A stretch of 64,000 nt of DNA. Origin: Bacteroidia bacterium (lineage in GTDB: Bacteria; Bacteroidota; Bacteroidia; Bacteroidales; VadinHA17). Position numbers and translations under genes: made by a program. A model generated the notes under the pieces. That model saw nothing but the letters and a program-made list of their open reading frames with translations, made no database searches and had not been told where the DNA came from. This document shows positions 1 through 64,000 of this stretch, piece after piece (within the stretch, counting starts at the first letter, position 1; every line of letters starts with the position of its first letter). The stretch covers positions 32,001 through 96,000 of the forward strand of contig JAPLDX010000060.1 in the NCBI GenBank assembly GCA_026391215.1. Reading direction: 5' to 3'.

Positions 1-60
1 GGGTAATACAAATTCTGTTTTTAGCTTAAGTCGGTCATTGACAATTAATTATATGAACCT

Positions 61-1908
61 ATGAAAAAGTCATTTCTTCCCTTAATTTTTTTCTTTTTAC
101 TTTTTACTTTTCCCTTTTTCTTTGACTCCAATGCCCAGATACCACAGGGTATTAATTATCAGGCTGTTGGACATACAAGTACCGGAGCGCCGATTGCGAA
201 TACCACAATCCAGGTTAAAGCAGCTATTCTCTCCGATACAATAACGCCTGTAATTGTATGGGAGGAGCTCCATTCAACGGTTAAAACAAATGCTAGTGGT
301 ATTTTCGGCCTTGTCATCGGTACAGGAACAAGACAATCCGGTTCAGCTTCAGCATTCGGCGATATTGACTGGGGTAAAACGGCATTGTACCTTAAAATTC
401 AATTATATTACCAGAATGCCTGGAAGAATATGGGTATTTCAAGATTATGGTCAGTGCCTTATGCAATGGTTGCTGATGATCTGAGCGGCAGCGTTAAAAA
501 GCTGGCAGTCACAGGAGAGACAAGCGATATGGAGGAGGCATTGTTTGAGGTAAAAAATAAAGAGGGACAAACAGTTTTTGCAGTATATAATGAAGGAGTC
601 AGGATATACGTTGATGATGGAGCTAAGGGAGCAAAAGGAGGATTTGCAGTTGGTGGATTCGGAACATCAAAAACCCCGTCACAGAACCTTCTGTATGTCA
701 GTGCTGACAGTATAAGAGCTTATATTGAAACAGATCCTGCAAAGGGAGCCAAGGGAGGATTTGCAGTAGGCGGATTTGGTACTTCAAAAGGCTTGTCTCA
801 GGACCTGTTTATTGTCAGTGCAGACAGTATCAGGGCTTATATTGATGCCGGTACGGGAAAGGGCGTAAAAGGAGGATTTGCAGTAGGCGGATTCGGTACT
901 TCTAAATCTTCTCCTGAAGAATATCTTCGCGTAACGCGTGACAGTACAAGAGTATACCTGGTTGATCCGGGAGTAAAAGGAAACAAAGGAGGCTTTGCAA
1001 TTGGAGGCTATGGCAGTAACAAAGCGGAGGCAGATAATTTTTTCTTTATTAATCCTGACAGTTCCAGGTTTTATGTGAGAAAACTGTCTCCCACATCGTC
1101 AAGCACATTCGACATTATCGGGTTCAATCAAAGCCTGAGTCGGAAATCATTGCTTTCTGCAAATGCAGATACTGTTGATATACAAGGAGTCCTGACCCTG
1201 CAGAACGATCTTATCGTGGAAGGCAATATAAATTTGGGGGGAAATGTAAAACCTATAGCTAAAGCAGCTGTTGATGGTGATGGGAATACTTATCCAACGG
1301 TTATTCTGGGAAACCAGGTATGGATGGCTGAAAATCTCAGGACAACAAGATATAGTAATGGTAACTTAATTGGTACAACAACTCTTCCCGGGGATACTAT
1401 TTACTTTCTGACCGAACCAAAATACCAGTGGCCTTATTCAGGCATTGAAGGGTATGCAGCTGCATATGGAAGGCTATATACATGGTACGCCGCAACCGAC
1501 ACACGTAATATATGTCCCACGGGTTATCATCTTCCGAATAATGCTGAATGGGATGAATTACTTCTGTATCTGGAAGACAATGGTTACGGATACGGAGGCA
1601 GCGGGACTGAAATAGCCAAATCAATGGCTTCAAGAATCGGATGGAATCCGGACTTAACTGCTGCAAGTAACGTAGGTAATACTCCGACAGCAAACAATTC
1701 AAGCGGATTCAGCGGCATGCCCGGAGGCTTCCGCGACTCTTATGGCTTGATTTTTACAGACATAGGTAATTCTGTTTACTGGTGGTCTTCAACTTTGTCT
1801 GAAGGATCATATGCTTACAGTTTAAATTACGCTAACAGTTATGTGACACTTTCGTCATATGAACAGTCAAACGGCTATTCTATCCGTTGTGTCCAGGACA
1901 ATAAATGA
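61..1908 (+). CDS. Secreted FISUMP (Fibrobacter succinogenes major paralogous) domain protein with four KGGFAxGG[FY]G repeats
   Basis: Signal peptide, QIPQGINYQAV N-domain, four ~39-aa repeats, C-terminal VDGDGNTYPTV..GNQVWMAENL..YGRLYTW..CPTGYHLP..WWSS..SIRCV typical of FISUMP. Confidence 0.85.
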   Translation: MKKSFLPLIFFFLLFTFPFFFDSNAQIPQGINYQAVGHTSTGAPIANTTIQVKAAILSDTITPVIVWEELHSTVKTNASGIFGLVIGTGTRQSGSASAFGDIDWGKTALYLKIQLYYQNAWKNMGISRLWSVPYAMVADDLSGSVKKLAVTGETSDMEEALFEVKNKEGQTVFAVYNEGVRIYVDDGAKGAKGGFAVGGFGTSKTPSQNLLYVSADSIRAYIETDPAKGAKGGFAVGGFGTSKGLSQDLFIVSADSIRAYIDAGTGKGVKGGFAVGGFGTSKSSPEEYLRVTRDSTRVYLVDPGVKGNKGGFAIGGYGSNKAEADNFFFINPDSSRFYVRKLSPTSSSTFDIIGFNQSLSRKSLLSANADTVDIQGVLTLQNDLIVEGNINLGGNVKPIAKAAVDGDGNTYPTVILGNQVWMAENLRTTRYSNGNLIGTTTLPGDTIYFLTEPKYQWPYSGIEGYAAAYGRLYTWYAATDTRNICPTGYHLPNNAEWDELLLYLEDNGYGYGGSGTEIAKSMASRIGWNPDLTAASNVGNTPTANNSSGFSGMPGGFRDSYGLIFTDIGNSVYWWSSTLSEGSYAYSLNYANSYVTLSSYEQSNGYSIRCVQDNK

Positions 1909-1924
1909 GAAACCAGATACTCAA

Positions 1925-3865
1925 ATGAGAAAAGTAATTCTTGTTTTAGCTAGTTCAGGATTATGTATCCTGACTCTGGCACAGGTGCCACAGGGTTTTA
2001 ACTATCAGGCAGTCGCACATACCAGTACTGGAGCGCCGATAGCGAATACCACTATACAGGTTAAAGCAGCTATTCTTTCTGATACAATAACGCCTGTTGT
2101 TGTATGGGAAGAGCTTCATTCAACAGTTAAGACAAATGCAAGTGGCGTATTCAGCCTTGTCATCGGTACGGGAACAAAACAATCCGGTTCAGCATCAGCC
2201 TTCAATGAAGTTGACTGGACAATCCCTCCGCTATTCATTAAAATTCAGGTTAACTACCAGGGTTCATGGAGGAGCATGGGATCAGCAAAACTGTGGACAG
2301 TGCCTTATGCTATGGTAGCGGATGATCTTACCGGCAGTGTAAAGAAACTGGCGGTCACGGGAGAAACCAGCGATATGGAGGAAGCATTGTTTGAGGTAAA
2401 GAATAAAGAAGGGCAGACTGTTTTTGCAGTATATAATGAAGGAGTGAGAATATATGTTGATGATGGTGCAAAAGGAGCAAAAGGAGGATTTGCTATAGGC
2501 GGATTCGGTTCGGCAAAAACTCCATCCCGGGATCTCTTTGTTGTCAATCCTGACAGTGTAAGGGTATATATTGACACTGAAACAGGGAAAGGTGCAAAAG
2601 GAGGATTTGCGATAGGTGGATTCAGCAGTTCTAAGCCTATACCTGAAGAATACCTTCGTGTAACACGTGATAGTACAAGAGTATACCTGAACGATGAAAC
2701 AAAAGGAACAAAGGGTGGCTTTGCAATAGGCGGTTTCGGTAACTCAAAAAGCTTGCCGGGCGGATATATGCTGATACATCCTGACAGTACAAGATTCTAT
2801 GTAAGGGAGTCCGGTTCAGGAATCTCCTCCACATTCAATATAATCGGAATCAAACTTGATAATACATTGACATCACTTATGACAGCCAGTACAGATACTG
2901 TTGGAATAGGCGGAGTATTGAACGTACAGAATAATTTGACTGTTACCGGTGATATCAGTTATACAGGAGAGGTTAATTCGATTGTTCCTGAAGTTGTAAC
3001 GATAGAATATTTTAATGAAACTGACACTTCAGCCATGGTAACGGGCGAAATTATAAGCAACGGAGGCAAACCTGTTATCACCAGCGGGATAGTATGGAGC
3101 ACTTCTCCGGGCCCAACCATTGACTTGACCACAAAAACAACTGACGGAACCCTGACAGGGCAGTTTACAAGTACGATGTCAGAATTAACTGAACTCACTA
3201 CTTATTATGTCAGGGCTTATGCTATTAATGAAAATGGAACAGGTTACGGCAATGAAATTACAGTTACAACCGTTGGTGTGGTTTTTGACATTGACGGTAA
3301 CTGGTATATTGCTAGTATTGCCGGAACCCAGATCTGGTTACTTCAGAACCTGAAGGTTACGCATCTGAATGATGGTACTCCTATTGACAATGTAACTGAC
3401 CAAGCTATCTGGATGTCGCTTTCAACACCAGGATACGCATGGTATAACAATGACGCTGTTACATATGCTGACTATGGATTGCTATATAACTGGGCAACAG
3501 TCAATACAGGCTCTCTTTGTCCTGCCGGGTACCATGTTCCATCAGAAGCAGAGCTTTCAACTGTTATTGCATGGTTAGGAGGACCACTGGTAGCAGGTGG
3601 TTCCTTTAAGGAAACAGGCACTACACACTGGCTCGATCCAAATACCGGTGCAGAAAACACTGATTTTGGTTTTGCAGGTCTGCCAGGTGGATTGCGCGAT
3701 TATATGGGATTTTTCTCAGGAATTGGGGAGAATTGTAACATGTGGACCTCAACACGAGTAGCATCTGATCCGACATATACAAGTGTATACTACAACAGTG
3801 CCGAAATCTTTGTTCAGACAATGATGCAGGGTGCCGGTATGTCGATCCGCTGTCTGAAGGATTGA
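1925..3865 (+). CDS. Secreted FISUMP-domain paralogue with three Gly-rich repeats and an FN3-like domain
   Basis: ATG at 1925 gives a signal peptide; N-half nearly identical to the upstream gene; TTYYVRAYAIN..GTGYG FN3-like segment; DIDGNWY..QIWLLQNL..CPAGYHVP..SIRCLKD. Confidence 0.85.
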   Translation: MRKVILVLASSGLCILTLAQVPQGFNYQAVAHTSTGAPIANTTIQVKAAILSDTITPVVVWEELHSTVKTNASGVFSLVIGTGTKQSGSASAFNEVDWTIPPLFIKIQVNYQGSWRSMGSAKLWTVPYAMVADDLTGSVKKLAVTGETSDMEEALFEVKNKEGQTVFAVYNEGVRIYVDDGAKGAKGGFAIGGFGSAKTPSRDLFVVNPDSVRVYIDTETGKGAKGGFAIGGFSSSKPIPEEYLRVTRDSTRVYLNDETKGTKGGFAIGGFGNSKSLPGGYMLIHPDSTRFYVRESGSGISSTFNIIGIKLDNTLTSLMTASTDTVGIGGVLNVQNNLTVTGDISYTGEVNSIVPEVVTIEYFNETDTSAMVTGEIISNGGKPVITSGIVWSTSPGPTIDLTTKTTDGTLTGQFTSTMSELTELTTYYVRAYAINENGTGYGNEITVTTVGVVFDIDGNWYIASIAGTQIWLLQNLKVTHLNDGTPIDNVTDQAIWMSLSTPGYAWYNNDAVTYADYGLLYNWATVNTGSLCPAGYHVPSEAELSTVIAWLGGPLVAGGSFKETGTTHWLDPNTGAENTDFGFAGLPGGLRDYMGFFSGIGENCNMWTSTRVASDPTYTSVYYNSAEIFVQTMMQGAGMSIRCLKD

Positions 3866-3896
3866 AATATACAATAATCAGCGAAAGCAATAAAGT

Positions 3897-3924
3897 GAAA
3901 AGTCCGACGGAGAGCGGACTTTTC
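3897..3924 (+). terminator. Rho-independent terminator after the FISUMP pair (possibly bidirectional)
   Basis: Perfect 10-bp stem GAAAAGTCCG / CGGACTTTTC with 8-nt loop, 31 nt after the stop codon. Confidence 0.75.
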
Positions 3925-4062
3925 TTATTGGAGGTGAGTACATGGTAATAAGTAGAGGGATTATTTCATGATCCCATTCCGGAGAACCAGCAGAGCTTAA
4001 ATGACCCTTTGGGTCGGGATTATTCGCTTCGCTCATGATCCCTCACGGGGAGGCTTCAAAGG

Positions 4063-4185
4063 CATCAGACCAGTCCGCTCTGCGAGCGGTTTTTGTTTTA
4101 TTCAAAGCCCTCACCCATGCATGCATGGTTCGGTCTTTTCATAAAACAAAAATCCCGCAGCGAAAGCTACGGGACTGGCCTGATG
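4063..4185 (-). other. Multi-branched structured element including the tRNA-Ser terminator hairpin
   Basis: Closing stem CATCAGGCCAGT/ACTGGTCTGATG enclosing three hairpins; TCCCGTAGC-TTTC-GCTGCGGGA followed by TTTTTGTTTT on the minus strand. Confidence 0.55.
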
Positions 4186-4189
4186 ACTT

Positions 4190-4281
4190 TGGCGGAGAAA
4201 GAGGGATTCGAACCCCCGATGCCGTGGATACAGCATAACGGTTTTCAAGACCGCCGCATTCGACCGCTCTGCCATTTCTCC
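4190..4281 (-). tRNA. tRNA-Ser (anticodon TGA), CCA encoded
   Basis: Reverse complement GGAGAAATGGCAGAGCGGTCGAATGCGGCGGTCTTGAAAACCGT...GGGGGTTCGAATCCCTCTTTCTCCGCCA; long variable arm, GTTCGAA T-loop. Confidence 0.97.
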
Positions 4282-4324
4282 TTTCATCCTCCGAAGCCTT
4301 GGTAAAGGAGGATTATTTTCGCCG

Positions 4325-4332
4325 CAAATATA
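4325..4332 (-). promoter_or_regulatory. Bacteroidota sigmaA -7 box for tRNA-Ser
   Basis: TATATTTG on the minus strand (TAnnTTTG consensus) ~45 nt upstream of the tRNA. Confidence 0.6.
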
Positions 4333-4563
4333 ATGTATTTTTAATTTTATAGAATTTTATTTTTTTTAATATTGAGTAAAAGTTTGAAAATCAGGGTTAT
4401 ATAAACATTATTAACAGGATGTAAACAAAAATTGACTTGGTTTTGTGCTCAAACTGCCGACTGTTGCGAAAGTGCGACATTAACCATATTTTTAACTTTC
4501 GTCCAAAAAAATGAGTATTTTAACCTAAAAACCCCACTATTTGTGGAAAAACGACAAAATAAA

Positions 4564-4594
4564 TTTGCATATGAATTAAAATGGAATAAATTTG
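4564..4594 (+). promoter_or_regulatory. Bacteroidota sigmaA promoter (-33/-7) of the HU gene
   Basis: TTTG (4564-4567) - 19 nt - TAAATTTG (4587-4594) matches the TTTG-N19-21-TAnnTTTG consensus. Confidence 0.7.
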
Positions 4595-4637
4595 TATTTA
4601 ATAATTAAAATGGTCTAACCTTTAATTTTTATTAATT

Positions 4638-4907
4638 ATGACAAAGAAAGATTTAGTTGCTGCTATTGCAAAAGATTCAACCCTTACAGTTAAAGATGCA
4701 GGGAAAGCTCTGAATTCATTCGTTACTTCAGTTGGAAAAGCTATGAAAAAAGGCCAGAGGCTCCAGCTTCCTGGTCTGGGTACTTTTAAAGTAGTTAAGA
4801 GAAGTGCCAGAGTGGTCCGCAATCCGCGTACCGGTGCAAAACTTAACGTTCCCGCAAAGAAAGTTGTTAAATTCAAAGCAGCTCCTGCTCTCGACAAAGG
4901 TCTTTAA
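4638..4907 (+). CDS. hup: HU family DNA-binding protein
   Basis: MTKKDLVAAIA..LPGLGTFKV..RSARVVRNPRTG..KVVKFKA. Confidence 0.93.
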   Translation: MTKKDLVAAIAKDSTLTVKDAGKALNSFVTSVGKAMKKGQRLQLPGLGTFKVVKRSARVVRNPRTGAKLNVPAKKVVKFKAAPALDKGL

Positions 4908-4928
4908 TCTTTAAACAATGAGATTGCT

Positions 4929-4956
4929 AAAGGGGTGTTTGATCACCCCTTTTTTT
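4929..4956 (+). terminator. Rho-independent terminator of HU
   Basis: AAAGGGGTG / CACCCCTTT stem followed by a T-tract. Confidence 0.85.
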
Positions 4957-5080
4957 ATATCCATACCCATCATCACAAACCGGAAAAAATTAAAAGAAAT
5001 TCAACTAAAATCCGAATGATAAAATTTGTGAAAGTTTTTTATTATTTTTGATTTTAATAACCCGGACTAAATCGTGACTG

Positions 5081-5788
5081 ATGAATTGTATTATTGTCGA
5101 CGACGATAAGATGAGTTGTAAGATACTGGAAGGTTATGTGAGCAAATCAACCTCACTTAACCTGATAGGTACTTTCAATGATTCCGTCGACGCAAGGAAC
5201 ATCTTAACAAAACGCCAGGACATTGACCTGATAATACTGGACATCCAGATGCCGGAAATGGATGGCTTCGACTTTATAGGAAGCCTCGAAAACCCTCCTA
5301 ATATAATAATAGTATCATCGGCAGAACAATATGCCGTGAAAGCTTTCGACTTTAACGTTGTCGACTACCTGCTTAAACCCGTCTCTTATGGGAGATTCTG
5401 TAAAGCAATCGACAAATCCATCAGGTACTTTTCGCGTAAAGAAGTAACCAATACAGGCGACGAGGAAATATTCATAAAGAAGGGCTCATCACTTGTTAAA
5501 CTGAAACTGAAGGACATTATATATATAGAAGCTCTTGAAAACTATGTTACCCTGACAACCAATGATGATAAATTCACAATCCACTTTACGATGAAAGCTA
5601 TCGAGAACCAGCTGCCTTCAGGTATCTTCATCAGGGTTCACAGATCATACATTATCAATAAGAGCATGATCCAGACAATTAAGGAGAATTCACTCGATCT
5701 TATAGTCGGAGATTCTTTGAAAAGCATACCCGTCGGCAAATCGTTCAGAGATACTCTTCTGAATGATATAAATGTAATGGCCAGATAA
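5081..5788 (+). CDS. LytTR family response regulator
   Basis: CIIVDDD..LDIQMP..DYLLKP receiver; FIRVHRSYIIN LytTR domain. Confidence 0.93.
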   Translation: MNCIIVDDDKMSCKILEGYVSKSTSLNLIGTFNDSVDARNILTKRQDIDLIILDIQMPEMDGFDFIGSLENPPNIIIVSSAEQYAVKAFDFNVVDYLLKPVSYGRFCKAIDKSIRYFSRKEVTNTGDEEIFIKKGSSLVKLKLKDIIYIEALENYVTLTTNDDKFTIHFTMKAIENQLPSGIFIRVHRSYIINKSMIQTIKENSLDLIVGDSLKSIPVGKSFRDTLLNDINVMAR

Positions 5789-5801
5789 CATCTTTTCTCA
5801 C

Positions 5802-7007
5802 ATGCTTACCAATCGTCAACTCTTCCTCAGTTACCTTGGGCAGACCTCGGCTGAACCATTGATGCTCGAGATATCCAGGGCCGAAGGTGTTTTTTTATAT
5901 GGCCCTTCAGGAGAAAAATACATTGACCTCATCTCCGGTGTGTCAGTGAGCAATACGGGTCACAGGCATCCCCGCGTTACTGAAGCCATAAAAAAGCAAA
6001 CAGATTCCTACCTCCATCTGATGGTTTACGGCGAGATGATACAGAGCCCCCAGGTTGAATATGCTGCACTACTGTCCTCAATACTTCCTTCCACTCTCAA
6101 TAACTGCTATTTTGTAAATTCAGGAAGTGAAGCTGTCGAGGGTGCACTGAAACTTGCCAAGAGATATACAGGGAAAAGCAGGATAATCTATTTTAATAAT
6201 GCTTACCATGGGAGCACACATGGAGCCCTCAGTATCCAGGGAAGTGAAAAGTACCGGGGTGCCTTCAGACCATTGCTGCCTGATACCCTGCAGATAAGCT
6301 TTAACGATCTTTCATCACTGGATGCTATTAATAAGGATACAGCCTGCGTGATCATAGAGCCTGTTCAGGGTGAAGCCGGGGTAATTTATCCGGTAAAGGG
6401 CTTTCTTGAAAAGATAAGGAATAGATGTTCCGAAAACGACGCGCTGCTTGTCTTTGATGAAGCGCAGACAGGATTCGGAAGGACAGGATTCATGTTCGCC
6501 ATCGACAGGTTCGGGATTGTTCCCGACATAGTTGTGCTGGCAAAAGCCCTTGGCGGCGGAATGCCCCTTGGTGCATTTATTTCATCAAAAGAGATAATGT
6601 CATCACTGATAGCGAATCCGCAACTTGGACATATTACAACTTTCGGAGGGCATCCGGTATGCTGCGCAGCAGGTCTTGCATCACTTAAAGTGATAATGGA
6701 AGAAAACCTGGTCGCAAAATGTAACACCAGGTCAGCAATCTTTAAAAGGGAACTTGTCCATCCGCTGATAAAAGAGGTCAGGGGGGAAGGACTCCTCCTG
6801 GCAATAAGGCTCACTGAATCCCGTTTTGTTCAGTATGCGATCAAATACGCTCCTTCTTATGGAATCATTCTTGACTATTTTCTTTTTTGTGATAATGCCT
6901 TCAGGATAGCTCCGCCTCTGATTATCAGTGAAGAAGAGATACTTACAGCCTGCAGGCAGGTGAAATTACTGCTCGATGATGCAATGAGAAACGCTGCAAA
7001 TGGATGA
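5802..7007 (+). CDS. Class III PLP aminotransferase (acetylornithine aminotransferase-like)
   Basis: NSGSEAVEGALKLA, YHGSTHG, IEPVQGEAG, FDEAQTGFGRTG, LAKALGGGMP, TTFGGHP. Confidence 0.9.
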   Translation: MLTNRQLFLSYLGQTSAEPLMLEISRAEGVFLYGPSGEKYIDLISGVSVSNTGHRHPRVTEAIKKQTDSYLHLMVYGEMIQSPQVEYAALLSSILPSTLNNCYFVNSGSEAVEGALKLAKRYTGKSRIIYFNNAYHGSTHGALSIQGSEKYRGAFRPLLPDTLQISFNDLSSLDAINKDTACVIIEPVQGEAGVIYPVKGFLEKIRNRCSENDALLVFDEAQTGFGRTGFMFAIDRFGIVPDIVVLAKALGGGMPLGAFISSKEIMSSLIANPQLGHITTFGGHPVCCAAGLASLKVIMEENLVAKCNTRSAIFKRELVHPLIKEVRGEGLLLAIRLTESRFVQYAIKYAPSYGIILDYFLFCDNAFRIAPPLIISEEEILTACRQVKLLLDDAMRNAANG

Positions 7008-7831
7008 AACAGAAAGTACTATATATAATTATTGTTGTTCTCCTTCTGATCCCGGCAATACAAGGCAAGGCACAGGTACCGGGCTCAGACGAGCTGCTGG
7101 GAGATCTCTTCCCCCGGATACTGGATACCAGGAATGATGCTGAACGCCTCAGAATAAACGACTCAATAAAACTAATTATTGACAGCTATGTCACTTCCGA
7201 TGTGATATTCACTCACCGGTTTGAAAATCTGCGCTACCTGGGACAGATTCTGTCTCCCGATTCACGTATTAAGATCATCACATGGAACCTGATCCTGACC
7301 GACGGTACCAACAGGTATTTCTGCTATTTCATCAGGAAGGGTGAAAAGGGAAAGGAGAACACTGTTTACCATCTGGAGGGAACAAATATGGATGAAGCGC
7401 CCCGGACTGACAAAACCTATACAGCAAAAGAATGGTACGGAGCGCTATATTACGGTATTCAGCCTTTCAGGAGCGATAAAGAAATTTATTATATAGTGCT
7501 TGGCCTTGATTATGGCAGTTTATCGTTAACCAGGAAGATAATAGATGTAATAAACTTTACCGATGAAGGCGGAATAATATTCGGTAAAAAGTGTTTTTTC
7601 AGGGACTATGAAACAAAACAAAGAGAGGTCCTTGAATACTCGGCAGAAGGTATTGTTACATTGAGGTTCCATAATAAGAAAACAATTATTTTTGATCACC
7701 TTGTTCCGATTTCACGGGGACAGCAGAACAATCCGGAAAATTACGGCGCCGAATTTTCATTTGACGCATATATCCTTAAAAAAGGATTGTGGAGATTTGT
7801 AAAAAATGTTGATGTGAAGAACAAGCAATAA
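7004..7831 (+). CDS. Conserved secreted hypothetical protein
   Basis: Signal peptide; 4-bp overlap with the upstream gene; WYGALYY and IIFDHLVP motifs. Confidence 0.75.
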   Translation: MKQKVLYIIIVVLLLIPAIQGKAQVPGSDELLGDLFPRILDTRNDAERLRINDSIKLIIDSYVTSDVIFTHRFENLRYLGQILSPDSRIKIITWNLILTDGTNRYFCYFIRKGEKGKENTVYHLEGTNMDEAPRTDKTYTAKEWYGALYYGIQPFRSDKEIYYIVLGLDYGSLSLTRKIIDVINFTDEGGIIFGKKCFFRDYETKQREVLEYSAEGIVTLRFHNKKTIIFDHLVPISRGQQNNPENYGAEFSFDAYILKKGLWRFVKNVDVKNKQ

Positions 7832-7855
7832 ATATCTTTAATACTTTTGATTCGT

Positions 7856-8374
7856 ATGGCCAAAACAAGAATGACATTTCTGATCTGTTATGATGATCAC
7901 CGCAGCTTCACGGAGGATGTAAAAAAAAGATTTACAGATGCTTCCAGATACCAGGTGATCTCATTCCATGCGAAGCAGGATTTCCTGTCATATTTCATGA
8001 AAGAGGCAGAGAACAGTTCATGCAAAGTGGCTATTATCGGGGTCCCGGATGCCAGGGAACAGTTTGAATCAATAGAAGAACTGACACTCGAGATAAAAAA
8101 GGTGGATCAGAAAACAGGCCTTATTCTTCTTGTGGCCCCGGATAAAATTGATGATCTGAAAAAGACGGTCAGGTTCAATATAGATGCATATATTCCCAGA
8201 AATGCAAATTCCATCCTCCGTATTCATAATACGGTGAAGAAGCTTTTCAGTGAGCACAATATCGCCATCTACAGGAATAAAAGAAATTTCTCGCTGTATG
8301 TTGTGCTGGCATTTCTGGTGCTGGCAGTAGTACTGATCATCGTGGCATTTTTCCGGTTTCCGGAGTATTTTTAA
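7856..8374 (+). CDS. Receiver-like (pseudo-receiver) protein with C-terminal transmembrane helix
   Basis: ICYDDH start of a receiver fold, alternating beta/alpha pattern, hydrophobic C-terminus; start may be 7847 or 7856. Confidence 0.6.
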   Translation: MAKTRMTFLICYDDHRSFTEDVKKRFTDASRYQVISFHAKQDFLSYFMKEAENSSCKVAIIGVPDAREQFESIEELTLEIKKVDQKTGLILLVAPDKIDDLKKTVRFNIDAYIPRNANSILRIHNTVKKLFSEHNIAIYRNKRNFSLYVVLAFLVLAVVLIIVAFFRFPEYF

Positions 8375-8385
8375 ATTCAGCCTTG

Positions 8386-8424
8386 TGACTATTTGTCAGT
8401 AATTTTCACTGGCACACCTTTTGC
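8386..8424 (+). promoter_or_regulatory. sigma54-type -24/-12 promoter plus upstream inverted repeat before htpG
   Basis: TGGCAC-ACCTT-TTGC (8410-8424); TGAC-TATTT-GTCA palindrome (8386-8398). Confidence 0.6.
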
Positions 8425-8470
8425 CAGTGACGGGCTGATAATTCATGTTCAATTATAAAACCAGAATAAT

Positions 8471-10516
8471 ATGCAAAGCGGAAAAATCGGGGTGACGACT
8501 GAGAACATTTTCCCCATAATCAAGAAATTTCTTTATTCCGATCATGAGATCTTCCTTCGTGAACTAATATCAAATGCGGTGGATGCAACCCAGAAGCTTA
8601 AAGCTCTGGCATCAGCGGGCGATTTCAAGGGTGAACCTGGTGACTTAACAATAAGGGTAGCAGTCGACAAAAAGAAAAAGACAATAAAGGTTACAGACAG
8701 CGGAATAGGTATGACTGAGCAGGAGCTTGACAAGTACCTGAACCAGATAGCCTTTTCAAGCGCCAATGAATTCCTTGACAAGTACAAGGAACAGGCAAAT
8801 AATATTATTGGGCATTTTGGTCTGGGCTTTTATTCTTCATTCATGGTATCTGATAAGGTTGAGGTCATTACCAGGTCATGGGAGGAGGGAGCGAAGCCGG
8901 TCAAATGGACCTGTGACGGAAGCCCTGAATATTCTATTGAAGAAGCTGAGAGAGAGTCGAGAGGTACTGACGTCATACTGCATATCGACAAGGATTCCAA
9001 GGAGTTCCTTGAGGAGAGCAGGATTGAGCAGCTTCTTAAGAAATACTGCAAGTTCCTGCCGGTGGAAATTGCATTCGGAAAAGAAAAAGAATGGAAAGAT
9101 GGAAAATATATCGACATAGGGAAAGACAAAATAATAAATAATACCAAACCTGCATGGACGCTTAAGCCGGCTGATCTTAAGGAAGAAGATTACCAGAAGT
9201 TTTACAGGGAGCTTTATCCGGCAGGTGAAGAGCCTCTGTTTAATATCCATCTGAATGTGGATTATCCGTTCAAGCTGACAGGTATCCTTTATTTTCCAAA
9301 GATCAAAAGCAATATTGAGATCCAGAAGAACAAGATCCAGCTGTACAGCAACCAGGTCTTTGTGACCGATTCGGTTGAAGGCATTGTACCGGAGTTTCTT
9401 ACTCTTCTTCATGGCGTTCTCGATTCTCCAGATATACCTCTTAATGTATCCAGAAGTTATCTGCAGAGTGATTCAAACGTAAAGAAGATATCAGCTCACA
9501 TTACAAAAAAGGTAGCCGACAGGCTTAATGAGATCTTTAAGAAGAACAGGGAAGAGTTCGAGAAGAAATGGGATAGTCTGAAGCTTTTCATCGATTACGG
9601 AATGATAACAGAGGAGAAATTCTATGAGAAAGCATCAAAATTTGCACTTTTGAAAAATACTGATGATAAATTCTTTACATACGAGGAATACGAAAATCTG
9701 ATCAAGGAGAAGCAGACAGACAAAAACAAGATAATTGTCTATTTATACTCTACAAACAAGACGGATCAGTACGCCTATATTGATAAGGCTAAGAATAAAG
9801 GGTATAATGTTCTCAATCTTGACGGACAGCTTGATGTACATCTGATAAATCATCTTGAGACCAAGTTCAAAGAATCAAGGTTTGTAAGAGTCGATTCGGA
9901 CGTTATCGACAAGCTGATCCAGAAGGAGGAAGTGAAAGAATCTAAACTATCAGATGAGCAGAAGGAAGACCTGAAAAGTGTTTTCAACGTGAAAGTAAAA
10001 GCTAAGGAGATCTATAATGTTGTATTTGAGACACTTGACGAAAACGATGCACCTGTGCTTATTACCCAGTCTGAGTTTATGAGGAGGATGAAGGATATGT
10101 CGCAGATTGGCGGCGGAATGAACTTTTATGGTGAGCTGCCAGACAGTTACAACCTCGTTGTCAATCCGAATCATAAGCTGATCCTGGAGATCTATGATGA
10201 CCTTAAAGCCGGAAAAGGAGAAAAGCTGAATGAGAACGGTACAGAAAGGAAGAGGGTGAAGGAAGAGATTGACTTTATGGAGAAGGAGCATAAGAAAAAG
10301 AAAGAAGAGGAGATAAGTCAGCTCGAAAAGGATGATCTTGAAAAACTGAGGAAAGAACTGTCTGATATCGAAAATGTAAGGAGAGAGATACTGGAATCCT
10401 ATGGTTCAGGGAATAAGGTGGTCAAACAGATTATTGATCTGGCATTGCTGGCAAATAACATGCTGAAAGGAGAGGAGCTGAGCACGTTCGTCAAACGAAG
10501 CGTGGACCTGCTCTAA
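8471..10516 (+). CDS. htpG: Molecular chaperone HtpG (Hsp90)
   Basis: LYSDHEIFLRELISNAVDA, DSGIGMT, IIGHFGLGFYS, DIPLNVSRSYLQ. Confidence 0.97.
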   Translation: MQSGKIGVTTENIFPIIKKFLYSDHEIFLRELISNAVDATQKLKALASAGDFKGEPGDLTIRVAVDKKKKTIKVTDSGIGMTEQELDKYLNQIAFSSANEFLDKYKEQANNIIGHFGLGFYSSFMVSDKVEVITRSWEEGAKPVKWTCDGSPEYSIEEAERESRGTDVILHIDKDSKEFLEESRIEQLLKKYCKFLPVEIAFGKEKEWKDGKYIDIGKDKIINNTKPAWTLKPADLKEEDYQKFYRELYPAGEEPLFNIHLNVDYPFKLTGILYFPKIKSNIEIQKNKIQLYSNQVFVTDSVEGIVPEFLTLLHGVLDSPDIPLNVSRSYLQSDSNVKKISAHITKKVADRLNEIFKKNREEFEKKWDSLKLFIDYGMITEEKFYEKASKFALLKNTDDKFFTYEEYENLIKEKQTDKNKIIVYLYSTNKTDQYAYIDKAKNKGYNVLNLDGQLDVHLINHLETKFKESRFVRVDSDVIDKLIQKEEVKESKLSDEQKEDLKSVFNVKVKAKEIYNVVFETLDENDAPVLITQSEFMRRMKDMSQIGGGMNFYGELPDSYNLVVNPNHKLILEIYDDLKAGKGEKLNENGTERKRVKEEIDFMEKEHKKKKEEEISQLEKDDLEKLRKELSDIENVRREILESYGSGNKVVKQIIDLALLANNMLKGEELSTFVKRSVDLL

Positions 10517-10518
10517 TT

Positions 10519-10639
10519 GTCTTGCAGGTCTTGCAGGTCTTACCAGTCCTGCAGGTTTTAATAGACTTGCACGACTTGCACGACTTGCATGACTTGCATG
10601 ACTTGCACGACTTGCATGACTTGCACGACTTGCAAGACC
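10519..10639. repeat. Inverted array of 9-bp tandem repeats between convergent genes
   Basis: About 4 x GTCTTGCAG, a 9-nt spacer GTTTTAATA, then 8 x GACTTGCA(C/T/A). Confidence 0.9.
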
Positions 10640-10641
10640 TT

Positions 10642-11163
10642 TTATATCATCCTCCCAACCTCGGTTTTAATATATTCTATTGCCGCCCTGGTTGGCTCCT
10701 TATCCATCCCCATAATGGTTTCGAGAAGACTTCTGCTGAAATCCATACCGGTCGCCTTTTCAGGCATCTTTCCCATTTCATTGTTAATGATCTTAATCAT
10801 GTTGGAGCGGGCATTCCTCACAACCTCCCATGCCTGAGGACTCATATATATCTGCTGCGAAAGATTATGCTCAAATTCGCTCCTGATAGTTGTGAGAAGG
10901 GCAGAATGAAGCTGTACGGCGCTCATACCTGGTGAGCTTACCCTGACAAGCATCGATTCAAGTGATATCCTTTCAAGAAAAAGAACGATCCTTTCATAAG
11001 CCTGTAGCTTAATGGGAATCACAGTACGGCTGTTCTGAAGAATAAGCTCCTGTTTCCTTTTATCCTGATCATTCTTTATCATGTTCCGCAGGAGCAGCAA
11101 TGCTGTCAGCATTACCAGCAAAGCCGGGATTGTTATTTTAAGAATATCCATCAGTAGTTCCAT
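10642..11163 (-). CDS. Conserved hypothetical protein with N-terminal membrane anchor
   Basis: N-terminal TM helix; LQAYERIVLFLERI and IRSEFEHNLSQQIY motifs. Confidence 0.8.
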   Translation of the reverse strand: MELLMDILKITIPALLVMLTALLLLRNMIKNDQDKRKQELILQNSRTVIPIKLQAYERIVLFLERISLESMLVRVSSPGMSAVQLHSALLTTIRSEFEHNLSQQIYMSPQAWEVVRNARSNMIKIINNEMGKMPEKATGMDFSRSLLETIMGMDKEPTRAAIEYIKTEVGRMI

Positions 11164-11260
11164 ATTTCCTTATTTATTAACAAAAATACAAACTTAATTT
11201 TTTCTTTCGTACTTTTAACATTAAGCAGTGAACTCTAACCAATAAACTACTTACAATATC

Positions 11261-12454
11261 ATGGAACATTTATCTGAAAGAATCAAATCCTTATCAGTTT
11301 CGCAGACACTGGCAATGGCGCAAAAGAGCCGCGAGCTAAAGGCAGAAGGATTGGACATAATTAGTCTGAGTCTTGGCGAGCCCGACTTTAATACTCCCGA
11401 TTATATTAAGGAAGCAGCGAAGAAGGCTATTGACCAGAACTTTTCGAAATATCCTCCTGTATCCGGATATAACGACCTTCGTGAAGCCATATCAAGGAAA
11501 TTCAGAGAGGAAAATGGAATCAACTATTCCCCGGAACAGGTCATTGTATCGGCAGGCGGAAAGCATTCCATAATAAATGTCATCCTTTCGATAATTAATC
11601 CGGGTGATGAGGTCATTCTTCTTGCTCCGTACTGGGTGAGCTACCTGGATCAGGTCATCCTTGCAGGAGGGAAACCGGTTATCGTTGAAGCAACTCTTGA
11701 AAATGATTTCAAGGTTCAGCCCGAGCAGCTTGAAGTAATCATAACGAGGAAGACAAGGCTTATAATTTTCAATTCACCCTCAAATCCTACAGGAATGGTC
11801 TATACTCGGGAAGAGATGGAGGAGATAGCAAGGATCGTTCAGAAGCATGAAGGCCTGTATATTATTTCAGATGAGATATATGAGCATATCCTTTTCAGGG
11901 GAGAGCATGTCAGCATGGCCTCCTTTGATTTTATTTATGACAGGGTCATAACTGTCAATGGAGTATCAAAAAGCTATGCCATGACAGGTTGGAGGATCGG
12001 ATATATCGGTGCTCCTTTATGGATTGTTAAAGCCTGCGATAAGCTTCAGGGACAGTTTACTTCAGGGGTTTGCACAATTGCACAAAAAGCTGCCCTGGCA
12101 GCTATCAGCATTAAGGATAGCTCGCGGCAGATGATGAAGGAAGCATTCCAGAGGCGCCGGGACCTGATCTGCAAGCTCCTGAAAGATGTGAAAGGATTTA
12201 AGCTGAGAATACCTCAGGGCGCATTTTATGTCATGCCCGATATCGGCTATTACCTGGGAAAATCTGACGGGATAAAAAAGATCAAAACTTCAGATGACCT
12301 TGCTCTCTGGCTGCTTGAAAATGCTCATGTGGCCGTTGTTGGAGGGGATGCTTTCGGCGCTCCGAGTTGCATAAGGATCTCTTATGCAACTTCCGACGAA
12401 CTGCTGGTTGAGGCAGTGAAAAGGATTAAGGCTGCGCTGGAGAAACTGAAATGA
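11261..12454 (+). CDS. aspC: Aspartate aminotransferase (class I/II PLP)
   Basis: LGEPDFNTP, NSPSNPTG, SDEIYE, NGVSKSYAMTGWRIG, IRISYA. Confidence 0.9.
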   Translation: MEHLSERIKSLSVSQTLAMAQKSRELKAEGLDIISLSLGEPDFNTPDYIKEAAKKAIDQNFSKYPPVSGYNDLREAISRKFREENGINYSPEQVIVSAGGKHSIINVILSIINPGDEVILLAPYWVSYLDQVILAGGKPVIVEATLENDFKVQPEQLEVIITRKTRLIIFNSPSNPTGMVYTREEMEEIARIVQKHEGLYIISDEIYEHILFRGEHVSMASFDFIYDRVITVNGVSKSYAMTGWRIGYIGAPLWIVKACDKLQGQFTSGVCTIAQKAALAAISIKDSSRQMMKEAFQRRRDLICKLLKDVKGFKLRIPQGAFYVMPDIGYYLGKSDGIKKIKTSDDLALWLLENAHVAVVGGDAFGAPSCIRISYATSDELLVEAVKRIKAALEKLK

Positions 12455-12465
12455 TCCCTCAGACC

Positions 12466-12494
12466 GCTAAGCGTAGTTTCAAACTACGCTTAGC
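12466..12494. repeat. Perfect 14-bp inverted repeat with 1-nt spacer (REP-like or bidirectional terminator)
   Basis: GCTAAGCGTAGTTT-C-AAACTACGCTTAGC between convergent aspC and nitroreductase. Confidence 0.75.
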
Positions 12495-12517
12495 ATAAGC
12501 TTAACCTTAAACTAATA

Positions 12518-13069
12518 TCAATACTTTTCATACGAGATCACCTCTTCAGGTGGTTTCCTGTTCTTGGTTCTGTATTTACTCAGTGAATAACCCAGCGTAA
12601 TTAAAAGTTCAACGCGTTTATCTTTGGGTATTCCAAGTATCTTCCTTACTCCATCTTCATCAAACCATCCTATCATGCACGATCCTATCCCTTCTGCCTT
12701 TGCCTGCAAACATATATTCTCTGATGCAATGCCAATATCAATCAGCGAGTAATCCTTATTCTTTATTGTTCCGCCGACCTTTGATACGACATTAGGTTTT
12801 TGCCTGACGATGACCAGGATTACCGGGGCCTGGTCAACAAATCTGTTCATATGAAGCAGCTTTGCGGAAGCAGCCTGGGCAACCTTCTTTATAAGTCCCG
12901 GATCTGTGACCACAATAAATTTCCATGGTTGTGCATTGCATGCAGAAGGAGACATCCTTCCTGCCTCGAGGATCCTGCCGAGCTTTACCTTTTTCACAGG
13001 CTTGTCGCTGTATCGACGGTCGCTCTGGCGGCTGGTTATCGTCTCAAGCATTTTATTTCCGTCAATCAT
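12518..13069 (-). CDS. Nitroreductase family protein
   Basis: RQSDRRY, SPSACNAQPWKF, DIGIA, GIGSCMIGWF. Confidence 0.93.
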   Translation of the reverse strand: MIDGNKMLETITSRQSDRRYSDKPVKKVKLGRILEAGRMSPSACNAQPWKFIVVTDPGLIKKVAQAASAKLLHMNRFVDQAPVILVIVRQKPNVVSKVGGTIKNKDYSLIDIGIASENICLQAKAEGIGSCMIGWFDEDGVRKILGIPKDKRVELLITLGYSLSKYRTKNRKPPEEVISYEKY

Positions 13070-13178
13070 TTCTTTAAAATTTAAATTTATTCTTCAAAGT
13101 CGCCAAATATAGCAATATTTAATATCTTTATTTTTTGAAAAATTGAAAAATTTAAATCAATAACCAAAACGCAATAAA

Positions 13179-13739
13179 ATGATTATAGCACTAGTAATTC
13201 TCGGGCTCATCGTATTGTTTGTCATGTGGGCAATATCTCTCTATAACCGGCTTGTGAAGCTGAGGAATAACAGAGAGCAGGCATTTGCTGATGTAGATGT
13301 TCAGCTGAAACAGAGACACGATCTTATTCCGCAGCTTGTTGAGTCTGTAAGAGGTTATATGCAACATGAACGCGGTGTACTGACCGAGATAACTGAAGCA
13401 CGTGCCAATGCAATGAAGGCAACGTCCATCAATGAGAAGATCCAGGCAGAAACCAGGCTTTCCAGTGCACTTGATGGCCTGAAAGTATCAGTTGAAGCTT
13501 ATCCCGATCTAAAGGCAAGTCAGAATTTCCTTGATCTGCAGAATGAGATTTCGGATATTGAAAACAAGATAGCTGCTGCACGCCGTTTCTTCAATTCGGC
13601 TACCAAAGAACTCAACGTTGCAACTGAAGTGTTCCCCTCAAACATCGTCGCCACATTGTTCAATTTCAAACGTGAACCGATGTTTGAGCTTGGCGACCAG
13701 CGCGAAGCTGTTGAACAGCCTCCACAGATCAAGTTCTAA
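13179..13739 (+). CDS. lemA: LemA family protein
   Basis: N-terminal TM, YNRLVKLRN, DVQLKQRHDLIP, EAYPDLKAS, FPSNIVA. Confidence 0.95.
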   Translation: MIIALVILGLIVLFVMWAISLYNRLVKLRNNREQAFADVDVQLKQRHDLIPQLVESVRGYMQHERGVLTEITEARANAMKATSINEKIQAETRLSSALDGLKVSVEAYPDLKASQNFLDLQNEISDIENKIAAARRFFNSATKELNVATEVFPSNIVATLFNFKREPMFELGDQREAVEQPPQIKF

Positions 13740-13747
13740 ACAGGTTA

Positions 13748-14719
13748 ATGGAATATTTTGGTTTACAGAGCCAGATCAGGAAGAATAATACAAATTCTGT
13801 ATTGCTCTTACTGATGTTCCCTGTCGTCTTTTTCGGACTGACGTGGTTATTTTTCTTTTTTACTTCACTCAGCCAGTCGCATTATTTTTCAGCAGAGCAG
13901 GAAGCTTATAATATCTTGCCCGTGATCAATAATAAATTCGTGAGGACGATCCCATGGGTAACTATTGGAGTATTTGCGTGGTTTGCAATAGCATGGTTCT
14001 CGCATACTACGATGATCAATAAAGCTACTGACTCCAAACCTCTTGAACGCAGCGAGAATAAAAGAGTCTATAACCTTGTAGAGAACCTTTGCATCTCGGT
14101 CGGCATGGCCATGCCACAAGTGAACATTATTGAAGACGATTCACTGAATGCCTTTGCCAGCGGGATAAATCCCAAGACATATACTGTATCACTTTCACGG
14201 GGCATTATTAATAAGCTTGATGACAGGGAGCTTGAAGCGGTAATTGCACATGAGCTGACTCATATCAGGAACCGTGACGTGAAATTGCTGATAATCTCAA
14301 TAGTCTTTGTCGGGATCTTTGCATTCCTCTCGGAAATGCTGTTCAGATCATTAAGGTTTGGAGGCCTGGGACGAGGAGGTAAGAAAGGAGGGGGAGGAGC
14401 AGCAATTCTGATCGCTCTTGTTCTTGCTGCAATAGGTTATCTTGTTGCATCCCTTTTCAGGTTTGCCCTTTCACGGAAACGGGAGTACCTGGCAGATGCA
14501 GGATCAGCAGAGCTTACCAGGAATCCATTGTCCCTGGCATCAGCCCTGAGAAAAATCTCAATAGATCCTACAATTGAGGCTGTAAAGAGGAAAGACGTAG
14601 CCCAGATGTTCATTGAGAATCCACAGGCCGAGCTTAAAAATAAATCATTTTCTGTCGGTTCATTGTTTGCCACACATCCCCCGATACAGAAAAGAATAGA
14701 GATCCTGGAACAATTCTAA
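13748..14719 (+). CDS. htpX: M48 family zinc metalloprotease HtpX
   Basis: NAFASG, HELTH, SRKREYLAD, LASALRKI, FATHPP. Confidence 0.9.
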   Translation: MEYFGLQSQIRKNNTNSVLLLLMFPVVFFGLTWLFFFFTSLSQSHYFSAEQEAYNILPVINNKFVRTIPWVTIGVFAWFAIAWFSHTTMINKATDSKPLERSENKRVYNLVENLCISVGMAMPQVNIIEDDSLNAFASGINPKTYTVSLSRGIINKLDDRELEAVIAHELTHIRNRDVKLLIISIVFVGIFAFLSEMLFRSLRFGGLGRGGKKGGGGAAILIALVLAAIGYLVASLFRFALSRKREYLADAGSAELTRNPLSLASALRKISIDPTIEAVKRKDVAQMFIENPQAELKNKSFSVGSLFATHPPIQKRIEILEQF

Positions 14720-14742
14720 AAGGTACAACGGTGCAACGGTAC

Positions 14743-15375
14743 TTATTTGTCTTTTTTCTTAAAGAGTCTTTTCTCTTCGCCAGTTAAGAGCCTTTTTATA
14801 TTCTTCCGGTGCGAAAAAAGAAGCGCAACAGCGATAAATACTGAGAAGATCTTAAATATAAGCGAAGGTGTATCGAATAATGTCAGCAGCAGAATTGGAA
14901 AAGCAATTCCAGCTGTCATTGAGGATACTGAGACAATACCGGTAATGATAAAAACGAGCGCAAAGATCCCCAGGCATACAAGTGACACTGCAGGGTGAAT
15001 TGCCAGGATGACTCCACCGGCAGTAGCTACACCTTTGCCGCCTCTGAATCCTGCAAAAACCGGGTACATGTGGCCGATAATAGCAGCTAATCCGGTCATT
15101 ATCTGAAGGTTGGTAAGAAATGCGCTTCCCTGAGGGGCAAGGTGAAAAAATACCGGCAGCAGAGCGGCGAGCGAACCTTTGACCATATCAACAAGCAGGA
15201 CAGGCACTCCGGTTTTCCATCCGAGCACCCTTATTACATTTGTTGCACCTGCGTTTCCGCTTCCATGATCTCTTACATCAATACCATGAAAGACCTTGCC
15301 GGCCCATACAGCTGTTGGAATTGATCCAAGCAGGTAAGCGCTTGTTACTGCAATGATTATGTAAATGATGTTCAT
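14743..15375 (-). CDS. plsY: Glycerol-3-phosphate acyltransferase PlsY
   Basis: [40 protein letters not shown]. Confidence 0.95.
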
Positions 15376-16994
15376 GATATCACCGGACCATGTTCCACGA
15401 GGTTTGCAGTTTCGGGATTTGTGGTAAACTTACTGAAGTTGTTTATGAATTTGAGAGCAAGATCTGTAGCAGCTATGTGCCATTTTGTCCTTGATTCCCA
15501 GCCGTTTGCGGGATCAAGAATATCGCTGGCGACTCCTTCGACACTTGCAGGGACGGCTAAATTGAAAACAGGAAGATTAATGAAATCACTATCATTGATT
15601 GAGTCATTAAGTATTGCATTAATAATCCGACGTGTGGAAGGAAGGTCGATCCTGTTGCCTGTTCCATAAGGGCCTCTTATCCATCCTGTATTTATCAGCC
15701 AGGCTTCAGCGTCATGCATTTTCATTTTCCTTGTCAGTTCGTTTGCATAAATTATCGGATCAACAAGAAGGAAGGCTGCTCCAAAACATGCTGAGAATGA
15801 AGGTACCGGCTCTACGATGCCTCTTTCTGTCCCGGCAACCTTGGCAGTATAGCCGCTGAGGAAGTAATATTTTGTCTGCTCCTCAGTAAGACGGCTTACA
15901 GGAGGAAGGACACCAAATGTATCTGCAGACAGAAAGATCACCTTGGTTGCATGTCCTGCTTTCGACACAGGTTTTACAATATTATTAATATGGTAAATAG
16001 GGTAAGATACTCTTGTGTTTTCTGTTTTTGAATCATCATTGAAATCTATTGTGCCATCAGGAAGAACTACAAGGTTTTCAAGAAGGGCGTCTCTCCTTAT
16101 GGCACTGTAAATGTCAGGTTCGTTCTTCCTGCTCAGCTTGATGCATTTTGCATAGCAGCCGCCTTCAAAATTAAATATGCCGTCATCATCCCATCCATGC
16201 TAGTCATCGCCGACAAGAGCCCTGTTAGGGTCAGTCGAAAGGGTTGTCTTGCCTGTTCCTGAGAGTCCGAAGAAGATTGCTACATCACCTTTGTTCCCTA
16301 CATTCGCAGAACAGTGCATTGATGCAATTCCCCTGAGAGGCAGGTAGTAATTCATAATCGAGAAAATACCTTTTTTCATTTCTCCTCCGTACCACGTGCC
16401 GCCTATAACAGCCATATTTTCCGAGAGATTAAAAAAGATAAAATTCTCTGAGTTGAGTCCCTGTTCCTTCCAGTCAGGATTAACTGCCTTTGAGGCCATC
16501 AGCACAACGAAATCAGGTTTGAATTTCTTCAACTCCTCAGGAGTAGGCCTGATGAACATATTCTTTACAAAATGCGACTGCCAGGCAACTTCCATAATGA
16601 ATCTGACTCTCAATCTTGTATTTTCATTTGTTCCGCTGAAGCAATCAACAGTAAAGAGTCTTTTCCTGGAAAGCTGACGGGCTGCAATATCTTTACAATG
16701 CTGCCATATCTCATGGGAGATGGGTTTATTATCAGATACTTTCGCCTTTTCCGACTTCCACCAGACTGTATCCCTGGTCTTGTCATCAAGAACTATATAT
16801 TTATCCCTGGGCGAGCGTCCTGTAAAGATCCCCGTATCGACCGATACAGCACCTGTCCTGGTAATAAAGCCTCTTTCAAGCTTATCCAGGCCTGGCTTTG
16901 TCTCTTCTGCAAAAAGAGTGTTATAATCAGGATTGTAAACTATTTCGGCAACATCGTGTATGCCGTATACGGATAAATCTTCAGGTGCCATCAT
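15372..16994 (-). pseudogene. pckA: ATP-dependent PEP carboxykinase interrupted by one in-frame TAG (16200-16202); pseudogene or sequence error
   Basis: [27 protein letters not shown], then [21 protein letters not shown] continuing in frame to [18 protein letters not shown]; 541 codons including both stops. Confidence 0.88.
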
Positions 16995-17182
16995 GGTTGC
17001 TTATTGTTTGAATTGTTAAGCTTTGCAAAGTAATTAAAATATTAATGCGCATGTTTTCAAGTTAATATTTTGTAGAAAAATACTCTTTTTGATATAGGGT
17101 TAAGTTAAATGTAACGGTCTTATATATGATTCAAAAAGTAGTTTCTTACTACGAAGTCAGGTTATTTTGCAGCCATGCAAAG

Positions 17183-17217
17183 AAAAAAGGCTGTTCCCGG
17201 GACCGGGGACAGCCTTT
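17183..17217 (-). terminator. Rho-independent terminator of ppdK
   Basis: Minus strand AAGGCTGTCCCCGG..CCGGGAACAGCCTTTTTT. Confidence 0.8.
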
Positions 17218-17237
17218 CTGTTATTATTTACAGGAAA

Positions 17238-19964
17238 TTACTTTCCGTATTTGATTGAAGCCTGTGCTGCGGCCAGTCTTGCTATCGGCACCCTGAAAGG
17301 TGAGCAGCTCACGTATGTGAGTCCTGTTTTGAAGCAGAATTCAACTGAAGCCGGATCGCCTCCCTGTTCACCGCAAATACCAACTTTCAGGTCAGGCCTG
17401 GTAGCCCTTCCTTTCTGGACCGACATTATTATCAGCTGTCCTACACCTTCCTGGTCAATAGTCTGGAACGGATCAGCAGCCAGCATCTTCTGATCAAGAT
17501 AATCATTCATGAATCCTCCGATATCATCACGGCTGAAGCCAAATGTCATCTGTGAGAGGTCGTTGGTCCCAAATGAGAAAAACTCTGCGGTCTTTGCCAT
17601 GCGGTCGGAAAGAAGTGCAGCACGTGGGATCTCAATCATTGTACCATATTTATAATCTATCTTGCTGACTCCGAATTTTTTGCAAACTTCGTTATAGATC
17701 TTGTCGACAACTTTCTTTGTAACATCGAGTTCTGAAACATCACATGTAACGGGAACCATTAACTCAGGATGAGGTTTTTTACCTTCTTTAATAAGTTCCA
17801 TTGTAGCTTCAAACATTGCCCTTACCGTCATTTCCGTAACTTCAGGATAGGTGATGCCAAGACGGACACCGCGGTGGCCCATCATCGGGTTGGATTCATG
17901 CAAAGCTTCTCCGCGCTTTTCAACATCTTCTTTCTTTATCCCTAGTGCTTTTGCCAGCTCTTCCTGCTTATCAGGACTCTGGGGCACGAATTCATGAAGA
18001 GGAGGGTCTATAAGCCTGAATGTTACCGGAAGTTCGTTCATTGCCTCCAGTGTAGCCTTCATGTCCTTCTTGACATAGCCGGACAGTTCGTCGAGTGCCT
18101 TGCGCCTTTCGGTCTCATTTGCGCTGAGGATCATTTTACGAAGGAGGAACAGAGGCTGTTCTGAACCTTTTCCATAGAACATATGCTCTGTACGGAAAAG
18201 TCCAATGCCTTCAGCTCCGAAATCGCGTGCTATTTTAGCGTCAGCAGGCGTGTCGGCGTTTGTACGGACGCCCATTTTACGATGTTTATCAACTATCTTC
18301 ATGAACTCCTGGAATCTTGGATTTTCAGTTGCATCCATAAGAGCAATAGCTCCGGTATAAACATTTCCTTTTGTTCCGTTAAGAGTCAGAATATCACCTT
18401 CTTTTATTACAACTGACGAACCGTGGATCTTTGCAGTTTTTGAAGCTGCTTCTACATGAAGTCCACCTGCGCCTACTATACAGCATTTTCCCCAACCGCG
18501 TGCAACGAGTGCAGCGTGTGATGTCATACCGCCCCTGGCTGTAAGAATACCTACAGCAGCGCGCATTCCTTCAACATCTTCAGGATTGGTTTCTTCACGC
18601 ATAAGGATCACTTTTTCTCCTTTACGGAACCATGCTACAGCATCCTCAGCTGTAAAAACAACTTTTCCGACTGCTGCTCCGGGACCTGCAGGCAAACCCT
18701 TAACAATGGGCTTGACTTTCTTTTCAGCATCCGGATTACAGATAGGGTGAAGGAGCTCATCAAGCTGAGCAGGATCAACCCTTAATACAGCTGTTTTTTC
18801 ATCAATAAGTTTTTCATCAAGCATATCCATTGCCATGTTAAGCGCAGCGGTACCTGTTCTCTTCCCGGCGCGGCACTGAAGCATATAAAGTACATTCTCC
18901 TGAATAGTGAACTCAATATCAAGCATATCGTGGAAAGATTTCTCCAGAATGTCGCGGATGTCACACAGTTCCTTATATGTTTTTGGCATAGCTTCCTGCA
19001 TGCTTGGCAGGTGCTTGTTCTGCTCGTTCTTTGTTTCATCGTTGAGAGGGCTGGGAGTGCGGATCCCTGCCACAACATCTTCTCCCTGTGCATTTACAAG
19101 CCATTCTCCATAAAACAGGTTCTCACCTGTGGCCGGATTTCGTGTGAATGCAACACCTGTGGCAGATGTGTCACCCATGTTTCCGAATACCATAGCCTGA
19201 ACGTTGACAGCTGTTCCCCAATCGTCAGGAATACCTTCAATACGGCGGTACGAAACGGCTTTCTTTCCGTTCCAGCTCTTGAAAACGGCCTTGATTCCGC
19301 CTTCAAGCTGTGCCTTTGCATCATCAGGGAACGGGGTTCCGAGGACATCTTTTACCTTCTTTTTGAATTCTTCTGAGAGAAGTTTAAGCTCATCAGCTGT
19401 GATCTCAGTATCAGATTTATAACCTTTCTTATGTTTGAATGCATCAAGCATTTCATCGAGCTGCTTACGGATACCTCTGCCTTCTCCAAGTTCAATACCT
19501 TCAGCTTTTTCCATAACCACATCAGCATACATCATGATCAGACGACGGTATGAATCCCATACAAACCTTGGGTTATTGGTCTTTTTTAGAAACCCGGGAA
19601 TTGTGGATGAACAGAGACCTATGTTAAGAACGGTATCCATCATGCCGGGCATTGATTTACGTGCGCCCGAACGACAGGAAACCAGCAGTGCATTTGCAGG
19701 ATCTCCGTACTTCATGTTCATTGTTTCTTCAGTAAGCTTCATCGCGGCCCAGACTTCAGGCATCAGGTCGGGATCAAGAGAACAGTTGTTCTCATAATAC
19801 TCTGTACAGGCTTCGGTGGTAATTGTGAAACCTGCTGGTACAGGAAGTCCTAACAGACACATTTCTGCAAGGTTTGCACCTTTACCTCCGAGAAGGTTCT
19901 TCATATCAGCTTTACCCTCTGCAGTTCTTTTTCCAAAGGAGTAAACTCTTTTAAGTTTTGACAT
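17238..19964 (-). CDS. ppdK: Pyruvate, phosphate dikinase
   Basis: LLGGKGANLAEM, RSGARKSMPGMMDT, GGMTSHAALVARG, GIGLFRTEHM, FSFGTNDL, GICGEQGG. Confidence 0.97.
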   Translation of the reverse strand: MSKLKRVYSFGKRTAEGKADMKNLLGGKGANLAEMCLLGLPVPAGFTITTEACTEYYENNCSLDPDLMPEVWAAMKLTEETMNMKYGDPANALLVSCRSGARKSMPGMMDTVLNIGLCSSTIPGFLKKTNNPRFVWDSYRRLIMMYADVVMEKAEGIELGEGRGIRKQLDEMLDAFKHKKGYKSDTEITADELKLLSEEFKKKVKDVLGTPFPDDAKAQLEGGIKAVFKSWNGKKAVSYRRIEGIPDDWGTAVNVQAMVFGNMGDTSATGVAFTRNPATGENLFYGEWLVNAQGEDVVAGIRTPSPLNDETKNEQNKHLPSMQEAMPKTYKELCDIRDILEKSFHDMLDIEFTIQENVLYMLQCRAGKRTGTAALNMAMDMLDEKLIDEKTAVLRVDPAQLDELLHPICNPDAEKKVKPIVKGLPAGPGAAVGKVVFTAEDAVAWFRKGEKVILMREETNPEDVEGMRAAVGILTARGGMTSHAALVARGWGKCCIVGAGGLHVEAASKTAKIHGSSVVIKEGDILTLNGTKGNVYTGAIALMDATENPRFQEFMKIVDKHRKMGVRTNADTPADAKIARDFGAEGIGLFRTEHMFYGKGSEQPLFLLRKMILSANETERRKALDELSGYVKKDMKATLEAMNELPVTFRLIDPPLHEFVPQSPDKQEELAKALGIKKEDVEKRGEALHESNPMMGHRGVRLGITYPEVTEMTVRAMFEATMELIKEGKKPHPELMVPVTCDVSELDVTKKVVDKIYNEVCKKFGVSKIDYKYGTMIEIPRAALLSDRMAKTAEFFSFGTNDLSQMTFGFSRDDIGGFMNDYLDQKMLAADPFQTIDQEGVGQLIIMSVQKGRATRPDLKVGICGEQGGDPASVEFCFKTGLTYVSCSPFRVPIARLAAAQASIKYGK

Positions 19965-20050
19965 AGTTATACGGGTTTTATTGATTAATATTTGTTTTCG
20001 AAATGAATCGCAAAGGTAATATTAAAAATTTAATTTCAGAAACCACATTT

Positions 20051-20950
20051 TCAGGCACGCGGATGAAATAATATCAGGGTATCCCTTAAAAAGCTCCTGT
20101 CGATATGAGTATAGATCTCTGTGGTAAGTATTGACTCGTGTCCAAGCATCTCCTGAACTGCCCTCAGATCGGCGCCTCCTTCAATCAGGTGGGTTGCAAA
20201 AGAATGCCTGAAGGTATGTGGGCTTATCTTCTTCCTGATACCTGCCTTTGCGGCCAGATCTTTTATAATTGTAAAGATCATTGACCTGGTAAGTTTTCTG
20301 CCTCTACGATTAAGGAAAAGGATATTTTTATCATAGATCCCAGGGAGTCCTTCCCTGTCTGGCATATAAATATCAATTTCCCTGAGAGTCTTTCTGCCGA
20401 CAGGAACGAGTCTCTGCTTATTTCCCTTGCCGGTTACCATTACAAACCCTTCTCCACGATGAATATCTGTAAGGCGGAGGTTTACGAGTTCCGATACCCT
20501 TAATCCGCAGCCATAGAGCGTTTCAATGATAGCCTTGTTCCTGTGTCCCTCCTGTTTACTGAGATCAATGCATCCTATCAACCTGTCAATCTCATTAACT
20601 GACAGAACTTCAGGAAGTTTCAGCCCGATCTTTGGAGATTCAATAAGGGATGCCGGATTCTCCTCAATTTCCTCTTCAATAAGCAGAAACCTGAAAAAAG
20701 CTCTTATCCCGCTGAGTACTCTTGATTGTGTCCTGGCATTCTGATTATCAAAGGCAAACCAGGTTAGGAAATCCTTCAGATCGGGATAAGTTACATCTGC
20801 TGGTGCTTTATCAGTTCCTTTTTCACTGAAGAATGACTCCAGTTTTAGGACATCACCGGTATAAGCTTCGATACTATTCTCCGATAGTGATTTCTCAAGC
20901 CTGAGATACGTTTCAAAATCCTTGATTGCCTGCTTCCAAGTGAAACTCAT
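20051..20950 (-). CDS. xerD: Site-specific tyrosine recombinase XerD
   Basis: LYGCGLRVSEL, GKGNKQRLVP, SPHTFRHSFATHL, VQEMLGHESILTTEIYTH, FHPRA end. Confidence 0.9.
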   Translation of the reverse strand: MSFTWKQAIKDFETYLRLEKSLSENSIEAYTGDVLKLESFFSEKGTDKAPADVTYPDLKDFLTWFAFDNQNARTQSRVLSGIRAFFRFLLIEEEIEENPASLIESPKIGLKLPEVLSVNEIDRLIGCIDLSKQEGHRNKAIIETLYGCGLRVSELVNLRLTDIHRGEGFVMVTGKGNKQRLVPVGRKTLREIDIYMPDREGLPGIYDKNILFLNRRGRKLTRSMIFTIIKDLAAKAGIRKKISPHTFRHSFATHLIEGGADLRAVQEMLGHESILTTEIYTHIDRSFLRDTLILFHPRA

Positions 20951-20968
20951 AACTTTTCAAATATTCTT

Positions 20969-21060
20969 CTTTGTATACCTTCGTGTGCACTTTGTGTTCT
21001 TTGTGGTTAAATATTCTCTTACTACAAAGGGACACTAAGGTTACACAAAGTAACACAAAG
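20969..21060. repeat. Imperfect inverted array of ~10-bp CTTTGTG / CACAAAG repeats
   Basis: Four CTTTGTG-like units, AT-rich spacer, four ACACAAAG-like units between divergent xerD and aroQ. Confidence 0.7.
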
Positions 21061-21125
21061 GAAGCATCCCATCATTGATTTTTTAGCTATTTTTGCCGGG
21101 CAGGGAAAATACTAAACTAACGGAA

Positions 21126-21557
21126 ATGAAAATCAGTATTATAAATGGCCCAAATCTTAATCTTCTGGGAAAAAGAGAACCTGATAAATATGGCAACCGG
21201 TCTTTTGAAGATTATTTTACTTCGTTAAAGGCAAAATATCCGGAAATCGTTTTTGATTATTATCAGTCAAATGTTGAAGGAGAGCTGATAAATGAAATTC
21301 AGGCAAAAGGCTTTTCATGCGATGGCATAATTCTCAACGCCGGAGGCTACACTCATACATCTGTCGCTATTGCTGATGCCATTGCATCGGTCAGGACACC
21401 TGTTATTGAGGTTCATATTACAAACATTGCAGCTCGGGAAGATTTCCGTCATACCAGCCTTATTGCCCGCAGTTGTGCCGGTTCCATTTCCGGTTTCGGG
21501 CTTGACAGCTACAGGCTGGCAGTTGAAGCTTTAATTGTAAAACATACACTTAAATAA
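21126..21557 (+). CDS. aroQ: Type II 3-dehydroquinate dehydratase
   Basis: INGPNLNLLGKREP, QSNVEGELI, NAGGYTHTSVAIAD, EVHITNIAARE. Confidence 0.96.
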   Translation: MKISIINGPNLNLLGKREPDKYGNRSFEDYFTSLKAKYPEIVFDYYQSNVEGELINEIQAKGFSCDGIILNAGGYTHTSVAIADAIASVRTPVIEVHITNIAAREDFRHTSLIARSCAGSISGFGLDSYRLAVEALIVKHTLK

Positions 21558-21559
21558 GG

Positions 21560-22993
21560 ATGAACAGGAAAAGAACAAAAATTGTTGCCACTCTCTCTGA
21601 TAAGAACTGTGAGCCTGAATTTATAAGGGATTTGTATAATGCCGGGATGGACCTCATCAGGATCAACTCAGCACATCTGACTACTGAAGGAGCCCTTAAG
21701 ATCATTAATAATGCCCGTGAGGTTTCAGATAAAATAGCGATCATTCTTGATACCAAAGGGCCTGAGATCCGTACAACTGTCTGTGAAGCCCCGATAAAGG
21801 TGAAGAAAGGAGATATTTTCAGGTTGACAGGTAAACCGGATAAAATTTCATCCGGCAAGGAGATATTTGTAAGCCTTATTTCTTTTGCTGAAGAGGTGCC
21901 TCCGGGTTCAGTTGTGATGATCGATGACGGGGATATTGAGATGAAAGCACTGAAGAAAGAGGGCGATACCCTTAAGTGCAAGGCTTTAAATGACGGGATA
22001 ATCGGATCAAGAAAAAGCGTAAACGTTCCTGGAGTTAAGATACACCTTCCGTCGCTTACGGATAAGGACAGGGCCTTTATCAAAATGGCAGCTGAAAATG
22101 ATGTGGAATTCATAGCTCATTCGTTTGTGAGGTCAAGGCAGGATGTAATTGATGTTCAGACCGAAATAAACAAGCATAAAAGTGATATAAAGATCATTGC
22201 CAAGATCGAAAATGAAGAGGGTGTTGAGAATATTGCAGAGATAATGGACGAAGTATACGGGATAATGGTTGCCAGGGGTGACCTTGCCATTGAGATCCCT
22301 TATGAAAAAATACCTTCCATCCAGAAGATGATGATTTCGCGGTGCATCTACTGCAGGAAGCCTGTCATTGTTGCGACTCAGATGCTTCACTCTATGATAA
22401 CCAATCCCCGACCTACAAGGGCCGAAGTCAGCGATATTGCAAGCGCAATATACTCACAGACTGATGCCATAATGCTGAGTGGTGAGACTGCCAATGGCAA
22501 ATATCCTGTTGAAGCCGTAATGACCATGACCAAGGTTGCACTCGAGGTTGAAAAGAACAAGGAAAAATACCTTGATACTCCGTACCTTAATGTGACCGGC
22601 GAAGTATCTTCCTACCTCGCTAAAGTGGCGGTAGAAACTTCACTGAGGATAAATGCAAAAGTAATAATTGCCGATACAACCCTTGGACGAACAATAAGGG
22701 ATATGGCATCCATCAGAGGATTCAACCATATCCTTGCCCAGTGCTATTCGGCCAGGACAATGAGAGAGCTGGCTCTTTCATATGGCGTATATGCCTCTTA
22801 CCAGGAAAGAAGGGAATCAATAGATGAATTCATTCAGATAGCACTGAAAAATATTGTCAAAGCTCATGACCTTAAAGATGATGACCTGGTAGTTGTGCTT
22901 GCAGGTAACTTTTCCAGCGGTTCCGGCTTCTCATTCATTGAAGTCGGCACTGTACTTTACCTTAAAGGCCGTGTAAGCAGCAGGGAAGAGTGA
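21560..22993 (+). CDS. pyk: Pyruvate kinase
   Basis: RTKIVAT, LDTKGPEIR, IAKIEN, MVARGDL, ATQML, DAIMLSGETA. Confidence 0.96.
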   Translation: MNRKRTKIVATLSDKNCEPEFIRDLYNAGMDLIRINSAHLTTEGALKIINNAREVSDKIAIILDTKGPEIRTTVCEAPIKVKKGDIFRLTGKPDKISSGKEIFVSLISFAEEVPPGSVVMIDDGDIEMKALKKEGDTLKCKALNDGIIGSRKSVNVPGVKIHLPSLTDKDRAFIKMAAENDVEFIAHSFVRSRQDVIDVQTEINKHKSDIKIIAKIENEEGVENIAEIMDEVYGIMVARGDLAIEIPYEKIPSIQKMMISRCIYCRKPVIVATQMLHSMITNPRPTRAEVSDIASAIYSQTDAIMLSGETANGKYPVEAVMTMTKVALEVEKNKEKYLDTPYLNVTGEVSSYLAKVAVETSLRINAKVIIADTTLGRTIRDMASIRGFNHILAQCYSARTMRELALSYGVYASYQERRESIDEFIQIALKNIVKAHDLKDDDLVVVLAGNFSSGSGFSFIEVGTVLYLKGRVSSREE

Positions 22994-23042
22994 TAAATGG
23001 TCTGATTTTTGTGGCTTTATTAATGCCTGAACTGTGATTGAA

Positions 23043-23525
23043 ATGCTTAAAGCCCTTGTACTTTCGATATGGTTCGTTTTTCACCCGGTACACGTTACCC
23101 TGACAAGTATCGACCATGTGCGGAATACAGATTCACTTAAGGTTTTTGTAAGAATGTATTATGATGATTTTCTGCAGGATTATTCATTATCAGAAGGGGA
23201 GAACTTTACAGAAAAAAAATTACAAAAGAGCGGGACATTTCCATATGATCTGATGAATAACTATCTGGAAGAAAAAGTTAATATAATTGTAGACAATAAA
23301 CAGCTGAAAGGGAAGTTATTAAACATTGAACAGGAGGATAATGAGATCCGTACGAATCTGCTGTACAGATTGGATAATAAGCCAAAAGTGATTACTGTCA
23401 GAAACCTGATTATGACCGGTTTATACACCGATCAGGCAAATATGACAATAATCAGGATAAATAATTTTGAAGAAGGTGTAATGCTGACACCCTTGAAAAC
23501 AGAAGAGACATTCAGCCTGAAATAA
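23043..23525 (+). CDS. Conserved secreted hypothetical protein (DUF6702-like)
   Basis: HPVHVTLTSI after a signal-like N-terminus; co-oriented in the operon; start 23034 or 23043. Confidence 0.6.
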   Translation: MLKALVLSIWFVFHPVHVTLTSIDHVRNTDSLKVFVRMYYDDFLQDYSLSEGENFTEKKLQKSGTFPYDLMNNYLEEKVNIIVDNKQLKGKLLNIEQEDNEIRTNLLYRLDNKPKVITVRNLIMTGLYTDQANMTIIRINNFEEGVMLTPLKTEETFSLK

Positions 23526-23546
23526 TTACCCGGATTGAAGAATAAA

Positions 23547-26156
23547 ATGAAGAGATCAATTGCACTTGCACTTTTAGCGTTCAATTTCCTGGTTCTTTCT
23601 GCAACACATAACAGGGCAGGCGAGATAACCTATGTTCAGATTTCGGATCTGAGTTATCGGTTCACCGTCACAACTTTTACTTATACCCTGAGTCTTGCTG
23701 ACAGAGAAAAGCTTGATGTCAACTGGGGCGATAATTCTATCTCAACCGCACCAAGGATTGTAAAAACAAAACTTCCAAATAATTACCAGAAGAACATTTA
23801 TGTTATTGACCATACATTTCCGGGTCCGGGGGTTTATAAAGTAGTAATGCAGGATCCCAACAGGAATCAAGGCGTAGAGAATATCCCGAATTCAGTAAAT
23901 GTGGTCTTTTCAATATCGACTATTGTCACAGTAAATCCAAACATGGGGTTCAACAGCACGCCGGTACTCCTGAATCCTCCGTACGATAAGGCAGCCCTGG
24001 GATTCATATTCATCCACAATCCTGCTGCCTATGATCCCGACGGCGACAGCCTCTCTTATAAGCTGACAGTATGCACCCGTGAAGACGGAAAGCCAATTGA
24101 AAACTACACCCTGCCGCCTGCAACTCACTATATCCGCGTTGATTCAATTTCAGGCGACCTGATCTGGAAGACCCCGGCGGATACAGGAAAATACAATGTT
24201 GCAATGGAGATCCAGGAATGGAGAAACGGCAAGAAGATAGGGGTGGTGGTCAGGGATATGCAAATCGAAGTATTCATCACAAATAATAAACCCCCTGTGA
24301 ATGATACACTTAAAAACTGGTGCATAGAAGCAGGCGATACTATCGATTTTGTCTTTTCTGCTACAGACCGGAATAATGACGATATTTCTCTTAAAGCAAC
24401 TTCTGGAGTTTTTAGTCTCAAATCGTGCTCTGCTCATTTTACAGGCATTGATTCATTTCCCGGAATATCACGTTCAAGATTCTGGTGGGTGCCATGTTAT
24501 GAAGCAGTAAGAGGACAACCATATAATGTGATCTTTAAATCGGATGACAATAACGATGAGCTTATGCTTTCCGATATTGACAACATGACAATTAAAGTTC
24601 TTGGACCATCACCGGAGTTGATAAATGCAGTGCCGGAAGGTAAATTTATCAGACTCTCCTGGCAGCCTTACGGAACAGATGCAATTTCCGGTTTCAACAT
24701 TTACAGAAGGGATGGTGCAACTACTTTTGTTCCTGATTCCTGCACTGCAGGAATTCCTTCATCAACGGGCTTTGTTAAAGTAGGATATATCAGCGGAAGC
24801 AATACAGTAAAATATACGGATTCCGACAACGGGCAGGGCCTTCAGTTTGGTAAGGAATATACCTATAGGATTGTAGCTGTCTATAACAACGGAACTGAAA
24901 GCAAATCATCAAATGAGATCTCATCGACTCTGGTTTCAGGGGTGCCGGTAATAACTAATGTAAGTGTAACAAAAACAGATCCTGCCAACGGAACCATTTA
25001 TGTTGCATGGAAAAAACCTGACCGGCTTGATACGATTCCCAATGCTTCCGGGCCATTTGAATATTACATCTACCGTGCAGATGGAATCTCATCAAATGCA
25101 TATTCTCTGATTGATTCCATTCCGACTGCAGATCTGAATGATACCGTGTTTGTTGATACGCTTGATACACAAACATCAGGTTACATATACAGGATTGAGC
25201 TTTATAACAGAACTCCTGGATATAACTTTCTTATTGGTGAACCCGGAATTGCATCTTCACTCTTCCTTACTGTGAGCCCGGGTGACAGAAAAGCCAGGTT
25301 CGTGATCAACAGGAATGTTCCCTGGATAAATACCAGATATGATTTCTTCAGGCTTAATGAAGCCACAATGAAATATGATTCGGTTGGCACCACCAATCAG
25401 CTGACTTTTATTGATAACGGCCTGGTAAACGGCGAGGATTATTGTTATTATGTAAGGTCAAAGGGCGATTACTCGGACGAAAAGATGCCCAAGAACCTTA
25501 TAAACCTTTCGGAGATAGCCTGTACCACCCCGATTGACAATGAACCTCCCTGTCCTCCGGAAATAGATGTGACAAGCCAGTGCGACAGCCTGTATAATAC
25601 AATAACATGGAGCATCTCCGATCCTGTTTGCTTTGAAGATATTGCCGGTTATAAGATATATTATAAGATGACCTATGAAGCGGATTCGGTGCTGATTGAA
25701 ACTATCAATGACAAGAATATCCTTCTTTACAGGCATTACCCGGGCGATCTTATCTCAGGATGTTATACCGTATCTGCATTTGACCTTTTAGGCAACGAAG
25801 GACAGAAATCCGAAATGGTCTGCGTTGATTCCTGTGACTTCTATGAGATACCCAATGTTTTCACTCCCAATGGGGACGGTTTTAATGATAAATTGCTTGC
25901 CAAGACGTCTGCTCTTGTGGAGAGGGTTGATTTTAAGCTTTTTAATCGTAACGGCTTGCTGATATTTTCGACCGGGGAACCCAGGCTCAACTGGAACGGG
26001 ACATATAAAAACAGGATAGTATCTCCGGGTGTATACTTTTATCAGTGTGACGTATTTGAGAGGCGTATTTCAGGACTGGAACAGTTTCACCTTAAAGGTT
26101 TTATCCATGTTATTACGGAAGAGGGAGCAACTGTTCCCAGAGAGGAGACAAAATGA
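23547..26156 (+). CDS. Secreted protein with FN3-like domains and gliding-motility/T9SS type B C-terminal sorting domain
   Basis: ATHNRAGEITY N-terminus; IPNVFTPNGDGFND..FNRNG..WNG..GVYFY C-terminal domain. Confidence 0.88.
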   Translation: MKRSIALALLAFNFLVLSATHNRAGEITYVQISDLSYRFTVTTFTYTLSLADREKLDVNWGDNSISTAPRIVKTKLPNNYQKNIYVIDHTFPGPGVYKVVMQDPNRNQGVENIPNSVNVVFSISTIVTVNPNMGFNSTPVLLNPPYDKAALGFIFIHNPAAYDPDGDSLSYKLTVCTREDGKPIENYTLPPATHYIRVDSISGDLIWKTPADTGKYNVAMEIQEWRNGKKIGVVVRDMQIEVFITNNKPPVNDTLKNWCIEAGDTIDFVFSATDRNNDDISLKATSGVFSLKSCSAHFTGIDSFPGISRSRFWWVPCYEAVRGQPYNVIFKSDDNNDELMLSDIDNMTIKVLGPSPELINAVPEGKFIRLSWQPYGTDAISGFNIYRRDGATTFVPDSCTAGIPSSTGFVKVGYISGSNTVKYTDSDNGQGLQFGKEYTYRIVAVYNNGTESKSSNEISSTLVSGVPVITNVSVTKTDPANGTIYVAWKKPDRLDTIPNASGPFEYYIYRADGISSNAYSLIDSIPTADLNDTVFVDTLDTQTSGYIYRIELYNRTPGYNFLIGEPGIASSLFLTVSPGDRKARFVINRNVPWINTRYDFFRLNEATMKYDSVGTTNQLTFIDNGLVNGEDYCYYVRSKGDYSDEKMPKNLINLSEIACTTPIDNEPPCPPEIDVTSQCDSLYNTITWSISDPVCFEDIAGYKIYYKMTYEADSVLIETINDKNILLYRHYPGDLISGCYTVSAFDLLGNEGQKSEMVCVDSCDFYEIPNVFTPNGDGFNDKLLAKTSALVERVDFKLFNRNGLLIFSTGEPRLNWNGTYKNRIVSPGVYFYQCDVFERRISGLEQFHLKGFIHVITEEGATVPREETK

Positions 26157-26171
26157 TTTTGAGGGCATAGG

Positions 26172-27377
26172 ATGATGAAGAAGACATTATTACTTGTTAT
26201 GGCTTTCTGTTTTGCCGGGATCATTTCTGGTCAATCCTCTTTTGAAACTCTTCTGAAAGCAAGAGCATTATCCGGAAATGGAGAACATTCAAAGGCTGTT
26301 GAGATCCTTTCTTCAGCTTTAGGAGAAAAGAAGGAGAGCAGGCTTTACCTGGAAAGGGCGGAAGCTTATCTTCTGGAAGGAGACTATTTAAAGGCAATAA
26401 GTGATTATAATTCAGCAAACTCTCTCACCAATCATTCAGGTGATTATGGATTGGCAAGGATCTTTGCAATCAAGGGTGATGCAGTTGCATCTTTATCCCA
26501 TCTTGAAATGAACCTTCTATCCTCATTCAGAAAAAGTGAAAAAGAGGTTATGCTTGATCCGGCCTTCAGCATTATTGAAAATAAGCCGGAATGGCGCCAA
26601 TTCTGGAAAAGAGACTGGTACTCCGGTCTGGAAACAGGCATTTCGGAAATTGAATATTACCTGTCATCTGGCAGGAGGGATGATGCCCTTGAAATACTCT
26701 CAGGGCTTTCGGGAATCTATAAAGATAATGAAGAGGTGCTTTATGCAGGTGCACTGATAAATATGGCAGCAGGAAAACCGGGAGAAGTGATAAAAACAAT
26801 GGCAGGAATTCTATCTGCAGATCCCGGCAACGAAAAGTATCTGAGGCTCCTTGCTAAAGCTCAGTCTGATGCTTCGAATCATGCAGGTGCCTCAGTGACT
26901 TATTCAAAGCTGATAGATCAGGAGATACCGGATGCCGGTTTGCTGTTATTAAGGGCTGAGTGCTACAGGAAAACAGGTGAAACTGGCAGGGCTATGGCTG
27001 ACATTGAGAAGTACCTGTCCTTTTATTCTGAAGACAAATCAGGATTAAGCCTTGCAGGCAAGGTGAAAACAGCTGCAGGCGAGAACCTGGAAGCTATAGA
27101 GTACTTCTCTGAAAATCTTAAGTACCACCCTGGCGATCCCGGATGTTATCTCGACAGGGCAAATTCATATTTATCCATGAAATCATGGCAGTGGGCTATT
27201 AATGATTACAGCATGTCGCTCGATCTGGATCCGTCAAATTCCGAAGCATGGCTGAATAAAGGGATCGCACAGCTAAGCACTGGAAAACCCGAGGATGCCT
27301 GTCATGATTTCAGGCAATCATTGAAACTCGGAAATAAAAGGGCAACTGAATATATCAGCAGGTACTGTATAAAATAA
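26172..27377 (+). CDS. Tetratricopeptide repeat protein, secreted
   Basis: Signal peptide; multiple TPR units (YLERAEAY..AISDY, YLDRANSY..AINDY, AWLNKGIA..ACHDF). Confidence 0.88.
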   Translation: MMKKTLLLVMAFCFAGIISGQSSFETLLKARALSGNGEHSKAVEILSSALGEKKESRLYLERAEAYLLEGDYLKAISDYNSANSLTNHSGDYGLARIFAIKGDAVASLSHLEMNLLSSFRKSEKEVMLDPAFSIIENKPEWRQFWKRDWYSGLETGISEIEYYLSSGRRDDALEILSGLSGIYKDNEEVLYAGALINMAAGKPGEVIKTMAGILSADPGNEKYLRLLAKAQSDASNHAGASVTYSKLIDQEIPDAGLLLLRAECYRKTGETGRAMADIEKYLSFYSEDKSGLSLAGKVKTAAGENLEAIEYFSENLKYHPGDPGCYLDRANSYLSMKSWQWAINDYSMSLDLDPSNSEAWLNKGIAQLSTGKPEDACHDFRQSLKLGNKRATEYISRYCIK

Positions 27378-27408
27378 TGGCTACCGGCAAACGGCTGCCT
27401 GACGTCTT

Positions 27409-30400
27409 TTACCTTATATGCTTCCTGATTCTCTCGAAAAGATCATGAGGCTTGAAAGGTTTCAGAACGTAGTCGTTGATCTTCAGCTCGTCAATCTTAT
27501 CGTGATTTTCAGACATTATTGCTGCAGTTAGAGCTACGATTGGAATATTGTTAATCCTTGGATCATTTGATTTTCTTATGATCCGGGTGGCTTCAATCCC
27601 ATCCATTACCGGCATGTGAAGATCCATCAGGATAAGGTCAAAATCTTCTTTGGCCAGTGCATCAAGTGCCAGTTGCCCGTTTTCGGCAAGCGTGGTTGTT
27701 ACTCCCCATCCCGTGAGGAACTTATTGACCACAAAGAAGTTGATCTTATTATCCTCTGCAACAAGTATGTGTTTGCCTTCAAGACCGATAAATAATTCTT
27801 TTACATCCCTGGCTTTTGCTGCTTCACCTTTACCTGAAATTCCAAAGGCAAGAGTAAATGTAAAAGTTGATCCGTTATCAGGATCGCTTTCCAACCTGAT
27901 CGTACCACCCTGAAGGTCAATGAGTTTTTTGCATATAGCCAGACCAAGTCCCGTTCCTCCATAGTGCCTGGTAGTATCCGGAGAAGCCTGGGTGAAGCTC
28001 TCAAATATAGAGTCATGCTTTTCCTTGGGTATGCCTATGCCTGTATCTGCAACAGAAAATTCCAGTTTAGCCTGGGCGGCATTTCTTTCCAGCTCCCTGA
28101 TAGTGACAGTTATGCCTCCCTGGTTTGTGAATTTCAGGGCATTTGAAAGGAGGTTTGAAAGTATCTGGTTAAGCCTGATCTGATCACCGATAACCTCTTC
28201 CGGAAGCGAACCTTCCCTTTTTATTACGAAATCAATGTGTTTAGCCTTCGACCTGAATGAATAAGATCTCATTATTTCTTCAAGAAAGTCGTTCAGGTTG
28301 AACAAAGTCTGTTCAAAGACTATCTTGCCGGATTCCATCTTGTTATAATCAAGCACATCGTTGACCAGGGTAAGAAGATGGTTGCCGGAGAAACGCAATG
28401 TTTTAATATAATCCATCTGATCCTCTCTCGGCTGGCCCTGAAGAAGAAGATTGGTTATGCCGATGACTTCATTCAGAGGGGTTCTAATCTCATGGCTCAT
28501 GGTTGACATGAAGATCTGCTTGGATTGAGCCGCTTCTTCAGCTTTCTGTCTGGCAGTTATAAGGTTGTCAAGCATCATTCTGCGCTGAATGGCTATAGCG
28601 ATCTGGTTTGCAATAAAATCGAGGACATACAGGTCATCAGGTGAGAACTTATTTTCATTGAAGTAATCCTGGAGACACATCACGCCAATAATATTGTCTT
28701 CTACTTTAAGAGGGACACCCATCCAGACCTTGCAGTCTGTGCCGACAAGTTCAATATCTCCTGATGCTTCAAGCTGTTTAAGATCGTTTTCCCTGAGGAG
28801 CACTGATTTATCATTTTTTATTACCCAGCCTGTAATGGTATTCTTGATCGGTATCTCCTGAAAATCGTCCTTCTCATCCGCAAAAAACGGCAGAGAGAGA
28901 GTTTCAGATGCCTTGTCATACAGCGCTATAAAGAAATTATTGGTATCCCATATTTTGCTCAGCTCCTTTACAATCGTTGGATAAATTTCCTTGATGTCCA
29001 TCTGTTTCAGGGCTGCTGTAGAGATATTGTAAAGTATTTCCTGGAGAAGTATGTTTTTCCTTTCAGTGGTTATGTCCCTGTATATGCCGATTATGGCAAC
29101 AGGTTCATTATTGACTAAAATAGGAGTTCCAACCAGGGAAACATTTATCCTGTTACCGGATTTATCTCTTCTTATTGTTTGTCTTGTAACCTTGTTTTTA
29201 TTTCCAGTGATGGTTTCTATTCCGATGGCTTCCTCTTTCAGATCATCCGGAACAACCAGTTCATCAATATTCTGGCTTATTGCCTCTTCCTGTGTATAAC
29301 CGAAAAGGTTAGTGAACTCCTTGTTGATAATTGAAATTACGTTATTGACATCAGTGATCGCTATCGCTTCGGGAGTTGAATCAATCAAACGCTCAAGAAA
29401 AGCTTTTTCCCTGATGATCTGTTGCTCATATTTTTTGTGTCTGGAGAGATCCATGATAGTACCCCTGTAACCCATTTTCTTTCCTTCATGGAATATTCCG
29501 AATGAATGAGTCACTAAAGGAAGAAATGATCCATCCTTTCTTCTGACAAGATATTCATGGCTGGAAACCTCATTAGGTGAACTTATTCCAATGAGATTTG
29601 CAACCATTTTCTTGTAGTCTTCAGGAAAGAGTTCTGAGATAGGAGGTTTCTTTTTCAGCTCCTCTCTGGTAATTCCAAACAAATCCAATCCCAGTTTATT
29701 GCCATAAGTCACCCTCCCGTTCAGGTCAATCTCATAAACTACCACGGGAAGCATCTCAGCAAAGGTCTGGAACAAAGCTGCCTGTTTGTCTATATCGACC
29801 CTTCTCTTCTGCTGATGGCCAGGTTCCCAGGTAATAACAATATTCCCGGAGGTGAGAAGAAATCCCATATAATATCCTTCTGTGTCATCTCCTGCCTGTG
29901 ATGCCGCCAGCTTAAAAGATTCTCCTGTTACATGGATATAATGCAATAGCTCAACAAGTTTCTCATTCCCGGCCAGGGATGTATCATCGACGCATTTTCC
30001 GCAGATCTCGTTCCTGTCTATGAATTCAACTTCCTCAACTTTCCTGTTAACATCGATAATGTAGAATCTCTCATTGTCACCTATGCTGAATAGAGCGAGA
30101 TAGCTGCTGACAGTATTGAAAATCTCCTCCAAAACAGGTCCCTGGCTCTCCCTGATCATGATGTTCTTTCTCGTGCTTATCGGGGAGTATACAGTCATGA
30201 GAAACACCTCATTCTCAAGCTGAATACGACTTGCAGAAAACAGGAAAGGCTTTTCCTCTCCGCTTTTTGTCCTGAGTATAATGACAAAATCCTTTATTTT
30301 TTGAAGCCTGGATAAGAGCTTGATGTATTTATTGCTTTCTTCAATATCAGCAAATAGCCCGATATCATCAGATGTACGACCTATAACCTCCTCCTTGGTA

Positions 30401-30618
30401 TAGCCAAGAACCACCAGAAAACTGGAATTGATATCAAGGAACTTGCCGGTTTCCAGTATTGTCAGAGCCATCGGATTAGGAGCGGAATGAAAAGCTTTAA
30501 ATATCAAGTCATCGTGCGAAGTTTTCTTTCCTTCCATTTCCAAACGAAGCTTGTCAATCTCCTTCTCAAGCTTCCTGTTTACCTTCTCAAGATCCTTGTA
30601 TTTCTCTTTATAATCCAT
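27409..30618 (-). CDS. Cytoplasmic hybrid sensor histidine kinase (PAS x3-4, GAF, HisKA, HATPase, receiver)
   Basis: MSHEIRTPLN, NLLSNALKFT, DTGIGI, GGTGLGL, ILMDLHMPVMDG, KPF; no TM segments. Confidence 0.93.
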   Translation of the reverse strand: MDYKEKYKDLEKVNRKLEKEIDKLRLEMEGKKTSHDDLIFKAFHSAPNPMALTILETGKFLDINSSFLVVLGYTKEEVIGRTSDDIGLFADIEESNKYIKLLSRLQKIKDFVIILRTKSGEEKPFLFSASRIQLENEVFLMTVYSPISTRKNIMIRESQGPVLEEIFNTVSSYLALFSIGDNERFYIIDVNRKVEEVEFIDRNEICGKCVDDTSLAGNEKLVELLHYIHVTGESFKLAASQAGDDTEGYYMGFLLTSGNIVITWEPGHQQKRRVDIDKQAALFQTFAEMLPVVVYEIDLNGRVTYGNKLGLDLFGITREELKKKPPISELFPEDYKKMVANLIGISSPNEVSSHEYLVRRKDGSFLPLVTHSFGIFHEGKKMGYRGTIMDLSRHKKYEQQIIREKAFLERLIDSTPEAIAITDVNNVISIINKEFTNLFGYTQEEAISQNIDELVVPDDLKEEAIGIETITGNKNKVTRQTIRRDKSGNRINVSLVGTPILVNNEPVAIIGIYRDITTERKNILLQEILYNISTAALKQMDIKEIYPTIVKELSKIWDTNNFFIALYDKASETLSLPFFADEKDDFQEIPIKNTITGWVIKNDKSVLLRENDLKQLEASGDIELVGTDCKVWMGVPLKVEDNIIGVMCLQDYFNENKFSPDDLYVLDFIANQIAIAIQRRMMLDNLITARQKAEEAAQSKQIFMSTMSHEIRTPLNEVIGITNLLLQGQPREDQMDYIKTLRFSGNHLLTLVNDVLDYNKMESGKIVFEQTLFNLNDFLEEIMRSYSFRSKAKHIDFVIKREGSLPEEVIGDQIRLNQILSNLLSNALKFTNQGGITVTIRELERNAAQAKLEFSVADTGIGIPKEKHDSIFESFTQASPDTTRHYGGTGLGLAICKKLIDLQGGTIRLESDPDNGSTFTFTLAFGISGKGEAAKARDVKELFIGLEGKHILVAEDNKINFFVVNKFLTGWGVTTTLAENGQLALDALAKEDFDLILMDLHMPVMDGIEATRIIRKSNDPRINNIPIVALTAAIMSENHDKIDELKINDYVLKPFKPHDLFERIRKHIR

Positions 30619-30702
30619 TTGAGATCTGTATGTACTATCCCGGGTTAAAAATAACAAAAAATGACCAGTCTAACTTATTTATTGAAGCATTCCATAATGA
30701 TT

Positions 30703-31350
30703 TTATTTCTTTTTATTCATATCAGTATAATATTTACAAAAACCTGTTATTCCACACTGGCTGCACAATGGATTCCTGGCTTTGCAGACATACCTTCCAT
30801 GCAGTAAAAGCCAGTGATGAGCCTTGTGTATAAGCTCAACAGGTATATTCTTTGTCAGCTGATCCTCTGCTTGCTCCGGTGTTTTAGCATTCCTGGTAAG
30901 ACCAATTCTCCCTGAGACCCTGAAAACATGTGTATCTACTGCCATTACAGGCTTCTTAAATACAACCGATGAAACAACATTGGCAGTTTTTCTTCCGACA
31001 CCCGGAAGTCTCTGCAGCATAGCCGGATCGGAAGGCATCTGGCCTTTAAATTCTCCGATAAGCATTTTCGACATTCCTGAAAGATACCTGGCCTTGCTGT
31101 TCGGATAAGAACATGACCTGATATATGAGAAAATCTCTGATTGCTCTGCTTTTGCCATGGATTTTGCATCAGGGAATTTTTTCATCAGGGCAGGTGTTAT
31201 CATATTGACTCTCTTATCAGTGCATTGTGCCGAAAGAATGACAGCAACAATAAGTTCAAACGGATCCTGGTATTCAAGCTCAGTCTCAGCTTCCGGCATG
31301 CTGATACTGAAATATTCAATTGTTTTTCTGTATCTATCCTTTAAAGTCAT
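30703..31350 (-). CDS. nth: Endonuclease III
   Basis: LSAQCTDKRVN, LPGVGRKTANV, VDTHVFRV, CKARNPLCSQCGITGFC. Confidence 0.96.
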   Translation of the reverse strand: MTLKDRYRKTIEYFSISMPEAETELEYQDPFELIVAVILSAQCTDKRVNMITPALMKKFPDAKSMAKAEQSEIFSYIRSCSYPNSKARYLSGMSKMLIGEFKGQMPSDPAMLQRLPGVGRKTANVVSSVVFKKPVMAVDTHVFRVSGRIGLTRNAKTPEQAEDQLTKNIPVELIHKAHHWLLLHGRYVCKARNPLCSQCGITGFCKYYTDMNKKK

Positions 31351-31472
31351 TGTAAAAGGCTTATAATGGGGCTGGAAAGTTAAGGATTTTTATCTTTGTA
31401 TAATGATCGGTGTACGGTGTCCTTAAATTTCACAGGGATTTTATAGCTTTAACCGGCTTTATACTTTATAGT

Positions 31473-32510
31473 TTGGAACAAATAGTCATAAATACTCCTG
31501 GTGCCGTTTCAAATATTTTTGTCGGCGCAGCCTGGGAAACCACCTGGCAACATCTTCCGGAAGATGGTGTCGTAATAGTTACTGATAATAATGTTTATGA
31601 TCTTTATAGAGGAAAGTTCCCCGGATTCCCGGTCCTGAAAATCATCCCGGGGGAGGAGAGCAAGAGCCTGAAAGTTGTTGAGAAGCTTTCCGACAAGCTT
31701 TTGAAAACAGGTGTCGGACGTTCAGGATTTATCCTGGCAATAGGAGGGGGCGTGGTTTGCGATATAGCAGGATTTCTTGCCTCTGTTTTTATGAGAGGAA
31801 TACGCTGTGGCTATATTTCAACAAGCCTCCTTTCTCAGGTAGATGCAAGCACAGGAGGGAAAAACGGAGTCAACCTGGGAAAAATAAAAAATGTGATAGG
31901 GAATTTCAGACAGCCCGAGTTCGTTATATGCGACACTTCAATGCTGAAAACCCTTCCTGAAAAGGAGTATCTGTCAGGACTGGCCGAACTGATAAAGACC
32001 GGTCTGATAGGTGATCCATCAATTATTGCTTCGCTTGAAAATAAATATCAGGAAGTTATTTCGAGGAATAATGAATTTCTTTCAGACCTTGTTGCAAGGG
32101 CAGTGAGGTTTAAAGCATCAATAGTATCTCAGGATGAAAAGGAGAGTGGTGCAAGAAGGATATTGAATTTTGGCCATACCTTCGGACATGCCATAGAGCT
32201 TGTTGAATCAGCGAAACATGGATTTGCTGTTGCATCAGGTATGAAACTGGCAACACTTTTCTCACAGGAAAAAGGATATATCAGCGGTGCCGAGAGCAGC
32301 CGGATTATCAGCCTTCTGGAAAAATATAATCTTCTCGGGGAGTATCATCTTACAGTCGATAAAATGAGGGACCTTGTGATCCATGACAAGAAAAGGTCAG
32401 GTACAGATATCCATTTTGTATTCCTTGAAAGTATTGGTAACGGGATTGTGAGAAAAATTCCTGTTGACGAGGTTATTGAATTTTACAGGCACAATAACAC
32501 AGACAAATAA
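31473..32510 (+). CDS. aroB: 3-dehydroquinate synthase (start uncertain, TTG at 31473)
   Basis: GEESKS, AIGGGVVCD, QVDASTGGKNGVN, LNFGHTFGHAIE, HGFAVA, DKK. Confidence 0.93.
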   Translation: MEQIVINTPGAVSNIFVGAAWETTWQHLPEDGVVIVTDNNVYDLYRGKFPGFPVLKIIPGEESKSLKVVEKLSDKLLKTGVGRSGFILAIGGGVVCDIAGFLASVFMRGIRCGYISTSLLSQVDASTGGKNGVNLGKIKNVIGNFRQPEFVICDTSMLKTLPEKEYLSGLAELIKTGLIGDPSIIASLENKYQEVISRNNEFLSDLVARAVRFKASIVSQDEKESGARRILNFGHTFGHAIELVESAKHGFAVASGMKLATLFSQEKGYISGAESSRIISLLEKYNLLGEYHLTVDKMRDLVIHDKKRSGTDIHFVFLESIGNGIVRKIPVDEVIEFYRHNNTDK

Positions 32511-32517
32511 AACAATT

Positions 32518-33513
32518 ATGAATTCTTATGGAGTCGTATTCAAAGTATCTGTTTTTGGAGAATCGCATGGAGCTGCAATAGGAGTGACAATCGACGGATG
32601 TCCTCCGGGGATAACAATCAAACCTGAGGATTTCATTACTGATCTGGGAAGAAGACAAAGCGGAATCAAGGGAACGACCGCACGCAGGGAACCTGACTTG
32701 CCGGAGATCCTCAGCGGAGTTTTCAACGGATTCTCTGCTGGAACGCCCCTGACCGTTATCACAAGAAATAAAGATGCCGACTCAGCTGCCTACACTGCTT
32801 TTACGGACGTACCCCGTCCCGGCCATGCTGATTTCACTTCGAAAATGAAATACTCAGGATTTGCTGATTATAGGGGGAGCGGACATTTTTCAGGCAGGAT
32901 CACCTGGGGTCTTGTAGTTGCCGGAGTAATTGCAAAAAAATTGTGCAGTACATCACGGATAGATGCGAAACTCATTTCGGCAGGAGGTTCAGATGATATT
33001 GAAAGCGCTGTAAATAAGGCAATCGCTGAAAATGATTCTATCGGAGGAGTAATTGAATGTACAGTCAAGAACCCTCCATTGGCAATCGGAGAACCCTTCT
33101 TTTACTCCTTCGAATCAGCCGTCAGCCACCTGATATTTTCAATCCCGGCAGTTAAAGGTATTGAATTTGGCTCCGGGTTTGCATCAGCAACTATGAAAGG
33201 ATCTGAACACAATGATCCTTTCATTGATGAAAAAGGAAAGACATCAACCAATAATGCCGGGGGCATAAACGGAGGCATTACTAATGGGAACGAAATCATA
33301 TTCAGGGTCGTTGTTAAACCAACTTCCTCAACAGGAGTTGAACAGAAAACCTTCAATTTTAAAAACAAGGAAATGCAATCCCTTAAAGTTGAGGGACGTC
33401 ATGATACATGCATTGCGTTACGTATTCCTGTGATAGTTGAAGCCGTCGCCGCTATTGCGATAGCCGACCTTATGATGATTGACAGGGGGATTTACGGGAA
33501 CAGGAAGAAATAG
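32518..33513 (+). CDS. aroC: Chorismate synthase
   Basis: FGESHG, PRPGHAD, FSGRIT, NNAGGINGGITNG, KPTSS, GRHDTC. Confidence 0.96.
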   Translation: MNSYGVVFKVSVFGESHGAAIGVTIDGCPPGITIKPEDFITDLGRRQSGIKGTTARREPDLPEILSGVFNGFSAGTPLTVITRNKDADSAAYTAFTDVPRPGHADFTSKMKYSGFADYRGSGHFSGRITWGLVVAGVIAKKLCSTSRIDAKLISAGGSDDIESAVNKAIAENDSIGGVIECTVKNPPLAIGEPFFYSFESAVSHLIFSIPAVKGIEFGSGFASATMKGSEHNDPFIDEKGKTSTNNAGGINGGITNGNEIIFRVVVKPTSSTGVEQKTFNFKNKEMQSLKVEGRHDTCIALRIPVIVEAVAAIAIADLMMIDRGIYGNRKK

Positions 33514-33527
33514 TCATGCGGTACTTT

Positions 33528-33639
33528 TCGTTTGATCGTTTGATCGTTTGATCGTTTGATCGTTCGTTCGAACCTTCGAACCTTCGAACCATCGAACCAT
33601 CGAACCATCAAACCCTCATACCATTAAACCGTTGAGCCT
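33528..33639. repeat. Inverted array of 8-bp tandem repeats between convergent aroC and tilS
   Basis: 4 x TCGTTTGA, TCGTTCGT, 5 x TCGAACC(T/A), then four degenerate units running into tilS. Confidence 0.9.
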
Positions 33640-34954
33640 TTATTATCAGCGCTTTTGTGGACTGTTTTGTAATCCTGAACCTGTCATCAATTCTTTCACC
33701 GATGATCCAGACAATTTTCCCGTTTGATTCCAGAATGTATGCTTCTTCCTTTTCAGGAATTGAATATTTAAGGTCTGTAAAATAATCACTGAGCTTCTTC
33801 TTCTTCTTTTTCATACCCAGTGGGTAGAACAAATCCCCCGGCTTCCATATTCGTATTATCAGGGGGAAAGAGATCTTTGCATAATCCAGGCATGCGGTTC
33901 CCTGATCCGCAGGAATCTTAAAATTGCCTGGGATGCTCAAAATGCGTGCTGAACCAATAAATGAGACCTTTCTTAGTTCAGCTATGCTCCTTATTTCAAA
34001 GGATTCAGCTTCCTTTTCCGACCGGCAGGAAATTATCAGTTCATTCCTGTTCTTAATGATCCTGTGTGTACCCGTGAATATCTGCCCTCCGCTTCTGCCG
34101 TCAATGATATTTCTCAGATCTTTCAGCAGAGTGTTTGTTATCCCATAAGGTTTTGTAAGCTCATAAAGGATACTTGTATTATTGATATATGGTCGCAGCT
34201 TGTAGGTATTAATAATAATACTGCTATCTTTTTCATCAGAGATGGATTTCCTCAGTTTGTCAATAAAAGTGGCGACAATTTCATTTATACCACTGAGTCT
34301 TTCTGCAGTCTCATTCAGTGTAGTCTCGATGGAAGGGTTGATCTCCTTAAGCACGGGTAGAACAAGGTGCCTGATCTTATTGCGGGTATACTTTGTTTCA
34401 GCATTGGATTTATCTTCCCGGAATTTGATCCTGTAATTCCCGGAGTAAGCTTCAATTGAAGCTCTGGTTGCAAAGAGCAATGGTCTGATGATCCGGTTCC
34501 CGGAAGGTTTTATGCCGGTAAGTCCTGTTATTCCTGTTCCCCTGATCAAATTGATGAGGAGAGTTTCAATATTGTCATTGAGATTATGGGCAATGGCTGT
34601 TGAAGTATATCCGTTCTTATTCATTATTTCTTCAAACCACCTGTATCTCAATTCCCTGGCAGCCATCTGAATTGAGATCCCATTTCCGGCCGCATATCCT
34701 TTTGTATCAAATCGTTTTGAGAAAAACTGAATACCATGATCAGCTGTAAATTTTCTCACAAGCTCTTCATCTTTATCAGCTTCCCTTCCGCGCAAACAGA
34801 AATTGCAGTGAGCGATACCTGTTTCAATGCCTGCCCTGATAAACAAATCTGACATCACCATCGAGTCAATGCCGCCGCTGACAGCCATCAACACCCTGTC
34901 GCCTTTTTTGACCATCTGGTTTTCTTCAATATATTTCAGGAAATTGTTTAGCAT
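33608..34954 (-). CDS. tilS: tRNA(Ile)-lysidine synthase
   Basis: AVSGGIDSMV, AHCNF, ARELRY, AHNLND, IIRPLL, RNKIRH, KKLSDYF. Confidence 0.95.
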   Translation of the reverse strand: MLNNFLKYIEENQMVKKGDRVLMAVSGGIDSMVMSDLFIRAGIETGIAHCNFCLRGREADKDEELVRKFTADHGIQFFSKRFDTKGYAAGNGISIQMAARELRYRWFEEIMNKNGYTSTAIAHNLNDNIETLLINLIRGTGITGLTGIKPSGNRIIRPLLFATRASIEAYSGNYRIKFREDKSNAETKYTRNKIRHLVLPVLKEINPSIETTLNETAERLSGINEIVATFIDKLRKSISDEKDSSIIINTYKLRPYINNTSILYELTKPYGITNTLLKDLRNIIDGRSGGQIFTGTHRIIKNRNELIISCRSEKEAESFEIRSIAELRKVSFIGSARILSIPGNFKIPADQGTACLDYAKISFPLIIRIWKPGDLFYPLGMKKKKKKLSDYFTDLKYSIPEKEEAYILESNGKIVWIIGERIDDRFRITKQSTKALIIKAQRFNGMRV

Positions 34955-34972
34955 AATGATACTTCAGTGTAT

Positions 34973-36913
34973 TTATTCGTAAGGCAATAATGAAGGAGGT
35001 CCGGGATCGAAATTATCCGGTTTGAGGAGTTGCTCTCCGGAAACCAGTATATGGTTTACACTGGAATACTCTGGCAGGTTTGGGAAATAACCAAGCCTGA
35101 TCTGCAGGGTATTGAAAACAAGATTATCATTACGGATCCTTATACCCAGCCCGATGCTGGATAATACTTCTCCCTGCTGCACGAATTCATTGGTTCCGAA
35201 TAAGAATCCAAGGTCTGCAAATCCAAAGAACGCAAACCTGAAGCCATACAGGTTAACCGGGCTGAAAAGTACCGATTCCAGGTTAACTGCCAGCCTTTGC
35301 CTGCCTCCAACCGAGTCGTTTCTAAATCCAGTAAATCCATCTTCACGATTAAATGCCAGGTATTCATCATGATATCTGTCAAATCCCCTGGTATAATCCG
35401 CTTTGATAAAGTTCCTGATCCTGTATCTCCCGAGGTATAAAAGATTTGATATGAAGTTAGTTCTCAGCAATAAAAGTCCCTGCTCGGTAAGTCCGTCATT
35501 TAAAAAAGCAGATATGCCTGCAGAAGTATAAAAATAACCTATGCTTTTAATGGATTGTCCCAGTGAGAGTTCAGCTCCTGTATATATCCTTTCCTTGAAT
35601 TCATTAAACTCTTTTCCGACAGTTATATTTATTAATCCGCCATAGGGAACATCCTCGGTTCGGCCATATCCGTATATCAGATTGGTTTTATAATATTTCT
35701 GAAAAGTAAATGCTGCTGAACCCAGGAGCATACTGTATTTCTGGAGCTTATGGTATGAGTCAGGCAGTATGAAGGGGTGGTTAAATACATCGTTGTTTGT
35801 AAGACGGGCACCGAGAATCAGTCTTGAAACGGACTCTTTATTTAACAGGAAGGAGCGTAGAAACCAATAATCCTGGAGATTATATTTTAAAGGGGCAGGT
35901 ACAGCGAGTGAATCAAGATCCTCAGTTGTGTACATTTTACTTACCGAAATGCCAAAAGCATACTTAGTTGAGGAGCTTACGAGTTTGCGTTCCAGGTTAA
36001 AACCATAATTTTTTTCACCGAGACCATCGAAATAAAACAGGTCAAGGTTGGTAAATGACCGGGCAATATTATCAACTTTATATTCCACACCAAAGCCTGG
36101 TGAATCATGCAGATCAGAATCATAAGGCACACTGACCCTGAATTCATGGCCCATGCCGAAAATATTTTTGTCGAAGAGAGATGCAGATCCTTTTTTAAGA
36201 CTGCTGTATTTGTATGAGCCCCCGAGAGAGTAAATATCTTCTGTCAAGACTATTATATCAACCTCTTCATCAGAGACAGGCACTACAATGATCCTTGAAT
36301 CATCTATATAAGGCAATTGTCTCAGGATCCTTTCATTGTCGCTGAGAATCAGGGGAGAAAGAGTGTCACCTTCAGAGAACAGAAGGTTTTTACGGATTAT
36401 ATGCTCATTTGTATTAATATGAGTTGAGTTTAAAAACTTCTCAATCTTATTAGGATTTGAAGAAACAGGATTGCTGATGCTGGATCCGAAAACGTCAAGC
36501 CTGCTGACTTCAATTTTCCTGATTTTCCTGTCTTTGTACATTACATAACTGGCATCGCTTGATCCGGTTATCTCTTTTTTTGTGGCTGGTTCGCGTGATA
36601 CAATGAGCAAGTCGTACAATTTTTTTGTTATCAGCTTCCTGGACGCTTTGACTTTCAGGGAGTCGTAAAACAGAGGTGTTCTGTCATTTTTTAATATGCC
36701 GGTAGGTAACGGAGAATCAGGGATATTAAAAAGGGTATCAGAAAGGAAGAATAATCTGATCTCCCTGATGTTCACCACTTCATCGGGATTTGCATGCAGG
36801 AGAGTATCCTGATCTGATGGAATTTGTGCGAGAAGATGGCTGTTAAAACACAGAAATGCCAGTAAAAAAAGAGGCCCGACGGATCTTCTGTATTTTTCAC
36901 TTGACCGTAACAT
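34973..36913 (-). CDS. Outer membrane beta-barrel protein with POTRA-like domain (BamA/TamA-like)
   Basis: Signal peptide, IIRKNLLFSEGD..SDNERILRQLPYI POTRA-like segment, C-terminal amphipathic strands (FFGFADLG, GLGIRIRN). Confidence 0.7.
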   Translation of the reverse strand: MLRSSEKYRRSVGPLFLLAFLCFNSHLLAQIPSDQDTLLHANPDEVVNIREIRLFFLSDTLFNIPDSPLPTGILKNDRTPLFYDSLKVKASRKLITKKLYDLLIVSREPATKKEITGSSDASYVMYKDRKIRKIEVSRLDVFGSSISNPVSSNPNKIEKFLNSTHINTNEHIIRKNLLFSEGDTLSPLILSDNERILRQLPYIDDSRIIVVPVSDEEVDIIVLTEDIYSLGGSYKYSSLKKGSASLFDKNIFGMGHEFRVSVPYDSDLHDSPGFGVEYKVDNIARSFTNLDLFYFDGLGEKNYGFNLERKLVSSSTKYAFGISVSKMYTTEDLDSLAVPAPLKYNLQDYWFLRSFLLNKESVSRLILGARLTNNDVFNHPFILPDSYHKLQKYSMLLGSAAFTFQKYYKTNLIYGYGRTEDVPYGGLINITVGKEFNEFKERIYTGAELSLGQSIKSIGYFYTSAGISAFLNDGLTEQGLLLLRTNFISNLLYLGRYRIRNFIKADYTRGFDRYHDEYLAFNREDGFTGFRNDSVGGRQRLAVNLESVLFSPVNLYGFRFAFFGFADLGFLFGTNEFVQQGEVLSSIGLGIRIRNDNLVFNTLQIRLGYFPNLPEYSSVNHILVSGEQLLKPDNFDPGPPSLLPYE

Positions 36914-37623
36914 CAGGTTTCACGGGAGTTTTTTTCGAGCACATCATCTGAATTGAACTGGAATCCCAGTCGTTTGCCGGTTATTACCCTTGAATGCTGG
37001 ATCTTTGCTTCAGCCTGACCCACTGTGGCAATTTTCACAGTATCATACGGAGGTACCAGAAGGTCAAATTCAAGAGAATACTGAATGGCTGTCGAGATTA
37101 TTAATTGCAAAGCTTCCTTGCTTATTGCCTCATTCCCGTAATTGGTGAAAAGCATTCCCATCTGCCTTTTGCCTTCTACAAGGTACTGGTTTTCATGGTT
37201 AATGAAGATTCTTGCTATCAGGTATCCCAGGTCATCCTGCCTGGAGTACTTGAATGAATCAAAGAGAAAGTTGTATATGTTGATTATTCCTGAATATGCA
37301 TTGTATTTATTCTTCTGAATATATGCAGTCTTCCATGCAGGGTGCTCCCTATCGAACTGGAATATATTTGAATGCATGCTGAAAAACAGAATATCCCCGG
37401 CTACCTTCAGTTGTGCATCAAAATTGCTCCTGTCGGTATATTCCAGTCGTATCCTTGGGTCAATATTTCCGATGTTGGCATTCGTCTCTTTTGCCAGGTT
37501 TTTAAGTATATCCTTGACACCACAAAATGCTTCAAGTGTATTGTCATAAACCTTCTGCTTAAGAACGGATTTCTCTTTCAGCGTACTGATAATCATCTGT
37601 TTCTTCTCGTTGAGATCGGACAT
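36913..37623 (-). CDS. Conserved hypothetical protein
   Basis: Long ORF with 1-bp stop/start overlap to the downstream OMP gene; MHSNIFQF, YLIARIFIN, EGKRQ motifs. Confidence 0.75.
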   Translation of the reverse strand: MSDLNEKKQMIISTLKEKSVLKQKVYDNTLEAFCGVKDILKNLAKETNANIGNIDPRIRLEYTDRSNFDAQLKVAGDILFFSMHSNIFQFDREHPAWKTAYIQKNKYNAYSGIINIYNFLFDSFKYSRQDDLGYLIARIFINHENQYLVEGKRQMGMLFTNYGNEAISKEALQLIISTAIQYSLEFDLLVPPYDTVKIATVGQAEAKIQHSRVITGKRLGFQFNSDDVLEKNSRET

Positions 37624-37705
37624 GGGGTATCTGTTTAAAGCGTCTAATTTACAAAAATTACCCAAGAAAATAAATCCCTGGAGTTCCAGTTAACATTCTC
37701 TGCCT

Positions 37706-39181
37706 TTAATATGATCTGGCAAAAAGGACTCTTCTTTTTGAAGGCTTGCCTGAATAGATGCATTTGCCATCCTCCTCGGGTGATTCAAACGGGATGCACC
37801 TGATGGTCGCCTTTGTCTCATTCTTTATCTTTTCTTCGGTCTCGGCTGTACCGTCCCAATGAGCCATAATGAACCCTCCCTGATTATCCAGAATATTCAC
37901 AAATTCATCCCATTTATCAACATAGAAAGTATTGGCCTTTTTGAATTCTGCTGCCTTGACATATATATTTTTTTGGATATCATCCAAAAGAGTCAGGATG
38001 TGATCCGTGATATTGTTCACCGGTATGCTTGTTTTTTCAAGGGTGTCTCTGCGAGCGACCTCGACTGTACCCTGCTCAATGTCGCGCGGCCCTATTGCAA
38101 GACGCACCGGCACTCCTTTTAATTCATAATCAGCATATTTCCAACCGGGTGTATTATTGTCCCGGTCATCATACTTAACCGAAATGCCCTTTGCCTGGAG
38201 ATCCGGCTTTATTTTATTTACCGTTTCCGAAATCCTGGCAAGCTGCTCAGCATTTTTGAAAATCGGAACGATAATCACCTGGATAGGAGCCAGGCGTGGT
38301 GGTAGAACTAGTCCCTTATTATCGGAATGAGCCATTATAAGAGCTCCTATCATCCTGGTCGATAAACCCCATGATGTTGCCCAAACATAATCAAGCTTAC
38401 CGTTTTTATCGGTGAACTGCACATCAAAAGCTTTAGCAAAATTTTGTCCCAGAAAATGACTCGTACCTGCCTGAAGTGCTTTGCCATCCTGCATGATGGC
38501 TTCTATTGCATAAGTATCAATCGCACCTGCAAAACGTTCAGTTTCAGATTTATAACCCTTGATTACCGGAAGTGCCATAAAGTTCTGTGCAAATTCAGAA
38601 TAAACATTGATCATCTTTTCAGTTTCTTCAATTGCCTCTTCACGGGTGGCATGTGCAGTATGCCCTTCCTGCCAGAGAAATTCAGAGGTTCTGAGAAAAA
38701 GCCGGGTCCTCATTTCCCACCTTACAACATTACACCACTGATTGATGAGAATTGGCAGATCCCTGTACGAATGGATCCAATTCTTATATGAGTTCCATAT
38801 TATTGTTTCAGAGGTGGGACGTATAATCAGCTCCTCTTCCAGTTTTGCCGAAGGATCAACAATAATTCCACCTCCATTTTCATCCTTTTTAAGACGGTAA
38901 TGAGTTACGATGGCACACTCTTTTGCAAAGCCCTCTACATGCTTAGCTTCCTTGCTGAAAAATGATTTTGGTATGAAAATCGGAAAATAGGCATTAACAT
39001 GCCCCGTAGCCTTGAACATCTTATCAAGTTCAGCCTGGATCTTTTCCCATATCGCATAGCCATAAGGCTTAATGACCATGCATCCTCTCACTGCTGAATT
39101 CTCTGCCAGATCTGCCTTGATTACCAGATCATTATACCACTGCGCATAATTCTCATCCCTGTTTGTTAAAAACTTTGCCAT
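37706..39181 (-). CDS. proS: Proline--tRNA ligase (archaeal/eukaryal type)
   Basis: [54 protein letters not shown]-terminus. Confidence 0.97.
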
Positions 39182-39186
39182 TACTT

Positions 39187-39201
39187 TGGTACACTATTTG
39201 A
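39187..39201 (+). promoter_or_regulatory. sigma54-like -24/-12 motif
   Basis: TGGTAC-ACTAT-TTGA, 60 nt upstream of the 39262 ATG. Confidence 0.45.
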
Positions 39202-39261
39202 TTTATTATATTTGAATTGCATATGAAAGCGTAAAATTAAAAAATAAACAGGAGGTTCAAC

Positions 39262-40581
39262 ATGAAAGCAAGATTTTACATCGGAATAATATCAGCCCTG
39301 CTGCTCGCGGGTTCACCGATGGCAGCTCAGTTTGCTGATGATGACTTTAGAAGTAATGACGCCGGAACGGTAATAAATAATTATTACTATGATGATTATG
39401 ATTATTACTTCGCGTCAAGGATAAACAGGTTTCACAGGTCATATGCGGCTTTCGAATATTATTCTCCTGTGTTTACTGAAACGTACTATTATAACTATAG
39501 TCCCTACTCCTGGGGCGTAAGTATCTATGGAGGCGGTGGTTTCGGATTCGGCCTGGGATACTCTTACAGATACCCGGTCTACAATTATGGATGGTACGAT
39601 CCTTACTATGGAAGCAGCTATTACTACGGCTATGATCCTTTCTACTATGACTGGTACGCGCCGGTTATAATCAATATAAATGTAAGGAACAGATGGAGAC
39701 CCAATTACTGGGGATGGAACGGATATGATCACGGGTACTACGGACACAACCGCTGGTACAACGACTACAGACCGGTTTACCACTCCTACAATAACTATAA
39801 CTACTATTATAACAACCAGGCCAGGTATTCTTCAAGAGAATTTTCTGATCGCAAGGGATCTCCGGAATATAACCGGTCAAATCCAGGCGGCCCTTCAAGA
39901 CGTGAAGGTACTCCGGCTCCAGGATCACGCAGCGTATATGACAGTAACAATGGCCGTATATCCAATAACAATGCCCAGAATGGTGAAATGAGAAGAAATC
40001 CTTCATCCGGTGACAACAGGGGACAGGGTAATAACAACAACAACGGCAACAACGGCAATAATGGTAATAACAGTAATAACGGGAACAACGGCAATAACGG
40101 CAATAACAGTAATAATACCAATAATGGTAATAACAATAACAGCCGTCTGGATGGCAATAATGGGAATTTTAAACAGAACGACAGCAACAGGGGTAACAAC
40201 GGAAACAACAGAAACAGCAATACTGATGGAAACAGCGGAAATTTTGGAAACAAAGGCAATCCCACTGGAGATGTCAGGAAAGAACGGGTAGCTCCCACAA
40301 CGTTACCGGCAAACAAAAGAGTGGAACAGGCTGCACCGGTCAGGAATCCAGTTGATGTCAGGAGACCGGCAGCCACATCTTCAAGGACCCGTACCACAAT
40401 ATCCCAGGGACGGCCTTCTTCATCATCCAGGGGAACGTCAGTATCAAGCGGAAGAAGCTCTTCCTCAAGATCCTCAGGTTCAACATCAAAATCATCATCT
40501 TCAAAATCATCATCCTCAAAATCGTCATCCTCAAGATCATCCTCCTCAAAGTCTTCTTCCAGTGACAGAAGCAGGAGGTGA
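39262..40581 (+). CDS. Secreted low-complexity protein (Tyr-rich, Asn/Gly-rich, Ser-rich tail)
   Basis: Signal peptide, YYFASRINRFH motif, NNG repeats, SSS tail; AGGAGG RBS. Confidence 0.85.
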   Translation: MKARFYIGIISALLLAGSPMAAQFADDDFRSNDAGTVINNYYYDDYDYYFASRINRFHRSYAAFEYYSPVFTETYYYNYSPYSWGVSIYGGGGFGFGLGYSYRYPVYNYGWYDPYYGSSYYYGYDPFYYDWYAPVIININVRNRWRPNYWGWNGYDHGYYGHNRWYNDYRPVYHSYNNYNYYYNNQARYSSREFSDRKGSPEYNRSNPGGPSRREGTPAPGSRSVYDSNNGRISNNNAQNGEMRRNPSSGDNRGQGNNNNNGNNGNNGNNSNNGNNGNNGNNSNNTNNGNNNNSRLDGNNGNFKQNDSNRGNNGNNRNSNTDGNSGNFGNKGNPTGDVRKERVAPTTLPANKRVEQAAPVRNPVDVRRPAATSSRTRTTISQGRPSSSSRGTSVSSGRSSSSRSSGSTSKSSSSKSSSSKSSSSRSSSSKSSSSDRSRR

Positions 40582-40605
40582 GACAAAGGGACAGAACATA
40601 AAAAG

Positions 40606-40636
40606 GGACATGCTTCGGCATGTCCTTGTTTTTTTT
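40606..40636 (+). terminator. Rho-independent terminator with cUUCGg tetraloop
   Basis: GGACATGC-TTCG-GCATGTCC followed by TTGTTTTTTT. Confidence 0.85.
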
Positions 40637-40681
40637 ATTATATTTGATAATTATTAGCTATCAGGTTTTTTTGAAGATATT

Positions 40682-40696
40682 TGGTACAATATTTGC
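40682..40696 (+). promoter_or_regulatory. sigma54-like -24/-12 motif
   Basis: TGGTAC-AATAT-TTGC, 33 nt upstream of the 40730 ATG. Confidence 0.55.
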
Positions 40697-40729
40697 GCGT
40701 ATTAAAGAAAACAAAAGAGGGAATCAAAT

Positions 40730-42037
40730 ATGAAAGCAGTAAAATACATATCAATTCTTTTAATCCTGGTTCTGGGGTCCTGTTCATCAGGCCTTTATAC
40801 AGGATTTGAGTATGATGACCTTTACTATCTGCCTTCTGATAAACCGATAACAAAGGTTCAGTCTCCTGTATCAAAACAGATTGCTGAGGGAGATCTGAAG
40901 GCTGAGGAGTATTATGACAACATATATGCTGCTGATACCCTCGTATCAGATGATTATTCTGATGCAATTGATTATAACAATGCAGAGTTTAACGATAATT
41001 ATAGCGGCACAGAATACAACTATTATGATAATTACTCCTATACAGGAAGATTAAGAAGATTCTATGGCAACTATTTCTACCCATACTGGAGAGATCCTTC
41101 CTATTACAGCTATGGATGGCCATCAATGAGTTTCGGCTACGGCAACCCATATTCATTTTACGATCCCTTCATGTATGATCCTTTTTATTCCGATTACGGA
41201 TATTACGGATACGGAAGCTATTATTCACCATGGTCCTATGGCGGTTATTACAACCCGTACTACTACTCTTCCTTCTACAATCCCTATTATGGTAACTGGG
41301 GGTATTCCAATGCAGTTTACAACAGGGATTACAATAATTCCATAGCTTATGGAAGAAGGGAAAGACAGAGTACATACTCTACAAAGTGGAACAATAGCAT
41401 GCAGCCTTCAGCTTCATCAAGGCGTGATGGCTACATTTCCAAGGGAACATCTGCAGATGGTGTCAGACGATCACCTTCAGGAAGCTCAAACGCTATTGCA
41501 AATGATACAAGGAGAACTGTCTCAACAATCGTTAATAATCAGCAAGCCCTTAATGCTGCCGACAGGAAAGTTGATCAGAGTGCATCCAAAACTGCAACCA
41601 CACGGAGCACCACCGTATCCAAGCCGGAATATAATACCGTAAACAGGACTTATACACCAAGTTACAGCAATCCTCGTATGAGCACCAGACCTTCTTACAA
41701 TAACAGCAGGGTAAGTACTGAAAGTTCAGGTTCCGGCAATTACAGGAGCAGTAATGTAAGAACCAGTCCGTCAGTATCAGCAGGACAAACCAGATCGTCA
41801 GTACCTTCATATAACAATAATGCGAGCACCTATTCAGCTCCCTCAAGAAGAAGCTCAGGCGGATCGTATTCATCGGGAGGCTCGTATGGCTCTTCCTCAA
41901 GCAGGTCCTCATCATCATATAGCGGCGGATCTTCAGACGGGGGAGGATCAAGAAGCAGTTCTTCAGGAGGAAGCTCATCATCTTCCAGCTCTTCTTCAGG
42001 ATCATCATCAGGTTCATCTTCCGGGGGAAGGAGATAG
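40730..42037 (+). CDS. Low-complexity lipoprotein (Tyr-rich then Ser/Gly-rich)
   Basis: Lipobox LGSC, EYDDLYY, YSYTGRLRRFY motif, long Ser/Gly tail. Confidence 0.85.
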   Translation: MKAVKYISILLILVLGSCSSGLYTGFEYDDLYYLPSDKPITKVQSPVSKQIAEGDLKAEEYYDNIYAADTLVSDDYSDAIDYNNAEFNDNYSGTEYNYYDNYSYTGRLRRFYGNYFYPYWRDPSYYSYGWPSMSFGYGNPYSFYDPFMYDPFYSDYGYYGYGSYYSPWSYGGYYNPYYYSSFYNPYYGNWGYSNAVYNRDYNNSIAYGRRERQSTYSTKWNNSMQPSASSRRDGYISKGTSADGVRRSPSGSSNAIANDTRRTVSTIVNNQQALNAADRKVDQSASKTATTRSTTVSKPEYNTVNRTYTPSYSNPRMSTRPSYNNSRVSTESSGSGNYRSSNVRTSPSVSAGQTRSSVPSYNNNASTYSAPSRRSSGGSYSSGGSYGSSSSRSSSSYSGGSSDGGGSRSSSSGGSSSSSSSSSGSSSGSSSGGRR

Positions 42038-42119
42038 AAGTAATTGAAATATGATAAGTGGAATATAGTTCATTCTTTTAATGGAGTGTTGGAATGCTTT
42101 TAAGAAAAAAGTTACAATT

Positions 42120-43610
42120 ATGAAGAAATCAGCTATAGTTTTTATGATAATGCTGGCAACTCTGACACAAGGTTTTGCCCAGCTTGCCGATGATGCTTTA
42201 AGATACTCCCAGTTATTCTATACGGGAACGGCAAGATTCATGTCAATGGGAGGAGCATTTACAGCCCTTGGCGGAGACATCTCCTCTCTAAGCCAGAATC
42301 CAGCAGGTATTGGCGTATTCCGTTCATCTGAGATAAGCATTACCCCTCAGTTGTTCCATATTAAAACCATTGCCGGACTGAATGGAACAGCTACATCCGA
42401 CTATATATATAATTTTAACCTGGCACAGGCAGGAATGGTCGCAAATATTGTTGACAACGATACGGAAACCGGACTTGTTTCCCTGAATTTCGGATACTCT
42501 TTTAATAAGACAAATAACCTGAATCAGAGCATTATAGTAAATGGTTACAGCGACTATAGTTCTTTGGCTGATCTGTGGACTGATAAGGCCGACGGAATAT
42601 ACAAGGACGAATTGATCAACGATGCTCCCGAATCTTACCTTGCATGGTCAACCTGGATCATTGACTCTCTCTCAGGCTCAAATACACATTATGGAACAGT
42701 CTTCTCAAACTATGGCGATAATCCTCCCTCCATTTACGGGCAAAATATGAACCGTCTGGTAAGTTATGAAGGATATACCGGTGAACATGCACTTTCGGTG
42801 GGGGGTAACCTTTCAAACAAGCTATATTTCGGAGCTACACTTGGCATCAGCCACCTGACCTACTCAAGCCAGTATGAACATGTTGAATCAACAGATGTCA
42901 GTTTACCTTCGCAATTTGAGAACTTCGATTATACATTCTTTTACAGTAACCAGGGAACAGGTTTCGGATTGAAACTGGGTGCAATTTACAGACCTCTGGA
43001 AATATTGCGGATTGGCTTTGCTTTCCACTCCCCGACAGTGTATAAGATCAATGAATATGTTTATGATAATATAACTTCGCATTTTTCAGATGGCGGAGGA
43101 TACAGTGAATCAAATTCACCGGTCCGCTATAGCTATGGTCTTACAACACCTTTCAGGGCAATGGTAGGAGCAGCTGTGCAGATCAAGAAGCTTGCACTTG
43201 TAAGCCTTGATTATGAGTTTGTTGATTACAGCACCGCAAAGTTCTCAGAAACAGGCGATGGTTATAATTACAGTGAAAAAAATTCGATTATCAGAAATAC
43301 TCTCAGATCAACTTCAAACCTGCGCCTTGGAGCAGAATTCCGACTTAACAAGCTTTACCTGAGAGGTGGATACGCATATTATGGGAAGGCATGGGAAAAG
43401 GATGATCTGAATGGTGACCTTAACTATAACTCTATTTCTTTCGGAGCAGGATTCCGGGAACAGAATGTTTTTATTGATTTCGGTTTTACAGGCATGATGA
43501 ATACTCATAATTATGTTCTGTATGATACAACTGTAGAGACCTTAATCTCTAAAATGGATATCAACAGGAATACGTATTCCGTCACTTTTGGCTACAAATT
43601 TGGCTACTAA
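42120..43610 (+). CDS. OmpP1/FadL family outer membrane transporter
   Basis: DALRYSQ..GTARFMSMGGAFTALGGD..NPAG hatch; C-terminal FGYKF strand. Confidence 0.88.
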   Translation: MKKSAIVFMIMLATLTQGFAQLADDALRYSQLFYTGTARFMSMGGAFTALGGDISSLSQNPAGIGVFRSSEISITPQLFHIKTIAGLNGTATSDYIYNFNLAQAGMVANIVDNDTETGLVSLNFGYSFNKTNNLNQSIIVNGYSDYSSLADLWTDKADGIYKDELINDAPESYLAWSTWIIDSLSGSNTHYGTVFSNYGDNPPSIYGQNMNRLVSYEGYTGEHALSVGGNLSNKLYFGATLGISHLTYSSQYEHVESTDVSLPSQFENFDYTFFYSNQGTGFGLKLGAIYRPLEILRIGFAFHSPTVYKINEYVYDNITSHFSDGGGYSESNSPVRYSYGLTTPFRAMVGAAVQIKKLALVSLDYEFVDYSTAKFSETGDGYNYSEKNSIIRNTLRSTSNLRLGAEFRLNKLYLRGGYAYYGKAWEKDDLNGDLNYNSISFGAGFREQNVFIDFGFTGMMNTHNYVLYDTTVETLISKMDINRNTYSVTFGYKFGY

Positions 43611-43631
43611 TACTTTGTTTGACTTCCTTGG

Positions 43632-43668
43632 AAGAGGCTGTTTCAGTTAAGACAGCCTCTTTCTTTTT
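43632..43668 (+). terminator. Rho-independent terminator
   Basis: AAGAGGCTGT / ACAGCCTCTT stem followed by a T-rich tract. Confidence 0.8.
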
Positions 43669-43676
43669 ATTTCATC

Positions 43677-44450
43677 CTATATCTTTTTTACCAGGGCGCT
43701 TCCGTTTTTGTCAGGCATAGGTACCGGTGACTCAGCTTTTTCTCTGAAAAACTCTTCAACAGCTTCATGTGCCCCGCTCCAGGTATTATAATCATGAATG
43801 ACCATATAGCCTCCCTTGCTCATCCTGGGATAAAAGAAATTCAGGGCAGCCAGCGTGGGCTCAAATAAATCCATGTCTATATGGATCAGTGAAAATGATC
43901 TTTCACTGAAATTCTCCGGTATCGAACCCGGAAATACCCCTTCAACAATCATAACATTATCATTTTTTGGTTTTATAAAACTGATTACGTCCTGTGCACC
44001 GGCGGATTTAAAATGACTTTGAATAGAATGACCTGTTCTGTCTTTTTCAACAGCAAGGTCATTCTTATCAAATCCTCCGTATGTATCAAACAGATATAAC
44101 ATTCTCTCAGGAACATAATAGTGTATAAGCTTTGCAGTAAAACCTTTATAAACCCCTAATTCAACAAGATCTCCCTTGACCTGATTCATCAGGATATCTT
44201 TTAATAGAAGGATCAGCATATCCCTGCGAACTATATCCCATGGCGTTTTATAGGATACTATTTCTCTCTTGATACTGTCATTTAAAATATAGAATCCTCC
44301 TGTTTTCTCAATAAACCTTAAATTGTAATATCTAGATTTTGGATGGATATCCATCTGGCTTTGCAGGTAAAATGACTGATCTGCAAATGATTTTGAGAGA
44401 TGCTGCAACAGCCTGCCAAAAATTTTATCTATATTAGGTTTAGTCCCCAT
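43677..44450 (-). CDS. TylF/MycF/NovP-family O-methyltransferase
   Basis: GDLVELGVYKG, LFDTYGGF, IHIDMDLFEP, VIHDY. Confidence 0.88.
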   Translation of the reverse strand: MGTKPNIDKIFGRLLQHLSKSFADQSFYLQSQMDIHPKSRYYNLRFIEKTGGFYILNDSIKREIVSYKTPWDIVRRDMLILLLKDILMNQVKGDLVELGVYKGFTAKLIHYYVPERMLYLFDTYGGFDKNDLAVEKDRTGHSIQSHFKSAGAQDVISFIKPKNDNVMIVEGVFPGSIPENFSERSFSLIHIDMDLFEPTLAALNFFYPRMSKGGYMVIHDYNTWSGAHEAVEEFFREKAESPVPMPDKNGSALVKKI

Positions 44451-44538
44451 TGAATAAACAGTTTGAAACAGTTGCTAATATAATTACAAATTGATAAGGA
44501 TTACTGAATGAGGTTCTTAAATTTCATAAGAGCAGGAT

Positions 44539-45144
44539 CTAAAGGTAATGCAGAGCATCTCTTCCAATATTGAAAATCAGGTCAACAATGCTTAGTCCTG
44601 GCACAAAAACCTTTCCGTTAGTGAAAACCTGCATATATTTTTTTGCAATATAGCCGGATTCTTTTTTTGGATTGATTGAATACCTGAAATCACTTTCGGA
44701 AATTCCAACAGGCATGAAATCAGTTGTATAGGATATATTTGCTTCAATGTTGATCATTTTCAGGACAGCTTTCAGCAGATCCATATTGAGGTCGAGAAGA
44801 AATTCATAATTGGAAAGAATTATTTTTTCAATGTTCTCATAATAATGGATGAAATAAGGAGATGATTTATATGATGCAGTTAAAGCACGAAGGTGAACCT
44901 GCTGCCATCTTTTGGAATAATCTATCCTTATCTCCCTGACAGGTGTCTTATGAATGCTTCCCAGATATACCGGAACAGTGAGAAGTTGCGGCCCGGAGGC
45001 TGAAAGAATATAGCAGCGATTGCGGTATGATTGCTTCAGGTAGTTTTCTTCTCTTTCAATAAGAGCCTCCTCAGTATGTATTATATGAGAAAAGTATTCA
45101 ACGGGAGGCAGGTAAGCTGAAGACAGTAATATATTACTGGCCAT
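44539..45144 (-). CDS. WbqC family protein
   Basis: YLPPVEYF, KQSYRNRC, LTVPV, YKSSPYF, LSIVDLIFNIG. Confidence 0.88.
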   Translation of the reverse strand: MASNILLSSAYLPPVEYFSHIIHTEEALIEREENYLKQSYRNRCYILSASGPQLLTVPVYLGSIHKTPVREIRIDYSKRWQQVHLRALTASYKSSPYFIHYYENIEKIILSNYEFLLDLNMDLLKAVLKMINIEANISYTTDFMPVGISESDFRYSINPKKESGYIAKKYMQVFTNGKVFVPGLSIVDLIFNIGRDALHYL

Positions 45145-45892
45145 AATTCATCCTGTTGATCATGCTTGCCGAGAAACCGGCTCCAAAACCATTATCAATA
45201 TTTACCACTGTTACTCCTGCTGAACAGCTGGTAAGCATTGCAAGAAGTGCAGAAATACCTCCGAAGCTGGCACCATAACCCACACTTGTCGGGACAGCAA
45301 TTACCGGTTTGTCGACCAGCCCGCCTACGACGCTGGCAAGAGCTCCTTCCATACCTGCAATAACAATTATTACGGCGCAGCTTCTTATTTCCGGTAGTTT
45401 ATCTACCAGCCTGTGGATCCCGGCAACACCTGCATCATATATCCTGATAACTTTATTGCCAAGAAGCTCTGCTGTGATAGCAGCTTCCTCTGCTACCGGA
45501 ATATCTGATGTGCCTGCTGTAATGACAGCTATAGTGCTTTCAGGAGCTTCCGGTTTTTCCTTCTGAACGGAAATGATCCTAGCCTCTTTGAAATAAACAG
45601 CCTGCGGAATAATATTTCTGACAGAATAGTACATTTCAACAGTAGCCCTTGTGCCAATGACATTGTTCTCTTTTTCAACCATAACTTTGAATATCCCCAT
45701 AACCTGTTCATTGGTCTTGCCGGCGCAATAGATTATTTCGGGATATCCTGTCCTTATTTCGCGGTGGTGGTCAATCCTGGCATAACCTAGATCTGTATAA
45801 GGGAATGTTCTGAGCTTTTCAAGAGCTTCTTCCGTGCTAATGGTTCCGGTATGGATATCCACAAGCAGTTTTTCAAGTTCTTTTCCTGTCAT
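45134..45892 (-). CDS. larB: Nickel pincer cofactor biosynthesis protein LarB (NaAD carboxylase/hydrolase)
   Basis: ARIDHHREIRTGYPE, AGTSDIPVAEEA, DAGVAGIHRL, AGMEGALASV, PTSVGYGA, SCSAGVTVVNIDNGFGA. Confidence 0.95.
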   Translation of the reverse strand: MTGKELEKLLVDIHTGTISTEEALEKLRTFPYTDLGYARIDHHREIRTGYPEIIYCAGKTNEQVMGIFKVMVEKENNVIGTRATVEMYYSVRNIIPQAVYFKEARIISVQKEKPEAPESTIAVITAGTSDIPVAEEAAITAELLGNKVIRIYDAGVAGIHRLVDKLPEIRSCAVIIVIAGMEGALASVVGGLVDKPVIAVPTSVGYGASFGGISALLAMLTSCSAGVTVVNIDNGFGAGFSASMINRMNYGQ

Positions 45893-46692
45893 GATTTTTC
45901 TTTTTCACAATCCATACTCCCGGTTCTGTACCCCTCGAGGTCCAAAGATATGTATCTGAATCCGATTTTTTTCAGATCGCTTACCATAAGTTCCCTGCCG
46001 GGATCATGAATTATCTTTTCAATATATCCTGGCAAGCATTCAATTCGGGCGATATCATCATGCATCCTTACCCTGGTTCCCGGATAACCACGTTCAAACA
46101 AAAGATCTTCAGCTTTCTCAATCATCTTAAGCATTTCCGCGGTCACCTTTGTATCATAGGGTATGCGAGTAAGGAGGCATGCCATAGCAGGTTTATCCCA
46201 TAGCGGCAGTCCTGCCCTTTGTGATAATCCCCTGATATCACTTTTCGTCAGCCCGGCCTCTGACAGAGGACTCATTATGCCCAGTTCCCTGAGAGCCTTG
46301 AGTCCTGGTCTGAACTCGCCTGTATCATCAGCATTGGTGCCGTCAATGACATATTTAAAGTTGTTTTTTCTGGCAAAAGCCAGTATTTCGCTGAAAAGAG
46401 TTTTTTTACACAGATAACACCTTTCTGTTGGATTGTGCCTGATGCTCTCTGGAAATTCCAGATCGATAATTTTATGATCAATACCCTGTTTTTCTGCAAA
46501 TTCAGCTGCCTCGCTTATCTCCCTTGCAGGGATATATGGTGTCCGTATTGTGACAGCCATTATACTGAGGCCGCTCAGCGATTTTGCCCTGTAAGCAAGA
46601 AAAGAACTGTCTACGCCTCCAGAAAATGCTATAACGAATGATTTGAGATCCTGTAATACCGAATCGAGCTTTATGGACTTGTTTTGTATCAT
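45889..46692 (-). CDS. larE: ATP-dependent sulfur transferase LarE
   Basis: PP-loop AFSGGVDS, RCYLCK, DGTNADD..RPG, ACLLTRIP, RVRMH..ARIE, LDLEGYRTGS. Confidence 0.93.
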   Translation of the reverse strand: MIQNKSIKLDSVLQDLKSFVIAFSGGVDSSFLAYRAKSLSGLSIMAVTIRTPYIPAREISEAAEFAEKQGIDHKIIDLEFPESIRHNPTERCYLCKKTLFSEILAFARKNNFKYVIDGTNADDTGEFRPGLKALRELGIMSPLSEAGLTKSDIRGLSQRAGLPLWDKPAMACLLTRIPYDTKVTAEMLKMIEKAEDLLFERGYPGTRVRMHDDIARIECLPGYIEKIIHDPGRELMVSDLKKIGFRYISLDLEGYRTGSMDCEKEKS

Positions 46693-47867
46693 CGTCTTTT
46701 GCTTTTAACCAGATGAGCCATAACATTATTATATACCTCTTTCACCGGTATCCCTTTTTCAAGTGCTATTTTACGGCATTCTTCAAATTCCGGCTTGCAG
46801 GAGACCTCCTTCCCCTGGTAGAAGGAACGCTTAATTTTAACATTTCCATAGAGTGTTCTGACGGTCTCCAGCTTCCTGACAAGGGTATCCTTCCTGAATG
46901 CAAAAGACCTGATGCCAACAGATGTTGATTCCGTGAAAATTATCTTTTTCAGAAGGTCATCTTTACCTTTTTCACAAATCACATTAAGGACATTTCCAGG
47001 TCTCCCTTTTTTCATTATGATGCCCGAAATATAAACATCTGAAGCACCTGCATCAAATAATCTTTGAGATATATGGTCAAAGAATTCCGGATTCATGTCA
47101 TCAATATTGCATTCAAGGAGAAGCGCCTCATGACCTGCTTCATTATCTTCACTCTCTCCAAGGAAAACCCTGAGAAGATTAGGCACATCCGGATGATCTT
47201 TCTGCCCGACTCCATATCCTGTTTTTTCAGTCTTGAATGCAGGGAGAGGATTGAAGTGTGTCCCGATGGTGGCTAAAATAGCAGCTCCCGTAGGAGTCGT
47301 GGCTTCAAAATCAACGCCTCCTTTTCTTACAGGTATTCCTTTTATTATTTCAGCTGTTGCAGGAGCAGGAACAGGAAGCCACCCATGATCGCATTTTACG
47401 AAACCGCTGCCCAACTCAACCGTGGAAACAAATACGGCATCAACCCTGAGCTTATTAAAACAGATTGCAGCACCAACAATATCAACAATAGAATCAATTG
47501 CTCCGACTTCATGAAAATGGACCTCATCGGAAGGTATGCCATGGACTAAAGCCTCTGCTTCAGCTACCTTCATAAATATTCTTATGCTAAGCTCTTTAGT
47601 TTTCTTGTCTAACCCTGATTCATTGATAATCTGTTCAATGTCAGAAAGATGCCTGTGTATTTTTTTGGATTTTGTCTGAATTACGGTAACTTTTGTTCCA
47701 TTAATACCATGTCTATGGTCTCTTTCTGCAGTCAGTTTCCATCCTTTCACATTCAGCATATTCAGCTGATCCAGCAGATATGACTCATCAATCCCAAGAT
47801 CTATCATAGCACCAAGATTCATATCGCCGCTTATACCTGAGAAACAATCGTAGCAGAGTATCTTCAT
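46689..47867 (-). CDS. larC: Nickel insertase (cyclometallase) LarC
   Basis: DCFSGISGDM, VHFHEVGAIDSIVD, HGWLPVPAPAT, TPTGAA, ECNIDDMNPE, MKKGRPG, KPEFEEC. Confidence 0.95.
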   Translation of the reverse strand: MKILCYDCFSGISGDMNLGAMIDLGIDESYLLDQLNMLNVKGWKLTAERDHRHGINGTKVTVIQTKSKKIHRHLSDIEQIINESGLDKKTKELSIRIFMKVAEAEALVHGIPSDEVHFHEVGAIDSIVDIVGAAICFNKLRVDAVFVSTVELGSGFVKCDHGWLPVPAPATAEIIKGIPVRKGGVDFEATTPTGAAILATIGTHFNPLPAFKTEKTGYGVGQKDHPDVPNLLRVFLGESEDNEAGHEALLLECNIDDMNPEFFDHISQRLFDAGASDVYISGIIMKKGRPGNVLNVICEKGKDDLLKKIIFTESTSVGIRSFAFRKDTLVRKLETVRTLYGNVKIKRSFYQGKEVSCKPEFEECRKIALEKGIPVKEVYNNVMAHLVKSKRR

Positions 47868-48052
47868 TTTATTATCGTTTAATGTATAGAACGAATATCA
47901 GAGGAACAATGTATTCTGATTTTTGTTGCTAATATAGTATTTTAACTATTACCCCCTCAACCAAATGAGTTATGCTGAGAGGGTACAGGATAACAAAAAA
48001 AGTTGTATTTTTCAGCCTTTATTCTATTTATATCTGAAAAAGTTATCCAAAC

Positions 48053-48973
48053 ATGAAAAGGAGGGACTTTCTTAAAAGATCGGCAGGTGCTGGTCTGGCT
48101 GCAGGAGCAGCATTAAGTATCGGGCAATATGAAAAATTATGGTCTGCTGCACCAGGAAGGGCAAAATATGATATGGTTGCAGTTATGGGAGGCAATCCCG
48201 ATGCCATGTTCGATCTCGGTATTCAGGAGCTTGGAGGACTTGGAGCATTTATCCAGAAAGGACAAAAAGTGCTGGTCAAGCCAAACATCGGATGGGATGT
48301 CGTCCCTGAACTGGCAGCAAATACAAATCCCATGCTGGTAAAAAGGATCATTGAACATTGTTTTAAAGCCGGGGCTAAAGAGGTATACGTGTTTGACCAT
48401 ACCTGTGATAACTGGGTCAATTGCTATAAAAACTCGGGCATTGAGAAAGCAGCAAAAGGAGCTGGTGCAAAAGTCGTTCCGGCGAATTCAGAGACATATT
48501 ATCAGCAGATAGAGATCCCTGGCGGAGTGAAGCTGAAAAGCGCAAAAGTACATGAGCTCCTTCTTGAAACAGATGTATTTATCAATGTTCCCATTCTGAA
48601 GGATCATAACTCCACAAGAATGACAAGCTGCCTTAAGAATATGATGGGAGTCGTCTGGGACAGGGGATACTGGCACTCTAATAATTTAAATCAGTGCATT
48701 GCTGATTATGCATTGTTTGAAAAGAAACCAGCCCTTAATATTATTGATTGCTTTAATGTTATGGTACAACATGGTCCTCAGGGTGTCTCGAAAGAAGACA
48801 TTGTCATGATGAAGTCGCTGATCATCACTTCAGACTGGGTTGCTGGTGATGCAGCAGCAGCAAGGATGCTGGGCATAGAAACCGAAAGAATTGAATATAT
48901 CCCGATTGCTCATAAAATGGGTCTGGGCAACATGGACATTGATTCACTTAATATAAAAAGAATTAAAATGTAA
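48053..48973 (+). CDS. Tat-exported DUF362 domain protein
   Basis: MKRRDFLK twin-arginine signal; VLVKPN, INVPILKDH, LKNMMG, IIDC, DWVAGD motifs of DUF362. Confidence 0.85.
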   Translation: MKRRDFLKRSAGAGLAAGAALSIGQYEKLWSAAPGRAKYDMVAVMGGNPDAMFDLGIQELGGLGAFIQKGQKVLVKPNIGWDVVPELAANTNPMLVKRIIEHCFKAGAKEVYVFDHTCDNWVNCYKNSGIEKAAKGAGAKVVPANSETYYQQIEIPGGVKLKSAKVHELLLETDVFINVPILKDHNSTRMTSCLKNMMGVVWDRGYWHSNNLNQCIADYALFEKKPALNIIDCFNVMVQHGPQGVSKEDIVMMKSLIITSDWVAGDAAAARMLGIETERIEYIPIAHKMGLGNMDIDSLNIKRIKM

Positions 48974-48979
48974 TTCCTG

Positions 48980-50539
48980 ATGAGGTCGCCATTATTAAGG
49001 ATTTTCCGTATTCTTATTTCAGCAATTGTCTTCATATGCTTTTTTATCATTTTTGCTGACTTTACCCACCTTATACCGGCAAAATATATCAACATAGTCC
49101 TCTACCTGCAGTTTATTCCATCCCTTCTTAATTTTCATGATCTTGGGACCTTTGCAGCAGCTGGTTTTGCAGTAGTTCTGATCCTTACTTTCCTGACAGG
49201 AAGGACTTACTGCTCGTTTCTTTGCCCGCTTGGTATCGGACAGGATATTAATAGCAGGATAGGAGGCCGTATCAAGAAGAAATTCAGGAGGTATGGCTAT
49301 AAGAAACCATTTACAATAATCAGGTATTCGATTCTGGCAATACTAATTGCAGTGACAATTGTGTGGGGAGTATATCTGCTTACCCTTCTTGATCCTTATA
49401 GCATTTTTGGAAGGTTCATGACCTATTTTGTAAAACCGGTGGTAATACTGATAAATAATTTTGTTGCCGGGATACTGGGAAAATTTGATGTATATTCCTT
49501 GAGCCATATACCGGTCAGGGGATACCAGATGCTTGCTTACTCAATACCTGTATTATTTTTTTTGCTTATTGGTATTCTCTCATTCACAAAGGGGCGTCTT
49601 TATTGCAATATGATATGTCCTGTCGGGACACTTCTGGGACTTCTCTCGAAAGTATCGATCTTCAGAATTAAGATCAATGAAAGCCAGTGTACAAAGTGCG
49701 GACGCTGTTCAATCGGATGTAAATCATCGTGCATTGATTTTCTTCAGCACCATGTCGACGTAAGCAGATGTGTAGGCTGCTTTAATTGTATCAAGATCTG
49801 TCAGGATAAAGCAATTTTTTTTGGTATTGTAACAAAGGGAAAGAAAGTCATTAAAACTGATGTTAAAAAGCGGAAATTCATTGAAGGATCAATCGCATTG
49901 CTTTTTGGCCTTCCATTTATTGCTAAAGGGCAGGATAAGAATCCACCGGTGCCAAAAAACGCTTCATCTGTAAAAGAAAACAAAACATTTCCGGTATGCC
50001 CGCCCGGAGGAGGATCGATAGAAGATTTCAATATAGATTGTACAGCCTGCTCGCTGTGCATTACAGCCTGCCCGAACAATGTCCTGCAACCCGCAATGCT
50101 TCAGTATGGTGTCAAAGGAATGATGCAGCCGGTAATGGATTATCACAAGAGTTTTTGCACATATAATTGTACAGTATGCACCGAAATATGCCCGACAAAT
50201 GCTCTTCGCCCCCTGACCCTTGAAGCCAAGAAACTAACCCAGATCGGCAAAGTAAATTTTATAAAGGACAATTGTATTGTAAAAACAGAGAAAACAGCTT
50301 GTGGAGCCTGCTCTGAATCGTGTCCTACAAAAGCTGTTTATATGGTGCCTTATGAAGGCAACCTCCTGATACCGGAGACTAATGTAGAAATTTGTATAGG
50401 CTGCGGTCATTGCGAATTTGCCTGCCCGACAACCCCATTTAAAGCAATTTTCGTGGATGGAAATCCTGTTCACGAGGCTGCAAAGAAGCCAGTGAATGTT
50501 GAGTCTGAAAAGGAGATACCTGTTGAATTCCCATTTTAA
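48980..50539 (+). CDS. Membrane-bound polyferredoxin (NapH/MauN-like fused to NapG/MauM-like)
   Basis: Several TM helices, two CxxxCP motifs, about six 4Fe-4S motifs, CPPGG preceding the NapG-like domain. Confidence 0.85.
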   Translation: MRSPLLRIFRILISAIVFICFFIIFADFTHLIPAKYINIVLYLQFIPSLLNFHDLGTFAAAGFAVVLILTFLTGRTYCSFLCPLGIGQDINSRIGGRIKKKFRRYGYKKPFTIIRYSILAILIAVTIVWGVYLLTLLDPYSIFGRFMTYFVKPVVILINNFVAGILGKFDVYSLSHIPVRGYQMLAYSIPVLFFLLIGILSFTKGRLYCNMICPVGTLLGLLSKVSIFRIKINESQCTKCGRCSIGCKSSCIDFLQHHVDVSRCVGCFNCIKICQDKAIFFGIVTKGKKVIKTDVKKRKFIEGSIALLFGLPFIAKGQDKNPPVPKNASSVKENKTFPVCPPGGGSIEDFNIDCTACSLCITACPNNVLQPAMLQYGVKGMMQPVMDYHKSFCTYNCTVCTEICPTNALRPLTLEAKKLTQIGKVNFIKDNCIVKTEKTACGACSESCPTKAVYMVPYEGNLLIPETNVEICIGCGHCEFACPTTPFKAIFVDGNPVHEAAKKPVNVESEKEIPVEFPF

Positions 50540-50554
50540 ACCTGATCCGGAACT

Positions 50555-50965
50555 ATGGAACCATCGCATATTGAACATATAGGAATTGCTGTCTCCAACC
50601 TGGAAGCATCAATTGATTTTTATGAAAAAGTATTTGGGCTGAAATGCTACAAGGTTGAAGATGTCCCTGATCAGAAAGTAAGAACTGCTTTCTTCAGGAT
50701 AGGACAGACAAAGATTGAACTTCTCGAATCAACCGATCCTCAGGGACCAATCGGAAAATTCATAAGCAAAAGAGGTGAAGGAATTCATCATATTGCTTTT
50801 GCAGTCAAAGACATTGAAAAACAGTTAAAGCACGCAGAAGAGAAGGGTGTCACGCTTATTGATTCAACTCCGAGAAAAGGCGCTGAGAAGCTTGATATTG
50901 CATTTCTTCATCCGAAATCAGCATCCGGAGTATTGATCGAATTATGTGAAGACAAAAACAGCTAA
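50555..50965 (+). CDS. mce: Methylmalonyl-CoA epimerase (VOC superfamily)
   Basis: IEHIGIAV, KIELLE, GEGIHHIAF, AFLHPKSASGVLIELCE. Confidence 0.88.
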   Translation: MEPSHIEHIGIAVSNLEASIDFYEKVFGLKCYKVEDVPDQKVRTAFFRIGQTKIELLESTDPQGPIGKFISKRGEGIHHIAFAVKDIEKQLKHAEEKGVTLIDSTPRKGAEKLDIAFLHPKSASGVLIELCEDKNS

Positions 50966-50977
50966 TTGAAATCAATT

Positions 50978-52186
50978 ATGAAGAAATTTACAGTTACTGC
51001 CGGCAATGCAGGACCCAAAGTAAGATCGGACTGTGAAATAACCCTTGAGCTGAAGGAAAGAGGCGGTATTGAAATTGACCTTACATCAAAAGTGAAAGCC
51101 CTTTATGGTGATTCAATAACCAGCCTCTGCAGGGAAGTTCTCACATTCTTTAAGATCAGGAATGCCAGGGTGACTGTAACTGACTCGGGAGCGCTCCCCT
51201 TTGTTATCGCTGCGAGGATCGAAGCCGCTGTCAGGAGACTGAAAGACACTGACCTCGAATTCCTTCCGGAACTGATAAAGGAGAACATGTATTCAACTAC
51301 CGGAGACAGATTCCGGTTTTCCCGGCTCTACCTTCCGGGCAATACTCCCAGCATGATGCTAAATGCAGGCCTGCATTCAGCCGATGGGATCATTCTTGAC
51401 CTCGAAGATTCAGTAGCTCCTGAAAAAAAGGATGAGGCAAGGATACTGGTCAGAAACGCTCTCCGGCAAGTGGATTTCAGGGGAGCCGAAAGAATGGTCA
51501 GGATAAACCAGGGGGAAGCCGGACTCAAGGATCTGCAATATGTCGTATCTCATAATGTTAATCTTATCCTGGTTCCAAAATGCGAGTTACCGGACCATGT
51601 AAAGATTGTTGACAGTGAAATTTCTGCTATAAGGAAAAGAACAGGTATAAAGTATCCTGTGTTCCTGATGCCGATTATTGAAAGTGCGCTTGGAATTGAA
51701 AATTCAACAGATATAGCAAGGGCTTCAGAAAATATAGTTGCACTGGCTATCGGTCTCGAAGATTTTACTGCCGACCTGGGAGTTCCCAGAACTGCTGAAG
51801 GTAAGGAGTCATTATACGCCAGGAGCAGGTTGGTGATAGCCGCTAAGGCTGCAGGTGTGCAGCCGATTGATTCCGTCTTCTCCGACGTTTCCGATATGGA
51901 AGCATTAAGGCAAAATGTCATGAATTCCAAAGCACTTGGTTTTGAAGGAATGGGATGCATTCATCCCAGGCAGGTTGCTGTTATTAACCAGGGATTTGCA
52001 CCTGATGAATCTGAAATAGAAAAATCCGTGAAGATTGTGGCTGCATATGAGGAAGCCAGGAAAAGGGGAGACGGAGTTGCAGCGGTCGGATCAAAAATGA
52101 TTGATCAGCCTGTTGTCCTCAGGGCTCAGAAAACCATCAGTCTGGCAAGAAAACTCGGCAGGATGCCAAAAGACAGTTCAAGTTAA
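50978..52186 (+). CDS. citE: Fused citrate lyase acyl-carrier (CitD-like) and citryl-CoA lyase beta subunit (CitE-like)
   Basis: N-terminal AG..SD..S.V..LYG..I..D.GAL.FVI.AR.EAA (CitD-like); [38 protein letters not shown] (CitE). Confidence 0.82.
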   Translation: MKKFTVTAGNAGPKVRSDCEITLELKERGGIEIDLTSKVKALYGDSITSLCREVLTFFKIRNARVTVTDSGALPFVIAARIEAAVRRLKDTDLEFLPELIKENMYSTTGDRFRFSRLYLPGNTPSMMLNAGLHSADGIILDLEDSVAPEKKDEARILVRNALRQVDFRGAERMVRINQGEAGLKDLQYVVSHNVNLILVPKCELPDHVKIVDSEISAIRKRTGIKYPVFLMPIIESALGIENSTDIARASENIVALAIGLEDFTADLGVPRTAEGKESLYARSRLVIAAKAAGVQPIDSVFSDVSDMEALRQNVMNSKALGFEGMGCIHPRQVAVINQGFAPDESEIEKSVKIVAAYEEARKRGDGVAAVGSKMIDQPVVLRAQKTISLARKLGRMPKDSSS

Positions 52187-52205
52187 TAAGTTAGTATTCA
52201 ATGAT

Positions 52206-53765
52206 ATGGCTGTAAAAACAGTAATCAATGCTGCAGGCAGGTCAGTACCGCTGGAAATAAACGGGAAGCCTGTTATCCCATTCAAAGGCGTGGGCAAACA
52301 CAGACCGGTAGGAGGGAAATATTCCCCGCCTATCCCTGTCTGCTCGGATTTTCCGGACAATGGGAACAAGGTTGTAAGGTCACTTGAAGAAGCACTGAAG
52401 TTATGCGGCCTTCGCAACGGTATGACTATCTCGACCCATCATCATTTAAGGGACGGCGACCTGATAAACAACAGTATTTTTGAAATTGCATCGGCGATGG
52501 GAGTGAAGGACCTGGTATGGTTCCCTTCAGCATCATTTCCATGCAATGATCCTGTGATCAAATATCTCGATAATGGTACAATAAACAGGATTGAGGGCAG
52601 CATGAATGGCCCCCTTGGACGCTATGTATCAGATGGTAAAATGAAGGGAACGGCTGTTCTCAGGTCTCATGGAGGAAGAGTTCAGGCAATACAGGACGGC
52701 GAAGTAAAGATCGATATTGCAGTTCTTGCTGCACCTTCTGCCGATTCATTCGGAAATGCAAGAGGAACTGGAGGGAACTCATCGTGTGGCGTTATCGGAT
52801 ATGCCAAAGCTGACAGCATGTATGCATCCAAAGTAATCGTTATCACAGACAACCTCGTTGATATGCCATGCTTCCCTATGGAAATAGAAGGCAATTATGT
52901 GGATTATGTTGTGGTTGTCGATAAGATCGGCATACCTGAAAAAATAGTCTCAGGAACAACAGAAATAACCAAAAGTCCTGACAGGCTGCTTATAGCTGAA
53001 CTGACTGCTTCATTTCTTGAAAAATCAGGAATACTGAAAGATGGAGTAACTATGCAGGCAGGAGCAGGAGGGACTTCCCTTGCTATAGCAGTTTTTGTTC
53101 ACCAGATACTTAAGCAGAAAGGGTGGAAATCAAAATTCGGCTTTGGCGGAAGCACAAAGTACATGGTTAAGATGCTTGAGGAGGGACAGATGGGTTATAT
53201 ACTTGATGCACAGGCATTTGATCTTGATGCGGTCAAGTCTGTGGAAACTAATCCAAATCATGTTCCCTACCCGGTTTTCAATGCCTATAATTACCATTCA
53301 AAGGGCAACCTGACAAGCATGATGGATATTATGATCCTTGGAGCGACCGAAGTGGACCTGAATTTTAATGGGAATGTCGTGACCCATTCCGATGGCTATC
53401 TTCTTCATGGCATAGGCGGATGGCAAAATTGCCTTCATGCCAGGAATGTCATTCTTCCGCTTCCTCTCTTCAGGGACAGGATACCTGTGATAGTTGATGA
53501 AGTGACTACCCTGTGTGGTCCTGGTGAACTTATTGATGTGATAATTACGGAAAGGGGAATTGCAATAAATCCTTTACGTAAAGACCTGATAAAGAGCATA
53601 AAAGGCAGCGGGCTTCCTTTGAAAACAATAAAGGAACTTAAGGATGAGGCTGAAAGAATATGCGGTAAACCTAAGAAAGCGCAGTTTGAAGACAAAATTG
53701 TGGCAGCAATAAAATGGGTGGATGGTACCGTCATAGATGTGGTACGAAAAATCAAAACAAAATAA
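52206..53765 (+). CDS. citF: Citrate lyase alpha subunit / citrate CoA-transferase
   Basis: [59 protein letters not shown]. Confidence 0.9.
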
Positions 53766-53775
53766 TTCAACTGAT

Positions 53776-53937
53776 ATGGAATGCTATAAGTGTTCTGTCT
53801 GCGGATATATTTATGATCCGGAGCAAGGTGATCCGGCCGGTGGCATTGAGCCGGGTATTGAATTCAGCGACCTTCCCGCAGATTATTCTTGTCCTTTGTG
53901 CGGGGCAGGAAAAGATGATTTTTTCAGTTGTGAATAG
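53776..53937 (+). CDS. Rubredoxin
   Basis: [29 protein letters not shown]. Confidence 0.93.
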
Positions 53938-53965
53938 CAGGTAACAGGCTGAATTCCTGTAATGA

Positions 53966-55426
53966 TTATTTAAGCGGTATACTGGTTATAACATCAGTAA
54001 GCAGATCCCAGAACATCTGAACCGTTTTTATTTCGATCTTCTCTTCAGGAGTATGGGCTCCCCGGATGGTAGGACCAAAAGAGATCATATCTATACCCTT
54101 GAACTTCTGATATATAAGACCGCATTCAAGTCCTGCATGTATTGCTCTGATATTTGGCTCTTTCCCGAAAAGCTTCTTATATGAATCCCGCGTGATTTTT
54201 AATATTTCCGAGTTCATGTTTGGTTTCCATCCGGGATAACCTGCAGAATGGACAACTGTAGCACCTGCAAGCTTAAGGCATGTTTCAACCATTGCGGCAG
54301 CATCCTGTTTCGATGATTCAATGGAGCTGCGCTGTGTTGTTATGATATCTATTGTATTATCCTCCCCGAATTTTACAGAAGCAAGATTTGTTGATGTTTC
54401 TACAAGATTATCCATCTCCTTAGACCATGCTATGGCACCATGAGGGCAGCAGGTCAGTGAATTTAGAAGACTGGTCTGGTTACCCCTGTCCATTACAAAC
54501 CTGGGAAGATCAGTATCCTTTACAGTTATTTTCAGCTCCTTTTCAATATAGCCGATCTCATCAACCATGGTTGATTGAAAATCTTCAATCCAGCTCTTTA
54601 TTTTTCCTGCTGATGATTTTTCAGCCACAATTGTGGCAAACGCCTCCCTTGGGATAGCGTTACGCAGATTTCCGCCGTTAAAATTACTGAGCGATATATT
54701 GAATTCATTCGAAAGGTTCCAGAGGATCCTGTTCATTATCTTCACGGAATTGCCGTACCCCTTGTGAATTTCGTCACCCGAATGTCCCCCATGAAGACCT
54801 GTAACAGATATTTCCAGAGCAGCTGTATCAGCAGGAACAGTCTCAGGAATATATTTTAATGTTCCAATAGTATCCATTCCACCTGCGCAACCGATATACA
54901 GAATGCCTTCATCTTCAGAATCGAGGTTTAAAAGAATCTTCTCTGTAAAAAAACCAGGCTTCAGGTTTATGGCGCCGGTCATCCCGGATTCTTCATCAAC
55001 AGTGAACAGACATTCTATTCTTCCTGCTTTAAGACTTTTGTCAGTAAGAATAGCCATCTGTGAAGCAATGCCTACTCCATCATCTGCCCCCAGCGTTGTT
55101 CCCTCCGCTGATACCCACTCTCCATTTACTACAGGTATAATCGGGTCTATCTCCCAGTTATGCGGATGATCAGAGTTTTTCTCACCGACCATATCCAGAT
55201 GACTCTGCAGCACTATTGTTTTCACATTCTCCATGCCTGGAGAAGACGGCTTTACTATTAAAATATTGCCAATTTCGTCTTCCTTTGACTCAAGATTATT
55301 TTTTCTTGCAAAATCAAGAAGGAACTTTCTTATCCTTAATTCATTTTTAGAAAGCCGTGGAATTCTACAAATTTCTTCGAAATATTGCCAGACAAGTGAA
55401 GGCTTAAGTTGTTTATAAACGCTCAT
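53966..55426 (-). CDS. pepD: Aminoacyl-histidine dipeptidase
   Basis: LQSHLDMV, TTLGADDG, DEESGM, NLDSED, GGHSG, HAGLECG, GAHTPEE. Confidence 0.94.
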   Translation of the reverse strand: MSVYKQLKPSLVWQYFEEICRIPRLSKNELRIRKFLLDFARKNNLESKEDEIGNILIVKPSSPGMENVKTIVLQSHLDMVGEKNSDHPHNWEIDPIIPVVNGEWVSAEGTTLGADDGVGIASQMAILTDKSLKAGRIECLFTVDEESGMTGAINLKPGFFTEKILLNLDSEDEGILYIGCAGGMDTIGTLKYIPETVPADTAALEISVTGLHGGHSGDEIHKGYGNSVKIMNRILWNLSNEFNISLSNFNGGNLRNAIPREAFATIVAEKSSAGKIKSWIEDFQSTMVDEIGYIEKELKITVKDTDLPRFVMDRGNQTSLLNSLTCCPHGAIAWSKEMDNLVETSTNLASVKFGEDNTIDIITTQRSSIESSKQDAAAMVETCLKLAGATVVHSAGYPGWKPNMNSEILKITRDSYKKLFGKEPNIRAIHAGLECGLIYQKFKGIDMISFGPTIRGAHTPEEKIEIKTVQMFWDLLTDVITSIPLK

Positions 55427-55566
55427 TCAATCTTTTAATGACAGCTGATCAGGCGACAAAAGTACTCAAAATTTCGTAACCTCATTGCCAGGATGATAAA
55501 TAAATTTGCTTTTCCGGAGATGGCAAATTTTCGTTATTTTTACCCGTCACTTAGTATACAGATAAA

Positions 55567-56763
55567 ATGGCAAAAAGAATTATAGTAGCTCTTCCTGGCG
55601 ATGGAATAGGAGCGATCGTACTTCAGCAGGCAGTAAGGGTGCTTGATGCTGCAGGATTTGATGCGGAATATATATATGGAGATATCGGATGGGAATTCTG
55701 GCGGAAGGAAGGAAATCCCCTCCCTCAAAGAACCCTGGATCTGATTGAAAAGCATAAGATTGCACTTTTCGGAGCAATTACCTCAAAACCAAATGATGAA
55801 GCTAAGGCTGAACTCGCAGGAGAACTGCAGGGGAAAGGCTTTACTTACTCAAGCCCGATCGTGGGATTGCGTCAGCATTTTAATCTCGATATATGTGTTC
55901 GCCCGTGCAAATCGTACAAGGGGAATCCTCTGAATTTTATCAGGAGAGGAAGGGGAAATACAATTGAAGAGCCTCTTGTCGATGTGGTGATATTCCGTCA
56001 GAATACAGAATGCCTTTATTCAGGAGTGGAATGGACCAATCCCCCGGAAAATGTTTACCAGGCATTTATGACACATCCGAAATTCAGACAGAATTTCGGG
56101 AAAGTGCCTGTCGAAGAACTCTCTTTATCAACCAGGATCTTTACCTGGAAAGCCACCACAAGGATACTCCTTGCAGCCTTTGAATATGCACATAATTATG
56201 GCTACAAATCGGTAACGGTTTGCGAAAAGCCAAACGTGATCAGGGAAACTTCAGGACTGATGTGGAAGCTGGCTAAAGAGATTCAGCAGAGCAAATATCC
56301 CGACATAAAACTGTTGAATACCAACATTGACGCCCAGATGATGTGGCTGACCAAAAATCCTGAAGATTATGGCGTTCTTGTGGCAGGCAATATGTTTGGT
56401 GATATAGCTTCTGATGCATTTGCAGGCCTCATCGGAGGTCTGGGATTTGCGTGCAGCGCCCAGTTCTCATCAGACGGGATCGCAGTTTTTGAGCCGACTC
56501 ATGGTTCAGCTCCCAGATATGCCGGTTACGAAGTGCCGATAATTAATCCTATAGCAATGATAGAATCAGCCTGCATGATGCTTGATCACCTTGGTGAGAA
56601 AAAGATCTGCCAGTCGATCCGCAGGTCTGTCGCTGATGTGATCAGGGAGGGCAGGGTCAGGACGTATGATATGATGAAGATGAAGGGAAGTCCGGATGTT
56701 ATTAATAACGGCGCTGCATCAACAGTCCAGATGACAAATGCGATAATTGAAGGATTGAAGTGA
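55567..56763 (+). CDS. Isocitrate/isopropylmalate (beta-decarboxylating) dehydrogenase family protein
   Basis: LPGDGIG, YSSPIVGLR, FRQNTE, KPNV, NMFGDIASD, FEPTHGSAP. Confidence 0.9.
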   Translation: MAKRIIVALPGDGIGAIVLQQAVRVLDAAGFDAEYIYGDIGWEFWRKEGNPLPQRTLDLIEKHKIALFGAITSKPNDEAKAELAGELQGKGFTYSSPIVGLRQHFNLDICVRPCKSYKGNPLNFIRRGRGNTIEEPLVDVVIFRQNTECLYSGVEWTNPPENVYQAFMTHPKFRQNFGKVPVEELSLSTRIFTWKATTRILLAAFEYAHNYGYKSVTVCEKPNVIRETSGLMWKLAKEIQQSKYPDIKLLNTNIDAQMMWLTKNPEDYGVLVAGNMFGDIASDAFAGLIGGLGFACSAQFSSDGIAVFEPTHGSAPRYAGYEVPIINPIAMIESACMMLDHLGEKKICQSIRRSVADVIREGRVRTYDMMKMKGSPDVINNGAASTVQMTNAIIEGLK

Positions 56764-56778
56764 TTAAACCGATTTGAA

Positions 56779-57327
56779 ATGACGGAACAGATCAAAAAAT
56801 TATGGCCAGAGCTTGACTGGATCAGCGATCAGTCGCTCAGGGAAAAGACAGCAAGAACGTGGGAGCTTGCACTGGAAAGGAGCGTACTGACAGCTGATGA
56901 CCTGGAGCATATTCCTTTTACCCTGCTGTGTGGACCTGATCTGAAGGTGAGCTTTATGGCTCACAAGAGGTGCGTTGTACATCTGGCCAGGGAAAGCGGT
57001 AAAAAGATGAATCAGTTCTTTGGCAGTGACCTGCCTGTAAATATGGATGTTCTTATTTCGGGTGCGATACTTGCAGATGTCGGCAAACTGCTTGAATATG
57101 AGCTTGACAAGGACGGCAAAGCTTTTCAGGGTAAATACGGGCAATACCTGCGGCATCCTTTTTCAGGAGTCTCACTGGCTGAAGAATGCGGTGTTCCGCC
57201 TGAGGTGTGTCATATCATAGCTGCACATGCTCATGAAGGTGATCTTGTGAAAAGGAGCACCGAGGCATATATTGTTCACCATGCCGACTTCATGACATTC
57301 GAACCTTTCAGGAGCAGATTGATTTAA
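56779..57327 (+). CDS. HD-superfamily protein with AD in place of HD
   Basis: H..V, GAILADVGKL, RHPFSG, HIIAAH, VHHAD. Confidence 0.75.
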   Translation: MTEQIKKLWPELDWISDQSLREKTARTWELALERSVLTADDLEHIPFTLLCGPDLKVSFMAHKRCVVHLARESGKKMNQFFGSDLPVNMDVLISGAILADVGKLLEYELDKDGKAFQGKYGQYLRHPFSGVSLAEECGVPPEVCHIIAAHAHEGDLVKRSTEAYIVHHADFMTFEPFRSRLI

Positions 57328-57328
57328 T

Positions 57329-57360
57329 GCCCCTAAATCCCCGAAGGGGACCTGGGGGTA
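57329..57360. repeat. GC-rich hairpin / REP-like element between convergent genes
   Basis: GCCCCTAAATCCCC-GAA-GGGGACCTGGGGG nested stem. Confidence 0.5.
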
Positions 57361-57367
57361 GGGAGCG

Positions 57368-59281
57368 CTATCCCAGTTTCATCTTCTCGACTTCCTCCAT
57401 ATTCCTTTCATTTGTAACTGCCTTGGCTTCAGTTGTATAGAGAAAGTCAATAAGATCCTGGTACCTGTCCATGATCTTGCCTCTCACAATTTTCATTATA
57501 GAATTCATCAGGTGGTTTCCCTCGTTAAATCCTTCCTCAAGAATGCCTATAGCAACAGGCAGCCATCTTTGCGGGAACATCTTTCCGTATTTCCCGTTTG
57601 TCCTATATTCATTGACTTCATTTTCAATCAGATTCAGTACTGCTTTTTTACCCTCTTCAGAAGCGGCTATTAGATTCTTTTCTTCAAGAAAAAGCTTAAG
57701 TGCAACCTGGTTAGGCACAATAAGAGCGACTGTATATGGTTTCTGGTTATTGTAAAGCATGCACTGGTCAATGTATTTTGACTGTTCAGTTATTGTTTCC
57801 TCTATGCCTTCCGGGCTGAATTTTTCACCATCATCTGCAATAAGAAGACTCTTGAAGCGGCCAAGAACATAAAGGTAACCATCCTCAGACATGTAGCCCA
57901 TATCACCGGTATGGAGCCATCCTTCCCTTAATGTATCTTTTGTTGCGACTTCATTTTTCCAGTATCCGTACATCACATTTCCTCCCCTGATGACTATTTC
58001 GCCCTTTTCCCCTGTTGGTAAATCGCGTCCCTCTTCATCGCATATCTTAAGATCCATATTATTGACGATCGGTCCTGATGAACCCAGCTTGTGCCTGGCA
58101 GTGGAATTGGATGATATAACAGGTGATGCTTCGCTCAGTCCGTATCCCTGGTACATTGGAATTCCAAGGGCATAAAAGAACCGCTGAAGCTCGATATCCA
58201 GAAGAGCACCGCCGCCTATGAAGTAATCAAGCTCTCCACCATAGGCTTCACGTATTTTACTGAAAATGATCTTATCATAAAGGTCGATCAACGGTTTTTT
58301 AAGCTTTTGAAGTCCTCTTCCCTTGTTCCATCCTTCTTTATTGTATGAATAAGATATTTTCAATGCATGATTAAACAGTATTTCTGTGATTCTGCCTTTT
58401 TCCTTGATCCCCTTTTCGATGTTTTTCCTGAAATTTTTGGCAATTGCAGGAACGCTCATCAGCAGATTTGGTTTAATCTCTTTCAGGCAGATTGGAAGGT
58501 TCCTAAGAGCTTCCAATGGTGTTTTACCTATCTTGACAGAAGCAATGCTTGCCCCTTTACCCATGAAGGCAAAAATGCCGCAGGTGTGACCGAATGAGTG
58601 GTCCCAGGGCAGAAAAAGAAGAGTTTTATAAAATGCAGGAATATCCATCAGACTATAGGCCTGATAAACATTTGTTACGTAATTGCCATGTGTCAGAATA
58701 ATGCCCTTTGGATCTGCTGTAGTTCCGGAAGTATAGCAGATATTAGCAAAATCAGATGGTGTAACGCTCCGCGAGATCTCCTCGAATTTTGCCATGTTCT
58801 CCTTTGATTCAAGCCATTCCCTTCCCGCCTTTCTTACCTCATTGAAATGGATCTCGTTTGGAGGATACTCTTCCTGTGTGTCAAAATGAATTATTTTTTC
58901 AATATAGCGGCAATCACTGATGACCTCTTTAATTTTCTGATAATGTGTCGATGAGGTCAGGATCATCCTTGCTTCTGAATGGTTCAGTCTGAATTTGATC
59001 TCTTCCGGGCTAAGTTTTGTTGATATTGGTACATTATACGCCCCTGTATATAAAATGCCCAATTCTCCTATGACCCAATTGTTGCGGCCTTCAGATATGA
59101 GACTCAGTCTGTCACCTTTTTTAATGCCCAGGCATATCAGTCCTGCCGCAAATTCATAAACCTGTTTTTTTGTTTCACCGTAAGTAGTTCCTTCATATTT
59201 ATCGCCTGGTTTTTCCCACAGATAGACATTGTCGCTGAATTTCTCGACGCTCTCTTCAAAAAACTGGATTAATGATTTCAT
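57368..59281 (-). CDS. Long-chain fatty acid--CoA ligase
   Basis: ICYTSGTTADPKG, QGYGLSE, GWLHTGD, LGRFK; start taken at MKSLIQFF. Confidence 0.92.
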   Translation of the reverse strand: MKSLIQFFEESVEKFSDNVYLWEKPGDKYEGTTYGETKKQVYEFAAGLICLGIKKGDRLSLISEGRNNWVIGELGILYTGAYNVPISTKLSPEEIKFRLNHSEARMILTSSTHYQKIKEVISDCRYIEKIIHFDTQEEYPPNEIHFNEVRKAGREWLESKENMAKFEEISRSVTPSDFANICYTSGTTADPKGIILTHGNYVTNVYQAYSLMDIPAFYKTLLFLPWDHSFGHTCGIFAFMGKGASIASVKIGKTPLEALRNLPICLKEIKPNLLMSVPAIAKNFRKNIEKGIKEKGRITEILFNHALKISYSYNKEGWNKGRGLQKLKKPLIDLYDKIIFSKIREAYGGELDYFIGGGALLDIELQRFFYALGIPMYQGYGLSEASPVISSNSTARHKLGSSGPIVNNMDLKICDEEGRDLPTGEKGEIVIRGGNVMYGYWKNEVATKDTLREGWLHTGDMGYMSEDGYLYVLGRFKSLLIADDGEKFSPEGIEETITEQSKYIDQCMLYNNQKPYTVALIVPNQVALKLFLEEKNLIAASEEGKKAVLNLIENEVNEYRTNGKYGKMFPQRWLPVAIGILEEGFNEGNHLMNSIMKIVRGKIMDRYQDLIDFLYTTEAKAVTNERNMEEVEKMKLG

Positions 59282-59460
59282 CTTTATAATTTTTATGATA
59301 ATCTTTTTTTTCAGAAGCCTAATATACAAAATCCCTGTCATTAAAAATTGACTGTCAGTTTTAATATCATTTGGAATGATTTTTAATATTTTGTATATTT
59401 GAATATTGACATGTTTAAATTATTGGGGAACAATTATTTATAAAACTTAATTTTTATAGT

Positions 59461-59931
59461 ATGAGACATTTAGCGGCTCTGACCATAATACTCCTGTTGG
59501 TAACTCTTACGGGATGTAAGTACTTTAAGGGTAAGAAATCACGTGGCAAAAAAGCCCATGAAACCGAGCTCCTGCAAGCAAAGCAGGACAGCATCAGGAT
59601 TGCTGATTCTATCATGAAGGTTCAGGAACGGCTGAAAGCCATTGAAGACGCCAGGCTTGATTCAATACGGATAGCAGAGGAAAAGAGAGCATGGGAGCTG
59701 AAGAATAAGTACAATATTATTGTGGGAAGCTTTATAACTCCTGAGTATGCCAGGAGCCATGCCGAGACTTACCGCCAGAAAGGGTATGATGCAAAGATAA
59801 TCAAGATGGAGGGCGGCAGGTTCGACCTTGTCTCGGCTGAGGCTTATGCAAGCTTCAGAAAGGCTGTTGAACGTCTCCAGGAAATCCAGAATACTGAAGA
59901 AATGGGTGCCTGGATGTACGTTATAAAGTAG
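59461..59931 (+). CDS. Lipoprotein with C-terminal SPOR-like domain
   Basis: Lipobox LTGC, DSIRIADS helix, YNIIVGSF..AWMY. Confidence 0.75.
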   Translation: MRHLAALTIILLLVTLTGCKYFKGKKSRGKKAHETELLQAKQDSIRIADSIMKVQERLKAIEDARLDSIRIAEEKRAWELKNKYNIIVGSFITPEYARSHAETYRQKGYDAKIIKMEGGRFDLVSAEAYASFRKAVERLQEIQNTEEMGAWMYVIK

Positions 59932-59933
59932 GA

Positions 59934-61196
59934 CTATTTTCGGAAAATTGTCTCCTCCCTGTCAGGACCGACAGAAACCATAGTTATCGGCAAACCCGTC
60001 TCTTTCTCAACAAATCCGATATATTTTTTAAGGTTCTCCGGAAGATCTTTATATTCCCTTATTCCTGATATATTCTCCTTCCAGCCGTCCATTTCCATAA
60101 AAACAGGCTCTACAGGCGAATTATCAAAAGGGATCTCATGGCACTCTTTGCCTCCTGACTTGTAAGAAACACATACTTTAATAGTATCAAACCCTGACAT
60201 CACATCACTTTTTGTAATAAAGAGCCGGGTAACTCCGTCGATCATTATTGCATATTTCAATGCAGGCAGGTCGAGCCAGCCGCATCGGCGCGGACGTCCG
60301 GTGGTTGAACCGAATTCATGACCTTTTTCCCTTAGGATATTTCCGGTATGATCGTTAAGCTCTGTCGGGAACGGGCCGCTTCCCACTCTGGTGCAATAGG
60401 CCTTGAATATCCCGAGTACCTCACCAATCTTCTTTGGTGAAATGCCAAGACCTGTACAGGCGCCTGCGCTTATCGTGTTTGATGATGTGACAAAAGGATA
60501 TGAACCAAAATCTACATCAAGCATTGTGCCCTGTGCGCCTTCAGCAAGAAGCTTCTTGCCTTTTGATATCAGATCGTTGATCAGGTATTCCGTATTTATG
60601 ATCCTGAATTTTTTCATCAGCTCAATCCCTTCAAACCATCCTGCTTCGTATTCCTTCAGATCAAAACTAAAATCATAGCCTTTAAGGATAGCCAGGTGAA
60701 GCTTCATATGTTGATCGTACAGATCCCTGAAATCTTTTCTCAGAATTTCACCGGCTCGCAGGCCATTCCGTGCAACCTTATCGGTATATGCAGGGCCGAT
60801 GCCTTTGAGCGTCGATCCTATTTTGGTCTGCCCTTTGCTATGTTCATAAGCTGCATCGAGGATCCTGTGTCCGGGGAGTATAAGATTCGCCCTTGCTGAA
60901 ATTATCAGTCTCCTTATCAACTCATCTGCAGATAGACCAAGGCTCTCAGTCTCTTTCTTAAAAACTGCCGGATCAATAACCACGCCATTGCCTATTATAT
61001 TGATTTTTTCGGGGTGGAATATACCAGAAGGAATAAGGTGGAGCACATGCTTCACATTATTGAATTCAAGAGAATGCCCGGCATTAGGTCCTCCCTGGAA
61101 ACGGGCTATGATATCATAATCCGGGCTTATAGCGTCAACAATTTTTCCTTTGCCCTCATCACCCCATTGCAGACCTAACAAGATGTCAATGTTCAT
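59934..61196 (-). CDS. purA: Adenylosuccinate synthetase
   Basis: GLQWGDEGKGK, GGPNAGH, EGAQG, TRVGSGPFPTE, TTGRPRRCGWLD. Confidence 0.97.
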   Translation of the reverse strand: MNIDILLGLQWGDEGKGKIVDAISPDYDIIARFQGGPNAGHSLEFNNVKHVLHLIPSGIFHPEKINIIGNGVVIDPAVFKKETESLGLSADELIRRLIISARANLILPGHRILDAAYEHSKGQTKIGSTLKGIGPAYTDKVARNGLRAGEILRKDFRDLYDQHMKLHLAILKGYDFSFDLKEYEAGWFEGIELMKKFRIINTEYLINDLISKGKKLLAEGAQGTMLDVDFGSYPFVTSSNTISAGACTGLGISPKKIGEVLGIFKAYCTRVGSGPFPTELNDHTGNILREKGHEFGSTTGRPRRCGWLDLPALKYAIMIDGVTRLFITKSDVMSGFDTIKVCVSYKSGGKECHEIPFDNSPVEPVFMEMDGWKENISGIREYKDLPENLKKYIGFVEKETGLPITMVSVGPDREETIFRK

Positions 61197-61388
61197 ATTA
61201 GCAGATTATTATAATCTTAAAAAACAGATCACAAGTTACAAAATAATTCAACTTGGTTGCCAGGTGGTTCAAGATTGTTAATATTATTAAACTATAGCAT
61301 CCATTTACTGGGATTTCATAAATTTGATAAGCTGATAGTTTATGATGAATTAACCGGCAAAGAGTCTTTTCCATTAATACTGTTAAAT

Positions 61389-62531
61389 ATGAAAAACGCA
61401 CTAAGGTTTTCAGCAGCATTTTCCCTCCTCATTTCATTGACCTGGCAGACTGCCTCTTCGCAGCAAAACGATGAAATATTATTCTATAAGCACATTGCTG
61501 TATCAGCAATGAACGGTGTTTATTATGGTCTGGCTGCCGATCATATCTTTTCAATTGAAGACGATAAAGCTGCAGTGGCTATCCCTATCATAACAGCCGG
61601 CACCCTGGCGCTGGTACCGCTGTTTACAAATGAAACCAGGACAATAACCTCAAACCAGTTGCTGCTTTCCGGCCATGGACAGTTGATAGGATGGGCGCAC
61701 GGCTTATCTCTGGCACTGCTTATAAATGGGGAAAATTCATTCGACGAGGGAACAAGCAAGCTGACTGTAGGAATGGCCGCACTGGGCAGCATAGGCATGG
61801 GAATTGCCGGCAAATCCCTGGCAACTAAAAAAGACTGGTCGGAGGGACGTGTGGCTCTTTATCGTCATTATGGACTTGTTATGCCAACGACAGGAGCTGC
61901 ATTTTCCCTGGCAGTTTCTGATAATATAAGAGTATTTGCCAGTTCAGTTCTCCTGTTTGGTGCAGGCAGTTACTTTCTCGCCGACAGGGTGAACAGATGG
62001 CATGAGTTTACCAGAGGGGAAATAAGAGCGACTCAGGCGCTTACCTTATTGAACGGCAGCCTGGGATTATGCATATTGGCTGACATAGAACCTGGTGATC
62101 CTCCAAATGCTGCATGGTTATTGCCAGGACTCGGACTATTATCAGGTACAGGTTTCGGCCATTTGTGGCTGAAAGATTCAAACCTGACCCCTCAGCAGGG
62201 TATGACAACGATGTATGCTGCCGGACTTGGATCTCTTATTGGCATCGGTCTGTCAATACTCTTTAATCCTGAGGACGCTGATTTCAATGCATCACATTAT
62301 CTACTGCCTTATTCAACAGGAATGGCAACCTATTCGTATGCCGTATGGAGACTGAAAAATAAAAATGCAGCTTTGGGTTCCGTACCTCATGATAATAGTA
62401 CAGGAAAATGGGATTTCGCTTTCATGCCTCAAAACCTGTATCTCAATGAAAAACTGGGGGAAAAAGGTAATATTCTAAATAACAGACTTGTAGGAATGCA
62501 GCCTGTTATTTCAGCAACCTGTACTTTCTGA
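61389..62531 (+). CDS. Hypothetical membrane/secreted protein with repeated Gly-rich hydrophobic hairpins
   Basis: Signal peptide from ATG 61389; about five repeated hydrophobic helical pairs; C-terminal Phe. Confidence 0.7.
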   Translation: MKNALRFSAAFSLLISLTWQTASSQQNDEILFYKHIAVSAMNGVYYGLAADHIFSIEDDKAAVAIPIITAGTLALVPLFTNETRTITSNQLLLSGHGQLIGWAHGLSLALLINGENSFDEGTSKLTVGMAALGSIGMGIAGKSLATKKDWSEGRVALYRHYGLVMPTTGAAFSLAVSDNIRVFASSVLLFGAGSYFLADRVNRWHEFTRGEIRATQALTLLNGSLGLCILADIEPGDPPNAAWLLPGLGLLSGTGFGHLWLKDSNLTPQQGMTTMYAAGLGSLIGIGLSILFNPEDADFNASHYLLPYSTGMATYSYAVWRLKNKNAALGSVPHDNSTGKWDFAFMPQNLYLNEKLGEKGNILNNRLVGMQPVISATCTF

Positions 62532-62536
62532 AAGTA

Positions 62537-62989
62537 CTACTTCTCTTTCTTCTTTTCTACTGCAGCTCCATAGATATAAAGAGAATGATACTGGGGAGCG
62601 AAATTATTCATCTCACATGCGGTTTTTATGATCTCACTGATCCTGGGATCACAAAACTCAGTTACCTTACCGGTCTCAATATCAATTAGATGATCATGCT
62701 GTCCGCACTGGTAAGCTCTTTCAAACTGAGCTATATTCTTACCAAACTGATGTTTTATTACAAGATTGCAGTCGAGTAGAAGCTCAATTGTGTTGTAGAG
62801 AGTAGCCCTGCTCACCCTGTAATTCTTGTTCTTCATGAAAATATAAAGAGATTCAATGTCGAAATGTCCTGCACGTGAATAGATCTCATCGAGAATGGCA
62901 TACCTCTCAGGAGTTTTCCGGTGCCCCTTCTTCTTAAGATATTCTGTGAAGATCTTTTTTACTGTGATCCTTGTATCATCACTAATCAT
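62537..62989 (-). CDS. fur: Fur family transcriptional regulator
   Basis: [28 protein letters not shown]. Confidence 0.92.
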
Positions 62990-63064
62990 ATCTGGTCTAA
63001 TTTAAAATAATGACAAAAATATGCATTTTTTAATTAGAAGAATGGATATTTATTTGTGTTTTTA

Positions 63065-64000
63065 TTATTCGGTAAAATCCTCAACTCTTTTGACGCTCTC
63101 GATACCCTTGATGTTGGATATCTTCATAATCAGATTGTTAAGGTCTTTTGTATGGTGAACATAGATATCAATTGATCCTGTAAATATGCCGTCCTTTACC
63201 GAGAAATTTACATTGGTCATATTTACTTTCAGCTGTGACGAAATAATATTGGTGATCTCGTTGATCAGGCCGATCCTGTCAATCCCGGTGAGGTTTATTC
63301 TTGCCAGGAAGGATACCAGCTTATGGATTGCCCATTTTACTGCAATTATCCTGTTCCCTTCATTTGACATCAGCCTTATTGCCACAGGGCATTTCGGCTT
63401 ATGAATAACTATCGGGCCTTCGGGGGAATGGTAACCCATGACCTCATCGCCGGGGATTGGATTGCAGCATGTGGCTATCTCATATGACTGCTCGGCACTT
63501 TCTATATTCTCCCTGAGAAGGAACGGGACGTTTTTATCTATTTTCTGAGGTGTTTCTTCTGGCTCTTTGGCTTCATTCTTTGATCCGATGAACTTTAGAT
63601 CCCAATACTTAATGATACTCTTGGTCGTAGTTTTACGAAGTATTTTCTTCAGGTTATCCAGGTTGATTATTCCAAGCTCAATACCTGAATAAAGTTCATC
63701 CTTGTTGAGCACATCATAGGAAGTCAGAAGCTTTTTCAGTATTTCCGCATTTGGGGTCACTCCAAGCTCATTAAGCTTGCTCTCAAGTATTTCCATTCCC
63801 TTCTGGACACGGTTTGAAGTTTCAGCACGTAATGCATCCTTAATAGCTTCTTTTGCTTTTGATGTCCTGACATATGACAGCCATTCCTTATCCGGTTTCG
63901 CAATATCTGAAGTAATTATTTCAACCTGATCACCGCTCATGAGCGTTGCATTGATAGGATGGAGCTTATAGTTTATCTTGGCGCCAATGGCTTTATTTCC
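63065..64000 (-). CDS. relA: RelA/SpoT (p)ppGpp synthetase/hydrolase, C-terminal part (TGS, CC, ACT); start lies beyond the window
   Basis: IGAKINYKL..SGDQVEIITS (TGS), CCNPIPGD..HKPKCP, GIDRIGL (ACT); frame open to the window edge. Confidence 0.92.
   Translation of the reverse strand, partial: GNKAIGAKINYKLHPINATLMSGDQVEIITSDIAKPDKEWLSYVRTSKAKEAIKDALRAETSNRVQKGMEILESKLNELGVTPNAEILKKLLTSYDVLNKDELYSGIELGIINLDNLKKILRKTTTKSIIKYWDLKFIGSKNEAKEPEETPQKIDKNVPFLLRENIESAEQSYEIATCCNPIPGDEVMGYHSPEGPIVIHKPKCPVAIRLMSNEGNRIIAVKWAIHKLVSFLARINLTGIDRIGLINEITNIISSQLKVNMTNVNFSVKDGIFTGSIDIYVHHTKDLNNLIMKISNIKGIESVKRVEDFTE

What the first reader, a model, noticed from the sequence alone, without database searches (positions are those of the whole stretch)
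48395..48676. DUF362 protein retains LarA-like NPN-binding residue spacing (H185-x9-K195...H208)
Seen: ILKD-H185-NSTRMTSCL-K195-NMMGVVWDRGYW-H208, plus an upstream D-H116. Established: in Lactiplantibacillus plantarum LarA, His174 is catalytic, Lys184 ten residues later is the thioamide attachment site of NPN, His200 ligates Ni, and His108 is a second catalytic His. The H-to-K spacing of 10 is identical here; the downstream His is at K+13 rather than K+16. Inference: homologous active site. I recall DUF362 being grouped with the LarA N-terminal fold but cannot verify that here.
Basis: partly seen in the sequence, partly recalled or inferred. Interest (0 to 1): 0.85.

Follow-up and report, generated by a model that had tools for sequence, protein, structure and literature searches.

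The report
LarA-like periplasmic protein beside nickel-pincer genes
A secreted protein of unknown function shares the fold and key residues of the cofactor-binding half of lactate racemase, sits beside the genes that make that enzyme's nickel cofactor, and is always paired with an iron-sulfur membrane protein, so it may be a new kind of user of that cofactor.

Summary
Window 48053-48973 (+) encodes a 306-aa Tat-signal DUF362 protein with H116, H185, K195 and H208 as stated. Its model matches only LarA-family structures strongly (Z 15.8-18.1; next 5.8), over LarA's N-terminal cofactor-binding domain. H185 and K195 align with LarA H174 and K184. H208 needs a 3-residue shift to meet H200. H116 is not conserved.

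larC-larE-larB lie divergently 185 bp upstream. A NapH/NapG-like polyferredoxin lies 6 bp downstream and accompanies the gene in 33 of 34 ortholog loci. A complex model (0.65; controls 0.00) puts C118/H185/H208 against one of its 4Fe-4S loops.

On the nickel-pincer nucleotide (NPN), the evidence conflicts:
- **For:** two independent lar adjacencies of this pair; other DUF362 types beside lar genes; DUF362 in 29/33 LarC+ versus 28/268 LarC- Bacteroidota genomes and 52/69 versus 4/42 Cyanobacteriota-phylum genomes.
- **Against:** 22 of 34 ortholog genomes lack LarB and LarC yet keep every site residue. This test is weak, because GntE-type LarA homologues show the same pattern (10 of 19).

Verdict: a periplasmic redox subunit with a LarA-type pocket. 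NPN occupancy is about 0.45, not shown.

The parts
48053..48973 (+). DUF362-family gene, 306 aa (called DUF362-A here): a single-domain relative of the LarA N-terminal domain
   Evidence: ORF. PF04015 at E 7.9e-47. AF2 model pLDDT 94.5, pTM 0.87. LarA-family structures at Z 15.8-18.1.
48053..48118 (+). Twin-arginine (Tat) signal, MKRRDFLKRSAGAGLAAGAALS
   Evidence: TIGR01409 TAT_signal_seq at 22.2 bits, cut-off 16.7. A Tat-like motif occurs in 102 of 123 relatives.
48395..48676 (+). The stretch named in the finding (residues 115-208), holding D115, H116, C118, D174, N178, K183, H185, K195, N196 and H208
   Evidence: Positions. Conservation.
48605..48637 (+). H185-x9-K195, aligned with LarA H174-x9-K184
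   Evidence: hhalign, the only alignment found (E 0.016-0.028, probability 1.8-2.8%). Consistent with the aligned structural ranges.
48674..48676 (+). H208, at K+13; candidate counterpart of LarA H200 (K+16)
   Evidence: Kept in 111 of 123. The same His lies at K+13 to K+16 in other DUF362 subfamilies. It lies in the predicted interface with the ferredoxin domain.
48404..48406 (+). C118, at roughly the structural position of LarA H108
   Evidence: Invariant in 35 orthologs but C in only 67 of 123 wider relatives. The correspondence to H108 comes from the offset of the aligned ranges and is an inference.
48398..48400 (+).
   Evidence: H in 50 of 123. N in 7 of 34 orthologs.
48980..50539 (+). 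Polyferredoxin partner, 519 aa, starting 6 bp after DUF362-A. The N-terminal part is NapH/MauN-like and membrane-bound, with two CX3CP motifs and two cluster motifs. The C-terminal part carries four 4Fe-4S motifs
   Evidence: Pfam Fer4_5 x2 and Fer4 families. TIGR02163 NapH at 80 bits and NapG/NapF models, all below their cut-offs. Adjacent in 33 of 34 ortholog loci. Invariant Cys pattern.
49868..49882 (+). Internal Tat-like motif (K-R-K-F-I here; RRxF[LI] in relatives) ahead of a hydrophobic stretch and the C-terminal ferredoxin domain
   Evidence: R298 is invariant in 34 sequences. In G168 the ferredoxin module is a separate ORF that begins MDKSRREAIKKGFLLF.
49937..50539 (+). C-terminal ferredoxin domain (residues 320-519), predicted to dock on the H185/H208/C118 face of DUF362-A
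   Evidence: complex prediction ipSAE 0.65, best control 0.00. Loop 441-451 touches residues 118, 185-188, 208-213 and 238-246.
46689..47867 (-). larC (nickel insertion / cyclometallase), divergent from DUF362-A
   Evidence: PF01969 at E 5e-145. TIGR00299 at 222.5 bits (cut-off 90) and NF052512 at 130.9 bits (cut-off 50).
45889..46692 (-). larE (sulfur insertase)
   Evidence: TIGR00268 at 303.6 bits, cut-off 150.
45134..45892 (-). larB (NaAD carboxylase/hydrolase)
   Evidence: NF033503 at 300.3 bits, cut-off 175.
43677..45144 (-). WbqC-like gene (44539..45144, overlapping the end of larB) and TylF-like methyltransferase gene (43677..44450), last genes of the lar operon
   Evidence: PF08889 at E 9.7e-39 and PF05711 at E 9.2e-24. 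WbqC is seen in 70 of 80 related loci.
47868..48052 (.). 185-bp divergent intergenic region between larC and DUF362-A
   Evidence: Coordinates. No Rfam match at E up to 1. No excess of sigma-70-like sites.

Best explanation
Shown: the gene encodes a Tat-signal, single-domain homologue of the cofactor-binding N-terminal domain of LarA. It keeps a LarA-type pocket (N78, D174, H185, K195, H208). It is encoded with a polyferredoxin whose membrane part resembles NapH. The ferredoxin part of that partner carries its own Tat-type signal.

Inferred: both are assembled in or exported to the periplasm. There the ferredoxin domain caps the pocket, taking the place that the C-terminal domain holds in LarA. 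One 4Fe-4S cluster then lies next to H185, H208 and C118. The pair would work as a quinone-linked periplasmic oxidoreductase with an unknown substrate.

Inferred, and the weakest step: the pocket holds the nickel-pincer nucleotide (or a derivative) made by the neighbouring larB, larE and larC. K195 would be the tether or anchor and H208 the fourth nickel ligand. Two-electron (hydride) chemistry at the pincer would be passed on one electron at a time through the clusters. Orthologs in lar-less genomes would then depend on cofactor from outside, or the claim fails for them.
For: Fold and register:
- Only LarA-family structures match strongly.
- D174/H185/K195 align with D163/H174/K184.
- PMC12611868 (passage) says LarA's N-domain binds the cofactor and the C-domain binds the substrate.

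Gene context:
- larC, larE and larB pass NCBIfam equivalog cut-offs and lie divergently 185 bp away. This holds in 78 of 80 related species genomes, though that counts as one evolutionary event.
- A second, independent event is G168, the only LarC+ genome of 17 in its family and without any Lar_N hit. It carries DUF362-A, polyferredoxin, larC, larE and larB on one strand.
- In the same sample, the sporadic lar clusters of G199 and G214 are flanked by aldo-keto reductases, the client class proven in PMC13524815. So lar clusters do tend to travel with their clients.
- G209 and G217 are the only LarC+ and the only DUF362+ genomes of 63 in their family. They have another DUF362 type directly beside larC/larB and no Lar_N.
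- G404 has Tat-AKR, a homologous polyferredoxin, TatC, larB, larC, CbiM, larE and then DUF362.

Co-occurrence (kin are not independent):
- DUF362 occurs in 29 of 33 LarC+ versus 28 of 268 LarC- Bacteroidota genomes.
- It occurs in 11 of 14 LarC+ genomes without Lar_N.
- In the Cyanobacteriota phylum the figures are 52 of 69 versus 4 of 42, and 47 of 63 LarC+ genomes without Lar_N.

Partner:
- The polyferredoxin is adjacent in 33 of 34 ortholog loci.
- The complex model scores ipSAE 0.65 (three runs 0.65, 0.63, 0.68), with the best of 3 controls at 0.00. That mark was reached by 58 of 80 solved complexes and 2 of 110 mismatched pairs. Partner pLDDT was 88 and the runs agree in at least 90% of contacts. 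No solved DUF362 structure exists by sequence search, so the pass is not from memory.
Against: - 22 of 34 genomes with a full-length ortholog (44-61% identity, all at least 99% complete) have neither LarC nor LarB. LarE was over its cut-off in 0 of the 10 LarC-negative genomes tested.
- All 22 keep K76, P77, N78, D115, C118, H185, K195, N196, H208 and D232. 50 positions are invariant across lar-positive and lar-negative orthologs.
- No residue distinguishes the two lar-adjacent proteins from the rest, apart from K288.
- The 52-58% relatives of the G168 protein have the polyferredoxin but no lar genes within 8 kb.
- The own genome has a GntE-type LarA homologue on contig C69 (4nar_A, E 6.7e-24). 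That alone could explain the lar genes.
- H-x9-K-N...H is family-wide, including in genomes without LarC. Bacteroides thetaiotaomicron rings for DUF362 but not for LarC.
- The counterpart of His108 is not a His. The protein lacks LarA's PD.TR motif and its C-domain. The loop between H185 and K195 is not glycine-rich as it is in LarA.
- I found no NPN enzyme described with iron-sulfur partners in the papers I read.
- Sequence-level significance is absent: hhalign probability 1.8-2.8%, and HMM searches of the PDB found no LarA.
- I had no model coordinates, so the 3D clustering of K195 with H185 and H208 was not measured.
Confidence: 0.45

Rival explanations
1. Same fold and same pocket, but a different occupant. 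The conserved His/His/Lys/Asp site (plus C118 in this ortholog group) binds a metal ion directly, possibly nickel or iron, or another small cofactor that every carrier can make. It receives electrons from the partner's 4Fe-4S cluster. The lar genes are neighbours because both need nickel or share regulation, or because they serve the GntE-type LarA homologue elsewhere in the genome.
For: - 22 of 34 ortholog genomes have no LarB or LarC, yet their sites are identical.
- The motif is family-wide.
- Ferredoxin domains are nested right after the His in other DUF362 subfamilies. The docked 4Fe-4S loop faces C118, H185 and H208, with the partner's invariant E446 touching them. This suits one-electron chemistry at a metal site.
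- A paralog without a polyferredoxin neighbour (L125) has lost K76, N78, D115, C118, H185, K195 and H208 together, as expected for one functional site.
- A known-type NPN client exists in the genome.
- A CbiM nickel/cobalt uptake gene sits in the G404 lar cluster, showing that nickel-related genes do cluster.
Against: - Two independent juxtapositions of this gene pair with larCEB are very unlikely without a functional tie. My rough estimate is about one gene pair in some 3000 per event. The other sporadic lar clusters in the sample sit beside clients.
- C118 is replaced by I, L, V or F in 44 of 123 wider relatives, so it cannot be a general ligand.
- The 'no lar genes' argument applies equally to GntE-type LarA homologues with intact NPN residues.
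Confidence: 0.4
2. The protein is not catalytic. It is a periplasmic adaptor, chaperone or cofactor carrier for the polyferredoxin, or a pincer-cofactor capture protein. The conserved residues serve binding only.
For: - It has only the cofactor-binding half of LarA, with no substrate-binding C-domain.
- The counterpart of one catalytic His is missing.
- It is always paired with the polyferredoxin.
- GntE-type homologues occur almost only in genomes that also have this pair (17 of 19 at the ortholog threshold).
Against: - 50 invariant positions, including several charged and aromatic residues around the site, look like an active site.
- A four-cluster ferredoxin wire ending at a non-catalytic protein has no obvious purpose.
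- The GntE co-occurrence follows family lines.
Confidence: 0.1

Closest known systems
LarA, lactate racemase of Lactiplantibacillus plantarum (PDB 5HUQ), and the LarA/DUF2088 superfamily
   Same: - The fold of the N-terminal cofactor-binding domain (Z 17.0, rmsd 2.9, 208 residues; model 45-277 against chain 35-270).
- The same Pfam clan, CL0471.
- Aligned D, H-x9-K and a following His.
- Neighbouring larB, larC and larE genes.
   Different: - No Lar_N HMM match.
- No C-terminal substrate-binding domain.
- No PD.TR motif and no His108 counterpart.
- The His lies at K+13, not K+16.
- It has a Tat signal.
- It has an obligate iron-sulfur partner.
- Most orthologs are in genomes without lar genes.
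GntE2, D-gluconate 2-epimerase of Thermotoga maritima (PDB 4NAR)
   Same: - A LarA-superfamily fold (Z 16.0).
- A close relative of GntE2 is encoded in the same genome on contig C69 (E 6.7e-24).
- Like DUF362-A, it is found with intact site residues in LarB/LarC-negative genomes (10 of 19 carriers).
   Different: GntE2 is a two-domain cytoplasmic enzyme with all LarA motifs. Its NPN dependence is experimental (PMC7583248, passages).
NphT and other NPN-dependent aldo-keto reductases (PMC13524815, PDB 9YEB)
   Same: They were found by the same logic, as non-LarA genes next to larBCE that carry a His/Lys pair. AKRs flank lar genes in G199 and G214 of my sample. A Tat-signal AKR is paired with a homologous polyferredoxin beside lar genes in G404.
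   Different: - They have a TIM-barrel fold unrelated to LarA and DUF362.
- NphT is soluble and has no iron-sulfur partner.
- That study set aside LarA homologues, and its main text does not contain 'DUF'.
NapG/NapH (and MauM/MauN) quinol-dehydrogenase ferredoxin pairs
   Same: The partner protein combines a NapH/MauN-like membrane part carrying CX3CP motifs with a NapG/NapF-like four-cluster ferredoxin part behind a Tat-type signal.
   Different: - All NCBIfam scores are below the family cut-offs (80 against 213, 45 against 269).
- The two parts are fused in most genomes.
- The periplasmic client is a DUF362 protein, not a molybdo- or haem enzyme.
Npun_F2552 family (NF052623), the cyanobacterial DUF362 proteins
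   Same: - The same family and the same K-P-N, D, K-x-H-x9-K-N and W-H motifs.
- All 37 sampled genomes with a strong match are LarC+.
   Different: - About 22-25% identity.
- No Tat signal and no polyferredoxin neighbour.
- Not adjacent to lar genes in the two genomes I inspected.

Membership tests
DUF362 (Pfam PF04015) | Match to the family HMM above the gathering score | tested here: met
   160.3 bits against a cut-off of 24, covering profile positions 1-200 of 200.
LarA superfamily (Lar_N PF09861 / DUF2088) | Match to the Lar_N HMM | tested here: not met
   The Pfam scan at E up to 0.01 lists only DUF362. The whole-genome Lar_N search hits contig C69, not this gene.
LarA superfamily | Two-domain architecture with a C-terminal substrate-binding domain | tested here: not met
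   306 aa. Structural matches cover only residues about 35-270 of LarA chains that are 401-452 residues long.
LarA superfamily | Lys that tethers NPN (K184) ten residues after the catalytic His174 | tested here: met
   H185-x9-K195 aligns to H174-x9-K184. The alignment is statistically weak but agrees with the structural ranges.
LarA superfamily | His that ligates nickel (H200, K+16) | tested here: inconclusive
   H208 lies at K+13. The gapless alignment puts it opposite position 197. The His lies at K+13 to K+16 across DUF362 subfamilies. I had no coordinates to superpose.
LarA superfamily | Second catalytic His (His108, in the G-T-H motif) | tested here: not met
   H116 is H in only 50 of 123 relatives. 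C118 occupies about that position in orthologs, and a hydrophobic residue occupies it in 44 of 123.
NPN-dependent enzymes (any fold) | Bound nickel-pincer nucleotide | not testable with these tools
   This needs mass spectrometry and metal analysis of protein made with LarBCE.
NPN-dependent enzymes (any fold) | Occurrence tied to larB, larC and larE | tested here: inconclusive
   Two independent lar adjacencies, but 22 of 34 ortholog genomes lack LarB and LarC. The GntE-type control gives 10 of 19.
Tat-exported proteins | N-terminal twin-arginine signal | tested here: met
   TIGR01409 at 22.2 bits against 16.7. The motif is RRDFLK.
NapH/NapG quinol dehydrogenase (the partner gene) | Match above the NCBIfam cut-offs for NapH or NapG | tested here: not met
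   TIGR02163 at 80.3 against 213, NF007013 at 72.5 against 234, NF007012 at 44.8 against 269. The resemblance is one of architecture only.

The most novel reading that the evidence does not exclude
DUF362 is the second large branch of nickel-pincer enzymes. In this window it forms the first periplasmic NPN enzyme. It would also be the first wired through 4Fe-4S clusters to the quinone pool, turning hydride chemistry at the pincer into respiratory electron flow. The cytoplasmic cyanobacterial DUF362 proteins (Npun_F2552 family) would be the long-sought user of the NPN that most cyanobacteria make without having LarA. Carriers without lar genes would live on pincer cofactor made by neighbours.
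Probability: 0.3. Interest if true: 0.9.

Novelty: new variant of a known kind. Interest (0 to 1): 0.68.

Why it matters
About 15% of genomes carry larB, larC and larE without larA, including most cyanobacteria, and the client there is stated to be unknown (PMC11796402, passages). Only aldo-keto reductases and one cyclodeaminase have since been added (PMC13524815, passages).

DUF362 is a very large family with no assigned function. This one subfamily alone gave 5178 representative clusters at E up to 0.001.

If its LarA-type pocket holds the pincer cofactor, thousands of proteins gain a cofactor. Nickel-pincer chemistry would extend to electron-transfer enzymes and to the periplasm. The cyanobacterial question would become a one-plasmid experiment.

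If the pocket holds something else, the family still shows what the LarA fold did before, or beside, the pincer cofactor. In that case 'conserved Lys/His' must not be read as NPN binding.

My paper searches for DUF362, PF04015, COG2006, IPR007160, 'nickel-pincer nucleotide' and Npun_F2552 found no main text linking DUF362 to NPN, apart from its use as an outgroup.

Tried and rejected
- **Sequence searches of the PDB.** The protein alone gave 2 hits at E of 1 or more. The 123-row profile gave 9 hits at E 0.035-2.1, mostly Tat-signal matches. Neither found a LarA.
- **hhalign.** DUF362 against the LarA family gave only one short alignment, at probability 1.8-2.8%. I use it for register only.
- **Convergent residues.** I looked for residues shared by the two lar-adjacent DUF362-A proteins but rare in lar-less orthologs. 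Only K288 qualified, and it lies far from the site.
- **Relatives of the G168 protein.** 10 loci were found, and none had lar genes within 8 kb.
- **A third conserved neighbour of the pair.** The apparent 34-locus cluster was DUF362 itself merged with a paralog. A second Tat-DUF362 is adjacent only in L126 and L127.
- **Longer 'fused' relatives.** In the 10 I scanned, Pfam found only DUF362, a Tat signal, or one sub-threshold PMT_2 match. Most are probably mis-called starts.
- **Rfam on 43000-51000.** Nothing at E up to 1.
- **Promoter and terminator scan.** 13 promoter-like sites against 9.7 +/- 3.3 in shuffles, and no terminator.
- **The G404 AKR against the PDB.** NphT (9yeb_A) ranks 11th of 34 hits (E 1.3e-8), so I cannot say that this AKR is of the NPN type.
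- **C118/H185/H208 as a general Cys-His-His metal site.** I set this aside for the wider family because C118 is C in only 67 of 123.
- **Not done.** No residue-level 3D superposition was possible, because model coordinates are not exposed.
Full report
**What is there.** Window 48053..48973 (+) is a 306-aa ORF. Pfam assigns DUF362 (PF04015, E 7.9e-47). The N-terminus is a twin-arginine signal (TIGR01409, 22.2 bits against a cut-off of 16.7).

**Fold.** I built an alignment of the query plus 122 full-length representatives (31-52% identity) taken from a search that found 5178 clusters at E up to 0.001. It gave an AlphaFold2 model with pLDDT 94.5 and pTM 0.87.
- Foldseek against the PDB found 19 matches at E up to 0.001. 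Ranks 1-12, 14 and 17 are LarA-family chains, at E 3.0e-6 to 1.4e-4.
- VIA-align against 48,161 representative chains gave five LarA-family entries at Z 15.8-18.1 (rmsd 2.7-3.3, 204-214 residues aligned). The next hit scored Z 5.8.
- Model residues 45-277 align to 5huq_A 35-270, which is LarA's N-terminal domain only.
- Sequence methods do not see the relation. Neither phmmer nor the profile against the PDB found a LarA.

**Residue register.** I aligned 20 LarA-family proteins taken from genomes of the same phylum (A2). D73, T75, R76, H108, H174, K184 and H200 are invariant in them.
- hhalign of the DUF362 alignment against A2 returns one alignment only. It is weak (E 0.016-0.028, probability 1.8-2.8%), but it places D174=D163, H185=H174 and K195=K184. 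H208 falls three positions before H200.
- The offset of the aligned structural ranges is about 10-11 residues, which puts C118, not H116, near His108. This correspondence is an inference, since no residue-level alignment covers that region.
- In the 123 representatives, H185, K195 and H208 are kept in 113, 114 and 111. H116 is kept in 50 and C118 in 67.
- The site homology is therefore supported. The 'second catalytic His' is not.

On the minus strand, 185 bp upstream and divergent, lie larC (46689..47867), larE (45889..46692) and larB (45134..45892). All three score above the NCBIfam equivalog cut-offs. A WbqC-like gene and a TylF-like methyltransferase gene follow them.

Six bases downstream of DUF362-A lies a 519-aa polyferredoxin.
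- Its N-terminal part is NapH/MauN-like and membrane-bound, with two CX3CP motifs.
- Its C-terminal part has four 4Fe-4S motifs.
- All NCBIfam scores for it are below the family cut-offs.
- Between the two parts is a conserved RRxF[LI] motif (R298 is invariant in 34 sequences) followed by a hydrophobic stretch.
- In G168 the ferredoxin part is a separate ORF that starts with a plain Tat signal.
- I infer that the ferredoxin module is periplasmic, like NapG.

**The pair is the conserved unit.** I sampled 301 genomes of the phylum, all at least 90% complete. Full-length orthologs (E up to 1e-80, 44-61% identity) occur in 34 genomes besides the window's own.
- In 33 of the 34 loci the polyferredoxin follows directly. 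The 34th contig ends 334 bases after the gene.
- A complex model of residues 36-306 with polyferredoxin residues 320-519 scored ipSAE 0.65 (runs 0.65, 0.63, 0.68). The best of 3 controls scored 0.00. That mark was reached by 58 of 80 solved complexes and 2 of 110 mismatched pairs. Partner pLDDT was 88 and contacts agreed in at least 90%.
- The model supports binding but does not show it.
- The interface on DUF362-A is residues 118-120, 185-188, 205, 208-213 and 238-246. It meets the partner loop 441-451, which carries cluster ligands C441, C444 and C448 and the invariant E446.
- This indirectly shows that C118, H185 and H208 share one surface patch. K195 is not among the named interface residues.
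- In other DUF362 subfamilies a two-cluster ferredoxin domain is inserted right after the equivalent His. Iron-sulfur clusters next to this pocket are thus a family theme.

**Evidence against NPN.**
- LarC is found in 33 of the 301 genomes and LarB in 32, all of them LarC+.
- Of the 34 ortholog genomes, 22 have neither. LarE was over its cut-off in 0 of the 10 LarC-negative genomes I tested.
- All 22 keep K76, P77, N78, D115, C118, H185, K195, N196, H208 and D232. One has A at D174.
- 50 positions are invariant over all 35 orthologs. Nothing but K288 sets the lar-adjacent proteins apart.
- The own genome also has a GntE-type LarA homologue, cut by the end of contig C69 (4nar_A, E 6.7e-24), which could be the lar genes' client. 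4NAR is GntE2, and PMC7583248 reports that its activity requires NPN (passages).

**Why that test is weaker than it looks.** GntE-type homologues occur in 19 of the 301 genomes, and 10 of those 19 lack LarC and LarB. The D73, T75, R76, H108, H174, K184 and H200 equivalents are invariant in alignment A2, which includes seven of those ten. A family with experimental NPN dependence thus shows the same 'residues kept without lar genes' pattern. Either these organisms obtain the cofactor from outside, or LarA-type pockets can serve without it. I cannot tell which.

**Evidence for NPN.**
- The lar adjacency in the window's lineage holds in 78 of 80 species-level relatives (77-88% identity). The other two loci have under 400 bases of upstream sequence. 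The whole neighbourhood is syntenic, so this is one event.
- No LarC was found in the 7 sampled genomes from other families of the same order, yet three of them have the DUF362-A and polyferredoxin pair.
- A second, independent event is G168. It is the only LarC+ genome of 17 in its family and has no Lar_N hit. It carries DUF362-A, polyferredoxin (as two ORFs), larC, larE and larB on one strand.
- Other sporadic lar clusters of the same sample calibrate this signal. G199 (1 of 49 in its family) and G214 (1 of 8) have aldo-keto reductases flanking the lar genes. That is the client class proven in PMC13524815.
- G209 and G217 are the only LarC+ and the only DUF362+ genomes of 63 in their family. 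They have a 487-aa DUF362 directly before larC and no Lar_N.
- G064 shows no obvious client.
- In a 2.3-Mb genome of the Cyanobacteriota-phylum sample (G404), one strand carries a Tat-signal AKR, a homologue of the window's polyferredoxin (32% identity, E 1.75e-62, with an internal ERRQII motif), TatC, larB, larC, CbiM, larE and later a DUF362.
- A polyferredoxin of this kind therefore appears beside lar genes three times, each time with a Tat-signal protein.

**Co-occurrence.** Kin are not independent, so the raw Fisher values overstate the association.
- Bacteroidota: DUF362 of any type occurs in 29 of 33 LarC+ and 28 of 268 LarC- genomes. Of the 14 LarC+ genomes without Lar_N, 11 have DUF362, and two of the other three have lar-adjacent AKRs.
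- Cyanobacteriota phylum (111 genomes): DUF362 in 56, LarC in 69, both in 52. DUF362 occurs in 4 of the 42 LarC- genomes. Lar_N occurs in 6. Of the 63 LarC+ genomes without Lar_N, 47 have DUF362. All 37 genomes with a strong Npun_F2552-type match are LarC+.
- Five named cyanobacteria: DUF362 in 5 of 5, LarC in 5 of 5, Lar_N in 1 of 5. The genes are not adjacent.
- The Lar_N model misses some LarA homologues. Corynebacterium glutamicum does not ring although PMC7583248 lists its GntE1. 'No Lar_N' is therefore a soft statement.

**Weighing.** The fold, the register and the partner are well supported. For the cofactor, the two independent lar adjacencies and the behaviour of other DUF362 types argue for NPN. 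The lar-less majority of orthologs, the missing His108 counterpart, the non-LarA loop between H185 and K195, and the iron-sulfur partner argue for another occupant. I put NPN or a derivative at about 0.45, another metal or cofactor in the same pocket at about 0.40, and a non-catalytic role at about 0.10.

**Literature.** Full-text searches for DUF362 (14 papers), PF04015/COG2006/IPR007160 (13), 'nickel-pincer nucleotide'/'lack LarA' (21) and Npun_F2552 (5, all irrelevant) found no main text that proposes NPN binding by DUF362. PMC13524815 deliberately looked for clients without homology to LarA. Its supplementary co-occurrence tables, which might list PF04015, were closed. PMC11796402 states that the cyanobacterial client is unknown and expects a fold distinct from LarA.

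Noticed in passing
window 43677-45144 (-): The lar operon continues into a WbqC-like gene, whose start overlaps the end of larB, and a TylF-like O-methyltransferase gene. WbqC is present in 70 of 80 related loci. They could modify the pincer cofactor or be another client.
   Followed up: no
loci L144, L147, L149, L152, L153, L155, L156 (genomes G104, G276, G120, G140, G164, G230, G100); also G288, G232, G096: GntE-type LarA homologues with all NPN-site residues intact occur in 10 genomes that lack LarB and LarC. LarE was also below its cut-off in the 8 of them I tested. This suggests either salvage of the pincer cofactor or LarA homologues that work without it.
   Followed up: partly
G301-G413 (Cyanobacteriota-phylum sample); loci L303-L307, L310, L311: Cyanobacterial DUF362 proteins (Npun_F2552 family, about 320-340 aa, no Tat signal) carry the same KPN, D, KxH-x9-KN and WH motifs. 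They occur in 37 sampled genomes, all LarC+. 63 of the 69 LarC+ genomes have no Lar_N hit.
   Followed up: partly
L309 3899-14725 (-) (G404): One-strand cluster, in order: split DUF362, flavodoxin, Tat-signal lipoprotein AKR with Fe-S motifs, polyferredoxin homologue, TatC, larB, larC (N-terminal part), CbiM, larE, CMD/cupin protein, DUF362.
   Followed up: partly
L158 5572-9872 (+) (G209); also G217 contig C25: A 487-aa DUF362, then larC, a larE fragment and larB, sitting among genes of a glycan-type cluster (an ATP-grasp gene by Pfam; glycosyltransferase-like ORFs judged by eye only). This genome has no Lar_N hit.
   Followed up: partly
L317 1-5621 (G199); L316 6343-10361 (G214): Aldo-keto reductase genes flank the larC-larE-larB clusters in the only LarC+ genomes of their families, matching the published NPN-dependent AKR pattern.
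   Followed up: partly
L125 4920-5909 (+) (G212, second copy): A paralog at 46% identity without a polyferredoxin neighbour has lost K76, N78, D115, C118, H185, K195 and H208 together. It looks like a degenerate copy.
   Followed up: no
own genome contigs C9, C62/C106, C66, C91, C111, C130: There are seven further DUF362 matches, six of them with H-x9-K-N. The C9 copy has a two-cluster ferredoxin domain inserted right after the conserved His, and its loop H-x3-GFGGxLK resembles LarA's H-x3-GFSGGxK. C130 (Tat signal) has Ala in place of the His.
   Followed up: partly
window 50555-53765 (+): Directly after the polyferredoxin come a glyoxalase-family gene (15-bp gap), a fused ACP-CitE gene and citF. 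This part of the synteny is conserved only among the close relatives.
   Followed up: no
L168 7588-9151 (+); also L169, L170: In one subclade the polyferredoxin is split into a membrane ORF (299 aa, with Fer4_5 motifs) and a Tat-signal ferredoxin ORF (223 aa). This confirms the two-module build.
   Followed up: partly
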